The notes under the pieces were generated by a model. The model did not search any database and was not told where the DNA came from. It saw only the letters and a list, made by a program, of their open reading frames with translations. Source: a virus (Duplodnaviria; Caudoviricetes). Taken from it: a stretch of DNA of 64,000 nucleotides. The position numbers and the translations under genes are program-made. The number at the start of each line of letters is the position of its first letter. Position 1 is the stretch's first letter. Shown here one piece after another: positions 1 through 64,000 of the stretch. Where the stretch lies: positions 4,010 to 68,009 of the IMG/VR virus record IMGVR_UViG_3300031760_000049; one strand, written 5' to 3'.

Positions 1-9487: not shown

Positions 9488-10529
9488 AGATTAATAACTG
9501 CCTGTTAAACCTTTTCCGTTTTATCAACGGGGTATATATACACCAAACAAATGGTATATATGCTAACGGGGGAGCCTAAACAGAAATGCATGGTAATCCC
9601 GTGGGAAAATAATTATTTAATCTCAATAATCTCCTAAAAGGAGATGATATATTTGATAATTTATAAAATAACAAATAATATAAATGGAAAAGTATATATT
9701 GGATTAACTACCTGTTCTTTAGAATATAGATGGGGAAGACATCTTACAGAAGGTAGAAATGAAAAGAATGAAAAACATTTATATAAATCTATGAGAAAAT
9801 ATGGATTAGAAAATTTCTCTATTGAACAAATTGATTCCACTAACAATTTTAAAGAATTAGGAGAATTAGAAAGAAAATATATTAAGCAATATGATTCTCA
9901 AAATCCTAATAAAGGATATAATTTAACTGCTGGTGGAGAGTCGAATCAATGGGATGCGAATCCCGCAGCAAAACTAACATATGACGAAGTAGTTCAAATT
10001 AGAGAAATTTATGCCATGGGAGAATTAAGACTTCAAGAATGTTGGGAAATGTTTAAAGATAAAATTTCTTATTCTGCATTTCAAAAAGTTTGGGATGGTA
10101 TTACATGGCAAGGAATAATGAATGAAGTTTATACGAAAGAAAATATTGAACTTCATAGTCATCAAAAAGCTAATCCAGGAAGTAAAAATGGTAATGCTAT
10201 ATTAACAGAAGAGCAAGTTTTAGAAGCAAGAAAATTCTATGTTAATCATACATTACAAGAAACTTTTGATAAATATGGACAAAATTATTCTAAAGATGGT
10301 TTTAGAGGAGTTTTAACAAGAACTTATTCTCATATTCCTATTTATCAAAAAATGAAAAAACAATGGATATTAAACAATGAGATTATTGATATAAATAATT
10401 ATAAACCTGTATCGACTATCTCCGAATCGGGAGAGTAAGATTGCTATTGATACGCAATTTGAAATGGGTTTTGCGAGTTTTTAACTCGTTAAGATATAGT
10501 CAGTCCCTATGGAAACATAGGAATCGACG
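9488..10529 (+). mobile_element. Group I intron 1 of nrdD (contains GIY-YIG homing endonuclease)
   Basis: The 5' exon ends in U and P1 is GGUAG/CUGCC with a U.G pair. P7 is GACUA 10414 / UAGUC 10497. The terminal nucleotide is G10529, and splicing restores the frame. Confidence 0.92.
9644..10438 (+). CDS. Intron-encoded GIY-YIG homing endonuclease
   Basis: IYKITNNINGKVYIG...RWGRH...E...GYN catalytic domain followed by two HTH-like repeats. The true start may be TTG 9653. Confidence 0.92.
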   Translation: MIYLIIYKITNNINGKVYIGLTTCSLEYRWGRHLTEGRNEKNEKHLYKSMRKYGLENFSIEQIDSTNNFKELGELERKYIKQYDSQNPNKGYNLTAGGESNQWDANPAAKLTYDEVVQIREIYAMGELRLQECWEMFKDKISYSAFQKVWDGITWQGIMNEVYTKENIELHSHQKANPGSKNGNAILTEEQVLEARKFYVNHTLQETFDKYGQNYSKDGFRGVLTRTYSHIPIYQKMKKQWILNNEIIDINNYKPVSTISESGE

Positions 10530-11210
10530 GGTGTATCAGCTACTCATCTTGATTGGACGATGGTTCCATATGTAAGAAAATCATTTCTTAAACATTATAT
10601 AGAATCATGGATTATAGATTCAGAGAAATTTAAAGATTTGAATCTAATGGATATGTTATTTGATGATTATATTGATGATTTTGGAATAGTACGTAATAAA
10701 TATGAAGATTGGGTTGATGAAAATAAATCTGAATTCTTTAAATTAACTGGTTTAACAGAAAAAGATTTTAGATTAGATAATAAAGATAATTTAAATCCTA
10801 AATATTATCAACAAGCTTTATATAAAACTATAAATGAAACTAAACAAGCCGTAGAGGGAATGTATCATAATCTTAATACATTACAAAGTAGATCAGGTAA
10901 CCAATTACCTTTTACATCTATCAATTATGGTACTTGTACATTACCGGAAGGTAGAATGATTATTAAAGTATTGCTTGAAGGTAGTATTAAAGGTGTAGGT
11001 AAATTTCATAAAACAAGTATTTTTCCTTGTGGTATTTTCCAATGTATGAAAGGTGTTAATCTTAAGCCAGGTGATGCTAACTATGATTTATTCCAATTAG
11101 CATTAAAATCTACTTCACAAAGAATGTATCCAAATTATGCAAATGTAGATTGGAGCGGCAATGCGGGATATGATCGAGATGATCCGAAAACCTATTTCTC
11201 GACAATGGGT
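10530..11210 (+). CDS. nrdD: NrdD exon 2
   Basis: GVSATHLDW...QAVEGMYHNLNT...SRSGNQLPFTSINYG...IFP...YPNY...STMG. Confidence 0.93.
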
Positions 11211-12074
11211 TTGTAAAACTACTAGCTCATTTAAAATCTTTTGAACCGTGCCAGCGGGTGTCTGTATTACAGTTATATTGAATTTGGCGATTCAATGGTA
11301 TTTTATTGTACAGGCTAACGGTTAGGTCTAGAACAGATGAGACCGTGCTAAGATTCATCATAATATTCACATAGGAGGAAATATGTGGATATATAAAATA
11401 ACAAATATTCAAAATAATAAAGTTTATATTGGACAAACAATTAGACCAATAGAACAAAGATTTAAAAGACACATTAATGATGCTTTAAATAATATATTAG
11501 ATACTCATTTTGCAAGAGCGATTAGAAAATATGGAAAAGAAAATTTTATAATAGAACAAATAGATACAGCTCAAACGCAAGATGAATTAAATCAAAAAGA
11601 ACGATATTGGATACAATATTATAATTCAGTTAATGAAGGATATAATGAAACAGATGCTATTTCCAAATGTGGCGGAAATACGTATCAATCAAAAACTAAA
11701 GAAGAAATGGAAGTTATTAAAGAAAAAATTCGACAAACAAAAATAGGCTCTAAAAATCCTATGGCGCGAAAAATTAAAAGAACAAATATAATTACTAATG
11801 AAATTGATGTTTTTGATACTGTAATTAGTTGTGCCAAAGCTTGTGGAATTAAGAATGGAAAAACTTCTATATCAGATAGATTAAATGGAAAAACAAAATC
11901 TCCATTTAAGAAAACTTGGATTTTTGAATATTATGATGAATAAAGTGTATCGACTATCCCTGATGAATGTAAGGGAGTAGGGTGAGAGATAGGCACTCAC
12001 TCGAAGCGGAAGACAACTCCACAATTGTGGAATGAAGATATAGTCAGCGCCTATGGGGACATGGGAATAACGCG
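11211..12074 (+). mobile_element. Group I intron 2 of nrdD (contains GIY-YIG homing endonuclease)
   Basis: It splits the catalytic MG|CRT motif. P1 is AUGGGU/GCUCAU, P7 is GACUA 11952 / UAGUC 12041, and the terminal nucleotide is G12074. Confidence 0.92.
11383..11943 (+). CDS. Intron-encoded GIY-YIG homing endonuclease with C-terminal NUMOD-like DNA-binding domain
   Basis: IYKITNIQNNKVYIGQT...RFKRH...E..W...GYN; C-terminal FDTVISCAK helix; RBS AGGAGG. Confidence 0.92.
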   Translation: MWIYKITNIQNNKVYIGQTIRPIEQRFKRHINDALNNILDTHFARAIRKYGKENFIIEQIDTAQTQDELNQKERYWIQYYNSVNEGYNETDAISKCGGNTYQSKTKEEMEVIKEKIRQTKIGSKNPMARKIKRTNIITNEIDVFDTVISCAKACGIKNGKTSISDRLNGKTKSPFKKTWIFEYYDE

Positions 12075-12566
12075 TGTAGAACTGCTAATGGATATGATAT
12101 TAATGGATTTGGTCTATTGAAAGATGGTCGTGGTAATATTGCACCATCAACTATTATTTTACCAACTCTTGCAATGGAAGCAAAAGAGAAATGTAAAGAT
12201 AATGAAATTAAACTTGTTGATACATTTATGGAAATTTTAGACCAAGCAATATCAGATTGTAAAGATGGTTTAATTGAAAGATTTGAACATATATGCTCAC
12301 AATCTGCAGATTCCGCGGCTTTCCAATATGAGAATGGAACTATGAAAGGATATATACCTGAAGAGGGTATCCGCTCCGCTTTAAAACATGGTACATTAGC
12401 TATTGGACAATTAGGATTAGCTGAAACGCTTCAGATTTTGATAGGGTGCGACCATAGTGAAGATAGAGGGATGGTGCTTGCACACAAGATAGAGCAATTA
12501 TTTGAAAAGCGTTGTAAGCAATTCAAAGAGAAATATAAATTGAATTTTGGTGTATATTATACTCCT
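12075..12566 (+). CDS. nrdD: NrdD exon 3
   Basis: CRTANG...GRGNIAPSTIILP...GTLAIGQLGLAE...NFGVYYTP. Confidence 0.93.
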
Positions 12567-12895
12567 AAACTACTCGGATTGGGAGTCGCATAAGTGATTA
12601 TGTGAAAAAAATAACCTCATTAAACGGGCAAGCGTAATAAGCTGGTAAGAAAGGCTAAACCAAAAAGGCAAGCTAATCCCGTAGGATAAAATTATCTTTT
12701 ACTGGACAGAGATGGTTTTGTTCTCTAACGACTATCGAAAGTATAGCTTAAGAGAAAAACTTAAGTGAATAAATGAGTAGAGTACAGTTATAATATAACT
12801 GGAAAGATGAGGCTCTTATTATTTGGTAATAGAATAATAAGATGATAATATAGTCTAAACCCCTTATAAATATCGGAAAACCGAGGGTAGAATTG
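12567..12895 (+). mobile_element. Group I intron 3 of nrdD (329 nt, no ORF)
   Basis: It splits TP|AE. P1 is ACUCCU/GGGAGU, P10 is CUCGG/CCGAG, P7 is GACUA 12730 / UAGUC 12851, and the terminal nucleotide is G12895. Confidence 0.92.
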
Positions 12896-13390
12896 GCCGA
12901 GAATTTATGTTATACAGCAATGAATAAATTCAAAATTCAATACGGAGAGTTAGAAAATATTTCAGACAAGGATTTCTTCACAAATAGTATGCACATACCA
13001 GTATGGAAGAAAATTAATCCGTTTGAGAAGATAGATTTAGAAAGTCAGTTAACAGGATATTCAAGCGCAGGATGTATTACTTATGTAGAATTTGATGCTT
13101 CTGCAAAAAAGAATTTAGAAGCACTTGAAGCAGTTGTAGTATATGCTATGGAACATGATATTCCATATTTTGCAATTAATGTGCCTATTGATACTTGTAT
13201 GGATTGCGGATATACAGATGACATTGGAAGTAATTGTCCACAATGCGGAAGTTCACGCATCCAACGTATTCGTAGAGTTACAGGTTATTTAACGGGTGAT
13301 TATAAAACTGCTTTTAATTACGGAAAAGTAAAAGAAACTGAAATGAGAGTAAAACATACAAAATTTATGAAGGAGATTGTTCATGAATGA
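12896..13390 (+). CDS. nrdD: NrdD exon 4
   Basis: AENLCY...FTNSMH...Zn ribbon CMDC...CPQC and the glycyl-radical motif RRVTGYL. Confidence 0.93.
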   Translation, partial: AENLCYTAMNKFKIQYGELENISDKDFFTNSMHIPVWKKINPFEKIDLESQLTGYSSAGCITYVEFDASAKKNLEALEAVVVYAMEHDIPYFAINVPIDTCMDCGYTDDIGSNCPQCGSSRIQRIRRVTGYLTGDYKTAFNYGKVKETEMRVKHTKFMKEIVHE

Positions 13391-13841
13391 ACTAATTGAT
13401 TATTCCTCAAAAGTGGAATCATTACCATTGTCAGAGGATGAAGAAAACAAAAAAGTAACTTTGGTAGATAAAGAAGGTAATGCCGCAAATATTGGGTTAG
13501 GTGATATGTATGAAGTTAATAAAAACTTAATGAAAAATGAACCGACTTTATCTAAAAGTAAAATTAGAGAAAAAATTACACAAATTGCGGCAGATACTCC
13601 ACATAATAATTATTATATGTTGCTATGTCGTGAATTAACAGATTATACTGTATTTATATATAATGATGATGTAGATGAATTTAAGGCGGCAATGAGAGAT
13701 TGCATTATAAACCGCGGATTTTGTAAAGGTATTGACAAACAAGAGGATGGCACTTGGGAAATTTGGATACAAACTGATAAAGATTCATTACCAAACGCAT
13801 ATTATTTCTTTAATTGTAACCAGTGCATCATCCCTTGTTAA
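13383..13841 (+). CDS. Hypothetical protein
   Basis: ORF with RBS AAGGAG before ATG 13383; translationally coupled to nrdD. Confidence 0.7.
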   Translation: MNELIDYSSKVESLPLSEDEENKKVTLVDKEGNAANIGLGDMYEVNKNLMKNEPTLSKSKIREKITQIAADTPHNNYYMLLCRELTDYTVFIYNDDVDEFKAAMRDCIINRGFCKGIDKQEDGTWEIWIQTDKDSLPNAYYFFNCNQCIIPC

Positions 13842-13853
13842 GGAGGTGAACAA

Positions 13854-14120
13854 ATGACAGTTCATATTAAGTTAAATATGGGTGCAATGTTCCAAAATGC
13901 TATGGTAATAGATGGTCAGCAATATGTTGATAATTTTGATTTTACTATAGATAATATAGATGAAAAAATTATGGAGTATTGTAATGCTCATCCTACTGTA
14001 TCAGAGATTATATTATATGGTACTGAAGAGATGCTAACTAAATTCAAGCATGATATTGAATCTAAAAATTTAGTAAATTATATGAATAAACCAATTCAAG
14101 TGATAATAAAAGGAGAATAA
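13854..14120 (+). CDS. Hypothetical protein
   Basis: 88-aa ORF with RBS AGGAGGT, within the operon. Confidence 0.7.
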   Translation: MTVHIKLNMGAMFQNAMVIDGQQYVDNFDFTIDNIDEKIMEYCNAHPTVSEIILYGTEEMLTKFKHDIESKNLVNYMNKPIQVIIKGE

Positions 14121-14121
14121 A

Positions 14122-14415
14122 ATGAAAAGATATTTAACAAAAGTAACAGAAGTATATAGATTATCAACAGAAAAGGAAGCAGAGGCTTTTTTACAAGAAC
14201 TAAAATCCAGTACAGAGTTTGAACTTGCTAAATATACAAGTATAAGAAAACAACGCAAAGAAAAAAAAGAAATTGTTGATGAGTGGATTCATTTTGAAGT
14301 AACTAAAATATTCAATGATGAAAAAGAACCCAACTGTTTAATTGGCGTTAACTATGATATTGATAGTTATATTGGACCATCAGATTATGCGGAGGTTGAA
14401 GAAAATGAATATTAA
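14122..14415 (+). CDS. Hypothetical protein
   Basis: 97-aa ORF with RBS AAGGAG, within the operon. Confidence 0.7.
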   Translation: MKRYLTKVTEVYRLSTEKEAEAFLQELKSSTEFELAKYTSIRKQRKEKKEIVDEWIHFEVTKIFNDEKEPNCLIGVNYDIDSYIGPSDYAEVEENEY

Positions 14416-14638
14416 AATGAAATTTTTAAATGATACAGCTCAAGAACCAACACGTGGAAGTGAATATGCGGCTGGCTATGATTTATATGCGTGTGAGGAT
14501 GCTTTAATCCCCGCACATGAAACTCGTAAAATTGGTACAGGATTAGCATTTGAATTGCCTAAAGATACTTTTGCAGCTATCTTCGCTCGTAGCGGACTTG
14601 CTACAAAACGTGGATTAAGACCAGCAAATTGTGTCGGT
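14405..14638 (+). CDS. dut: Trimeric dUTPase, exon 1 of 2 (spliced product 143 aa)
   Basis: AGYDL (motif 1) and ARSGLA (motif 2); ends ANCVG; RBS GGAGGT upstream of ATG 14405. Confidence 0.92.
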
Positions 14639-15781
14639 GAATAATCATAACAATTATTGATTACTCTGGAGTAAAATTGATTATTTTGGTGAATATAAAA
14701 TTCATATATAATAAACTAGAAAGGGGAATTTTATATGGCTAGAAAATCAATCGATTGGGGTACTGATGAAGATTTTATACAAAAATATGAAGAATTAAAA
14801 AGCTCAAGAAAAATGGGAGAATTTTATAAATGTGATAAATCATCAGTACTAAATCATGCTAAAAAAATAGGCTATGATGTAAATTCAAATAAACAATATA
14901 AATTATCAGATGCGGATAAAAAAGTAATTATTCAAAGTTATAGTACAAAAACATCCACCCAATTAGCACAGGAATTTAATGTATCACGAGGTATGATTAC
15001 TAAAATATGGTATGACAATCATTTAAGTGGTAAAGAAAAAACTTTTATTTCACACAAGAATGACTTAACTAATCGAGTATTTGGTAAATGGACGGTAATT
15101 AAACCTACCGATAAAAGAAGCTCTAACGGCGGCATTTATTGGCATTGCGTTTGTGAGTGCGGAAGGGAAAGGGATGTTTTAGCTCAATCTTTACTATCTA
15201 ATAAGAGCTTATCTTGTGGAGAGCATGCTAATATTTCAAAAGGTAATGCAAAAATTATAGAAATTTTAAATCATCATAATATTAAATATGAAGTAGAAAA
15301 AAAATTCTCAAGTTGTAAGGATAAACGTGAATTACCTTTTGATTTTTATATTGAAAACAATTATTTAATTGAATATGACGGACAGCAACACTTTGATAAA
15401 AATAGTATTTTTGATTATGAGTATACTCATAGGCACGATATAATCAAAAATCAATGGTGTGCAGATAATAATATTACTTTAATTAGAATTCCTTATACCC
15501 ATTATGATAATTTATGTTTACAAGATTTATTACCAGAGACAAGTCAATTTATAAAAAATATACGCCGACAATAAACCGCGGAATTAAGCTGGAACCCTAA
15601 GTCATAAGATATGGGAATCAGAACCGAAGGCTAATTTAAGATTAGTCAGGGGCAACGCATAGATGGTGAAAAGATATAATCCATCCACGAGGCCGCGGCA
15701 CCTAAAATGGTGAAAAGATATGCTGAACTTATAGAAAACTATAAGAAGTAAAAGATAAAAAGCTTTTACGATAACAAATTG
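14639..15781 (+). mobile_element. Group I intron in dut (contains a VSR-like/EDxHD-type endonuclease ORF)
   Basis: The exon ends in U and the intron ends in G15781; the splice restores VG|VCDADYRGE. P3 is CCGCGG 15576/15693 and P7 is GCAUA 15657 / UAUGC 15719. P1 could not be drawn cleanly. Confidence 0.85.
14735..15574 (+). CDS. Intron-encoded putative homing endonuclease (VSR-like/DUF559 PD-(D/E)xK domain)
   Basis: N-terminal HTH-like repeats, a DLT..FGKWTV...CVCECG...SCG Zn module, and C-terminal LPFDFY...IEYDGQQH...LIRIPY. Confidence 0.8.
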   Translation: MARKSIDWGTDEDFIQKYEELKSSRKMGEFYKCDKSSVLNHAKKIGYDVNSNKQYKLSDADKKVIIQSYSTKTSTQLAQEFNVSRGMITKIWYDNHLSGKEKTFISHKNDLTNRVFGKWTVIKPTDKRSSNGGIYWHCVCECGRERDVLAQSLLSNKSLSCGEHANISKGNAKIIEILNHHNIKYEVEKKFSSCKDKRELPFDFYIENNYLIEYDGQQHFDKNSIFDYEYTHRHDIIKNQWCADNNITLIRIPYTHYDNLCLQDLLPETSQFIKNIRRQ

Positions 15782-15979
15782 GTATGTGATGCAGATTATC
15801 GTGGAGAGTATATTGTAGCTTTACATAATGATACAGACCACGATGTTAGCATTAGTAAGGGTGAAAGAATTGCGCAAATGGTTCTTATGCCTTTTATTCC
15901 AATGGAATTTGAGAAAGTAACTGAGCTAAGTGACACTGTTCGAGGTGAAAATGGCTTTGGTTCTACTGGTACTAACTAA
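15782..15979 (+). CDS. dut: dUTPase exon 2
   Basis: DADYRGE (motif 3), RIAQ (motif 4) and RGENGFGSTG (motif 5). Confidence 0.92.
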   Translation, partial: VCDADYRGEYIVALHNDTDHDVSISKGERIAQMVLMPFIPMEFEKVTELSDTVRGENGFGSTGTN

Positions 15980-16047
15980 AAGTCCACTGGCAAGTTGGCG
16001 ACCGCCTCTCAAAACAAAAATGGATTTGGAATTTTTTCAAGCAAAAC

Positions 16048-16076
16048 TTGACTACAGTGAAAATTTTTGATATACT
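16048..16076 (+). promoter_or_regulatory. sigma-A/70-type promoter
   Basis: TTGACT-17 nt-TATACT with extended TG. Confidence 0.75.
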
Positions 16077-16100
16077 AAAGCCATAAGGAGGAGTAAACTT

Positions 16101-16610
16101 ATGGCTTTTATTTTAGCTATTGATGCCAGTACTAAAAGTACGGGAATTGCTTTATTTGAAGATACTAAATTAGTAAATACGTATTTAGCTACAGCATCTT
16201 CATCAGATGTAATTAAAAGAATACAAAAAATTATTGAACAATTAAAACCATTTCTAGTAAATTATAAAATAGATACAATTATTCTTGAGGAAGTCCGCCC
16301 TATTACAGATAAAACCCGCAAACAAAATATTCAAACGCATAGAGTCTTAATGTGGTTGCAGGCGGCAATTAATTTCCTTGTGCATGAAATATCCCCAAAA
16401 ACTAAGATTGAGTATGCTTACCCTAGTGAGTGGCGTGCTAAATGTGGAATTAAAAATGGTCGTGGAATAACAAGAGAAAAAGAAAAAGCATATGATATTG
16501 CTTTTGTTAAAAAAGAATATGGTATAGATGTAAATGACGATATTGCGGATGCTATTGGCATAGGTCATGCTTTTGTTAATCATTTAGATAATGAAATAAA
16601 TTGGGGATAA
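16101..16610 (+). CDS. RuvC-like Holliday junction resolvase
   Basis: RNase H-fold acidic residues in ILAIDASTKSTG, IILEE and NDDIADAIGIG. Confidence 0.85.
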   Translation: MAFILAIDASTKSTGIALFEDTKLVNTYLATASSSDVIKRIQKIIEQLKPFLVNYKIDTIILEEVRPITDKTRKQNIQTHRVLMWLQAAINFLVHEISPKTKIEYAYPSEWRAKCGIKNGRGITREKEKAYDIAFVKKEYGIDVNDDIADAIGIGHAFVNHLDNEINWG

Positions 16611-16615
16611 AAAAT

Positions 16616-16640
16616 GGGAGGTTATTAAAAATAACCTCCC
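16616..16640. terminator. Intrinsic terminator (probably bidirectional)
   Basis: Perfect 11-bp stem GGGAGGTTATT-AAA-AATAACCTCCC flanked by A and T runs. Confidence 0.85.
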
Positions 16641-16841
16641 TTATTTTTATTAAAATTTTTATTAATCACGTAGATAATCTTATTTTTATAAAATTCTAAT
16701 AAATTAACCAATAATTCTTCTTATTCAAAAATTAATTTTTATACTACGTAAAAAATTATAATATAAAATAACAATTTATATTAGATATATCATAATTTTA
16801 TATAAACTCTTTTTTATGATAAGAGTTTTAGACATAAAAAA

Positions 16842-16861
16842 TAGGTAGCCGTAGCTACCTA
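16842..16861 (-). terminator. Intrinsic terminator of the morphogenesis transcript
   Basis: TAGGTAGC-CGTA-GCTACCTA followed by a T run on the minus strand. Confidence 0.75.
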
Positions 16862-16873
16862 ATATTGAAAAAA

Positions 16874-19567
16874 TTATTCTTTTAACTTTTGAATATTTGC
16901 TGCTATTACTTTTAAAGCAGATTCTAATGTTTGTTGATTAACTTCTATTGGATATAAAATATTTTCACTACCGGTAATTGGTTCCGAAGAAGTTTTACTT
17001 TTACTAACAGTAAATGAGGTATTCTCAATATTTAAATAGTCTTTGAATTTATCCTTGTTATCTTGATCTAAATCTCTGGTGGACAAAGTATAAACCCTAG
17101 TCGCCGGCGTAACTCGTGTCATCTTCCCTATACATACCTCACTACCAGCTATTTGTTGATTCCACCCTATTGCTTTACATTTACACCCCCATAAATATAG
17201 TTCCATTGGAGGGAGTGTAGTAGATGCATAATTAAATCTAACTACAGCTTCTTCTACAGAACATGGTGTATCTATCCATAAAAAACATTTATAATCTTCG
17301 TAGTCAGGAGATGGACTATAAATACCCATCTTTATACCAATGTCTCTCATAGTAGATTTTTGTACTAGTTCCTTACCTGTACCACCATGTGCCTCTGGTA
17401 ATACACCTGTAATTGCAATATTTTGTGCATCGGCAGTTCCATTAAAATATTGAGTTGAATTAACATTTTCTAAGTTTACTCTTAAAATGTGTGACGTGAC
17501 TAATTTTTTTGCGGCACGCACTGTTAAACCTTTTGTATCGTCATTTGCTGTTATCCATGTAGGAGAAGTATTTTCACCTTGACTAATTAATACTTGATTA
17601 TTGCTACCACTACTAGTAGGTGCATAGAATGAAGCTGTAGTTGCTCCTTTATCATTTCCATTTAAAGTCACTTTAGTTCCACCAGCATAGTTACTACATG
17701 ATGTAATAACTCCATTCTTAAAATATATTGGAGTAGTATTACCACCAACAGTTTTATTACTAGCGACTGGAACACCATCATGAAAATAAACAGGTTGTGT
17801 TGAAGAACCTGTGTTGAGTACTGCAAGTGTCTTTGCAGATTGTGCACTATTGACTGAAATAGCCATAGGAGATACCCATGTTGGCTCTCCATATTGCTGA
17901 GATTGTAATATATATCCGGTAGTACTGCTCTCAGTAGGTGCATAAAATGAAGCTGTAGTTGCTCCTTTATCATTTCCATTTAAAGTCACTTTAGTTCCAC
18001 CCGCATATTTATTACATGCTTTTGCAACCTTTTTATCAATGTATACTGGAATATCAACCGTTCCTTGGTCACCATTAGGCTCAGTGACTTGTACAGTCGT
18101 ATCCGCAGGTGCTGTTTGCGATAATAAAGATGCCAAACTTGTAGTTCCGAACAATAGCTTATCAGTACCAGTAAAAGTGGCTGTATTTGTTACTGTCAAA
18201 TCATTTACAGATGCACGTTTACTTACTTGTATACCACCTGTTATTTGTAAAGCATCTTCGTTAACATTAGTAATTTTTGTAATACCTGTTATTGTTGTAT
18301 TACTATCAAAGTAGTTATCTTGTCCCGTATGAATACCACCAACTACATAGAGTGCAGCTTCATTATTATTTGCAGGAGTCGCAGCCGCAAAGTAATTTTT
18401 CCCACTAGTATAAATACCGCCTGCAACACGTAATGCTCCAGAGGTACTACCTGTAGAACTTTCTCCTTTAGTAAAATAACTAACTCCGCCTGAATAAATA
18501 CCACCAACTACTTTTAACGCACCTTGCGTACCATCGATATTTGCATTAGTATCATTATTAATAATTGTTCTTCCTGCAAAGAAATTTGTATCACCAGAAT
18601 AAATACCACCGCTTACTTGTAATGCACCTGTATTAACAGTATCTGCAGAAGTAGTATTAGTAATTTTTGTAGTACCTGTAATTATTGTATTGCTATTGAA
18701 ATAATTATCACTTCCTGTATAAATACCACCTGTAACACGTAATGCTCCAGTATCAAGACGGGTAGAGCCCTCTCCATTAGCAATACTCGTTATCCCATTA
18801 AAATAATTAGTACCTCCACTATAAATACCACCAACTACTTTTAATGCACCTTGACCATTACTATCCGCTCCAGTATTATTATTAATAACTGTTTTATTTG
18901 CAAACCAATTTTCACCACCAGAATAAATACCACCAGTAACCCTTAGTGCACCAGTATCAGCACTTGTTGCATTTTTGTTATTTATAATTCGTGTAATATT
19001 AGTAAAATAATTTGTACCTTGTGATAAAATACCGCCCATTACACGTAAAGCTCCAGTATTTATATTTTCAGCATTATCACTATTATTAATTTTTGTTACT
19101 CCAGTTGTATCAATAGTAACTAAATCTTTCCCCTGACTTGCAGTGCCTCCGCCAATAACAACATAATAATTATCAGTTACGGTTTTATCATTATATTTAC
19201 CAATAACTATTCCATTCTCTGTTCTCGGAACTAAACCTGTTCCAATAGCTGCACTATAATTAGTGTTAACTTCATTATTATTACCTATATTTAAACTATA
19301 ATTACCTGTACCAAATACATCGACACCTGCATAAATAGACCCTAAACCAAAATCTGTATCTATTGTAGCAATAGCTTTTCCCGCAGCATCTTTTTTGATA
19401 TAAGTAGTTAATAAAATATTTCTATTTGTATATAAATAAGCATTTGCACCAATAACTATATCCCTAGATAAAATTGATGTATCATCATTATCTTTTTCTA
19501 ATACTTTTCGTACAGATTTAATTTGATGCAATCTATTTACTCTAAAAGTTGTTGAAATTTCTTCCAA
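16874..19567 (-). CDS. Tail fibre/spike-like protein with repetitive beta-structure
   Basis: About 9 GALxVxGGIxxGxxNYF repeats, a duplicated YAGGTKVTLNGNDKGATTASFYAPT segment, and G/T/N-rich composition; last gene of the tail operon. Confidence 0.7.
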   Translation of the reverse strand: MEEISTTFRVNRLHQIKSVRKVLEKDNDDTSILSRDIVIGANAYLYTNRNILLTTYIKKDAAGKAIATIDTDFGLGSIYAGVDVFGTGNYSLNIGNNNEVNTNYSAAIGTGLVPRTENGIVIGKYNDKTVTDNYYVVIGGGTASQGKDLVTIDTTGVTKINNSDNAENINTGALRVMGGILSQGTNYFTNITRIINNKNATSADTGALRVTGGIYSGGENWFANKTVINNNTGADSNGQGALKVVGGIYSGGTNYFNGITSIANGEGSTRLDTGALRVTGGIYTGSDNYFNSNTIITGTTKITNTTSADTVNTGALQVSGGIYSGDTNFFAGRTIINNDTNANIDGTQGALKVVGGIYSGGVSYFTKGESSTGSTSGALRVAGGIYTSGKNYFAAATPANNNEAALYVVGGIHTGQDNYFDSNTTITGITKITNVNEDALQITGGIQVSKRASVNDLTVTNTATFTGTDKLLFGTTSLASLLSQTAPADTTVQVTEPNGDQGTVDIPVYIDKKVAKACNKYAGGTKVTLNGNDKGATTASFYAPTESSTTGYILQSQQYGEPTWVSPMAISVNSAQSAKTLAVLNTGSSTQPVYFHDGVPVASNKTVGGNTTPIYFKNGVITSCSNYAGGTKVTLNGNDKGATTASFYAPTSSGSNNQVLISQGENTSPTWITANDDTKGLTVRAAKKLVTSHILRVNLENVNSTQYFNGTADAQNIAITGVLPEAHGGTGKELVQKSTMRDIGIKMGIYSPSPDYEDYKCFLWIDTPCSVEEAVVRFNYASTTLPPMELYLWGCKCKAIGWNQQIAGSEVCIGKMTRVTPATRVYTLSTRDLDQDNKDKFKDYLNIENTSFTVSKSKTSSEPITGSENILYPIEVNQQTLESALKVIAANIQKLKE
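17615..18007. repeat. 75-bp direct repeat pair inside the fibre gene (17615-17689 and 17933-18007)
   Basis: 73 of 75 nt are identical by eye, including synonymous positions. Confidence 0.9.
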
Positions 19568-19899
19568 TCTATACTCGCCTCCTCTAACTCTTCATATCTA
19601 CTCATAGTTGCAGAACTATAATCATAAACCATATCTAAAATTGTTGCAGGAGATTCATCCTGTGAAAAAACAATAGTTTTAATATCTACATTAGAAAATT
19701 CTAACATACCATCTAAACCAATAATAAATTTATGTTCTCCATGAGCAGTTTTAATCGTTACATAATGACCAGGGACACTTTGTATTCCTAATCGACTGAC
19801 CACTCCTGAAACACCAGAAGTTCCAACATTTTTCATTTCTATAGGAGTATCTTTTTCAAATGGTCCAACTAACTGTACAAAACCTGTATTTGTAGCCAT
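19537..19899 (-). CDS. Hypothetical virion-associated protein
   Basis: ORF with RBS in the tail operon; resembles the C-terminal part of 20977-21726 (HKFIIGLDGMLEFSN vs ELFKIGKSGKFELYN). Confidence 0.6.
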   Translation of the reverse strand: MATNTGFVQLVGPFEKDTPIEMKNVGTSGVSGVVSRLGIQSVPGHYVTIKTAHGEHKFIIGLDGMLEFSNVDIKTIVFSQDESPATILDMVYDYSSATMSRYEELEEASIDWKKFQQLLE

Positions 19900-19910
19900 A
19901 ATTATACCTC

Positions 19911-20954
19911 CTATTGTCTAATAATAATTGATGAATTTAAACGGGCGGTTAAAATTGAATTTTCAGGTTCTCGTGTAGTAATATAAGCTGTACCGCCAAT
20001 ATCAATTAAATCTTGTATAGTCTTTCTAGTAGAATCACTTGGTGCTTGTGTTGTATCTCTATCTCCTTCCGCCGTATTAACAAACTCATAACCAAGATAA
20101 CCATTTACATTAGTTGTTGTTAATATATTAAGTTGACCTGCATATACCCAAGTACCAATAGGCTCAATCTCTACTATAACATATTTATATTTTTCATCTT
20201 CAGCACTCCACTGCCATTTATATGTAGCTGCTGGTTTATCTTTAGCAATATAAACTAAATTTGGGTCTCCTATGGTTGGAAAATCACTTACAGTATCATA
20301 ATATACTTCATGTGGATAATGACTAAAATCATGAATGAAATATCTACGAGGCCACTTTGTATATGGGTCGATGTCATTACTAGTACCTGCTGTTGCTTTA
20401 TCATCTCCTTCATATCCAATAGAAACAGTAGCACCACGTAAATCCATATTATTCCAAATTTTTTCACGCGGCAAGTTTTTATTTAGCCAATTTATCATTC
20501 CATTAATAGTTTTTAAGTTAGTACCATCTCCATAACACACTCCAATATTATTAACACTTGTAGCATCACCAATACCATATCCCCTTAATAATATAGTTGA
20601 TGAATCTGGTGCCCATGCAGAGTCCCAATCTATCTTCTTAGGAATATTAATTGCATATCCTGCTAATCGCATAAGGCTAGCAGGACCTTGTGGTCCCGCA
20701 ATATTTCCACAATATGTTGCAGAATAATCTAATTCTCTTCTATATATATCACCATAAGTAGGGTCATATCTATCTAAAATATCAGGATAAATTGTACCAG
20801 CTTCATCCTTAACTTTTGGATTTATTAATGCGTACTCGCCAGGTTTTACTACACATGATATTAACGCAAAATCTTCTTTTAAATCAGTTAAGGTATCATA
20901 AATTCTAGTAATACGCATACCTGCGCCAGTACGACCACCATAAAATGATTCCAT
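19911..20954 (-). CDS. Putative baseplate/tail protein
   Basis: MESFYGGRTG start and GPQGP linker; operon context. Confidence 0.55.
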   Translation of the reverse strand: MESFYGGRTGAGMRITRIYDTLTDLKEDFALISCVVKPGEYALINPKVKDEAGTIYPDILDRYDPTYGDIYRRELDYSATYCGNIAGPQGPASLMRLAGYAINIPKKIDWDSAWAPDSSTILLRGYGIGDATSVNNIGVCYGDGTNLKTINGMINWLNKNLPREKIWNNMDLRGATVSIGYEGDDKATAGTSNDIDPYTKWPRRYFIHDFSHYPHEVYYDTVSDFPTIGDPNLVYIAKDKPAATYKWQWSAEDEKYKYVIVEIEPIGTWVYAGQLNILTTTNVNGYLGYEFVNTAEGDRDTTQAPSDSTRKTIQDLIDIGGTAYITTREPENSILTARLNSSIIIRQ

Positions 20955-20976
20955 GTATATCCTCCTTTTCTCTCAT

Positions 20977-21726
20977 TTAATAACTTGGTTTCCACTTGTA
21001 TGTTACTACAAAAGGACCTAATATTTTATCAGTATCTTGCTCAGTAAGTATAGCAGGTATAACTCCAAGACTATAAATTTCAATATTTTTATTATACAAT
21101 TCAAATTTACCAGACTTACCTATCTTAAAAAGTTCCCCATTAATAATAAAATTTGTTTCAGGTGAACCTTGAATAGCCATTTTAACAAAATTAAAATTAT
21201 TCATAGCAACTAAATCTTTCATAACTGCAATTTTAACTTTTTGGTCTTTAGGCATAATCGTAGTTGTAGTGTGTCTATCATATATTGCAATAATAAAACT
21301 ATCATATTTAACATTAGGGATAAAACTCAATTCTACCTTATTATCCGTATTAGCAAAAACTCTTGTTTGAGCTAAAATATCCATATCTTGATAATAACTA
21401 ACTAATGAAACTTGAGATGCTCCCAATAGCTGAATTACACAATCTGTATCTACTTCTAAATGAAAAGTCATAAGACATGGACATAAGCTACGAGCGTCTT
21501 TGTCTTGAATACAATAGTCTGATGCATTTTTAATACGAGCATCATTAGCGCCATATCCACTTCGAGAAGAAAACTCTGGGTTCGCATGAGATACTATATC
21601 AGCGGAAGGTATTGGTATAAATACCTCTCCGCCAGTACCTTGTCGACTAATAAAGCTTGCTAAGTCATCTGCCGAACCAGAGAATAATCTTTGTCCTATG
21701 TCATAACTTGCAGTAGTTAATGCCAT
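20977..21726 (-). CDS. Hypothetical virion-associated protein
   Basis: 249-aa ORF with RBS in the tail operon. Confidence 0.55.
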   Translation of the reverse strand: MALTTASYDIGQRLFSGSADDLASFISRQGTGGEVFIPIPSADIVSHANPEFSSRSGYGANDARIKNASDYCIQDKDARSLCPCLMTFHLEVDTDCVIQLLGASQVSLVSYYQDMDILAQTRVFANTDNKVELSFIPNVKYDSFIIAIYDRHTTTTIMPKDQKVKIAVMKDLVAMNNFNFVKMAIQGSPETNFIINGELFKIGKSGKFELYNKNIEIYSLGVIPAILTEQDTDKILGPFVVTYKWKPSY

Positions 21727-21741
21727 ATTCCATATCCTCCT

Positions 21742-24700
21742 TTATACTCTATCTATAATTTTTGTACAAGTAATATTCATTGTACTCTCAACATCTAATG
21801 GAACATTGATTGAATCAATCAAATAATCGCCATAAATACCTGTCTTAGGGTCTTTTACTGTAATGCGAGTATTTACATCTAAATGATAGATAGGCATACA
21901 AGTTAATGTAATTTTTTCATTATAACTTGTTTCGGTATAAAGTAATTCACGTGCCGCCTCAAATAGACCTTGATAATGGTCACTTGTTAAATCTTGCAAT
22001 ACACGACCGTTTAAATAAGCATACGGATAATTATTCTTAATAAGTTCCTCTCTTTTATTTTGAATATCATCTATGACCGATTGTTTATCTTCACCCGGAT
22101 GTAACTCCATATCTAATGTATTTATATCTTCCAATAGATAAATAGTAGGAATATCTGGGTCAATCATACAATTTAAACTTGTATTATTAATCGCATCAGT
22201 TCTACGACCAATATTTTCAACACTTAACTCTCCAATTTTTGCGGAAGAATCAATAAAATCTAAATAATAATTATAATCTTCTGGATGCGGCTGGAAGCCT
22301 GCCCCCATACGAGGAGTTAATAATTCTTCTTCTTTTGGAGTATAAAAATACACTGTTTCAGATTCTGTGCGAGGTGGTATCATTGTATTATCAGGATTTA
22401 ATCCATGTTCACATTGTAGTCTAAAATAACTTAATCCTTTAGTGATATTCCCATCTCCATTAAATTCCGCAGTTTGCGATGGATTATATATAATATTGTC
22501 ATATTTATATAATTTACGTTCTCCTTTAATAAAAGTTAAAAAGCTACGACGAATATTACTATATACTGATGTATCCCATTTTACTTGATTGATATGGATT
22601 TCAATATTTAATGCTCTGTCTAAAATCTCAAGCTGACGAGCCATATCAATTTTTTCTGCATCCTTAGATGTAGTTGGCGGATATGAGTAATTATAAATCC
22701 TCTTTTGGTCATCTGTTAATGTCGTATTTAAATATTTATCTAATAACTCAATACGAGTTCCGCTATCATGATTAAAATATACATGACGTTGAGACAACAA
22801 ATGTAAATTTTCAACTTGTTTAGTAACATCCGTTACGTTACCTATACCTTTACTATTAATAAATTCATTAATATCAATAACTGACATAATCGTTGTTAAT
22901 TCGTCTTGATACATTGTTGCATATGTAGCATCTGTTAAAAACTTGAGTAATTTTGTAGCACAACAATTCCGCCAAGTATCTCGATATATAGAATTAGTTT
23001 TATTAATTATATTACTCTCAAAATGAGTTACACCAGACACCTTTTCAGAGATATAAGTATAAGTTGTAGATGTTGACGTATAGGTCGCAGATGTTGAAGT
23101 ATAAGAAGTTGAGGTATAGGAAGAATTTTTTTCATCCTCTTCATCTTCTGCTGCGTATTGTTCAATCACGCTATCTTGTTCTACTTGCTGATATAATGAG
23201 GTACCATCTAAAAACACAGGCGTAGTTGCCCAGGTTCTCATATCATCAGTAATACTTTGACACAAATTCATATCTTTCTCTATTTGTTCTGATAAATAAA
23301 TTTGTCCGCCATATGTATCTTCATCTGATTCATCTGTGTAAGTAGAAGAGTAACAAAAGTTCCTAAATTGTCCTGTATACTTACGTGGTTGAGTTAAAAT
23401 AGCCCCCTGCGCAGGAATATATACTAATGGAGCTTCTACTATTTCTTGGGTAGAGTCATTACGAAATACGATTTGACCATCTTCTTTCTTAGCAGAAATT
23501 CCTAAACGACCAATAGTATCAATATTCATTTCTGTGATGTTATAGATACGAGGCCATTCATTCGCCATTTCGGTATAATAATAATTAGGTACAGATTGTA
23601 GTAATGAATTTTCAACACCTTGTAAATATAACTCATTACGCCAATCTTGTGAATAAATACGTCTATATTCAATAGGATGAGAATTTATACGTCTTGTTGG
23701 TGATGCTGATTGTCCATACGCATCATTAAATACAATCCAATGCGGTCTTTCTAAAATACCATCTTTGCCTGTTGGCGGATTCGCATCATATACCCAAATC
23801 AAAACATCTGAATCATTAACACGGTCTTTATCATTGGCACTAATATAAAATGAACCCGCATCTGGATTTTGAATATTTGGAATTTTAGTTCGTACTAATC
23901 TTGGTTTCCTATCTTCTGACTGATAAATAGTTATCCAATCTTTAATTTTCTGTAATCTTTCAGCATTGGCATAAACACTACCATCTATACCAATATAATT
24001 ATCAAAAAAAGTACCATATCCTTCAATGTCATCAATATTCCAAATTTCTTTTTCAATAGTATGCATGATAGTATTACACATATCTGTTGGTAAAACAGTT
24101 TTAGCTATTGGATGTCCTGTTTCATCTAAAGCATCACTAGGCTCTATAGTATCAACAGTATATACATAAGATTTACCTTTTGCATCATTATATAACCAAA
24201 CTTGTTGACTAACTGGGCCTCCTAATAAGAGATATTTTAACCATTTTAAGCGGTCTTCTGTTGCGTATAAACTTCCATCTGTGCCAATAAACTCCCTAAA
24301 AAAAGTTCCATACCCACTTACAGCATCTATTGTTTGAATCTCTTCTTTAATAGTATCCATAATAGTATAACACATATCATCTGGGATAATCATAGTTGGC
24401 GTGTGTTCATCAATCGCGGGTGTTAAAGATTCGATAGTATATACCCTTTTTTGTTCCTCATCAGTCCATGAACCTGAAGCATAAAAATTATCTCCGCGAT
24501 ATGGCTCAGATAAAATCCAAGTATCTTCATTTTCATCAAAGAAAATAGGCTGGGCGGCAAATGGTATATCTTCAAAATCTAAAGTACCATCATCCATTTT
24601 TGTATATGGATAGTATATCACCACGTCATGTGGTAAACCTGTTTCAGGTTTTTTATCAATAGCCAAATGGTATCTAATAGGTTTTTTATCATTTGCGGTA

Positions 24701-26610
24701 GTTGATTTTTCACCCCATAGAACAAAATCATTTTTAATAGTGCTATATTGTAATTGATTGCTATATGAAATAATCATATTTGAATTTTCAAATTTATATA
24801 CCGCTTTTCCCATATTACGATTAAGTGTCATTGCTAATGCTTTAGTTTGAGCATTTGGGTCATCTGGGTTACCACGTTCAATCGTACGTAATAAAGTAGT
24901 AGTATAAGTTGTATTCAAATAATTCTTAATCTCTTGAAAATGAAAACGACCATCTATATCATAAAAATATTCAAAATTACCACCTAACTGTTGTACAATA
25001 TTATCTAAAATAGAAGTAATAGAAGCCCCTTGATTAGCGGTTAAATCTCCAGGATAAACAAAATCTTCCACTCTATATCCAATACTATCTTGTGTATTAA
25101 ATACGTAATATGAATAATTATTAGTATCAATAGGAGGTTCTAATAATTCTAAAGAATCAACTTGAGAACCTATATTCTTTTCATTCTTATCTAACTCAAA
25201 TTTATATTTTATAGTCTGGTCAGCGTCAGCAGGGTCAATAGGTAATAAAGATACATATAAATGAGATAGTGTATCTTGTAAATTAACCTTAACTCGCTTT
25301 GCACGGCGTGACATTACTTGTAATAATTTCCAACCATTAAATGCAGAACCATACCCATCATCATGCGGAGTCATGCGATATGCAACAAAAGTTTCTCCTT
25401 CTGGAAGTTGCAAATCGTCATCTATATAAATAGGTTCTAAAATTACATATTGTTCACCAGAAGTTTTCTCAGCTATAACAGGTATTTTTTTAACATCTAT
25501 ACTATTTGTATTATAGGTGTCATATAAAGTAATAAAATTTTCATTACTAAAGAGTTGAGCATACTTGTCAGCTATTAATTCTTTTTCATCTTGAAAATCT
25601 AATATAATTTTTGCATCTTCTGGACCAACACTTTCAGTTTTCTTTAACCATTCTAAAACTTGTTTATAATTATTATCAGCTTGTAGTTGATGTGCCAATA
25701 AATGAGTATCATACCCTTGAACATCAGTAACCTGATTGTTTGTTGCGGCGCCCCATTCGGAATTGCATAAGATATATAATTGTTCACTACTTGTTAATTG
25801 ATTCCAAGTATATTCTTCACCTTCAATACTTTTTGGGAAAAAACCAATATTTGCATCTACCTGTGAAAACCATAAACGCTTATTCTTTGGTTTGTTTTTA
25901 GTACCGGTATATTTTTCTAACATTATAGTATTAGCTTCTTTTAATTCCGCATATGTAGGATTAACAATATCTTTACTTAAAAACATTGCCGTGGTTATAG
26001 TAGAATCTAAATCTGAAATTACAATATTACCTAATTCTTCGCCACCTAAGTGATGAACAGCTTCTAAAATAATATCACTTAAAGTTAATTTCTGTTCTAA
26101 ATATTCTCCTGTACTAGCTAAATACTGGTCCACAGTATCAAGAGTAGTAGATGCCGTAAATACCCCACCTAAACTACCATCTAATAAACACATTTTATCA
26201 GCAAGGCTTACAGAGAATTGTACTCCTTCTGTATCATGCGTGATTGACAAGTCTGTTAAAATAAAAGTTCCTTGTCTAAACCATATATATTCTTCATTCA
26301 TATATGAATTTGTTGTATTTTTTATACCAATTTCAATATTAACTTTTTTATTAATACTAATAATATTATTAATGTTTAATACGTCACCATTAGTTTCATC
26401 TACATATACTGTTAAACTTCCAGAACGACGAACTGCGGAAGACTTGTCAATAGACAACTCTCCGCTAATAACATGACCTTGAATTTCTTGTAAAGGTCTT
26501 TCGTCTTTCCAAGTTAAGACAGTAATTTTTACTAGAATATCTTTTACACGAAGTTCATCTATTTCTCGTAAAAAATCTTCATCATTCTCATATTCGCGCC
26601 CTCTACGCAT
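21742..26610 (-). CDS. Large baseplate hub/minor tail protein
   Basis: 1622 aa; N-terminal ISIDKSSAVRRSGSLTV and C-terminal LTCMPIYHLDVNTRITV...YLIDSINVPL resemble tail-hub ends; contains an internal duplication. Confidence 0.6.
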   Translation of the reverse strand: MRRGREYENDEDFLREIDELRVKDILVKITVLTWKDERPLQEIQGHVISGELSIDKSSAVRRSGSLTVYVDETNGDVLNINNIISINKKVNIEIGIKNTTNSYMNEEYIWFRQGTFILTDLSITHDTEGVQFSVSLADKMCLLDGSLGGVFTASTTLDTVDQYLASTGEYLEQKLTLSDIILEAVHHLGGEELGNIVISDLDSTITTAMFLSKDIVNPTYAELKEANTIMLEKYTGTKNKPKNKRLWFSQVDANIGFFPKSIEGEEYTWNQLTSSEQLYILCNSEWGAATNNQVTDVQGYDTHLLAHQLQADNNYKQVLEWLKKTESVGPEDAKIILDFQDEKELIADKYAQLFSNENFITLYDTYNTNSIDVKKIPVIAEKTSGEQYVILEPIYIDDDLQLPEGETFVAYRMTPHDDGYGSAFNGWKLLQVMSRRAKRVKVNLQDTLSHLYVSLLPIDPADADQTIKYKFELDKNEKNIGSQVDSLELLEPPIDTNNYSYYVFNTQDSIGYRVEDFVYPGDLTANQGASITSILDNIVQQLGGNFEYFYDIDGRFHFQEIKNYLNTTYTTTLLRTIERGNPDDPNAQTKALAMTLNRNMGKAVYKFENSNMIISYSNQLQYSTIKNDFVLWGEKSTTANDKKPIRYHLAIDKKPETGLPHDVVIYYPYTKMDDGTLDFEDIPFAAQPIFFDENEDTWILSEPYRGDNFYASGSWTDEEQKRVYTIESLTPAIDEHTPTMIIPDDMCYTIMDTIKEEIQTIDAVSGYGTFFREFIGTDGSLYATEDRLKWLKYLLLGGPVSQQVWLYNDAKGKSYVYTVDTIEPSDALDETGHPIAKTVLPTDMCNTIMHTIEKEIWNIDDIEGYGTFFDNYIGIDGSVYANAERLQKIKDWITIYQSEDRKPRLVRTKIPNIQNPDAGSFYISANDKDRVNDSDVLIWVYDANPPTGKDGILERPHWIVFNDAYGQSASPTRRINSHPIEYRRIYSQDWRNELYLQGVENSLLQSVPNYYYTEMANEWPRIYNITEMNIDTIGRLGISAKKEDGQIVFRNDSTQEIVEAPLVYIPAQGAILTQPRKYTGQFRNFCYSSTYTDESDEDTYGGQIYLSEQIEKDMNLCQSITDDMRTWATTPVFLDGTSLYQQVEQDSVIEQYAAEDEEDEKNSSYTSTSYTSTSATYTSTSTTYTYISEKVSGVTHFESNIINKTNSIYRDTWRNCCATKLLKFLTDATYATMYQDELTTIMSVIDINEFINSKGIGNVTDVTKQVENLHLLSQRHVYFNHDSGTRIELLDKYLNTTLTDDQKRIYNYSYPPTTSKDAEKIDMARQLEILDRALNIEIHINQVKWDTSVYSNIRRSFLTFIKGERKLYKYDNIIYNPSQTAEFNGDGNITKGLSYFRLQCEHGLNPDNTMIPPRTESETVYFYTPKEEELLTPRMGAGFQPHPEDYNYYLDFIDSSAKIGELSVENIGRRTDAINNTSLNCMIDPDIPTIYLLEDINTLDMELHPGEDKQSVIDDIQNKREELIKNNYPYAYLNGRVLQDLTSDHYQGLFEAARELLYTETSYNEKITLTCMPIYHLDVNTRITVKDPKTGIYGDYLIDSINVPLDVESTMNITCTKIIDRV

Positions 26611-26626
26611 ACTGTCTCACTCCTTT

Positions 26627-29600
26627 TTAATCCTTTTTATATTGTTTAGTTGATAATGCGGTATAGTATTGAATTAATGCTTTTGTTGGTATCAATACAT
26701 CTCCACCAACCTTTTCTCGAGCCTCTACTCCTGAATCTACAAAACTAAAAGGCTCCCATTGCTTATTGTAAAAGCAATAATAATCAGAGATTAATGAAAA
26801 TTTAACTGATATACTATCATATTTTATCCATAATATTTCATATACCCCATTAGGAATAGCATATTCTAACTTATTCAAAATCGTTTTTCCAATAATTTTA
26901 TCATCCTCAGAATATGAAATACCTTGTGATAATAATAATTCTGTTCCACTAGCATCAATAGTACCATCTGTTTGATATACTGGGGCGGCAATAATATATT
27001 TTTTTAATCGAGGAGATATAATAATACATTGACCACTCCCATTCGGTGCTTTAGTCATATCATACATTTTATTTAAATTAATATGATTTTCACGAGTTTG
27101 ATTTTTATATATGTCTGAGGATGGCGCTTGTACACGATAATCAAATAATTCTTGTATTTCAAAAAATTCAAATTCACGCTTTTCATAATCATTACTAGCT
27201 CCATAAAATGGTAATGTTTGTAAGAACTCTTCAAAACTCATAAAATTATCCGTTGTACCAGATTGTAAAAATTTTTGCATAATTCGTTGATACATGTCGT
27301 ATCTATTCTTTAATGGGTTAGGTGCCCAATGTAAATGTCGACCACAAAAACAAACATCTTGAAAACCAATATCAGATCCCGCACTATTTTTTTCAGCTAA
27401 TTCTAAAATACCTGTTTCACCAATAACGTGTCTAAATGCCGTTGAATCATTTAATTGACTAACATTTGCTTTATATCTATCTGCAATTAAACATACTGTA
27501 CCTGGAGGCGCTTCAATTAATAGTGGACCAAAAGCACCAACATCTCTATACTTTTCTAACTGGCTACCATATTCACGAGTTTCACCATCTCCTCGCAACT
27601 TGAATTGATAATGTTTATATGAATATGTATCTGTCAAATACTGCGCTAATGATTCATATAAATGAGTTGTCTTTGTTGTTGTAGTTTCAGAAAAAGCATC
27701 TGGTGCGGCTTGCCAATCTACAAAAGCTTCACCTGTAACATAATCATATGATTCTCCAACTACAATCGTTTCGTGATATTCCTTATCAATAGCACATTGA
27801 TAATCCATATAAATTATATCCCCATCATGACAACATTCTACACTAGTAATATCAAAATCTTCATATATATCTAATTTTTCTAATTCAGCTTCAGCTTTTT
27901 GCACTGCTATCATTTCAATAGCTTCACTAGATAAATTACCATGCAATGCTTGCGCCAATCGTAGTTCTAATTCATATAAACTTAAAAATTCTCCTTTTGC
28001 TACTATTATATTCGAGGTTGAAGTATTAGAAGAAGAACGTTCTTCTTCAATATCTTTTTGCACTGTAATAAATGTATTATAAATATCTGTTTCAAAACTA
28101 TCAGTAGTTGCGTCAGTCGACCCCGCATCAACCATCTCAAAACGACCCATTGGGTCAACATAAATATATCTACCATTATCATCATGTAATTTTAACTTAA
28201 ATACATACCCATATAATAATTCATCTACATTATAACCTGCCTTGTTAGCATTAATAAAATTATCCCAAGTTTGTAAGGTTTTTGAACCATCACTTTGTTC
28301 ATCAAGACGAATATAATAAGGCGGTGATTGAAAATCTAATCGTATCCACTTTAAATGGTCAATAATATACTCATAATGAGCATCCTCTGCTGCGATTGAA
28401 TGATTTTGTACCATAATTGCTTCTCTAACTAAATCTTCGCCATCAACGTATTTTCTGTGTAATTGTCCTAAAGCTACACCAGTAGTTGAAAAGGTATCAG
28501 TTAAAAACCCTAAAGTCTGAATACCATACTTACGACAATTCTCTAAATTATATTCTGCAACTTCTTGTACAGTACAAGAAAAGTTATATACCAATCCTTG
28601 CAAACCTTCTTTTGGTTCTAAAGAAATATCTGTTAATTTTACAAGCATATTACCTTCTGCCGCAGATTTAAATAATTTAACATTATCTGCATATAGAAAG
28701 TCCATAACAGCTTCTCTAAATTCACGTTCAAGAGTATAATCATATAATTCACTAATACGATGTTGTTGATTATATTCCTTATAGCTTAATGCAATATTAT
28801 TTTTTATCATTTGCAATGAACTATCTTTCAAATCATAATTATATTCACCAAATATACTATTATTAGTAATCTCTTCATCTTGCGAAATATTTGGTGAAAT
28901 ACTATCAACAGTAATAGTTTCAACATCTGAATCCATTGTTGTAGTGTTTACATCACCAGGTATTTTCTCGATATGACGAACTTGTAAATCTGTTTGTCTT
29001 AATAAATCATTTTGACTTATTAATAAATGCATATCATCTGATTGATAGGTTATTAATCCTGATAATGAAAATGTTTTATAATCAACATTTGAATTTCTAC
29101 GAACATAAGGGTATTTAGAACCTAATGTTTCTGTTACAGATTCATTAACATTACGTTTTAAACCTGTAATCGAACGGTCATATTTAATTTTTAACTGGCG
29201 ACCGCCAGTGGTTAAAAATACATGGTCAAAATATGGCGTTAAATTATAAATACCTAATGAGTTAGAACCTAATTCTTGAAGCTCACCGCGCTGTCCGCTC
29301 TTAGTAATACGTTGAACTCCATATTTATAAAACACTCCACTTTTAACTGTTAAATCATTATATTCAAAATTTAATTTACCTACATCCGCAATAATAGGTA
29401 TATACTTTAAATCTACCCATTCTGTAAAATTACTTTCACTAGATGTCCTACGAATACATAAATTACCAATAAAAGTTCCTTGTAATTGTAAATGAATATA
29501 GCCTTCTTCATCATTAGGTTTAGCAGAGAAACTATAATCTGTTAATTTCTCTTCCAATTCAATAGGCAAAATTTTAAATTTTTGTAAATACATTGTAGAA

Positions 29601-30505
29601 GGTTTGTAACCAAATGAAGTTTCCATATCAATGGTTAATTGATAAGTTTGTTCACGCACAAAATTATAAGGTATATTATATAATACTTGTTGTTTAGATG
29701 CATCCTCTTCAGTTGGATATTGCCAATCACTATCAAACACTAAAACAGAAGCATTATCTAAAACATTATATACCTTTAAACGATATGACTGTAATGTTTC
29801 ATACTGCTTATTATCTGGAACTATCTGTTTAGTAATAGGGTCTGTCCACTCTAACTCACCAACAATATCAACCACTGACTGTTTATATTTAATGCTATTT
29901 TTAGTTGCCCCTGTATTCTCCATTTCTCCTAATAATTTTAACTGCGGAATATTAATACCACGAATTAAACATACCGTAGACCATTCAGAGAAAAATGTTT
30001 TATTTTCAGCTAAATACTGACTTGTAACTTCATATTCATTATAATGAGAAGATACTGTTATCATTCCCTTATCAGTTTGTTGTTGAATATCAACAATTTG
30101 TTTTTTCCCTTCTTCCCATTTTTTTGTTGGGCATCCTTTCATAACAAATCGTAATTGCACTTTAAAGTAATCATCAATAGGAAAACCACCTGGGTTTGAA
30201 GCATCATTATTATTACATACACATCCTGCAATATCACCTGGATACACATATACACAATAGTCTCCTTTAGTTTTGTCATCTGATGCCATTAAATCCACTT
30301 CCATAACTTTCGCAGGATAAAAATCAGTATTGAGAGCTAATTGATTTGTCTTTTGACGATATATAATAACTTGTACTCTATCTATTTCTTCTTCAGAGTT
30401 ATAATCGTTAATATTAAAATAGACAGGACAAGCTTCATTGCGAATAAAACTATCCATCGCTGTATCTACAAGAGGTGGATAAATTAAATTATTCATTAAA
30501 GCCAT
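26627..30505 (-). CDS. Large minor tail/baseplate protein (beta-sandwich rich)
   Basis: RBS AAGGAGG precedes ATG 30505 (MALMNN); FN3-like EYNDLTVKSGVFYKYGV and distal-tail-like TLGSKYPYVRRN...YKTFSLSGLI segments. Confidence 0.6.
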   Translation of the reverse strand: MALMNNLIYPPLVDTAMDSFIRNEACPVYFNINDYNSEEEIDRVQVIIYRQKTNQLALNTDFYPAKVMEVDLMASDDKTKGDYCVYVYPGDIAGCVCNNNDASNPGGFPIDDYFKVQLRFVMKGCPTKKWEEGKKQIVDIQQQTDKGMITVSSHYNEYEVTSQYLAENKTFFSEWSTVCLIRGINIPQLKLLGEMENTGATKNSIKYKQSVVDIVGELEWTDPITKQIVPDNKQYETLQSYRLKVYNVLDNASVLVFDSDWQYPTEEDASKQQVLYNIPYNFVREQTYQLTIDMETSFGYKPSTMYLQKFKILPIELEEKLTDYSFSAKPNDEEGYIHLQLQGTFIGNLCIRRTSSESNFTEWVDLKYIPIIADVGKLNFEYNDLTVKSGVFYKYGVQRITKSGQRGELQELGSNSLGIYNLTPYFDHVFLTTGGRQLKIKYDRSITGLKRNVNESVTETLGSKYPYVRRNSNVDYKTFSLSGLITYQSDDMHLLISQNDLLRQTDLQVRHIEKIPGDVNTTTMDSDVETITVDSISPNISQDEEITNNSIFGEYNYDLKDSSLQMIKNNIALSYKEYNQQHRISELYDYTLEREFREAVMDFLYADNVKLFKSAAEGNMLVKLTDISLEPKEGLQGLVYNFSCTVQEVAEYNLENCRKYGIQTLGFLTDTFSTTGVALGQLHRKYVDGEDLVREAIMVQNHSIAAEDAHYEYIIDHLKWIRLDFQSPPYYIRLDEQSDGSKTLQTWDNFINANKAGYNVDELLYGYVFKLKLHDDNGRYIYVDPMGRFEMVDAGSTDATTDSFETDIYNTFITVQKDIEEERSSSNTSTSNIIVAKGEFLSLYELELRLAQALHGNLSSEAIEMIAVQKAEAELEKLDIYEDFDITSVECCHDGDIIYMDYQCAIDKEYHETIVVGESYDYVTGEAFVDWQAAPDAFSETTTTKTTHLYESLAQYLTDTYSYKHYQFKLRGDGETREYGSQLEKYRDVGAFGPLLIEAPPGTVCLIADRYKANVSQLNDSTAFRHVIGETGILELAEKNSAGSDIGFQDVCFCGRHLHWAPNPLKNRYDMYQRIMQKFLQSGTTDNFMSFEEFLQTLPFYGASNDYEKREFEFFEIQELFDYRVQAPSSDIYKNQTRENHINLNKMYDMTKAPNGSGQCIIISPRLKKYIIAAPVYQTDGTIDASGTELLLSQGISYSEDDKIIGKTILNKLEYAIPNGVYEILWIKYDSISVKFSLISDYYCFYNKQWEPFSFVDSGVEAREKVGGDVLIPTKALIQYYTALSTKQYKKD

Positions 30506-30584
30506 AATCATTCCTCCTTGTTTCTCTATACTTATTTTATATAAAAATATGCAAAGTATGTTAAACAACTTTGGTCCAAAAAAA

Positions 30585-30615
30585 TTAAGGGCAGTTATTT
30601 AATAACTGCCCTTAA
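30585..30615 (-). terminator. Intrinsic terminator
   Basis: Perfect 15-bp stem TTAAGGGCAGTTATT/AATAACTGCCCTTAA with a T run on the minus strand. Confidence 0.85.
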
Positions 30616-30618
30616 AAC

Positions 30619-30858
30619 CTAATCTTCATTTAACTCTTCTTCAATAATGTCAATTTGTTCTGCTGTTGCTTTTGCGGATACCGCATCTATTTTACCTTCT
30701 GACATAATATAAGTAACAATAGAACCTAGAACAGTAACTGCTCCGGCGATAGTGTTAATACTTTCTGCATTAGCACCTTGTAATACTGCAACTCCAGTTA
30801 CTACACCCGCAAGGCACATTAAAAATTTGCGACTTGTTAATTTAGATAAAAAACTCAT
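30619..30858 (-). CDS. Putative holin
   Basis: 79 aa, two hydrophobic helices (KLTSRKFLMCLAGVV... and ...AVTVLGSIVTYIM) and an acidic C-terminus. Confidence 0.6.
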   Translation of the reverse strand: MSFLSKLTSRKFLMCLAGVVTGVAVLQGANAESINTIAGAVTVLGSIVTYIMSEGKIDAVSAKATAEQIDIIEEELNED

Positions 30859-31217
30859 TCTTCTACCTCCTCAAAATCTTCTTCTCCTTCTTCTGACTCA
30901 TCTTCAGAATTAAGATTATTTATTTGTAATTTTAACTTATTTGCCTCTTCCGCCTGTTTTGCCATGAAAGCCTTAGCCATCGAACCAATAAATGTTACAC
31001 TATAACCAGTAATAGCAACTTTCACAACACCGGCGTAAGTGGTAAATAACATTTTACTCATACTAAAACTTAATTTTTTAGTAAAATGGAAAAATAAAAT
31101 TTCTTCCGCCAAAAATAAAAAAAACAATAGTACAATAAAGATAACAATAGTAAAACGAGCTATCCATTTTTTGGTAAACTCATTTTCTCCTTGAAAAAAT
31201 TTTTTAATTTTATTCAT
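30855..31217 (-). CDS. Membrane protein, possibly a second lysis component
   Basis: Two hydrophobic helices and an acidic tail; overlaps the holin-like gene. Confidence 0.5.
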   Translation of the reverse strand: MNKIKKFFQGENEFTKKWIARFTIVIFIVLLFFLFLAEEILFFHFTKKLSFSMSKMLFTTYAGVVKVAITGYSVTFIGSMAKAFMAKQAEEANKLKLQINNLNSEDESEEGEEDFEEVEE

Positions 31218-31218
31218 A

Positions 31219-31569
31219 TTACATTTTTCCTTTCGGTTGTTTGCATAATATCATTTTATGATTACGCATATCATTGTTAGGAACTAAAACTAATACCCTA
31301 TCTCCTTTTTTATATTCCTTTGCTGCATCAATAGGATAAACTAAAAATGTTGCATCTTGATAGCGGGCTTTGTAACATACATCTGTAATCTCCATAGTCT
31401 TTTTACGACCCTCTCTACCAACAGCAACTGATGAAACTTGATGTTGTAAATTCCCTGTAATTAACTCTGCTAAAATTGTTGTATTATAATGCGCTTTCTG
31501 AACTTTCTTATCTACGATAATATTTATTGCATCACAAATCAAATTTTCTAATTGACCTGTTGAAAACAT
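31219..31569 (-). CDS. Small OB-fold-like tail/baseplate protein (tentative)
   Basis: Follows the tape measure gene; YKKGDRVLVLVPNND resembles spike/OB N-terminal domains. Confidence 0.45.
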   Translation of the reverse strand: MFSTGQLENLICDAINIIVDKKVQKAHYNTTILAELITGNLQHQVSSVAVGREGRKKTMEITDVCYKARYQDATFLVYPIDAAKEYKKGDRVLVLVPNNDMRNHKMILCKQPKGKM

Positions 31570-31590
31570 CCTTATACCTCCTTAAAATAG

Positions 31591-31616
31591 GCGGGCGGGC
31601 ATTAAAGCCCACTCGC
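31591..31616 (-). terminator. Probable intrinsic terminator after tape measure gene
   Basis: GC-rich stem GCGAGTGGGC/GCCCGCCCGC followed by TATTTT on the minus strand. Confidence 0.6.
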
Positions 31617-31617
31617 T

Positions 31618-34600
31618 TTATAATGTAGTCTGTGCTGTAGTCATATCAGTTGCTTTTGCAGCTTTCTGTAAAGCAATATTAGCCAAGTTTTTAAATGCTT
31701 TTTCAATCTGGTTTGAATCACTAACATTAGGGAAATTCGCATTAATATGTACTGTTTGCGTTGTATTTGTATTGTTTGTATTTGTATGTCCATCCGGTCT
31801 AGCTGGGGAATATTTTTCAAGCATACCAAATGTCTGATGAAATGCATCTAATTGCATATTCTTTAACATACCTGTCAAATCACGAACCATACCAACTGTT
31901 GTTAACATATTTTCAGTATCTTTAGCATTTAAGATAAGTTCTTTCTGATGTAGCCATGCTAATTTACCATTATCTTTTTCTCCTGTCTTATCATTCCATT
32001 CACCAGTATAACCACCTGACTTAAAACCTGATAGTCGTTTTAGACCTACCCAACCTTCTTTACCATTTTTAGATACTTTATATGGATGAGATTTACTCTT
32101 ATCTATACTAACAATTTTCCATCCTTTAGTTGAGGCTGATGAAACCTTTTCTTTCTTTTTATTACCATTTTTATCATATAAAGCACCTATTGAGACATTT
32201 ACAGAATCTCCTTTGAGAGGTTCAGATTTTTTCTGTTCACTATTCTCAGAATTATTTGTCGTAGCATTTGAAGTATCTGTATTTCCTGTACCATTAATCT
32301 TTTCAATTTTTGCAGTAAGTTTATCAATAGATTCATACGCTAGTTTAATCTGCTCCAACAAAGACTGAATTTGGACTTTTATTTGACTACGCAAAGTATT
32401 TGATTCTGTTTCCGCCTCTTGCATTTTTTCCATAGTGTCTGTTACTATTGGTATATTTTGTTCATATGTTTCACGTAGTTCTTTGAGTTGGTCATCTAAA
32501 GTCATAATTTGTTCTATCGTACTTTGAATTGTTTTATTATATGAACTACCTTCACCAAAATTACTATCAAACCAAGTTCCCCAATCATTTACATCAGAGA
32601 ATTCTTGAATAGTATTCAGAATATCTGGGTCAATACCTGCCGCCCTTAAAGCAGACTCACGAGATGCATCATCCATATTCTCCCAATCTAATCCAGAAGA
32701 TTGTTTTAGATTATTAAATCTAATCATTACCTCAGAAGCATTTGATGACATTGCATCTTGATATTTAGTTCTAATTTTATCACGTTCTGCATTAAATGCC
32801 TCTAAGTCCACTTCACCATTTTTATCAGTTGCAGCTTGATATGCTCTCTTCAATTCGTCTTGCATTGCTTGCATGTCAGAATAAAAAGTAGATGTCGCTG
32901 ATGCAAGATTAGATTTATCCATCTCATAAACATCATTTTTGCTCTTGTCATAGTCAGACTGTGCTTGCGCAATTTTCTTTTCATCTGCTACATATTGATA
33001 TGAGTAGTTACCAGACTGGTCACGTCTTAACTTCAATGATGTTTTATTATTACGTGCATCTTCTAACGCTTGACGCTTAATCTCTAAATCTAATAACTTC
33101 TGCGCTCTGTCTACATCATATTGAGTTAATTTATCTTTTTCTTGTAAAATTTTTAATTGCTCTTTATATACTGAAGTTAATCTTAATTGATTTGATACTA
33201 CATCAGTATCAGCAATCGCTTTTTCAGCATAAGCACTAAATTGACTAATCTGATATGGATTTTCAGTTTGGTCTAAGTATCTCTTGGATGTAGTTTGTAA
33301 CCAATTATACGCTGTTTGCGAAGCCTTTAAAGTTTGTCCTGCAATATCTGCAAAGCTATCTTCAACTATATCACAAATCGTATTCTTCATCATTGTAACT
33401 GAATTACTAATCTGAGTTGTGATATTCGCAACCATTTGGTCAAGAGATTGGGTATATTTCTTTTCATTTGCTTTAAATTCCTCAGATACCCTTTTATAGT
33501 CTGCCGTAATCTGTCTTTTCTGTTCTGTAGTTAAAGAATTATTTGTTAAACTATCATAATATACTTTTTGCATTTTTTCAAAATTTGTTTTTGAATTTTT
33601 CCAATTCCGCTCATAAGTCGGCATCATTGTTGCTAATGTCTCATTTTCATTAACCGCATTTACAGTTTGCTGAGCTAAAAAGTTATTCGCTAATCCTGAA
33701 TAAGAGCCATCAGAAAATTCTTTCCAAATACTACTTTGTGTATTTATCATCTTGTTAGAACGTTCTAACATTGAGTGCCATTCTTCAAAAATAGAATAAG
33801 ATTTACCAACAACCTCAGGAATCAAATTAATTAAATTAGAGATTTGAGAAGTCATTGTGCTTATTGAATTTTGCAATGACTCGCGAGTGGTCTCTGCCAT
33901 TTCAACAGTATCACTTAAAGTATTAAACTCTCCTTTAAGAATTTCCTGGTCAATTCTAGTAGATACTGATGCAGCTTCACCTATAATAGTTGTAAAGTCA
34001 AGCGTAGCATTTTTTGATTCATCTAAAGCAGTTAAAACTTTACCAAATACATCCCCTTCAACTTGTAATGCTTTATTTAACTCAATTCCAAGCTGATTAA
34101 TTGCTTTTTTAGCTTCATCATCTTTAATTTTAATTTCCCACTCATATTGGAATTTTGCAAAAGCACTTTCTTCTGCGGCTTGTCTTTCATCATCTGCGCT
34201 AGATAAATTACTATAATAATCTTTTAAATCTGAACTTTGTTCACTAAGTTCTGACTTTACATAATCATATAGCTCTTTAACTGCCGCTTTATACTCTTTC
34301 CACTTAGCCACATCACGTTTAGTTGGTTTTGTTGCTAATGCTTTATCAATTTCGCCTTCCTCGTTTTGAAGAGCCTTTAAAATCGCATCACCATTAGTAA
34401 TCTCACCATCATTACCTATTTGAATACTATCTGCAATAGCCTTTAATTTATTCTGACGTCCTTTTGGAAAATTATTACCTTTTAAATCATTTGTTGTTGT
34501 TATTGCTTCTTTAATATTTGTTGTATCATCATCAACTTCTTTTTTCTTTTGTACTGCATTACTACCATATGTCTGCGCTTTATTGATATGATTTTGTTGT

Positions 34601-37600
34601 TCTTCATCATAAGCAGCTAATTTATCTATACCCGCAGAATTATCTAACTTTCTTTGTGTTTTTGATAAATCATAATCTAATTTAGTTAATTGCTGTTCTA
34701 ATTTATCTATATTTAATTCATCTAAATCTTTTTGTGCTTGTTTTGTATCAATAAACACTTGAAATCTAGCAGAGTTTGCATCAATACGATTTTGTATCCA
34801 ATCTTCAAACTCTTGTTTCATCTTTGAGTCAATTTCACTATATTTATCACGAGATTCTTGGTTTTTACTAATAGCTGGGTCTAACTTATCAGTAATAAAC
34901 TTTTGAGCATTTTCTCTTGCTTTACCTTTCTTTTTATTAGCCTTTTTAACCATTAACGCTCTAGTTTTTTGATTATCAACAATCTTCTTGCCTAAATCGT
35001 CTTTCATGATTTTACCATTTTCATCTCTTTGGTAAATTGGCTTATATGTTAATTTTGCCTTTCTTGCAGCTGCCTTAAGGCTAGTTACCTCTCCTGTGAC
35101 AGGGTCTTTTACTCTTTTACCTGTCATGGCTTTAGCACTTCTATTTGACTCTTTCTTAGCAACATTCCATTCTTTTTTTAATATTTTTTGACGTTGTTCT
35201 AATAATTTATTTTGCTCATCTAAACTCTTTGCATATTCTTCTCCATCAAGATTTTGGCTTATTGTAGCAATATCATCTAATTTCTTTTGAATTTGGGTAA
35301 GTCGTTCTTCCCACTTCTCATATGGGTCGTAGTCATTATCCATTTTTTCAACTTTATTACTACCGCTTTTACCACTACCACCGCTACCTTTACTTCCGCC
35401 ACCGCCAGAACTGGTATTACTACTTGCAGAAGGTAAAGAAACATCTCCTCCTTTGTATCCTCCTCCACTTCCAGTCTTTAAGCCAGCAAAGACTGTTGCT
35501 TCTGTGTACCTCTTAATAACAGGCACAGTTTTCATATGGTTGGCCATTTCTGATGCGCCTGCAGTATTACCATTTGTTGATTCAGAAGACCATTCAACAA
35601 TCGGCTCACGAATAGTCTTATAAATTGGCTCAGCTTCAAATCCAATAGCAGATAATGCTTGCTGAGCGGCCGCCGCTGTAATAGCACCACTTTCAACCAT
35701 ATTTTCCAAAGTGGCTACATACTCACTATCATCAATACTAGCACCAACTTCTAAATTTGGTAAGTCTAATGCTTCAATTTGGCTTGTTAAATCATCTTCC
35801 AAATTTTTTACATCACCCTGAATTTTACTTTCATCGATGTTCATTGTAATTTGATTATTTGCCAATTCAGTTTTTAGCTCTTGATAGACTGCTTTAGCCT
35901 TTTTTCCACCTTTACTTAATTTTTCTAACAAATCAAGATTATCAGTGATGAAAGAATCACTAATATTACTCGTATCAACATTAAAAATATCTGATACACT
36001 AGATTTCATATTTGCTAAACTATTTTGATATTCTGTACTAGTTTTATCTAATCGTTTTAAATTTTTAATATTATCTTCAATATTCGCACTTAAAGATTTA
36101 AAACCTGCATTTTGTCTATTTATTGCAGCGGCTAAACGCTTTGCCATCTGTTCAGTTTGTTTACTCTTTTTTTGTAAATCTTGTTCTTTCACGATAGCTG
36201 TTTCAAGACTCTGAATTTGACTATCATATGCCTCACGAGTCATTTCACCAGCTTCAATAGCTGCCTCAGCACGCTTATCAATCTGTGCTTCATATGCTTT
36301 TTCATTAATAATGCCATCAGCATATGCTCTATCTAAATCATCTAAATCTTTTAACTCATCTGCATACATATTTTGAACTGATTGTTCTGAATGAATTAAA
36401 ACATCTTTCTCAGTCATCTTATATGCTTCTTGAACGGCTTTTTTCATTTTATCATAGCCAGCTACTGCTTTATAAGTACCATCACCGACATCTTCAAAAA
36501 ATTGTTTAACACTTTCATCTAAAGCACCATAATCTTCAGTTGAAATAATATCTCCAACTTTTACTCCTTCAATACCTTTTAAAGCTGTAGAATATCCAGA
36601 TATTTGTGTGGCACCATCTCTAAATTTATTATTAATTTGTGCAATATACTCAATATAAGCCTGGTACTCAGGAGAAGATTCATCTAATATAATTCCAAGC
36701 TCTTCTAATTTTGTTTCAAATTCTCCTACAACATCAACTGCAGTAAAATCAATACCTTTCATTGCAGTAGCTAATGCACCTGTATCTACACCTTTTTTAG
36801 ATGCCTGTTGTAATAATTTTTTTCCCTCTATCGAATTTGTAGCTACAGCCTTATTTTCACCAATGGTATTATCATCTGTGTTAATGCCCTCAGGAGTATC
36901 AATATTTTCTATACTTTTAAGATTACCAATATCAATCGAATCAATATGTAAATCTTCTAAATATGGACTTAATACCTTTTGTAAATAATCAATATGGTTT
37001 TGTAAAAATGGCACATCACTTGCAGATAAAGAATTAAGATCTTCCTCCGTTAATTTTCCATTATTTTTAACTAATGAGTTAACAAGTTGATTCGCGCTTT
37101 CTTGTGAAATTTCGGCAGTTGCTACTTTTTGTTGCACTTCGTCAATTTTATTTTGATTATCTTGAATATCTATAGATTTAGTTTTTGCTTGTACTGCAAA
37201 AAACTCACCTGCAGCTTGTAATGTTTCTTTAGGTGTCTGTGCAACGTCCGTCCAATCTTCATCTTGACTACCTTTTATTTGATACTTTTTAGAATCTTCA
37301 TCATACTGAACTTCTAAATTTTTATTATTATATAATTCTTGAAAATATTTTGTAACAGCATCAAGATTATCTTGATTATCAGCACCATTATCTTCATATA
37401 TATTATGTTCTTCTTGTGCTTTTTTGACATCATCTTCGGTAATTTCTAATTGTTTTTCTGTTAAAGCAGTTAAAGCATCTTTATCTTCAGAATTTTCATA
37501 AGTTGCATTTCCAGATAATAATTGAGTTGATGCACTGTTCATGATACCTTTATATTCAGCACCTGATGCAGAAATAGTACCAGCTAATTCTTGCATCGCC

Positions 37601-40600
37601 GCAATAGATTCAGCATTAGCTTCTAAATATTGAGGTAACCATTTATCAATTTGGTAATCTGTTTGACCAGTCGTAGCTTTAAAGGAATCTCGTAATGCAG
37701 TTTTTATATCGGTGCCTTTTGATACTTTTTCTACTATTGCAGTAACATCATCACTAGAAAGCATAGGAGCACCATAATTCATATAACTTTCATTAATTTC
37801 AGGACCGTCCTCACCCCAAGTATACATTTCACTATTTAAACTAGTAGCAATATCAATACTTTTGTCTATGACTTTAGCTTTATTATTTGCTTTATTTGCA
37901 TAAGCATCCGCTTGTAACTCTGTTTGTTGCGCAACTTTAATTGCATCTGCTTGCTCTTTTTGAATTTTTGCTAAAGCGTCACTGTCAACACTCATAACGC
38001 CATCTTCATCAGTTGTTAAAGTAGTAGCCAATTCTGGATATAATTTAATTAATTCTAAGACTTTACCATTTAATGTATTGACAGCTTCTTGCCACTCTAC
38101 AGTTCCTTTAGTTAATCCTGATAAAGTATCTTTTACATCATTCAATTCTGAAATTGTACTTTTTAACTCATCATACTTACCTTTTAATTCATTAACTGCG
38201 TCTGCTAACTGCTCTGTTGCACCTTTTGCCTGTTCAGCTTCTTCTTTAGCCTTTGCTAAAGGACTATTTTTCTCCAAGTAATCATGTAACTTAGCAAAAG
38301 CAACGAATAGCCCTACTACTGCAGCAGCTGCTAGAATAAGCCAACCAATAGGAGTAGTTGTTAAGAAAGTCCACATTGCTGTAGTAGCCGACCAAATACT
38401 TGCTGTTAAGGCTCCAAAAGAACCTGTTAAAATACCATGTGCGCCTGCTTCTGCTAATGCAGCCGCCCCGCCTTCAGCTTTTAAGATATTATTTGCTATT
38501 TGTGCAGCTGAATCTTCTTCTGTGATTTCTACGCCTAATTTATCTGCAATATTTTTTAATGTTTGTATTCCTAATTGCTTAGCAATAATCTTACTTTCTG
38601 CACCTGTTAATAATATTCCAGTAGCACGCTGACTATTTGTAATAGATTGAATTGCATTTATAGCTTCCTGAGATGCCTTATAATTATTCATTGCCCCAGT
38701 TAAACCTTGCCAAGACGAAATAACCATTGGTAAAGTCATAGATAAAGTAGTAATAGTTTGAGCTAACTTCTCACCTGTACTAATATCATCGTCAGTCCAA
38801 ATTTGACCTAAAGAAGACAATCCCATCCATGCAGAGGATAATAATGATACACCATTAGTTAGCATTGTTACTTTTTGTTGAACCGTATCAATGTCTTTGG
38901 CCTGTTTAATTATGCCATCTAACTGTTCTGTGTCATGAGCAATGTCTCCATTTTTGTCATTAGCTTCTTGACGTGCCTGTTGATATTTTTTTGCGTTTTC
39001 TAAATCCTGTTTTGCATTTTGATGTTCTTTACTATTCTTAACGATATTTTGTCCCTGTTGTTGAGCTTGTTTAATTTTTTCATATAGGTCAAGAATATCG
39101 TTTAAATCACCTTGCTTCGCTTTTAATTGGTCTAACTGTTTTTGTTCAGTTTCTGACAATGAACCCTCTTTGGTTTTCATGTCAGCAATAATTTGAGATA
39201 TTCTTTTTTCTTCTTGTGTTACATCTTGAATAGAGTGTAAATCAAGTTCCCATTCATGATTTGCTTGCTTTAACTGTTCCTGAATATCTCTTACCCCACC
39301 GTGAGCGGCTCGTAAGGAATTCGTCAATTGGTCAGCGTCTGTTTCAGATAAAGTATTATTGATTTGGTCTAACTTTTCTTCAAACGTAGTAGCATTCGCA
39401 ATTTCTGCATCAAATATATTATCAGTTGCCGATACATTCAATGACTCTACAGTCTGTACCGCCGCATCTGCCGCATTCACTTTATCTTGGCGTTCACCAA
39501 TAATTTTTTCACCCCAATTATTCTTTGCATTAAATTTTTCTTCCGTTAAGTCAGTATCCCCTTGAGATTTGGCAATCTCTGCAATTAAACGAGCCTCTTC
39601 TTCTAATTCTGCTTTTTCTTTTTCTAATAAAGCTAAATTACGAATTCGCTTTTCTACTTCCTGTTTTTGTTCCTCTGTCATTGATTGCTGTAAACGGGCG
39701 GTTTCTTGCATATATTTTGCTTCAATTTCAAATTGTTTTGAAGCACCCGCTGCAGTTTTTAACTCAGCCTGTGAACGTTGCATCTGCGCGTCAGACATTC
39801 CTTTTTCCAAATTTTGACGAAAATCTTCTTGTGCTTTTTTAGTATCAGCCGCACCTTGTTTAGCCATATCTGCTTTCATATTTGCGTTGGCTATATTATT
39901 TTTCTCTACTGCACGATTGTTCATTACAGTAGCAATTTCTTTGTTAATTTGCTTAGTAAAAACTTTACTCGCCATAGCGCCAAATGCCGCTAATGCCTTA
40001 GTTCCACCGCCAAAAGCTTTAACTAATCTATCAAAAGAACTTGCTAAAGTACCAACAGCCTCAATCATTGGAGTAATTTCATCTACATCAAAAAAATCAT
40101 TATATAATTGTTCTTTTGCAGCTTCTAATCTTTTCTTGGCTGATGTAAATCTATCTTCAAAAATTTCTTGTTGTTCATCTAGCGTGCCTTCAGCACCTTG
40201 AGATACTTGTAAAGTAGACTGATATTTATCCCAGTTATCAAATAATGCAATTAATTGAGTATATTGACGTTTACCTGCTAATGAAACAGCAGCTGCCTCT
40301 TGTTGATTTCTTGTCCAACCTTGCCACTTTTCACCAACTTCCTCAATAACATCGCCCAACTCGCGCATAGTACCAGTTTCATCTAAAATATTAATACCCA
40401 TTTTAGACATATCAGCTGTAACAGTACCAAGTTTAGTTGTAAAACCGTCTTCATCAGTAGCTGCACCATCAGTCTTTAAATCACCCATACGAGCATAAAT
40501 AGTTTTTAATGCAGTACCAACAGATTCTGGTGCTTCACGAGTAACCGAAACAATAGTTGACATTTGAGCATTTAATTGGTCAAAAGAAACACCAGCAGTG

Positions 40601-41481
40601 CTCGATGCAGCAGCTACCTTTTGCATACCTGCCGCTAACTCTTGGAATGAAGATGAGGTAGTTGCAGCAACCTTAGCCATCTTATCTCCATAAGACTCCA
40701 TGTCCTCTGCTTTTGCTTGGAAACCATTCCAGATAGCAGTCATTTGGTCTGCGGCTGTTGCAGTATCTTGGTTAGTAACGTTAGCTACTTTTGTAGTAAT
40801 TTCAGCTTTTCGTTGAGCCTCTTGCTCTGTATCACCTTGTTGATAGTAAATTAAAGCAGCATTAGTTAAATCCGTAGTAGATGCACTTAAATTCTTTGCG
40901 GCTGTATTTGCCCATTGGGCAACACCTTTCATCTCTTGTGCACTTTTACCTGTAACGATACGAATATCATTTAATGAACTATCTAATTTTTGAGCAAAAC
41001 CATAAGCTTGACTTAAACTAGAAGTTAATCCATTAAAAACAGCAGATGATAATCCCCATTTAACAGTATTCTTCATCGTAGTGAACATACTATTTAATAA
41101 TTGATTACTCTCTTTAATTTGGACATTTGCTTTCATTACAGAAGAGCCAAATTGATTCCATGCAGTAACACCAGCTGCACCAGCTCCAGATAATTGTTGT
41201 TTATATTGTGCCAAACTTTTTCCAGAAGCTTTTAAACCTTGCGAAAAAGTTGCCATATTATAAGTTCCTAAATTACTATTCCAACTTTTATCTAATATAT
41301 TTTGAAGTTCCATTGCTGCACTTTTAGCATTTTTCAACTCTTGAGTCATTCCGCCATTCTTTTTTGCGGCACGTTCAACAGCAATACCAACATTACTTAA
41401 TTGGTCTTGCAATGCCTTAAAACTGGCGGTATCCGCCTTTGCGGCAATGGTAAATTCTATTCTATTTTGATTACCAGCCAT
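31618..41481 (-). CDS. Tail tape measure protein (TP901-type core)
   Basis: 3287 aa, mostly helical and A/Q/K-rich; core LDSSLNDIRIVTG...AALIYYQQG...ESVGTALKTIYARM; C-terminal GFKSGGYTG...LAWLHQKELILN. Confidence 0.92.
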   Translation of the reverse strand: MAGNQNRIEFTIAAKADTASFKALQDQLSNVGIAVERAAKKNGGMTQELKNAKSAAMELQNILDKSWNSNLGTYNMATFSQGLKASGKSLAQYKQQLSGAGAAGVTAWNQFGSSVMKANVQIKESNQLLNSMFTTMKNTVKWGLSSAVFNGLTSSLSQAYGFAQKLDSSLNDIRIVTGKSAQEMKGVAQWANTAAKNLSASTTDLTNAALIYYQQGDTEQEAQRKAEITTKVANVTNQDTATAADQMTAIWNGFQAKAEDMESYGDKMAKVAATTSSSFQELAAGMQKVAAASSTAGVSFDQLNAQMSTIVSVTREAPESVGTALKTIYARMGDLKTDGAATDEDGFTTKLGTVTADMSKMGINILDETGTMRELGDVIEEVGEKWQGWTRNQQEAAAVSLAGKRQYTQLIALFDNWDKYQSTLQVSQGAEGTLDEQQEIFEDRFTSAKKRLEAAKEQLYNDFFDVDEITPMIEAVGTLASSFDRLVKAFGGGTKALAAFGAMASKVFTKQINKEIATVMNNRAVEKNNIANANMKADMAKQGAADTKKAQEDFRQNLEKGMSDAQMQRSQAELKTAAGASKQFEIEAKYMQETARLQQSMTEEQKQEVEKRIRNLALLEKEKAELEEEARLIAEIAKSQGDTDLTEEKFNAKNNWGEKIIGERQDKVNAADAAVQTVESLNVSATDNIFDAEIANATTFEEKLDQINNTLSETDADQLTNSLRAAHGGVRDIQEQLKQANHEWELDLHSIQDVTQEEKRISQIIADMKTKEGSLSETEQKQLDQLKAKQGDLNDILDLYEKIKQAQQQGQNIVKNSKEHQNAKQDLENAKKYQQARQEANDKNGDIAHDTEQLDGIIKQAKDIDTVQQKVTMLTNGVSLLSSAWMGLSSLGQIWTDDDISTGEKLAQTITTLSMTLPMVISSWQGLTGAMNNYKASQEAINAIQSITNSQRATGILLTGAESKIIAKQLGIQTLKNIADKLGVEITEEDSAAQIANNILKAEGGAAALAEAGAHGILTGSFGALTASIWSATTAMWTFLTTTPIGWLILAAAAVVGLFVAFAKLHDYLEKNSPLAKAKEEAEQAKGATEQLADAVNELKGKYDELKSTISELNDVKDTLSGLTKGTVEWQEAVNTLNGKVLELIKLYPELATTLTTDEDGVMSVDSDALAKIQKEQADAIKVAQQTELQADAYANKANNKAKVIDKSIDIATSLNSEMYTWGEDGPEINESYMNYGAPMLSSDDVTAIVEKVSKGTDIKTALRDSFKATTGQTDYQIDKWLPQYLEANAESIAAMQELAGTISASGAEYKGIMNSASTQLLSGNATYENSEDKDALTALTEKQLEITEDDVKKAQEEHNIYEDNGADNQDNLDAVTKYFQELYNNKNLEVQYDEDSKKYQIKGSQDEDWTDVAQTPKETLQAAGEFFAVQAKTKSIDIQDNQNKIDEVQQKVATAEISQESANQLVNSLVKNNGKLTEEDLNSLSASDVPFLQNHIDYLQKVLSPYLEDLHIDSIDIGNLKSIENIDTPEGINTDDNTIGENKAVATNSIEGKKLLQQASKKGVDTGALATAMKGIDFTAVDVVGEFETKLEELGIILDESSPEYQAYIEYIAQINNKFRDGATQISGYSTALKGIEGVKVGDIISTEDYGALDESVKQFFEDVGDGTYKAVAGYDKMKKAVQEAYKMTEKDVLIHSEQSVQNMYADELKDLDDLDRAYADGIINEKAYEAQIDKRAEAAIEAGEMTREAYDSQIQSLETAIVKEQDLQKKSKQTEQMAKRLAAAINRQNAGFKSLSANIEDNIKNLKRLDKTSTEYQNSLANMKSSVSDIFNVDTSNISDSFITDNLDLLEKLSKGGKKAKAVYQELKTELANNQITMNIDESKIQGDVKNLEDDLTSQIEALDLPNLEVGASIDDSEYVATLENMVESGAITAAAAQQALSAIGFEAEPIYKTIREPIVEWSSESTNGNTAGASEMANHMKTVPVIKRYTEATVFAGLKTGSGGGYKGGDVSLPSASSNTSSGGGGSKGSGGSGKSGSNKVEKMDNDYDPYEKWEERLTQIQKKLDDIATISQNLDGEEYAKSLDEQNKLLEQRQKILKKEWNVAKKESNRSAKAMTGKRVKDPVTGEVTSLKAAARKAKLTYKPIYQRDENGKIMKDDLGKKIVDNQKTRALMVKKANKKKGKARENAQKFITDKLDPAISKNQESRDKYSEIDSKMKQEFEDWIQNRIDANSARFQVFIDTKQAQKDLDELNIDKLEQQLTKLDYDLSKTQRKLDNSAGIDKLAAYDEEQQNHINKAQTYGSNAVQKKKEVDDDTTNIKEAITTTNDLKGNNFPKGRQNKLKAIADSIQIGNDGEITNGDAILKALQNEEGEIDKALATKPTKRDVAKWKEYKAAVKELYDYVKSELSEQSSDLKDYYSNLSSADDERQAAEESAFAKFQYEWEIKIKDDEAKKAINQLGIELNKALQVEGDVFGKVLTALDESKNATLDFTTIIGEAASVSTRIDQEILKGEFNTLSDTVEMAETTRESLQNSISTMTSQISNLINLIPEVVGKSYSIFEEWHSMLERSNKMINTQSSIWKEFSDGSYSGLANNFLAQQTVNAVNENETLATMMPTYERNWKNSKTNFEKMQKVYYDSLTNNSLTTEQKRQITADYKRVSEEFKANEKKYTQSLDQMVANITTQISNSVTMMKNTICDIVEDSFADIAGQTLKASQTAYNWLQTTSKRYLDQTENPYQISQFSAYAEKAIADTDVVSNQLRLTSVYKEQLKILQEKDKLTQYDVDRAQKLLDLEIKRQALEDARNNKTSLKLRRDQSGNYSYQYVADEKKIAQAQSDYDKSKNDVYEMDKSNLASATSTFYSDMQAMQDELKRAYQAATDKNGEVDLEAFNAERDKIRTKYQDAMSSNASEVMIRFNNLKQSSGLDWENMDDASRESALRAAGIDPDILNTIQEFSDVNDWGTWFDSNFGEGSSYNKTIQSTIEQIMTLDDQLKELRETYEQNIPIVTDTMEKMQEAETESNTLRSQIKVQIQSLLEQIKLAYESIDKLTAKIEKINGTGNTDTSNATTNNSENSEQKKSEPLKGDSVNVSIGALYDKNGNKKKEKVSSASTKGWKIVSIDKSKSHPYKVSKNGKEGWVGLKRLSGFKSGGYTGEWNDKTGEKDNGKLAWLHQKELILNAKDTENMLTTVGMVRDLTGMLKNMQLDAFHQTFGMLEKYSPARPDGHTNTNNTNTTQTVHINANFPNVSDSNQIEKAFKNLANIALQKAAKATDMTTAQTTL

Positions 41482-41515
41482 TCCTTATTCCTCCTCTTTT
41501 TATGGGCATTAAAAA

Positions 41516-41552
41516 ATATCCCTACTATTATAGTATATAATAGTAGGGATAT
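41516..41552 (-). terminator. Perfect 17-bp hairpin/terminator just upstream of the tape measure gene
   Basis: ATATCCCTACTATTATA-GTA-TATAATAGTAGGGATAT followed by a T run on the minus strand. Confidence 0.75.
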
Positions 41553-41576
41553 AAATATTATCTATTTTTGTCCTAT

Positions 41577-42134
41577 TTATTTTACTGGTTGATTTGTCTT
41601 AATGTCACGCCCGCCATTAGCCGCCTGCGCAAAATCAACTACATTCTGAAATTGTTCTGGATTAAAGCTATCCATAATCTTACCAAACTGTTCCGCCTGA
41701 TTTGGCAAATCGTTAATTAATGAACGAATAGCCCCGCCAGCACGCGAATTATACTCTGCTAAATTAGTAGACATATCTTCAACCATTTCTATTAAATATT
41801 TGTACTCACTATCTGGAATAAGTTTAATGACCTCGTCCATAATACCATTACTAACTAAAGCATCATAAATCTTTTCAGGGTCTTCTTTCTGTTTTTCTGT
41901 AAAAGAAATATCTGTATACATATAAACAAGATATAAATGGAAGAAATAATCAATCTTTAATGGATTATATATGGCATCTTCCTTTGCATTCTCAAGTGTT
42001 ATCATAACTAAATCATATTTATCCCTAATAGGTAAATATTGCAATACATTAATAGCATCCATATCTTCTGAAAACTTAAAACTTTTAGTCTCAGAATTTA
42101 ATTTTAATTTCATATTAGCAAATGTTGCTTTCAT
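41577..42134 (-). CDS. Hypothetical protein (tail-assembly-chaperone position)
   Basis: 185-aa acidic helical ORF with RBS, immediately upstream of the tape measure gene. Confidence 0.55.
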   Translation of the reverse strand: MKATFANMKLKLNSETKSFKFSEDMDAINVLQYLPIRDKYDLVMITLENAKEDAIYNPLKIDYFFHLYLVYMYTDISFTEKQKEDPEKIYDALVSNGIMDEVIKLIPDSEYKYLIEMVEDMSTNLAEYNSRAGGAIRSLINDLPNQAEQFGKIMDSFNPEQFQNVVDFAQAANGGRDIKTNQPVK

Positions 42135-42167
42135 AACCTTTTATCTCCTTTTCAAGTTCTTTTTATT

Positions 42168-42196
42168 ATTATAACACAAAATTTTTGTGTTGTCAA
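42168..42196 (-). promoter_or_regulatory. Consensus sigma-A promoter with palindromic spacer
   Basis: TTGACA-ACACAAAAATTTTGTGT-TATAAT; AACACAAAA/TTTTGTGTT is an inverted repeat. Confidence 0.8.
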
Positions 42197-43299
42197 GATG
42201 TTCTAACTGATGAAATAACTGCTTGTAATAATGACTCATGAACATGAGAGGCGCTAGTCGTAGAGTGACTATTTATATACTCTTGGATTAGTGCTGCTGT
42301 GCTATACACCTCAATATTACTAGTCTGGCCACCTTCTCCACCAAAATTTCTTTGTAAAAATAGAAATTCTGCAACAGGAAGATACTTTCCGCTTGAACCA
42401 ATTAAACCAGTACCCATTAACTCATAAGTCATTTGTAAATGTCGTTTATGTGCGACAAACTCTGATGAGTTTTTTGAACGAGAATTTTTCATATGATTCC
42501 ATACATGAGTTCGCTCTTCTGTAGAATACCCTAATGCTGCAAGTGTACCAGTAATAGACTTAAATTCTTGTACCGCTTTACCTATGGCAATACCACCACT
42601 CTGAATAGTAGTATTTTGATAGTTTTTAATAGTATAGGTATGACCGCTTAATAATTGAGCTAATTTTTCAAAATCATTTAACTCTACATCTCCCCTAAAA
42701 CTAATCTCTCCTACCTGTGCGTCAATCTTTTGAGCAAACTTTGTAAAAGATTTTAACATTGAAGTTTTTTCTGCCTCTTGTTTTGCGACTGACTTAAATT
42801 TCTTTGTCATGTTTGATACTAGCTGCTCTGAATCAATAATAGATGCAGTTTTTTTACCTGTGTTTATTGCAGCCCCTACTCCAATTTCGATATGTTGACT
42901 GTATTCTGTAATAGCATTAACCATTGCAACAAAAGCAAACTCAATAATATCATCATAATGAGCATCTAACAAACGCCGTCCAATATTATATCCATGCGCG
43001 CGTTCATGAGCACGACCAAATAAAATTGCATAATCCTTTCCCAATTCTTGCTCTGCTTTTTGATGCATAATAGAATTTATATTTTGTGCAAAAATATTAT
43101 CTTTAGTAGTTGCTTCTTTTTCAGCATCTTTCATTAGTTTTAAACATTTATTAAATTGTTGTTGAATTTCCATAGCCAATGCTTGAGATGCTTTTGCAGA
43201 TTGAGTTTGTAAAAACTCATTAGTTAATTCGTCATGAATTTGTGTTAAATGCTGAAGGGCAGTTTGTCCCTTTATAAAACGACCATCAGACATTTCCAT
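42193..43299 (-). CDS. Hypothetical protein
   Basis: 368-aa ORF with RBS AAGGAGG. Confidence 0.7.
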   Translation of the reverse strand: MEMSDGRFIKGQTALQHLTQIHDELTNEFLQTQSAKASQALAMEIQQQFNKCLKLMKDAEKEATTKDNIFAQNINSIMHQKAEQELGKDYAILFGRAHERAHGYNIGRRLLDAHYDDIIEFAFVAMVNAITEYSQHIEIGVGAAINTGKKTASIIDSEQLVSNMTKKFKSVAKQEAEKTSMLKSFTKFAQKIDAQVGEISFRGDVELNDFEKLAQLLSGHTYTIKNYQNTTIQSGGIAIGKAVQEFKSITGTLAALGYSTEERTHVWNHMKNSRSKNSSEFVAHKRHLQMTYELMGTGLIGSSGKYLPVAEFLFLQRNFGGEGGQTSNIEVYSTAALIQEYINSHSTTSASHVHESLLQAVISSVRTS

Positions 43300-43317
43300 C
43301 CCTCCTTAAATGCAAAA

Positions 43318-43345
43318 AACGGGAAAGCATTTCCGCTTTCCCGTT
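43318..43345 (-). terminator. Intrinsic terminator after tail tube operon
   Basis: AACGGGAAAGC/GCTTTCCCGTT 11-bp stem plus T run. Confidence 0.85.
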
Positions 43346-43427
43346 ATATTATTTACTCTGTCATCATACTCACTATCTTCTAATGAATATATAATTATCT
43401 ATAGTTTTGTCAGTTTAAGTAATATTA

Positions 43428-43841
43428 TCAGGGTGTATTTCCCTCTTCATCACCATTCTCACTTATACTGGGTGTGGCTCCTCCTTTGTCACCATCATTA
43501 TCGGTTCCTTCCACGGTACTTTCTCCTGTACTGGATGTACTTCCTCCTGTACTGGATGTACTTCCTTCTTCCTCAGTACCCTCGCCTGTACTAAGCTGGC
43601 TCCAACCATTTTCGATACCACCCACAGCAGTTACAACTGCAGCTACATCAGTAGCCGCCTTAATTGTAGCAATAACATCAGTTGCTCCAAGAACTGTCGC
43701 AATACCAACTGCTTCTGCTTTTGCAACATTTACATCTTGTTCTCCTTCGATAACTGCTATTGCATCTGCCTTAATAATAACACTATCTGCCGTAGCGGCA
43801 TTTAAGCGAGACTCATTATTGTATACTAAATTCTCTGCCAT
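43428..43841 (-). CDS. Small Ala/Val-rich protein with acidic low-complexity tail
   Basis: RBS AAGGAG; includes a 21-nt tandem repeat (GSTSSTG x2); follows the tail tube gene. Confidence 0.7.
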   Translation of the reverse strand: MAENLVYNNESRLNAATADSVIIKADAIAVIEGEQDVNVAKAEAVGIATVLGATDVIATIKAATDVAAVVTAVGGIENGWSQLSTGEGTEEEGSTSSTGGSTSSTGESTVEGTDNDGDKGGATPSISENGDEEGNTP

Positions 43842-43862
43842 AATTGTTATTCTCCTTTCTTA

Positions 43863-44738
43863 TTAGTGAGGCATTACTGATTCCCAGTTAACCTGTGCAG
43901 CTTCATTATCCTCAACTACCTGAATAACACAAAGAACTTTCTTTGTCTGGTCAAAGTAAGTATAACCAGGGAACGCATCCATTGTAAATGTGAATGTTGA
44001 AGGATCTCCTGTACTTGCCATTGTAAATGTAAAATTAGATTGAATCTTAACATTTGGTAATGTAAGAATTGCAGGCATATCAACACCTGTATCCTGACGA
44101 CGGAATAATGTATCTGCTTCTACATAGTAGAATCCAGCAAAATTCTCAGCATCAATCTGAATTTCAGATACAGATTCAGCAGCACGAGCTACATAATAAT
44201 CTACAATAACTGTTTTACCATTTAATGAAGAATCAGCAACATGAAGCTTTTTCTTGTCTTTATCTACAACATCTGCCTGATACATTTTACCTGTTGCAGA
44301 ACCATCTGCTTCCATACCTAAAATAAATAATGGAGCATTAACACATAATTCCTCACTTGGAGCAATAGCTTCACTCAAATCAATAGTTCCATCTGTGAAA
44401 TCTACTAATGCAGGAGTTGTTACGTGAACATTAACTGTCTTAGTCTTATCTGTACCCTTAATAAGTCCAGCACCAGATAAGATTGAAAAACCAATAGGTG
44501 AAAGTAAAGCATCTTCGACTGTAAATGTTAAAGTCTTCTCACCTTCCCAAGCAATCAATCTTGTATTTCCACGACCACCTTGTGCATATACAGTTGTAGC
44601 TGCACCTTCTAATGTAGAAGTAGTAGCTGTATCAATATAAAGAACTGGTTGTTTAGCTTGGAATGTAGTATTACCGATTTTCACTGCACTCTTTGCACGG
44701 AAAACCACGTTTGCTATTTCGCGAACACCAAACTTCAT
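43863..44738 (-). CDS. Major tail (tube) protein
   Basis: Beta-rich, 291 aa: YAQGGRGNTRLIAWEGEKTLTFTVEDAL...FTFTMASTGDPSTFTFTMDA; highly expressed codon style; position after the neck genes. Confidence 0.75.
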   Translation of the reverse strand: MKFGVREIANVVFRAKSAVKIGNTTFQAKQPVLYIDTATTSTLEGAATTVYAQGGRGNTRLIAWEGEKTLTFTVEDALLSPIGFSILSGAGLIKGTDKTKTVNVHVTTPALVDFTDGTIDLSEAIAPSEELCVNAPLFILGMEADGSATGKMYQADVVDKDKKKLHVADSSLNGKTVIVDYYVARAAESVSEIQIDAENFAGFYYVEADTLFRRQDTGVDMPAILTLPNVKIQSNFTFTMASTGDPSTFTFTMDAFPGYTYFDQTKKVLCVIQVVEDNEAAQVNWESVMPH

Positions 44739-44771
44739 ATATTTTTTCCTCCTTAAAAATAAGTCTTAAAA

Positions 44772-45530
44772 TTAAGAATGAATGTCTTTCATCCAATTTT
44801 CAGCTTCATCCATACCAGTTGCGCCTGCCATCTTAGCAGCAAAATAATGTTGCCAAGCATCATTTAAGTTATAACGCTCTAACTGGTCGTCAATTTGATA
44901 AAGGGTATAGTGCATCACTTTATCTAGCGGCAAATGCAATGCTACTGCTAAAATAGATGCATATCTGCTATAAATTGAAATCTTCTCAGCCTTACCATTA
45001 TTCAATTTCTCCCTACGCTTTTTAAACTTTTCTGCCAAAGCCCTTGCTTTAGGACCGCTTGGATTGTAAGATACTTGTTGTCCTGACTGTTTATTTAATA
45101 AACATATTTCTTGAATTATAGCTTTGAAAGCATCATAATTCATCATATTTAATGATTTAGGTGTTTCATTAGGCTTAGTTAAAATAATACCAGTAGGTTG
45201 TATCTCTGGAGTCCATCCTGGAAATAAAATGGTTAAAACTAACATTGCGGCTTCTACACGTTTTTGAATATCAGTATCAGACTGATGAGTTGCACCCATC
45301 ATTATTGACATTAGTATTTCAAAATCACTTTTAGACTCTAAACGACTTCTGTCCACTTCTGTCAATTTATCTTTAGAAAAGTTTAATAGGTCAATGCCTA
45401 AAAAATAATTTTTCTCCGTGATATATGCAATATCATCTGGTGTTAATGGGTGTATCATTAGCTCAGCCTCAGGAAAAGGAATGTCATGTCCGCTTAATAA
45501 CATTAAGTCATCAATGAACATGATTATCAC
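44772..45530 (-). CDS. Putative tail assembly/completion protein
   Basis: Position between neck genes and tail tube; helical C-terminus YTLYQIDDQLERY. Confidence 0.5.
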   Translation of the reverse strand: MIIMFIDDLMLLSGHDIPFPEAELMIHPLTPDDIAYITEKNYFLGIDLLNFSKDKLTEVDRSRLESKSDFEILMSIMMGATHQSDTDIQKRVEAAMLVLTILFPGWTPEIQPTGIILTKPNETPKSLNMMNYDAFKAIIQEICLLNKQSGQQVSYNPSGPKARALAEKFKKRREKLNNGKAEKISIYSRYASILAVALHLPLDKVMHYTLYQIDDQLERYNLNDAWQHYFAAKMAGATGMDEAENWMKDIHS

Positions 45531-46108
45531 TCCTCTCTAGGAATTTCATCATCACTTCCATGTATAGCTTTATACATAATTGTATATCCACTAAAATGCT
45601 CATTCAAGCGAATAAAGTCTGCTCCCATAAATTGAAAAGTACCAATACCTGATAATCGACAGCCATCTAAAATGCCATCAACATAACCAGCCATCTTAAT
45701 AGGTCTTAAACGATAATCTCCTAAACGCCATAAATCTCTATGTACAATACAGTCAATCGTGACAATACAATCACGGAATTCTGGGTTAGAGTCATTTCTA
45801 GTAAATTTACTAAAAGTAATACCGAGCATACTTTTTTTCTCTTCAAATTCATCAATGTTAATATTTGGCGTATCAATAATATATTCATTATCAATAAGCC
45901 ATTTAATATTAGCATCTTTAATTGCTTTTACATAAATAGGATTTGTCATATTGTCTAAACAATCATCACTGTTAATGACTAATAAACTTTTTAATATATC
46001 ACTATAAGGTCGTGATTCAATAAATAGTTTACGCAAAATAGTTTCTGTATCTTTTTCTACTGATAAAAAAGATGACGGAAACGGTTTTTTTGCTAATGGT
46101 CTATACAT
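45527..46108 (-). CDS. Putative tail terminator/neck protein
   Basis: Position and alpha/beta pattern (VTIDCIVHRDLW...LRPIKMAGYVDGIL). Confidence 0.5.
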   Translation of the reverse strand: MYRPLAKKPFPSSFLSVEKDTETILRKLFIESRPYSDILKSLLVINSDDCLDNMTNPIYVKAIKDANIKWLIDNEYIIDTPNINIDEFEEKKSMLGITFSKFTRNDSNPEFRDCIVTIDCIVHRDLWRLGDYRLRPIKMAGYVDGILDGCRLSGIGTFQFMGADFIRLNEHFSGYTIMYKAIHGSDDEIPREE

Positions 46109-46128
46109 ATCCTTTTATCTCCTTTCTC

Positions 46129-47079
46129 TTACATTGAGTCGATAATAATTTCAACCGTATCAATAACGGTATCTCCAACAATGTAAGACAAATTAAACTT
46201 TCCACTTTTTCCTGTGACCACTTCTAAAGTCACAAAAGTAGGTGAAGATTCTAAAATTTTAGCTTTTTTATTATCTATCATCCATTCTCCCGCCTGTTCT
46301 GATTTTATCTCATAAGATTTAATATCATATGGATATATATGTTGCTCTCCAATAATTTTAGTTTCTTGCGGAGGTATAACAGGCTCAACTTCTTTAGCTT
46401 CATCTGCGATAGTAGTTTTAAAATACTCTAATAATACTAATTGAATAATCCCATCTCCCGCATACCAATCAATAGCTTGAACTTGATATGGAAGTCCATC
46501 AATTTTAACTTCTTTAAAACGATGAAAATACTCAGAAGTTTCTTCATTTTTAGTAATATATACTTCCAATGAATAATTAGGATTATTAAAACTTTTATTA
46601 TCTTTAGACAGCCAGTTGATTTTTGTTTCAACTGGTCCGCGCACATATACATCATAAGGATGTCCATTTACATCCGCGACACCCTCACATTTTCTACACT
46701 CCGCCCTAAAATATGCAATTTCTTGTTTATACTGCATATAAACAATCCATTTACTACCATCTTCGCGCCAAGTAAATACATCACCTGGTTTTAAACCTAT
46801 ATCCACTAATCCTTGAGTTGTAGTTCCAACTTTAGGCGCGTTCATATCCACACACTGATAAGGAATAGATAAAATCTTCATATCATAATCAGGTTTTAGA
46901 TTATCTGGATTTAATAAACATCTAAAAGCTTTTCCTTCTTGAGTTTCAAGAGTAACAGTTTGATAAGCATGGTTTATTGCAGAGCGCAGACTCCACAATT
47001 TGTCGGCTACCATCCTATCATGCTGTTTTGCCCCGCCACGAAAATTCAGACGAGTCTCTAAATTATCTAAATAAGACAA
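46129..47079 (-). CDS. Putative head-closure/neck protein with C-terminal Ig-like domain
   Basis: Beta-barrel-like LKPGDVFTW...KWIVY segment and a C-terminal beta-sandwich; position after the adaptor gene. Confidence 0.5.
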   Translation of the reverse strand: MSYLDNLETRLNFRGGAKQHDRMVADKLWSLRSAINHAYQTVTLETQEGKAFRCLLNPDNLKPDYDMKILSIPYQCVDMNAPKVGTTTQGLVDIGLKPGDVFTWREDGSKWIVYMQYKQEIAYFRAECRKCEGVADVNGHPYDVYVRGPVETKINWLSKDNKSFNNPNYSLEVYITKNEETSEYFHRFKEVKIDGLPYQVQAIDWYAGDGIIQLVLLEYFKTTIADEAKEVEPVIPPQETKIIGEQHIYPYDIKSYEIKSEQAGEWMIDNKKAKILESSPTFVTLEVVTGKSGKFNLSYIVGDTVIDTVEIIIDSM

Positions 47080-47384
47080 TCTTTTAATAGACTGTTCATT
47101 AGATTAAGACAATCAAAAATTGTTCTACGAAATAAGAAAAAATCTTCATCCTTGTCTAAAGTGAACAGCCCCTCCAATTTACATAATAATGGAAAGAATA
47201 CTTCTTGATTGCCGACACATAATCTTTCCATACCTGATAGTTCCACTATCAAAGTTTCCAAAGGTTTTACCCAATCAATTCCTTCTTCACGATTAGGTAA
47301 TAACTTATAAATTTGATTAGTAATACGTTCTAAATCACGTCTTATTACATCATCATCAATAGTAACATTATATTTTAGTTCCAC
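47067..47384 (-). CDS. Hypothetical helical neck-region protein
   Basis: 105-aa ORF overlapping both neighbours. Confidence 0.55.
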   Translation of the reverse strand: MELKYNVTIDDDVIRRDLERITNQIYKLLPNREEGIDWVKPLETLIVELSGMERLCVGNQEVFFPLLCKLEGLFTLDKDEDFFLFRRTIFDCLNLMNSLLKDCLI

Positions 47385-47881
47385 TCATCTAGCCCCCTTC
47401 GTTTATAATCAGGGGAAGTAGACATAATATCACCAAAAGTAGAACGCATGATACCATTTTCGTCTGCTCTTCTGCGTTTATAAAGTCTCTGTAAATGAAA
47501 TCCTTTCTGAAGATATTCTTCTTTTAAATCTTTCAATTTACTCATATGGTTTGCTTGAGAAGTAGTTTTAAAGTCTGCGCCAGTAAATTTCATCCGAACA
47601 AGTTCACATGACGCTAATTGTTGGTCAAACCAAGGTTGCATCATATAAACTGCTAATACATTAATTTCCTCTTCTGTTAATGAAATATTAAATTGTTCTA
47701 ACTCTTCATCATAATCATTAAGATTCTGACGTGGGAACTCAAACCACTGAACAGCCGCCATTAGATATTCTAACAAGGCGGCTTCAGTTTCTTCTCTTGT
47801 TATTTCCATAAACATATCATCTGTTACATAAGTAAAGAATTTTTTATAAATTGCAGAAAAGGGTGTATACTGAATTGCCAT
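47375..47881 (-). CDS. Putative head-tail adaptor
   Basis: Helical 168-aa protein two genes after the capsid; LTEEEINVLAVYM...SQANHMSKL. Confidence 0.55.
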   Translation of the reverse strand: MAIQYTPFSAIYKKFFTYVTDDMFMEITREETEAALLEYLMAAVQWFEFPRQNLNDYDEELEQFNISLTEEEINVLAVYMMQPWFDQQLASCELVRMKFTGADFKTTSQANHMSKLKDLKEEYLQKGFHLQRLYKRRRADENGIMRSTFGDIMSTSPDYKRRGLDEWN

Positions 47882-47898
47882 AATACACCTCCTTATAT

Positions 47899-48489
47899 TT
47901 ATTCTACAACATTATATTTTCTATCTGTAAAAGTTTCTGATTTAATAGGTGTAGCTTTGCGAGTCGGCTCGGAAGGCTCTTCCTTAATAGGTGCAGCTTT
48001 ACGAGTTTTCTTCTCTGGCTCTGCAACCTTCTCAACATCCGCTTCTAATAATTTAATAGCATTAGAAATATCAAAACCTAATTTCTCTTTAATCATTTCG
48101 CGCTTACGATTATCATTTAATCTTGTACTAATGGCAATATCTTTCATTTGCTCTATAATACCTTCTGGCGCAAAATTTAAGAAATCTTCAAATTGAGCAA
48201 TAGTACCAGATTCTAATAATTTATGTATATCTTCCGTAGTATAAAAATATTCTGGTTCAACTTCGCCAAGTAATTCTTCTAATGCTTCTTTATTATGAAT
48301 AGTTAAATAAGATTCCATTAGACGGTGTCCGCCCTTATTATACGATAATGCACGTAACTCTTCCATTTCAACCTTTTTATGTTCATATGGGTTAAAATGA
48401 CGAACTAAATTATTACGCTCCGGAATTGTATATGCCACAACACCGTTAATCTTATTGCTAATCTCTACTATATCTTTATCATTCAACAT
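47899..48489 (-). CDS. Hypothetical head-associated protein
   Basis: 196-aa ORF after the capsid gene, with a repeated TRKAxPIKxE tail. Confidence 0.6.
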   Translation of the reverse strand: MLNDKDIVEISNKINGVVAYTIPERNNLVRHFNPYEHKKVEMEELRALSYNKGGHRLMESYLTIHNKEALEELLGEVEPEYFYTTEDIHKLLESGTIAQFEDFLNFAPEGIIEQMKDIAISTRLNDNRKREMIKEKLGFDISNAIKLLEADVEKVAEPEKKTRKAAPIKEEPSEPTRKATPIKSETFTDRKYNVVE

Positions 48490-48520
48490 ATTTTTTAATC
48501 TCCTTTTATATCCAAAAAAT

Positions 48521-48542
48521 CGGGGAGATTTTCATCTCCCCG
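48521..48542 (-). terminator. Intrinsic terminator after major capsid gene
   Basis: CGGGGAGAT/ATCTCCCCG stem followed by a T run on the minus strand. Confidence 0.85.
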
Positions 48543-48566
48543 TATTCACTTTTATTTTAACAATGA

Positions 48567-49625
48567 TTAGTTATTTAAATTAATATCTGGCGCATTATTG
48601 AAATCCAAATCGTTATCAATATAAGCAGCCATATCAGATGTAAACAATGCTGTTACACCCATCTTCTTATAAGCCTGAACTTCTCTTGACATATCAGCAT
48701 TTTCAATCTCACGAACGATTGTCTGTCCTTCAAGAGCAACCTTAACTGGCTTATTACTTCCTGTAGCCATTACCCAAGCATAACGAGGGTCAATAACTTT
48801 GATGTTATTCTGTTCATCCTCAAATGACTGCGGAAGAACGATAACCTGATGTCCTTTGTATGTTGCAAAGTAACCATTATTCCAGTAGTTGTCTCTCATT
48901 GCATCTGACCATCTGCCCTCTTGCGGAATCATCTTAGCTGCAAACTCGAATGTACAATAAATAGCGGCCTTTGAACCATAAGAGTCAACAATAGAAAGGA
49001 TTCTATCCATCTCAGACTCAATGAAACCATTGGTAACTACTTTATTAGCGGCTGGTAAAGTCTTAACTGTAGCTTTTAAAGCACGCTCAATCTCAAGATA
49101 TATGCACTCATCAAGACCTGTCATTATAATGTCTAATACATCAGCGAACTCAACACGTCCATCTAAGAACTCCTCAAATCCAATTTGAGCAGCACCACCA
49201 AATGTACTTGTCTCAACTTCATAGCTCTTACCGTCTAACTTGAATACTTCATAAATACCTGCAAGCCCAACTTTTGTGATGAACTGTTTTGCACGTCTCT
49301 TTGAAGCTGCTGTAATCTTCTGCGTGAAGACTGCCTTATCACCCTGAGCGATTGTTTTTATCTCAGCAAACTGTCCGTACTGCTGTAATACACGCTGTGG
49401 TAATGCATCATCAATAGTCTCTTCCAAAATCTGGAAAATAGGATTTTTATTCTCACGGTACTTTGGATATGTACCTGCTAATTCATTCAACTCATAACGT
49501 AGAGTATCATTCAAATCAGAGTAACTAAAGCTCTCACCTTCAAAAGAAAAGTTTGTGTTCGCTGAAGGATTTGCTTTTGCTACTATCTTAGCTAAAGTTG
49601 CTAAATTTTTTATATCTAAAGCCAT
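48567..49625 (-). CDS. Major capsid protein
   Basis: 352 aa; follows the protease/scaffold and decoration-like genes; strong codon bias; followed by a terminator. Confidence 0.8.
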   Translation of the reverse strand: MALDIKNLATLAKIVAKANPSANTNFSFEGESFSYSDLNDTLRYELNELAGTYPKYRENKNPIFQILEETIDDALPQRVLQQYGQFAEIKTIAQGDKAVFTQKITAASKRRAKQFITKVGLAGIYEVFKLDGKSYEVETSTFGGAAQIGFEEFLDGRVEFADVLDIIMTGLDECIYLEIERALKATVKTLPAANKVVTNGFIESEMDRILSIVDSYGSKAAIYCTFEFAAKMIPQEGRWSDAMRDNYWNNGYFATYKGHQVIVLPQSFEDEQNNIKVIDPRYAWVMATGSNKPVKVALEGQTIVREIENADMSREVQAYKKMGVTALFTSDMAAYIDNDLDFNNAPDINLNN

Positions 49626-49639
49626 TTCTACAATCCTCC

Positions 49640-50290
49640 TTATTTAATTCTCTGAATCTTAACTGCTGGCTGACCATCAGGTAATGTGAATGTCTTTGTC
49701 TTATCAACAGCCCAAATCATAACTTCAGTTGCAATATCCTGTTGTGTTGCCGCTACTAAATAACCTGTATCTGCATCTACTTTTAAGAAATCTGCGGCTA
49801 TTTCCGCACTAATATCTGTCTGTGCATAGTTATCTTTTGAAGCCTTAGATAAAGTATTAGTAATCATAATGTCACCAACATTAGTCTTGATAACACGAGG
49901 TACCATCTGTCCTTTAAATGGTCCATATCCTGAAAATGTAGGATTATTGCTATCTTGATCATGCTGAATACTATTTGAGCCAGGCGTAAAAGTAGATTTT
50001 ACCATAGCGTAATCTTTATACATCTGCTCACGCTCATCATATAATTTAATCTCATTCCAAACCATAAAGGGTTCTGTACCAGGCGCTGTTGCGTTTGCCG
50101 GTGCAACACATTTCTCCTGTGCGTAATCATATACTACAAACTGACCATTTTCAAGTAAATCAAAATCATCAGCTGGTAATTGTGCATAAATTTGTGATGT
50201 TCTCTGAGCAGATAAATGTGTTGGCTCTACTTGGCCATAACCGAAACGTTTTCCTGCTTCAGATACAAATTTCTTCCAATTTGCTCCCAT
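49640..50290 (-). CDS. Putative head decoration/minor capsid protein
   Basis: 216 aa, between scaffold and capsid genes; LLENGQFVVYDY...TLPDGQPAVKIQRI. Confidence 0.55.
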   Translation of the reverse strand: MGANWKKFVSEAGKRFGYGQVEPTHLSAQRTSQIYAQLPADDFDLLENGQFVVYDYAQEKCVAPANATAPGTEPFMVWNEIKLYDEREQMYKDYAMVKSTFTPGSNSIQHDQDSNNPTFSGYGPFKGQMVPRVIKTNVGDIMITNTLSKASKDNYAQTDISAEIAADFLKVDADTGYLVAATQQDIATEVMIWAVDKTKTFTLPDGQPAVKIQRIK

Positions 50291-50308
50291 CTGTATATCC
50301 TCCTATAA

Positions 50309-51703
50309 TTATTTACTGTCTCTAACTCTCTTTGCTGCGGCAATCCAAGCTGGAACTGCACTTGTAGAGTCATCATCTAAAGAGTAAGTAATTGATGCTT
50401 CCTCTTCAACTTTAGTTTCTGCCTTAGAATCATCTAAGTCAAAACTTACTTTCTTACGAACACAAATTACAGAAAGTTTTGCTTCAATATCGTCTAATGA
50501 ATAATCTGCAATATGCTCTGTTACATCTTTTTTATCTTCCTCTGATAACATATAAAAACTATCAATTAATTGAGTTTTCTTTTCAGTTTCAATACCCTGC
50601 TTAAACTCTAATAGTTTCTGATACTTTTCCTGAAGATTTGAGAACTCAACTGATAATTCATTATATTTTGACTCATAATCAATAGCCTCGTCAACTGAAA
50701 AGTCTTTCTTTTCATTCTCTACTTTAGTAGATTCAGGCTTCTTATCATCTTCATCCTCTTTTTTAACAAAATCTTTTTCTTTTTTGTCATCTTCATCTTC
50801 AGACTTTGCATCAGCGCTATCTTTAGAATTTGAAGAATCTGTCTCTTCTGAAGAATTATCTTTTTCATCTGAAGCAGATTTTTCTTTTTCGTCCTTGTCA
50901 TCTTTCGTAAATTCAGCTGTAGCATCTGCAACATCTTCCTTTACAACTTCTGTAAAATCTGTAGAAGTTTCTTCAACAACAGGAGTCTCTAACTCTTTTG
51001 CCATGCTCTGTCCTCCTTGTAATGCAAACTGTAATTGCTGCATCATATTATATAATGTTTTTGTAAAATCCTCATTCAAATTGAATGAAGTACTTACATT
51101 AGGTGCTGTAACACTAGAGCCTTCAAAACAAGGTTCTGTAGTATCACCTAAAATACATAACTTTGAAAAAATCGCGTCATTAACTATAAAAAAGTCCATA
51201 TCATCTTTAACGTCATGCGACCAATGACCATTTAAAGTTTTTTCATCAAGTTCCATTGAATGTGGATTACCATGTTCAATAACACCTTGACATTCTTCAA
51301 ATTGTCCTGTCCATAAATAACCTGTAGTCATAAGATATTCACGAACTATAATATTTCCAAAATCATCATAATCTTCAAATTTCTGAAACCACACTTGCGC
51401 ATCTGGTGATACAAAACCATATGGTATTGTCGTACATTCAAATTTTACACCCTCATCATCAATAATAACTCGATGACCATGGTCTGCAAAATCTTCTGTG
51501 TCTTTTTTATAGTATCCTACAATAGGCGCACCTCGTAAGGTTTTTGCCATTTCTGTAGCAACCTCTTTAGAAATCAAAGACTTATTCCTATTTTTCCCAG
51601 TGTATAAGACTTTGATTTCACATTTAGACATTAAAGGATTAACATCTAATGGTTGTAGATTTATAAATTCGGGATTATCCAAAGTAGCAACTGATTGATG
51701 CAT
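50309..51703 (-). CDS. Prohead protease fused to acidic scaffold
   Basis: The N-terminal half is globular (YTGKNRN, DFADHG, TGYLWTG, HSMEL, LCILG, EPCFEGS); the C-terminal half is D/E/K-rich low complexity plus coiled coil. Confidence 0.7.
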   Translation of the reverse strand: MHQSVATLDNPEFINLQPLDVNPLMSKCEIKVLYTGKNRNKSLISKEVATEMAKTLRGAPIVGYYKKDTEDFADHGHRVIIDDEGVKFECTTIPYGFVSPDAQVWFQKFEDYDDFGNIIVREYLMTTGYLWTGQFEECQGVIEHGNPHSMELDEKTLNGHWSHDVKDDMDFFIVNDAIFSKLCILGDTTEPCFEGSSVTAPNVSTSFNLNEDFTKTLYNMMQQLQFALQGGQSMAKELETPVVEETSTDFTEVVKEDVADATAEFTKDDKDEKEKSASDEKDNSSEETDSSNSKDSADAKSEDEDDKKEKDFVKKEDEDDKKPESTKVENEKKDFSVDEAIDYESKYNELSVEFSNLQEKYQKLLEFKQGIETEKKTQLIDSFYMLSEEDKKDVTEHIADYSLDDIEAKLSVICVRKKVSFDLDDSKAETKVEEEASITYSLDDDSTSAVPAWIAAAKRVRDSK

Positions 51704-51776
51704 ACTAAATCCTCCTCTTAAAAATCTTAACTATATACTATTGAATTTAGTACATAGAAGTTTTACTAAAATTGTC

Positions 51777-53420
51777 CTAACTTGCTGACTCTTCATTCTG
51801 AAGTGTCTTTGTAGATTTTTCTCCATCTTCTTTCTCGGGGCGCCCGCCCTTAGCTTCATCAGTAGATTTTTGAATCTTAATTTCTCCACTCTTTTGAGTA
51901 CCAATATCTTTACCATTCTTCGCATCTCCGCCTTTAAGTGCGGCTGCATTCATAGTATTTGATGACATTGGAGGTACAAATACTTCAGAAAGTTTTAATA
52001 TTTCATTTTCAAACGTAGCCGTTGCAAGAATTGAACTTTGACTTTGACCAAGCGCTAATTGTGGTAAAATTGCCGAATAACCAATTTGTCTATTATCTTT
52101 ATAGGCTTTTGCCAACTCTTTATAATTATAAATTGTAGTTGGTAAAATTTGTGCTCGGAAGTAGAACTTCTTTGGATTTTTATTATATGGTTCTAATAGT
52201 AAATTGATATATGCTTCAAACTGCGCAACTAAATTATATACAGAAGCTTCATCGTTTGCAATAGAGTATTGTAAAGCAATGTTACCATCTGCATTAAATT
52301 GTAATTGAGACACCCCCGCGGCATTAAATACTGCTCGCTCAACCTTCTCTAATTCATCAGAAGTAGTAGATGTATTTTTATCTGCTAAGTCTGCTACATC
52401 AACATCCGCAAATGTTGTTAATACATCAATTCCAATAGCCTTACCAAGCATCTTAACAGCATTGTTATGTAATTGTTGCATTTCATCAACATCAAAGATT
52501 AATTCGCCATTTTTATCCATTGGCATTTTTTGAATGATTATCTTTAATAATTGTTGAGCCATCTTCTTTCTATCTAACTCTTGTGCGGCATCTAAATCAA
52601 TAATTGCTGGAATTACAGATACCATTGGAGGATAATCAGCTCCATTGATATTAAATTTGATTGCACACACTGAGTCAAGAAGATACCAACCATTTTCATC
52701 TCCCGCAAATTCAGGGATTAGTTTATTCTGTTGATACAAACGATATCCTTTTTGAATATCCTTAGGAAAGAGTTTTAATACTCTCTGACGGTAAGCAGTA
52801 TCTCTAAAATTATCATTAAAATACTTCATGTTAAATTCAACTGCAGGTTTTCCGTCTTTTCCATAACGACTTCGACAATATCCAACTGGTAACTCTTGAA
52901 TTGTCATTCTTTTTTTATTTGGTATCATGTAACCATAAAAACAACCATTCTTCATTACTTTTAAAGCCACTTCTCCAAAGAATTTTTTTAATTCAGAATT
53001 ATCTAAGAAGTATAATACGTCATTAAAACTTTTTAAGACTTTATCACTACCTTTAGATTTTGTATTATCTGATATCACATAAGGAGTAATAAACCAATCA
53101 TATTTATATAGATAAGCCATATAACGACACAAGCGAGCATAAATACCAGATGTACGATAAAAGAAATTAGAAATTTCTCTTAATTTCTCATAATCTTTTC
53201 TTGCCAAAGCATCTAAGACTGTTCTCTTATTAGCTAAGTCTGGATTAGTATCTCGCAAGTCTCCTAAGTCAATAATTGCATCATCTAAAGTTTTTACGCC
53301 TACCTTGATTTTAGAAAAGTCTACTCCTTGATAGTTAGGTAATGTTGGCGCATATTCTTCTACTTCTTTAAGCTGAATAGCGAAGCCTTTCTTTTTGATT
53401 TCTGCTTTTCTATCAATCAA
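51777..53420 (-). CDS. Portal protein
   Basis: 547 aa, between terminase and protease; helical with IIIQKMP clip region and LSEVFVPPMSSNTM end. Confidence 0.75.
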   Translation of the reverse strand: MIDRKAEIKKKGFAIQLKEVEEYAPTLPNYQGVDFSKIKVGVKTLDDAIIDLGDLRDTNPDLANKRTVLDALARKDYEKLREISNFFYRTSGIYARLCRYMAYLYKYDWFITPYVISDNTKSKGSDKVLKSFNDVLYFLDNSELKKFFGEVALKVMKNGCFYGYMIPNKKRMTIQELPVGYCRSRYGKDGKPAVEFNMKYFNDNFRDTAYRQRVLKLFPKDIQKGYRLYQQNKLIPEFAGDENGWYLLDSVCAIKFNINGADYPPMVSVIPAIIDLDAAQELDRKKMAQQLLKIIIQKMPMDKNGELIFDVDEMQQLHNNAVKMLGKAIGIDVLTTFADVDVADLADKNTSTTSDELEKVERAVFNAAGVSQLQFNADGNIALQYSIANDEASVYNLVAQFEAYINLLLEPYNKNPKKFYFRAQILPTTIYNYKELAKAYKDNRQIGYSAILPQLALGQSQSSILATATFENEILKLSEVFVPPMSSNTMNAAALKGGDAKNGKDIGTQKSGEIKIQKSTDEAKGGRPEKEDGEKSTKTLQNEESAS

Positions 53421-53447
53421 AAGATAGACACCTCACTTTATATATTT

Positions 53448-53476
53448 ATTATACCAAAATTTTTGGCACTGGTCAA
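53448..53476 (-). promoter_or_regulatory. sigma-A/70-type promoter upstream of portal
   Basis: TTGACC-17 nt-TATAAT with extended TG. Confidence 0.7.
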
Positions 53477-53489
53477 CTTTATCTTAAAA

Positions 53490-53846
53490 TTAATAACCCG
53501 CTCTGCGCATAATATAATCATAATTCATAATTTGTTCATCTGTATATGGAATCTCAACTAATGTATATCCATGCGCTCGACAATATTGCCGTTTTAAATT
53601 ATCATTATATCTTTGCTTAGCGAGTCCGCTTGCTCCACCAAATTTTGATTTAGCTACGTAATGTTGGATACCTTGAAATTCAATAAGAAAATCAAGTTCT
53701 CCACAATCATCAAATACCGCAAAATCAAATCTTAATGGTCTACCATTAGAACTTACTAAATCTGGAAATATATACTCTTCTTTAAAATTTAATTCTGCCG
53801 CTCTTAATATATCTTCTATTTTTATTTCTCCCCTTGATGCTCGCAT
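53490..53846 (-). CDS. Stand-alone VSR-like/DUF559 PD-(D/E)xK endonuclease domain
   Basis: SRGEIKI...LRFDFAVF...LIEFQGIQHY...D..K..YC...LVEIPY; same motif order as the dut-intron ORF C-terminus. Confidence 0.75.
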   Translation of the reverse strand: MRASRGEIKIEDILRAAELNFKEEYIFPDLVSSNGRPLRFDFAVFDDCGELDFLIEFQGIQHYVAKSKFGGASGLAKQRYNDNLKRQYCRAHGYTLVEIPYTDEQIMNYDYIMRRAGY

Positions 53847-53906
53847 AAAAACTCACCTCGCTTTATAATCTTAAAAATACGCTACCATTCTTTCATTATT
53901 TTTGCC

Positions 53907-54947
53907 CTAATTCATGAACATTAAATCACCAATATTAATTTTCTTTTTTCTTCCTCTTCGTTCTTCATCTTGTTTAATATAATATAAACCATAAATAAAA
54001 GCAGAGAATTTATCATGAGGAATACTTCTTGACTCAGGCTTTAAAATAATATTAATGCCTTCATTATCCTCAACAAGATTTAACATTTGATTTTTTAATG
54101 ATGTAGTTAAAATAAAAGGCATTAAATGCATATTACGCTGGTCAGTACTCATATTTTGACCGACTTTAGTATCCATTAATTTTGCTTTAGCTGTTACTTC
54201 ATCAATTAATAACTTAACTTTACCACTCATCATTTGTACTTTTGCATAAGAATACATTTCCGTATTAATAGGCGCATTTGCTTTAATAAGATATAATGCA
54301 TCACTCTCAACGCCAGAACCTTTTATCTTTTTATATGGTTCAACTGCATCTTCTGATGTACCACCCTCAACACCAAAAGGAGGTAATTCATCCCCTGTTT
54401 CTGGGTCAACCTGTGCTTTAACTAAAAAATCAACTAATCCTGCACCTACACCATTCGCATCAATAGCAACAACACGAGCCTTATATTTATAAAATAATTT
54501 CTTAATATTTATCGCTTGGTCTTCAAAATGTTCTGCTTCATAACTATAAAGATTCACTAAAGACTTTAACGAAGCTCCAGTTGGTTGCGGAGTTACTTTA
54601 AATACAGAAACCTCAGTTGTACATTTGAAACGGCCTACATCAACTCCAAGTATGTAATAAGCACTTTTAGATGAGCGACCGCTAAACTCATATTCAGGTT
54701 GTAATAATACTCTATGTTTATCAAAATTATCAGATGAGAAGAAAGCATTTTCTGCATCTCCGCTCCATACAGAACAATACTCACGGTCAAATGAATCTTC
54801 ATTATAAGTACCAGATAATTTTAACTGGTCTACGAAATCTTCATCCAATAATCCTTCAGTAATGGGTGTCTTATAAGTTCCACCCATAATCATTACTTCA
54901 TCAGGTTCAATTAATGATTGAATTAACAATTCTATTAACTTATCGTA
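53907..54947 (-). CDS. terL: Terminase large subunit, exon 2 (nuclease domain)
   Basis: YDKLIEL...FDREYCSVW...LGVDVGR...AIDANGVG...HDKFSA RNase H-like acidic residues. Confidence 0.9.
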   Translation of the reverse strand, partial: YDKLIELLIQSLIEPDEVMIMGGTYKTPITEGLLDEDFVDQLKLSGTYNEDSFDREYCSVWSGDAENAFFSSDNFDKHRVLLQPEYEFSGRSSKSAYYILGVDVGRFKCTTEVSVFKVTPQPTGASLKSLVNLYSYEAEHFEDQAINIKKLFYKYKARVVAIDANGVGAGLVDFLVKAQVDPETGDELPPFGVEGGTSEDAVEPYKKIKGSGVESDALYLIKANAPINTEMYSYAKVQMMSGKVKLLIDEVTAKAKLMDTKVGQNMSTDQRNMHLMPFILTTSLKNQMLNLVEDNEGINIILKPESRSIPHDKFSAFIYGLYYIKQDEERRGRKKKINIGDLMFMN

Positions 54948-55270
54948 TAATTTTATTTAATATAAAATTGGACTATTTCTTAATCTAAATATTTTCAAAT
55001 ATAACTATAAGCAGTATAATTGAAATATCTAAAAATTTTTAGATTCCTCGCGCTTGGGTGATAGATAATTCTACCATGTGGTCTTTGACACCACTCCTAC
55101 TCTACTCACTTCCATATACTTTATGTGTTTTCGATAGTCTCTGAACCTTCCGCCTAAACGGCTTGGCACACCGTTACATCTTTCAATGCTTTCAGTGTTA
55201 GCAACTGATTAGTCACACCCTCTTCTTGAGGTTCACGAGGTTTTAGTTCGCCTACGAACCTTTTCAGTCT
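54948..55270 (-). mobile_element. Group I intron in terL (323 nt, no ORF, terminal A)
   Basis: P1 is UUCGCU/GGCGAA, P10 is UACGA/UCGUA, and P7 is GACUA/UAGUC. Splicing gives KNSFA|YDKL in frame (592 aa). Confidence 0.88.
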
Positions 55271-56008
55271 AGCGAACGAATTTTTCCATCCTGCAGTAGT
55301 AATATAAATCTGTGACTTATTAACTACCTCATGATTATTACGAGTACCATCTGGCAGTAATCTATTTACATTAGTCGTAGGGATAATAATTTCATTCAAT
55401 GCAGATTGATCAATAAGTACACATTCTTCCATTAAACCACCCGTACGACGCTGACCACGAGAACTTTCCTTTGCTGCCAGAATATCAATAGACGAATCAT
55501 TCTTAAAAATATATTTAACATCATTTTTTGATTTTTTAGATACACCACGCTCAAAATTAATCTCATTCTGAAATGCAGGTACTAATTTACAAATTTCTTC
55601 AATCTTAGCTATTGTAATACTTGCTGCTTGTTCTTTACCTCCAGTAGTAACAAATAAATGACTACCTGGATATAAGATACAACGTAACATCAATACCATC
55701 ATAGATAAGAAAGATTTTGAATAAGCACGGGGAAAAGTCGCATATACAAATCTATGTCGCATAACCACTCGCAAAAATATACGTTGGTAGAAATAAAATC
55801 GAAATCCTTTATATTCATTTAATGTGCCATTTTCTTTTGCTTCTGCAAAACCTGACATTGAATCAACTAATAAATCTGGATATTGACGATAAAAAGCAAT
55901 TAGTGGTCGTAAATTATTTACTTGCGCAGCTAGTCGCTCTTCTGACAATCCCTGTTTTGTTAAGTTACCTTTCGATGAAGATAATTCTAAAATACTTTGT
56001 AAACTCAT
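55271..56008 (-). CDS. terL: Terminase large subunit, exon 1 (ATPase domain)
   Basis: FYFYQR, Walker A-like FPRAYSKS, RGQRRTGGLMEE (Walker B) and ITTAG (motif III). Confidence 0.9.
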
Positions 56009-57225
56009 TTTTTTTCTCCATCTTCCCCTTGATAAATTACTTTATCAGTTGCTTGGTCTTTTAAAATTGCATTTTGGTACTCAATAATATCTTCGTCGGT
56101 AACAAGAGGCGCATCTAAACCTTGTGCTTTCGCCTCTTCCTTGGCACGCTTCATTTCTTCAGCATGTTCTCTATTCTTAATATAGTTTTCTATCTGTTGA
56201 GCAAGAGCAGTATCACCATATACTAAACTACGATTATATTCTTTTAAATCACGAATAACTTTATCAATAATATCATAATCAACACTAATATCATATTTGG
56301 GTATTTCTCCGCCAACACGCTCACAATAGGCTACCATAGTACCTACGCAATCTACAAAGTCCGCCTCTTGTTCTTTCTTTTGTGCGGCTGTGAATTTTGC
56401 TGATTTACGCATAGCTTCATATGCGCGTGATAACTTATTAAAACCATCTACATCACCTATGTCAATCGCTTGATTCATTTTTAAGTTAGTTTTGCAAATA
56501 AGTTTTAAAGTACCAATAGTATCAGCATCACTAATATCAAATGACTCACACATTTCATTATAAAATTTTTCTAATTCAACCCATTCACCAGGTTTATATG
56601 TTGGACCCCATTTAGTTGCAAGAAAAAGTTTATCTTCAGATGTTAATTCTGCGCCGGGGTCAATAAAATCAGCTACTACTTGGGGCGCGACTCCAGGTAC
56701 TTCGAGCGGATTAGCCCCCATCATGGCCCTCATAGCTTGCTCATCCAAACTATCAGCTTGCATTTCCGCACTCATCATAGTTTTGTATTGAGCTTCACCA
56801 ATCAAGCCCGCCTCATATTGTTGCTTTAATGCAGCATCTTTTAATGCCACTTCAGGATGTTCTTCTAAAAATTTTTTTCTCTCTTCTTCCTCTTTTTCTA
56901 TAAACTTTTCTGTATCTGCCCAAGTGTATTTAGTATATTGTCCTAATCTAGTTTTTGATAGATATTTACCAAATACAGAACCCATTTTTTTTGGGTCTTT
57001 AGCATATGCCGCATCACGCAATTTATTCCATTCAGATGGAATATAAGGGACATCCGCATCTTCTAAAATCCATAAAAAACTATCTGGATTAAATGGGTCT
57101 ACATGAAGAGTAATACATTTTTTACACATGTCCATATATGACCCATCACTTTTCCTTTTGTAGAAATTTGATACATCTAATGTTTTATTACATTTAGGAC
57201 AATATTTCCCTTCTCCTACCGCCAT
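56005..57225 (-). CDS. Zn-finger protein, terminase small subunit candidate
   Basis: N-terminal CPKC...MCKKC; overlaps the terL start; LKLICKTNLKM helical C-terminal half. Confidence 0.5.
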   Translation of the reverse strand: MAVGEGKYCPKCNKTLDVSNFYKRKSDGSYMDMCKKCITLHVDPFNPDSFLWILEDADVPYIPSEWNKLRDAAYAKDPKKMGSVFGKYLSKTRLGQYTKYTWADTEKFIEKEEEERKKFLEEHPEVALKDAALKQQYEAGLIGEAQYKTMMSAEMQADSLDEQAMRAMMGANPLEVPGVAPQVVADFIDPGAELTSEDKLFLATKWGPTYKPGEWVELEKFYNEMCESFDISDADTIGTLKLICKTNLKMNQAIDIGDVDGFNKLSRAYEAMRKSAKFTAAQKKEQEADFVDCVGTMVAYCERVGGEIPKYDISVDYDIIDKVIRDLKEYNRSLVYGDTALAQQIENYIKNREHAEEMKRAKEEAKAQGLDAPLVTDEDIIEYQNAILKDQATDKVIYQGEDGEKK

Positions 57226-57255
57226 TCTTATTCAACTCCTTTATTCTTTTCTCTT

Positions 57256-57870
57256 TTAAGTCATAGCTTCAGTAGAATCATATCCATATTGTTGATGTAT
57301 TTTAATATGACAGTTTTGACACAATGTAATACCATTAGATACTTCATATCTTAATTTTGGATAATGATGCCATGAATAGATATGATGAGCATTTATTTTT
57401 TCTTTACTTCCACATTTGACGCATTTATAGTTATCTTTTTTATACACTTTTAAACGCCAATCTTTATATTCAGTAGAGTCATGCCTATCATTAATTTTAG
57501 AAGTACCGCCTTTCCAGTTCCAATGATTTTCTCCTTTAGGCATATGTCTATCTTTATTATAACATTCAACACTACAATATTTATCTTCTGAAGCTTTCGC
57601 AATAAAAATTTTTTGACAGGTTGGACATTTTCGATTTTTATTTTTAATACTATGTGAAATATTATAGCACTCTCTTGAACAAAAACGATTACTATTTTGT
57701 TTTAAACCTTTAAAAGTTTTTCCGCATACTTCACATATATATTGTTTTGTATTGCGAGAATGAAAAATAGAATAGCATTGTCGACAGCAAAAATTATGTT
57801 TAGATAACTTACTTTCATATTTTTCAAATTGCGTATTACAATTATCACATTTAATTGTTACTTTTGGCAT
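57256..57870 (-). CDS. HNH endonuclease with three N-terminal Cys4 Zn-finger repeats
   Basis: Repeats CxxC...FCSxxCY; HNH core CVKCG...AHHI...NGITLCQNCHIKIH. Confidence 0.88.
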   Translation of the reverse strand: MPKVTIKCDNCNTQFEKYESKLSKHNFCCRQCYSIFHSRNTKQYICEVCGKTFKGLKQNSNRFCSRECYNISHSIKNKNRKCPTCQKIFIAKASEDKYCSVECYNKDRHMPKGENHWNWKGGTSKINDRHDSTEYKDWRLKVYKKDNYKCVKCGSKEKINAHHIYSWHHYPKLRYEVSNGITLCQNCHIKIHQQYGYDSTEAMT

Positions 57871-57949
57871 AATTTTCTCTCCTTTATTTTCTTTAACCTA
57901 AATTAAAAGAAGCTTAATAGAAAGTGCTATTTTTTTTTGTCCACACCTT

Positions 57950-64000: not shown

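Follow-up and report, generated by a model that had tools for sequence, protein, structure and literature searches.

Published natural exceptions to the terminal guanosine of group I introns (omega-G) are few, namely Cbu.L1917 and ND5-717. Cbu.L1917 is an intron of the Coxiella burnetii 23S rRNA which, in the work of Raghavan et al. in 2007, is said to lack the canonical omega-G. Elsewhere omega-G is called universally conserved (PMC9223047, PMC3984707). The mitochondrial ND5-717 intron of hexacorals (sea anemone, mushroom coral) ends in A, and its exons are exactly ligated in vivo (PMC6545197, PMC8146996), which demonstrates that splicing can proceed with a terminal A. Introns in the gene for the large terminase subunit (terL) are, as such, already known: group I introns that carry HNH endonuclease genes have been described in terL of Bacillus phages of the Bastillevirinae, where a single terL may contain two or three of them and where, for part of the introns, splicing is limited to in vivo conditions (PMC11878797).

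The intron considered here interrupts terL in a 64,000-nt stretch of DNA (the window) from a viral record of 68 kb, judged about 46% complete, that represents an uncultured cattle-gut phage. Exon 1 (55271..56008, minus strand) is an open reading frame of 246 codons for the ATPase half, ending in KNSFA and collinear with intronless homologues. Exon 2 (53907..54947, minus strand) is an open reading frame for the 346-aa nuclease half, which begins with YDKL and was likewise delimited against intronless homologues. Both halves match terminase large-subunit profiles (phrog_2) and also the SPbeta/YonF-type terminases of large Firmicutes phages.

Between the exons lies a 323-nt, IA-like group I intron without an endonuclease gene (54948..55270, minus strand), which is identified by an Rfam match, by an exact gap against an intronless relative and by compensatory changes. 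The Rfam family Intron_gpI (RF00028) aligns over its whole model (positions 1-253) to 54951-55297 on the minus strand, with E 6e-7 and 34.9 bits; this score lies below the gathering threshold of 50, which is a curated cut-off and not a biological feature, and the match is visible in E-value mode only. A large insertion between P7 and P3' depresses the score. Across the whole window there was no match at gathering thresholds, and the terL intron was the sole match in E-value mode. The sequence-only reading had also claimed introns in nrdD (8816-13390, plus strand) and dut (14639-15781, plus strand), for which Rfam gave no match over 8500-16200, even at E 0.1.

All helices of the ribozyme are on the minus strand. 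P1 pairs the exon strand GUUCGCU (55271..55277) with the guide strand GGCGAAC (55246..55252), placing U55271 in a U.G pair with G55252 at the 5' splice site; almost every family member keeps its 7 bp, and the G-C/C-G swaps seen across 21 relatives are compensatory. Directly 5' of this guide strand, the P10 guide UCGUA (55253..55257) pairs with UACGA (54943..54947), the first five bases of exon 2. The long-range helix P3 joins CCUCGUG (55234..55240) to CGCGAGG (55046..55052), with double-sided changes at two positions and zero non-pairs, and P8 (54982..55045) follows directly, its stem formed by 55045-55035 and 54992-54982 and its loop containing a remnant of an HNH gene at about 55014-54986. 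P7 consists of the 5' strand G-A-GACUA with a bulged A (55135..55141), aligned to the Rfam consensus, and the 3' strand UAGUCC (54970..54975); G55139 and C54971 form what we take, by homology to Tetrahymena G264-C311, to be the G-binding pair. P7 and J8/7 both agree with the Rfam consensus. The P9/P9.0 hairpin (54949..54969, stem 54969-54962/54956-54949) adjoins P7 on one side and the last intron base on the other. About 80 nt between 55134 and 55053 fold into hairpins with compensatory changes (the P7.1/P7.2 region), and such extra helices between the 5' strand of P7 and the 3' strand of P3 are a feature of subgroup IA. In a RNAalifold analysis of 12 endonuclease-trimmed members, compensatory changes were found in P1, P3, P4, P5, P6a, P7.1 and P8, with nearly no non-pairs; the ribozyme is under purifying selection. 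The sequence-only reading had called this element a genuine group I intron, which is borne out by the Rfam match, P1/P10 and the covarying core, and its coordinates for P1, P10, P9 and P7 all check on the minus strand. Two further hairpins that covary are found between P4 and the 5' strand of P3 (55201-55233, minus strand), an unusual site for group I peripheral helices.

The intron ends are fixed by comparison with uninterrupted genes. The 5' exon ends in UUCGCU at 55271, and the 3' exon begins with UACGA at 54947. Among 80 viral terL homologues, all but one are uninterrupted at the intron site (marked here by a slash) and read KNSFA/YDKL, with the consensus [WYF]KN[ST][FY][AP]/[YF][DENQ]K[LQ]; the four codons around the junction show synonymous third-position changes among the homologues (for example in L001). 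The 64.9-kb contig L207, from a 90-93% identical phage, carries an intronless 592-aa terL, and its alignment with the window has a gap of exactly 323 nt at GCT/TAC. Moving the boundaries by one base in either direction would yield GCA or AAC. This leaves no ambiguity about the ends, and the intron therefore runs from 55270 to 54948 with A as its last base. The junction proposed from the sequence alone is thus upheld by the roughly 80 intronless homologues and by the exact gap. In some relatives with an otherwise intact terL (L093:6390-6407 and several other loci), the conserved Trp codon of the GWKNSFA motif is TGA, which suggests that TGA may be read as Trp in those phages, in a code-4-like recoding.

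Pairing with the guide leads to the same position. The P10 guide immediately precedes the guide strand of P1, on its 5' side, in 21/21 complete introns, and in all 21 the best P10 register, of 4-6 bp (5 bp in the window), coincides with the junction defined by homology. P10 also covaries with exon 2 inside the group of A-ending introns (UCGUA/UACGA, UUGUA/UACAA, UGAUA/UAUCA and UCAUA/UAUGA), and the P9 hairpin, whose stem varies among relatives yet stays paired, stops one base before the 3' site. P1 and P10 place the 3' splice site identically in A- and G-ending introns. The repeated UUCG in exon 1 does permit a second P1 register (UUCGU/GCGAA, with the 5' site after U55276), and splicing from there to the next G, at 54944, would give an in-frame product, KNS-Y-KL. 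That the intron is in fact removed in this way is extremely improbable: it would delete the F-A-Y-D codons, which about 80 homologues retain with synonymous changes, the A-ending relatives L087, L089, L090, L110 and L125 have no G at that place, and P10 does not fit the shifted register.

The terminal A itself recurs in independent assemblies. A 1034-nt contig (X2), which comes from a different cattle-gut sample and study, matches 54700-55399 without a difference and so has the A at 54948. A 1965-nt contig (X3) from a third study, with a depth of about 95x, spans the whole stretch as a 96% variant, and none of its 30 differences affects 54948. The four that touch the ribozyme core fall in loops, convert U.G to C-G in P6a or preserve a wobble in P10. 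In 13 further assemblies from close relatives whose intron holds an endonuclease gene (HEG+), the tail is the same (AAAAUUA/UACGAU). The base was checked on assembled contigs rather than on raw reads, and the record is itself assembled from a metagenome, so that a sequencing or assembly error might be suspected; however, no fewer than 15 independent contigs, drawn from various samples and studies, carry the same base, and seven other diverged family members also end in A. We regard the chance of an error as negligible and this explanation as already effectively refuted.

A survey of homologous terL introns at the same site, by pattern scans, gave 26 distinct introns, 17 ending in G and 9 in A. 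The latter are those of the window, L084, L087, L089, L090, L093, L110 and a near-identical pair, L125 and L176. With about one-third of the same-site introns ending in A, the terminal A is a conserved, rare exception of the published kind and not an error. The sequence-only reading had put the window intron forward as the second natural omega-A ribozyme, which does not hold: ND5-717 had been published besides Cbu.L1917 (PMC6545197, PMC8146996), and the window intron is one of nine in its own family.

The two endings are interleaved among relatives. L110 (A) and L120 (G) have near-identical tails and differ in the last base, and in a tree of ribozyme cores the branches with good support require a minimum of two changes of state, with four on the best tree. 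When all A-ending introns were constrained to a single clade, the AU test gave p 0.029, and when only the group with the AAUUA tail was constrained, p 0.053; the rejection of a single origin of the A state is therefore weak to borderline, with recombination among parts of the intron as a possible confounder. The P7 strands are the same in A- and G-ending introns, so the G-binding pair is alike in both classes, and the earlier description of this pair in the window as normal stands. No second-site change tied to the terminal base was detected, as none of about 280 alignment columns separates the classes; the best column reaches p of about 0.005 before correction over these columns.

The sequence-only reading suggested that slower exon ligation could throttle or time terminase production; a regulatory role of this sort for the terminal A we consider unlikely. 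The A does persist in many diverged, mobile copies, and a rationale involving hydrolysis and circularization has been published for ND5-717 (PMC8146996). Yet A and G alternate among close same-site relatives such as L110 and L120, with at least two changes of state, and no second-site change accompanies the switches. Such a mixture within one mobile family points to tolerance more than to a dedicated regulatory device.

Several observations were made alongside this survey. The terL genes of L110, L148, L162, L163, L106 and L122 are broken at two to four places and appear to hold several introns each, at this site and at others. Same-site introns are also carried by contigs that had been assigned to genome bins of Lachnospiraceae and Acutalibacteraceae (L206, CAVKBL010000002.1, and L205), which hints at Clostridia as possible hosts of this phage group. 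Among the cultured phages of the phage collection we found no same-site intron and core matches only; the P4-P7 core is 78-82% identical over about 75 nt to other phage IA-type introns, and about 115 other loci share the same core motif. An automated search for splice sites at these loci, combining P1, P10 and an open frame, was discarded when its positive controls failed. An apparent variation of the terminal base (G/C/U) in L115, L159 and L200 was traced to synonymous variation of an Ala codon that lies within an exon for DNA polymerase.

The family also differs in its endonuclease content. Close relatives have an 845-nt intron with a gene for a 165-aa NUMOD4+HNH_3 endonuclease in P8, the window copy lacks about 520 nt of this region, and intronless 592-aa terL alleles fall in the same 90% protein cluster. 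An intron-encoded endonuclease together with presence/absence polymorphism at one site identifies, on sequence grounds, a mobile (homing) intron, of which the window copy is by the same comparison an endonuclease-less deletion derivative; the mobile intron is common among phages of the cattle and pig gut. Between the window and the A-bearing HEG+ relatives, dN/dS is 0.03-0.04 at a dS of 0.34-0.65 in both terL exons, and the introns differ at about 9 of 323 shared positions. Low intron divergence within diverged terL alleles fits recent homing into a functional terL. Near-identical introns in diverged but constrained genes indicate that the A-ending intron has spread among alleles under strong purifying selection, a spread that would be hard to reconcile with a splicing-dead element.

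Two other endonuclease-like genes lie near terL. One, of 204 aa (57256-57870, minus strand), belongs to the HNH type, is located between a 410-aa ORF and a YonG_N-like gene, and is missing from the 90% identical phage L207, where the alignment has a gap of about 740 nt; it looks like the insertion of a putative free-standing homing endonuclease gene. The other is a 118-aa ORF between terL and the portal gene (53490-53846, minus strand) that matches phrog_9084 (homing endonuclease) and, weakly, DUF2726; it is found in intron-bearing and intronless relatives alike and is thus not tied to the terL intron. Near the end of the window, two equal-sized pairs of ORFs (164 aa on the minus strand and 148 aa on the plus strand, at 62406-62900 and 63160-63654) lie 754 nt apart, which suggests a tandem duplication.

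It remains to be considered whether an A-ending intron might be unable to finish splicing, leaving terL dead or acting as two separately made halves. For this reading speak the view of omega-G as essential for the second step, the position of the insertion between two domains, and the exon-1 frame, which without splicing runs into the intron and gives the 284-aa ORF (55154..56008, minus strand) foreseen by the sequence-only reading. In the one RNA library among the runs, the contigs over either splice site were likewise unspliced, and the joints listed did not include an exact 54947/55271 one; as assembled contigs, they count neither for nor against splicing. We nevertheless judge it very unlikely, since both exons have a dN/dS of 0.03-0.04 in the A-bearing phages, the intron spreads with an intact endonuclease gene, and among the A-ending introns the covariation of P10 and P9 is maintained. 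Exon 2, for its part, has no preceding ATG or obvious ribosome site, and its earliest possible start is a TTG six codons in.

Our preferred reading, which we hold with good confidence, is that of a genuine IA-like intron, an endonuclease-less derivative ending in A, that most likely undergoes ordinary two-step splicing. In the first step, free guanosine in the unchanged P7 pocket would attack after U55271. The P9/P9.0 hairpin, whose end is a single base away from the 3' splice site, would fix that site together with the 5-bp P10 that adjoins P1 on the guide; the terminal A would then stand in for omega-G, and exon joining would produce KNSFA-YDKL. According to established mutational work on Tetrahymena, replacing omega-G by A severely hampers the second step if the G-binding pair is left as it is, which counts against this proposal because the pair is unchanged in the window intron. 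We infer that splicing occurs and that in this family it is of little consequence which base comes last, since helices hold that base in place. More tentatively, and with somewhat less than even expectation, we suggest that the last nucleotide may be nearly free (A or G), with P9.0/P9 and P10 holding the 3' site and the second step proceeding at biologically sufficient rates with a terminal A in an unaltered pocket.

The terL omega-A case demonstrates no new mechanism or regulation. What it adds is an omega-A exception in a virus and in an essential late gene, A-ending introns that are still mobile, and the coexistence of A and G versions at one site with an identical G-binding pocket. Natural near-isogenic pairs of the L110/L120 type offer material for measuring the contribution of the terminal G. 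Annotation tools that demand a terminal G would mis-map such introns.

Compared with other phage introns, the P4-P7 core resembles that of FelixO1-like DNA polymerase introns and of the recA intron of Bacillus phage 0305phi8-36, whereas the genes and sites differ. The Bastillevirinae terL introns are likewise mobile and of group I, and they too interrupt the large terminase gene in large Firmicutes phages, but they reside in another terL family (that of the window is of the SPbeta/YonF type) and at another insertion site; the passages searched mention no terminal-base anomaly (PMC11878797). As expected of a natural omega-A intron of the ND5-717 and Cbu.L1917 kind, the terL intron has a terminal A at a junction established apart from the intron model, together with an otherwise canonical core. 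Cbu.L1917 is, like the terL intron, a group I intron of the bacterial world that lacks the canonical omega-G, but it is a single fixed element in rRNA, in contrast to a polymorphic mobile family in a protein-coding gene. ND5-717 resembles the terL intron in its essential protein-coding gene, its terminal A and its large P8 insertion, which in the terL family is found in the HEG+ relatives. It differs in being organellar, obligatory and vertically inherited, in having no homing endonuclease, in carrying host genes in P8 and in that some of its forms are removed by back-splicing, whereas the terL family is viral, optional and mobile, with A and G endings mixed at one site.
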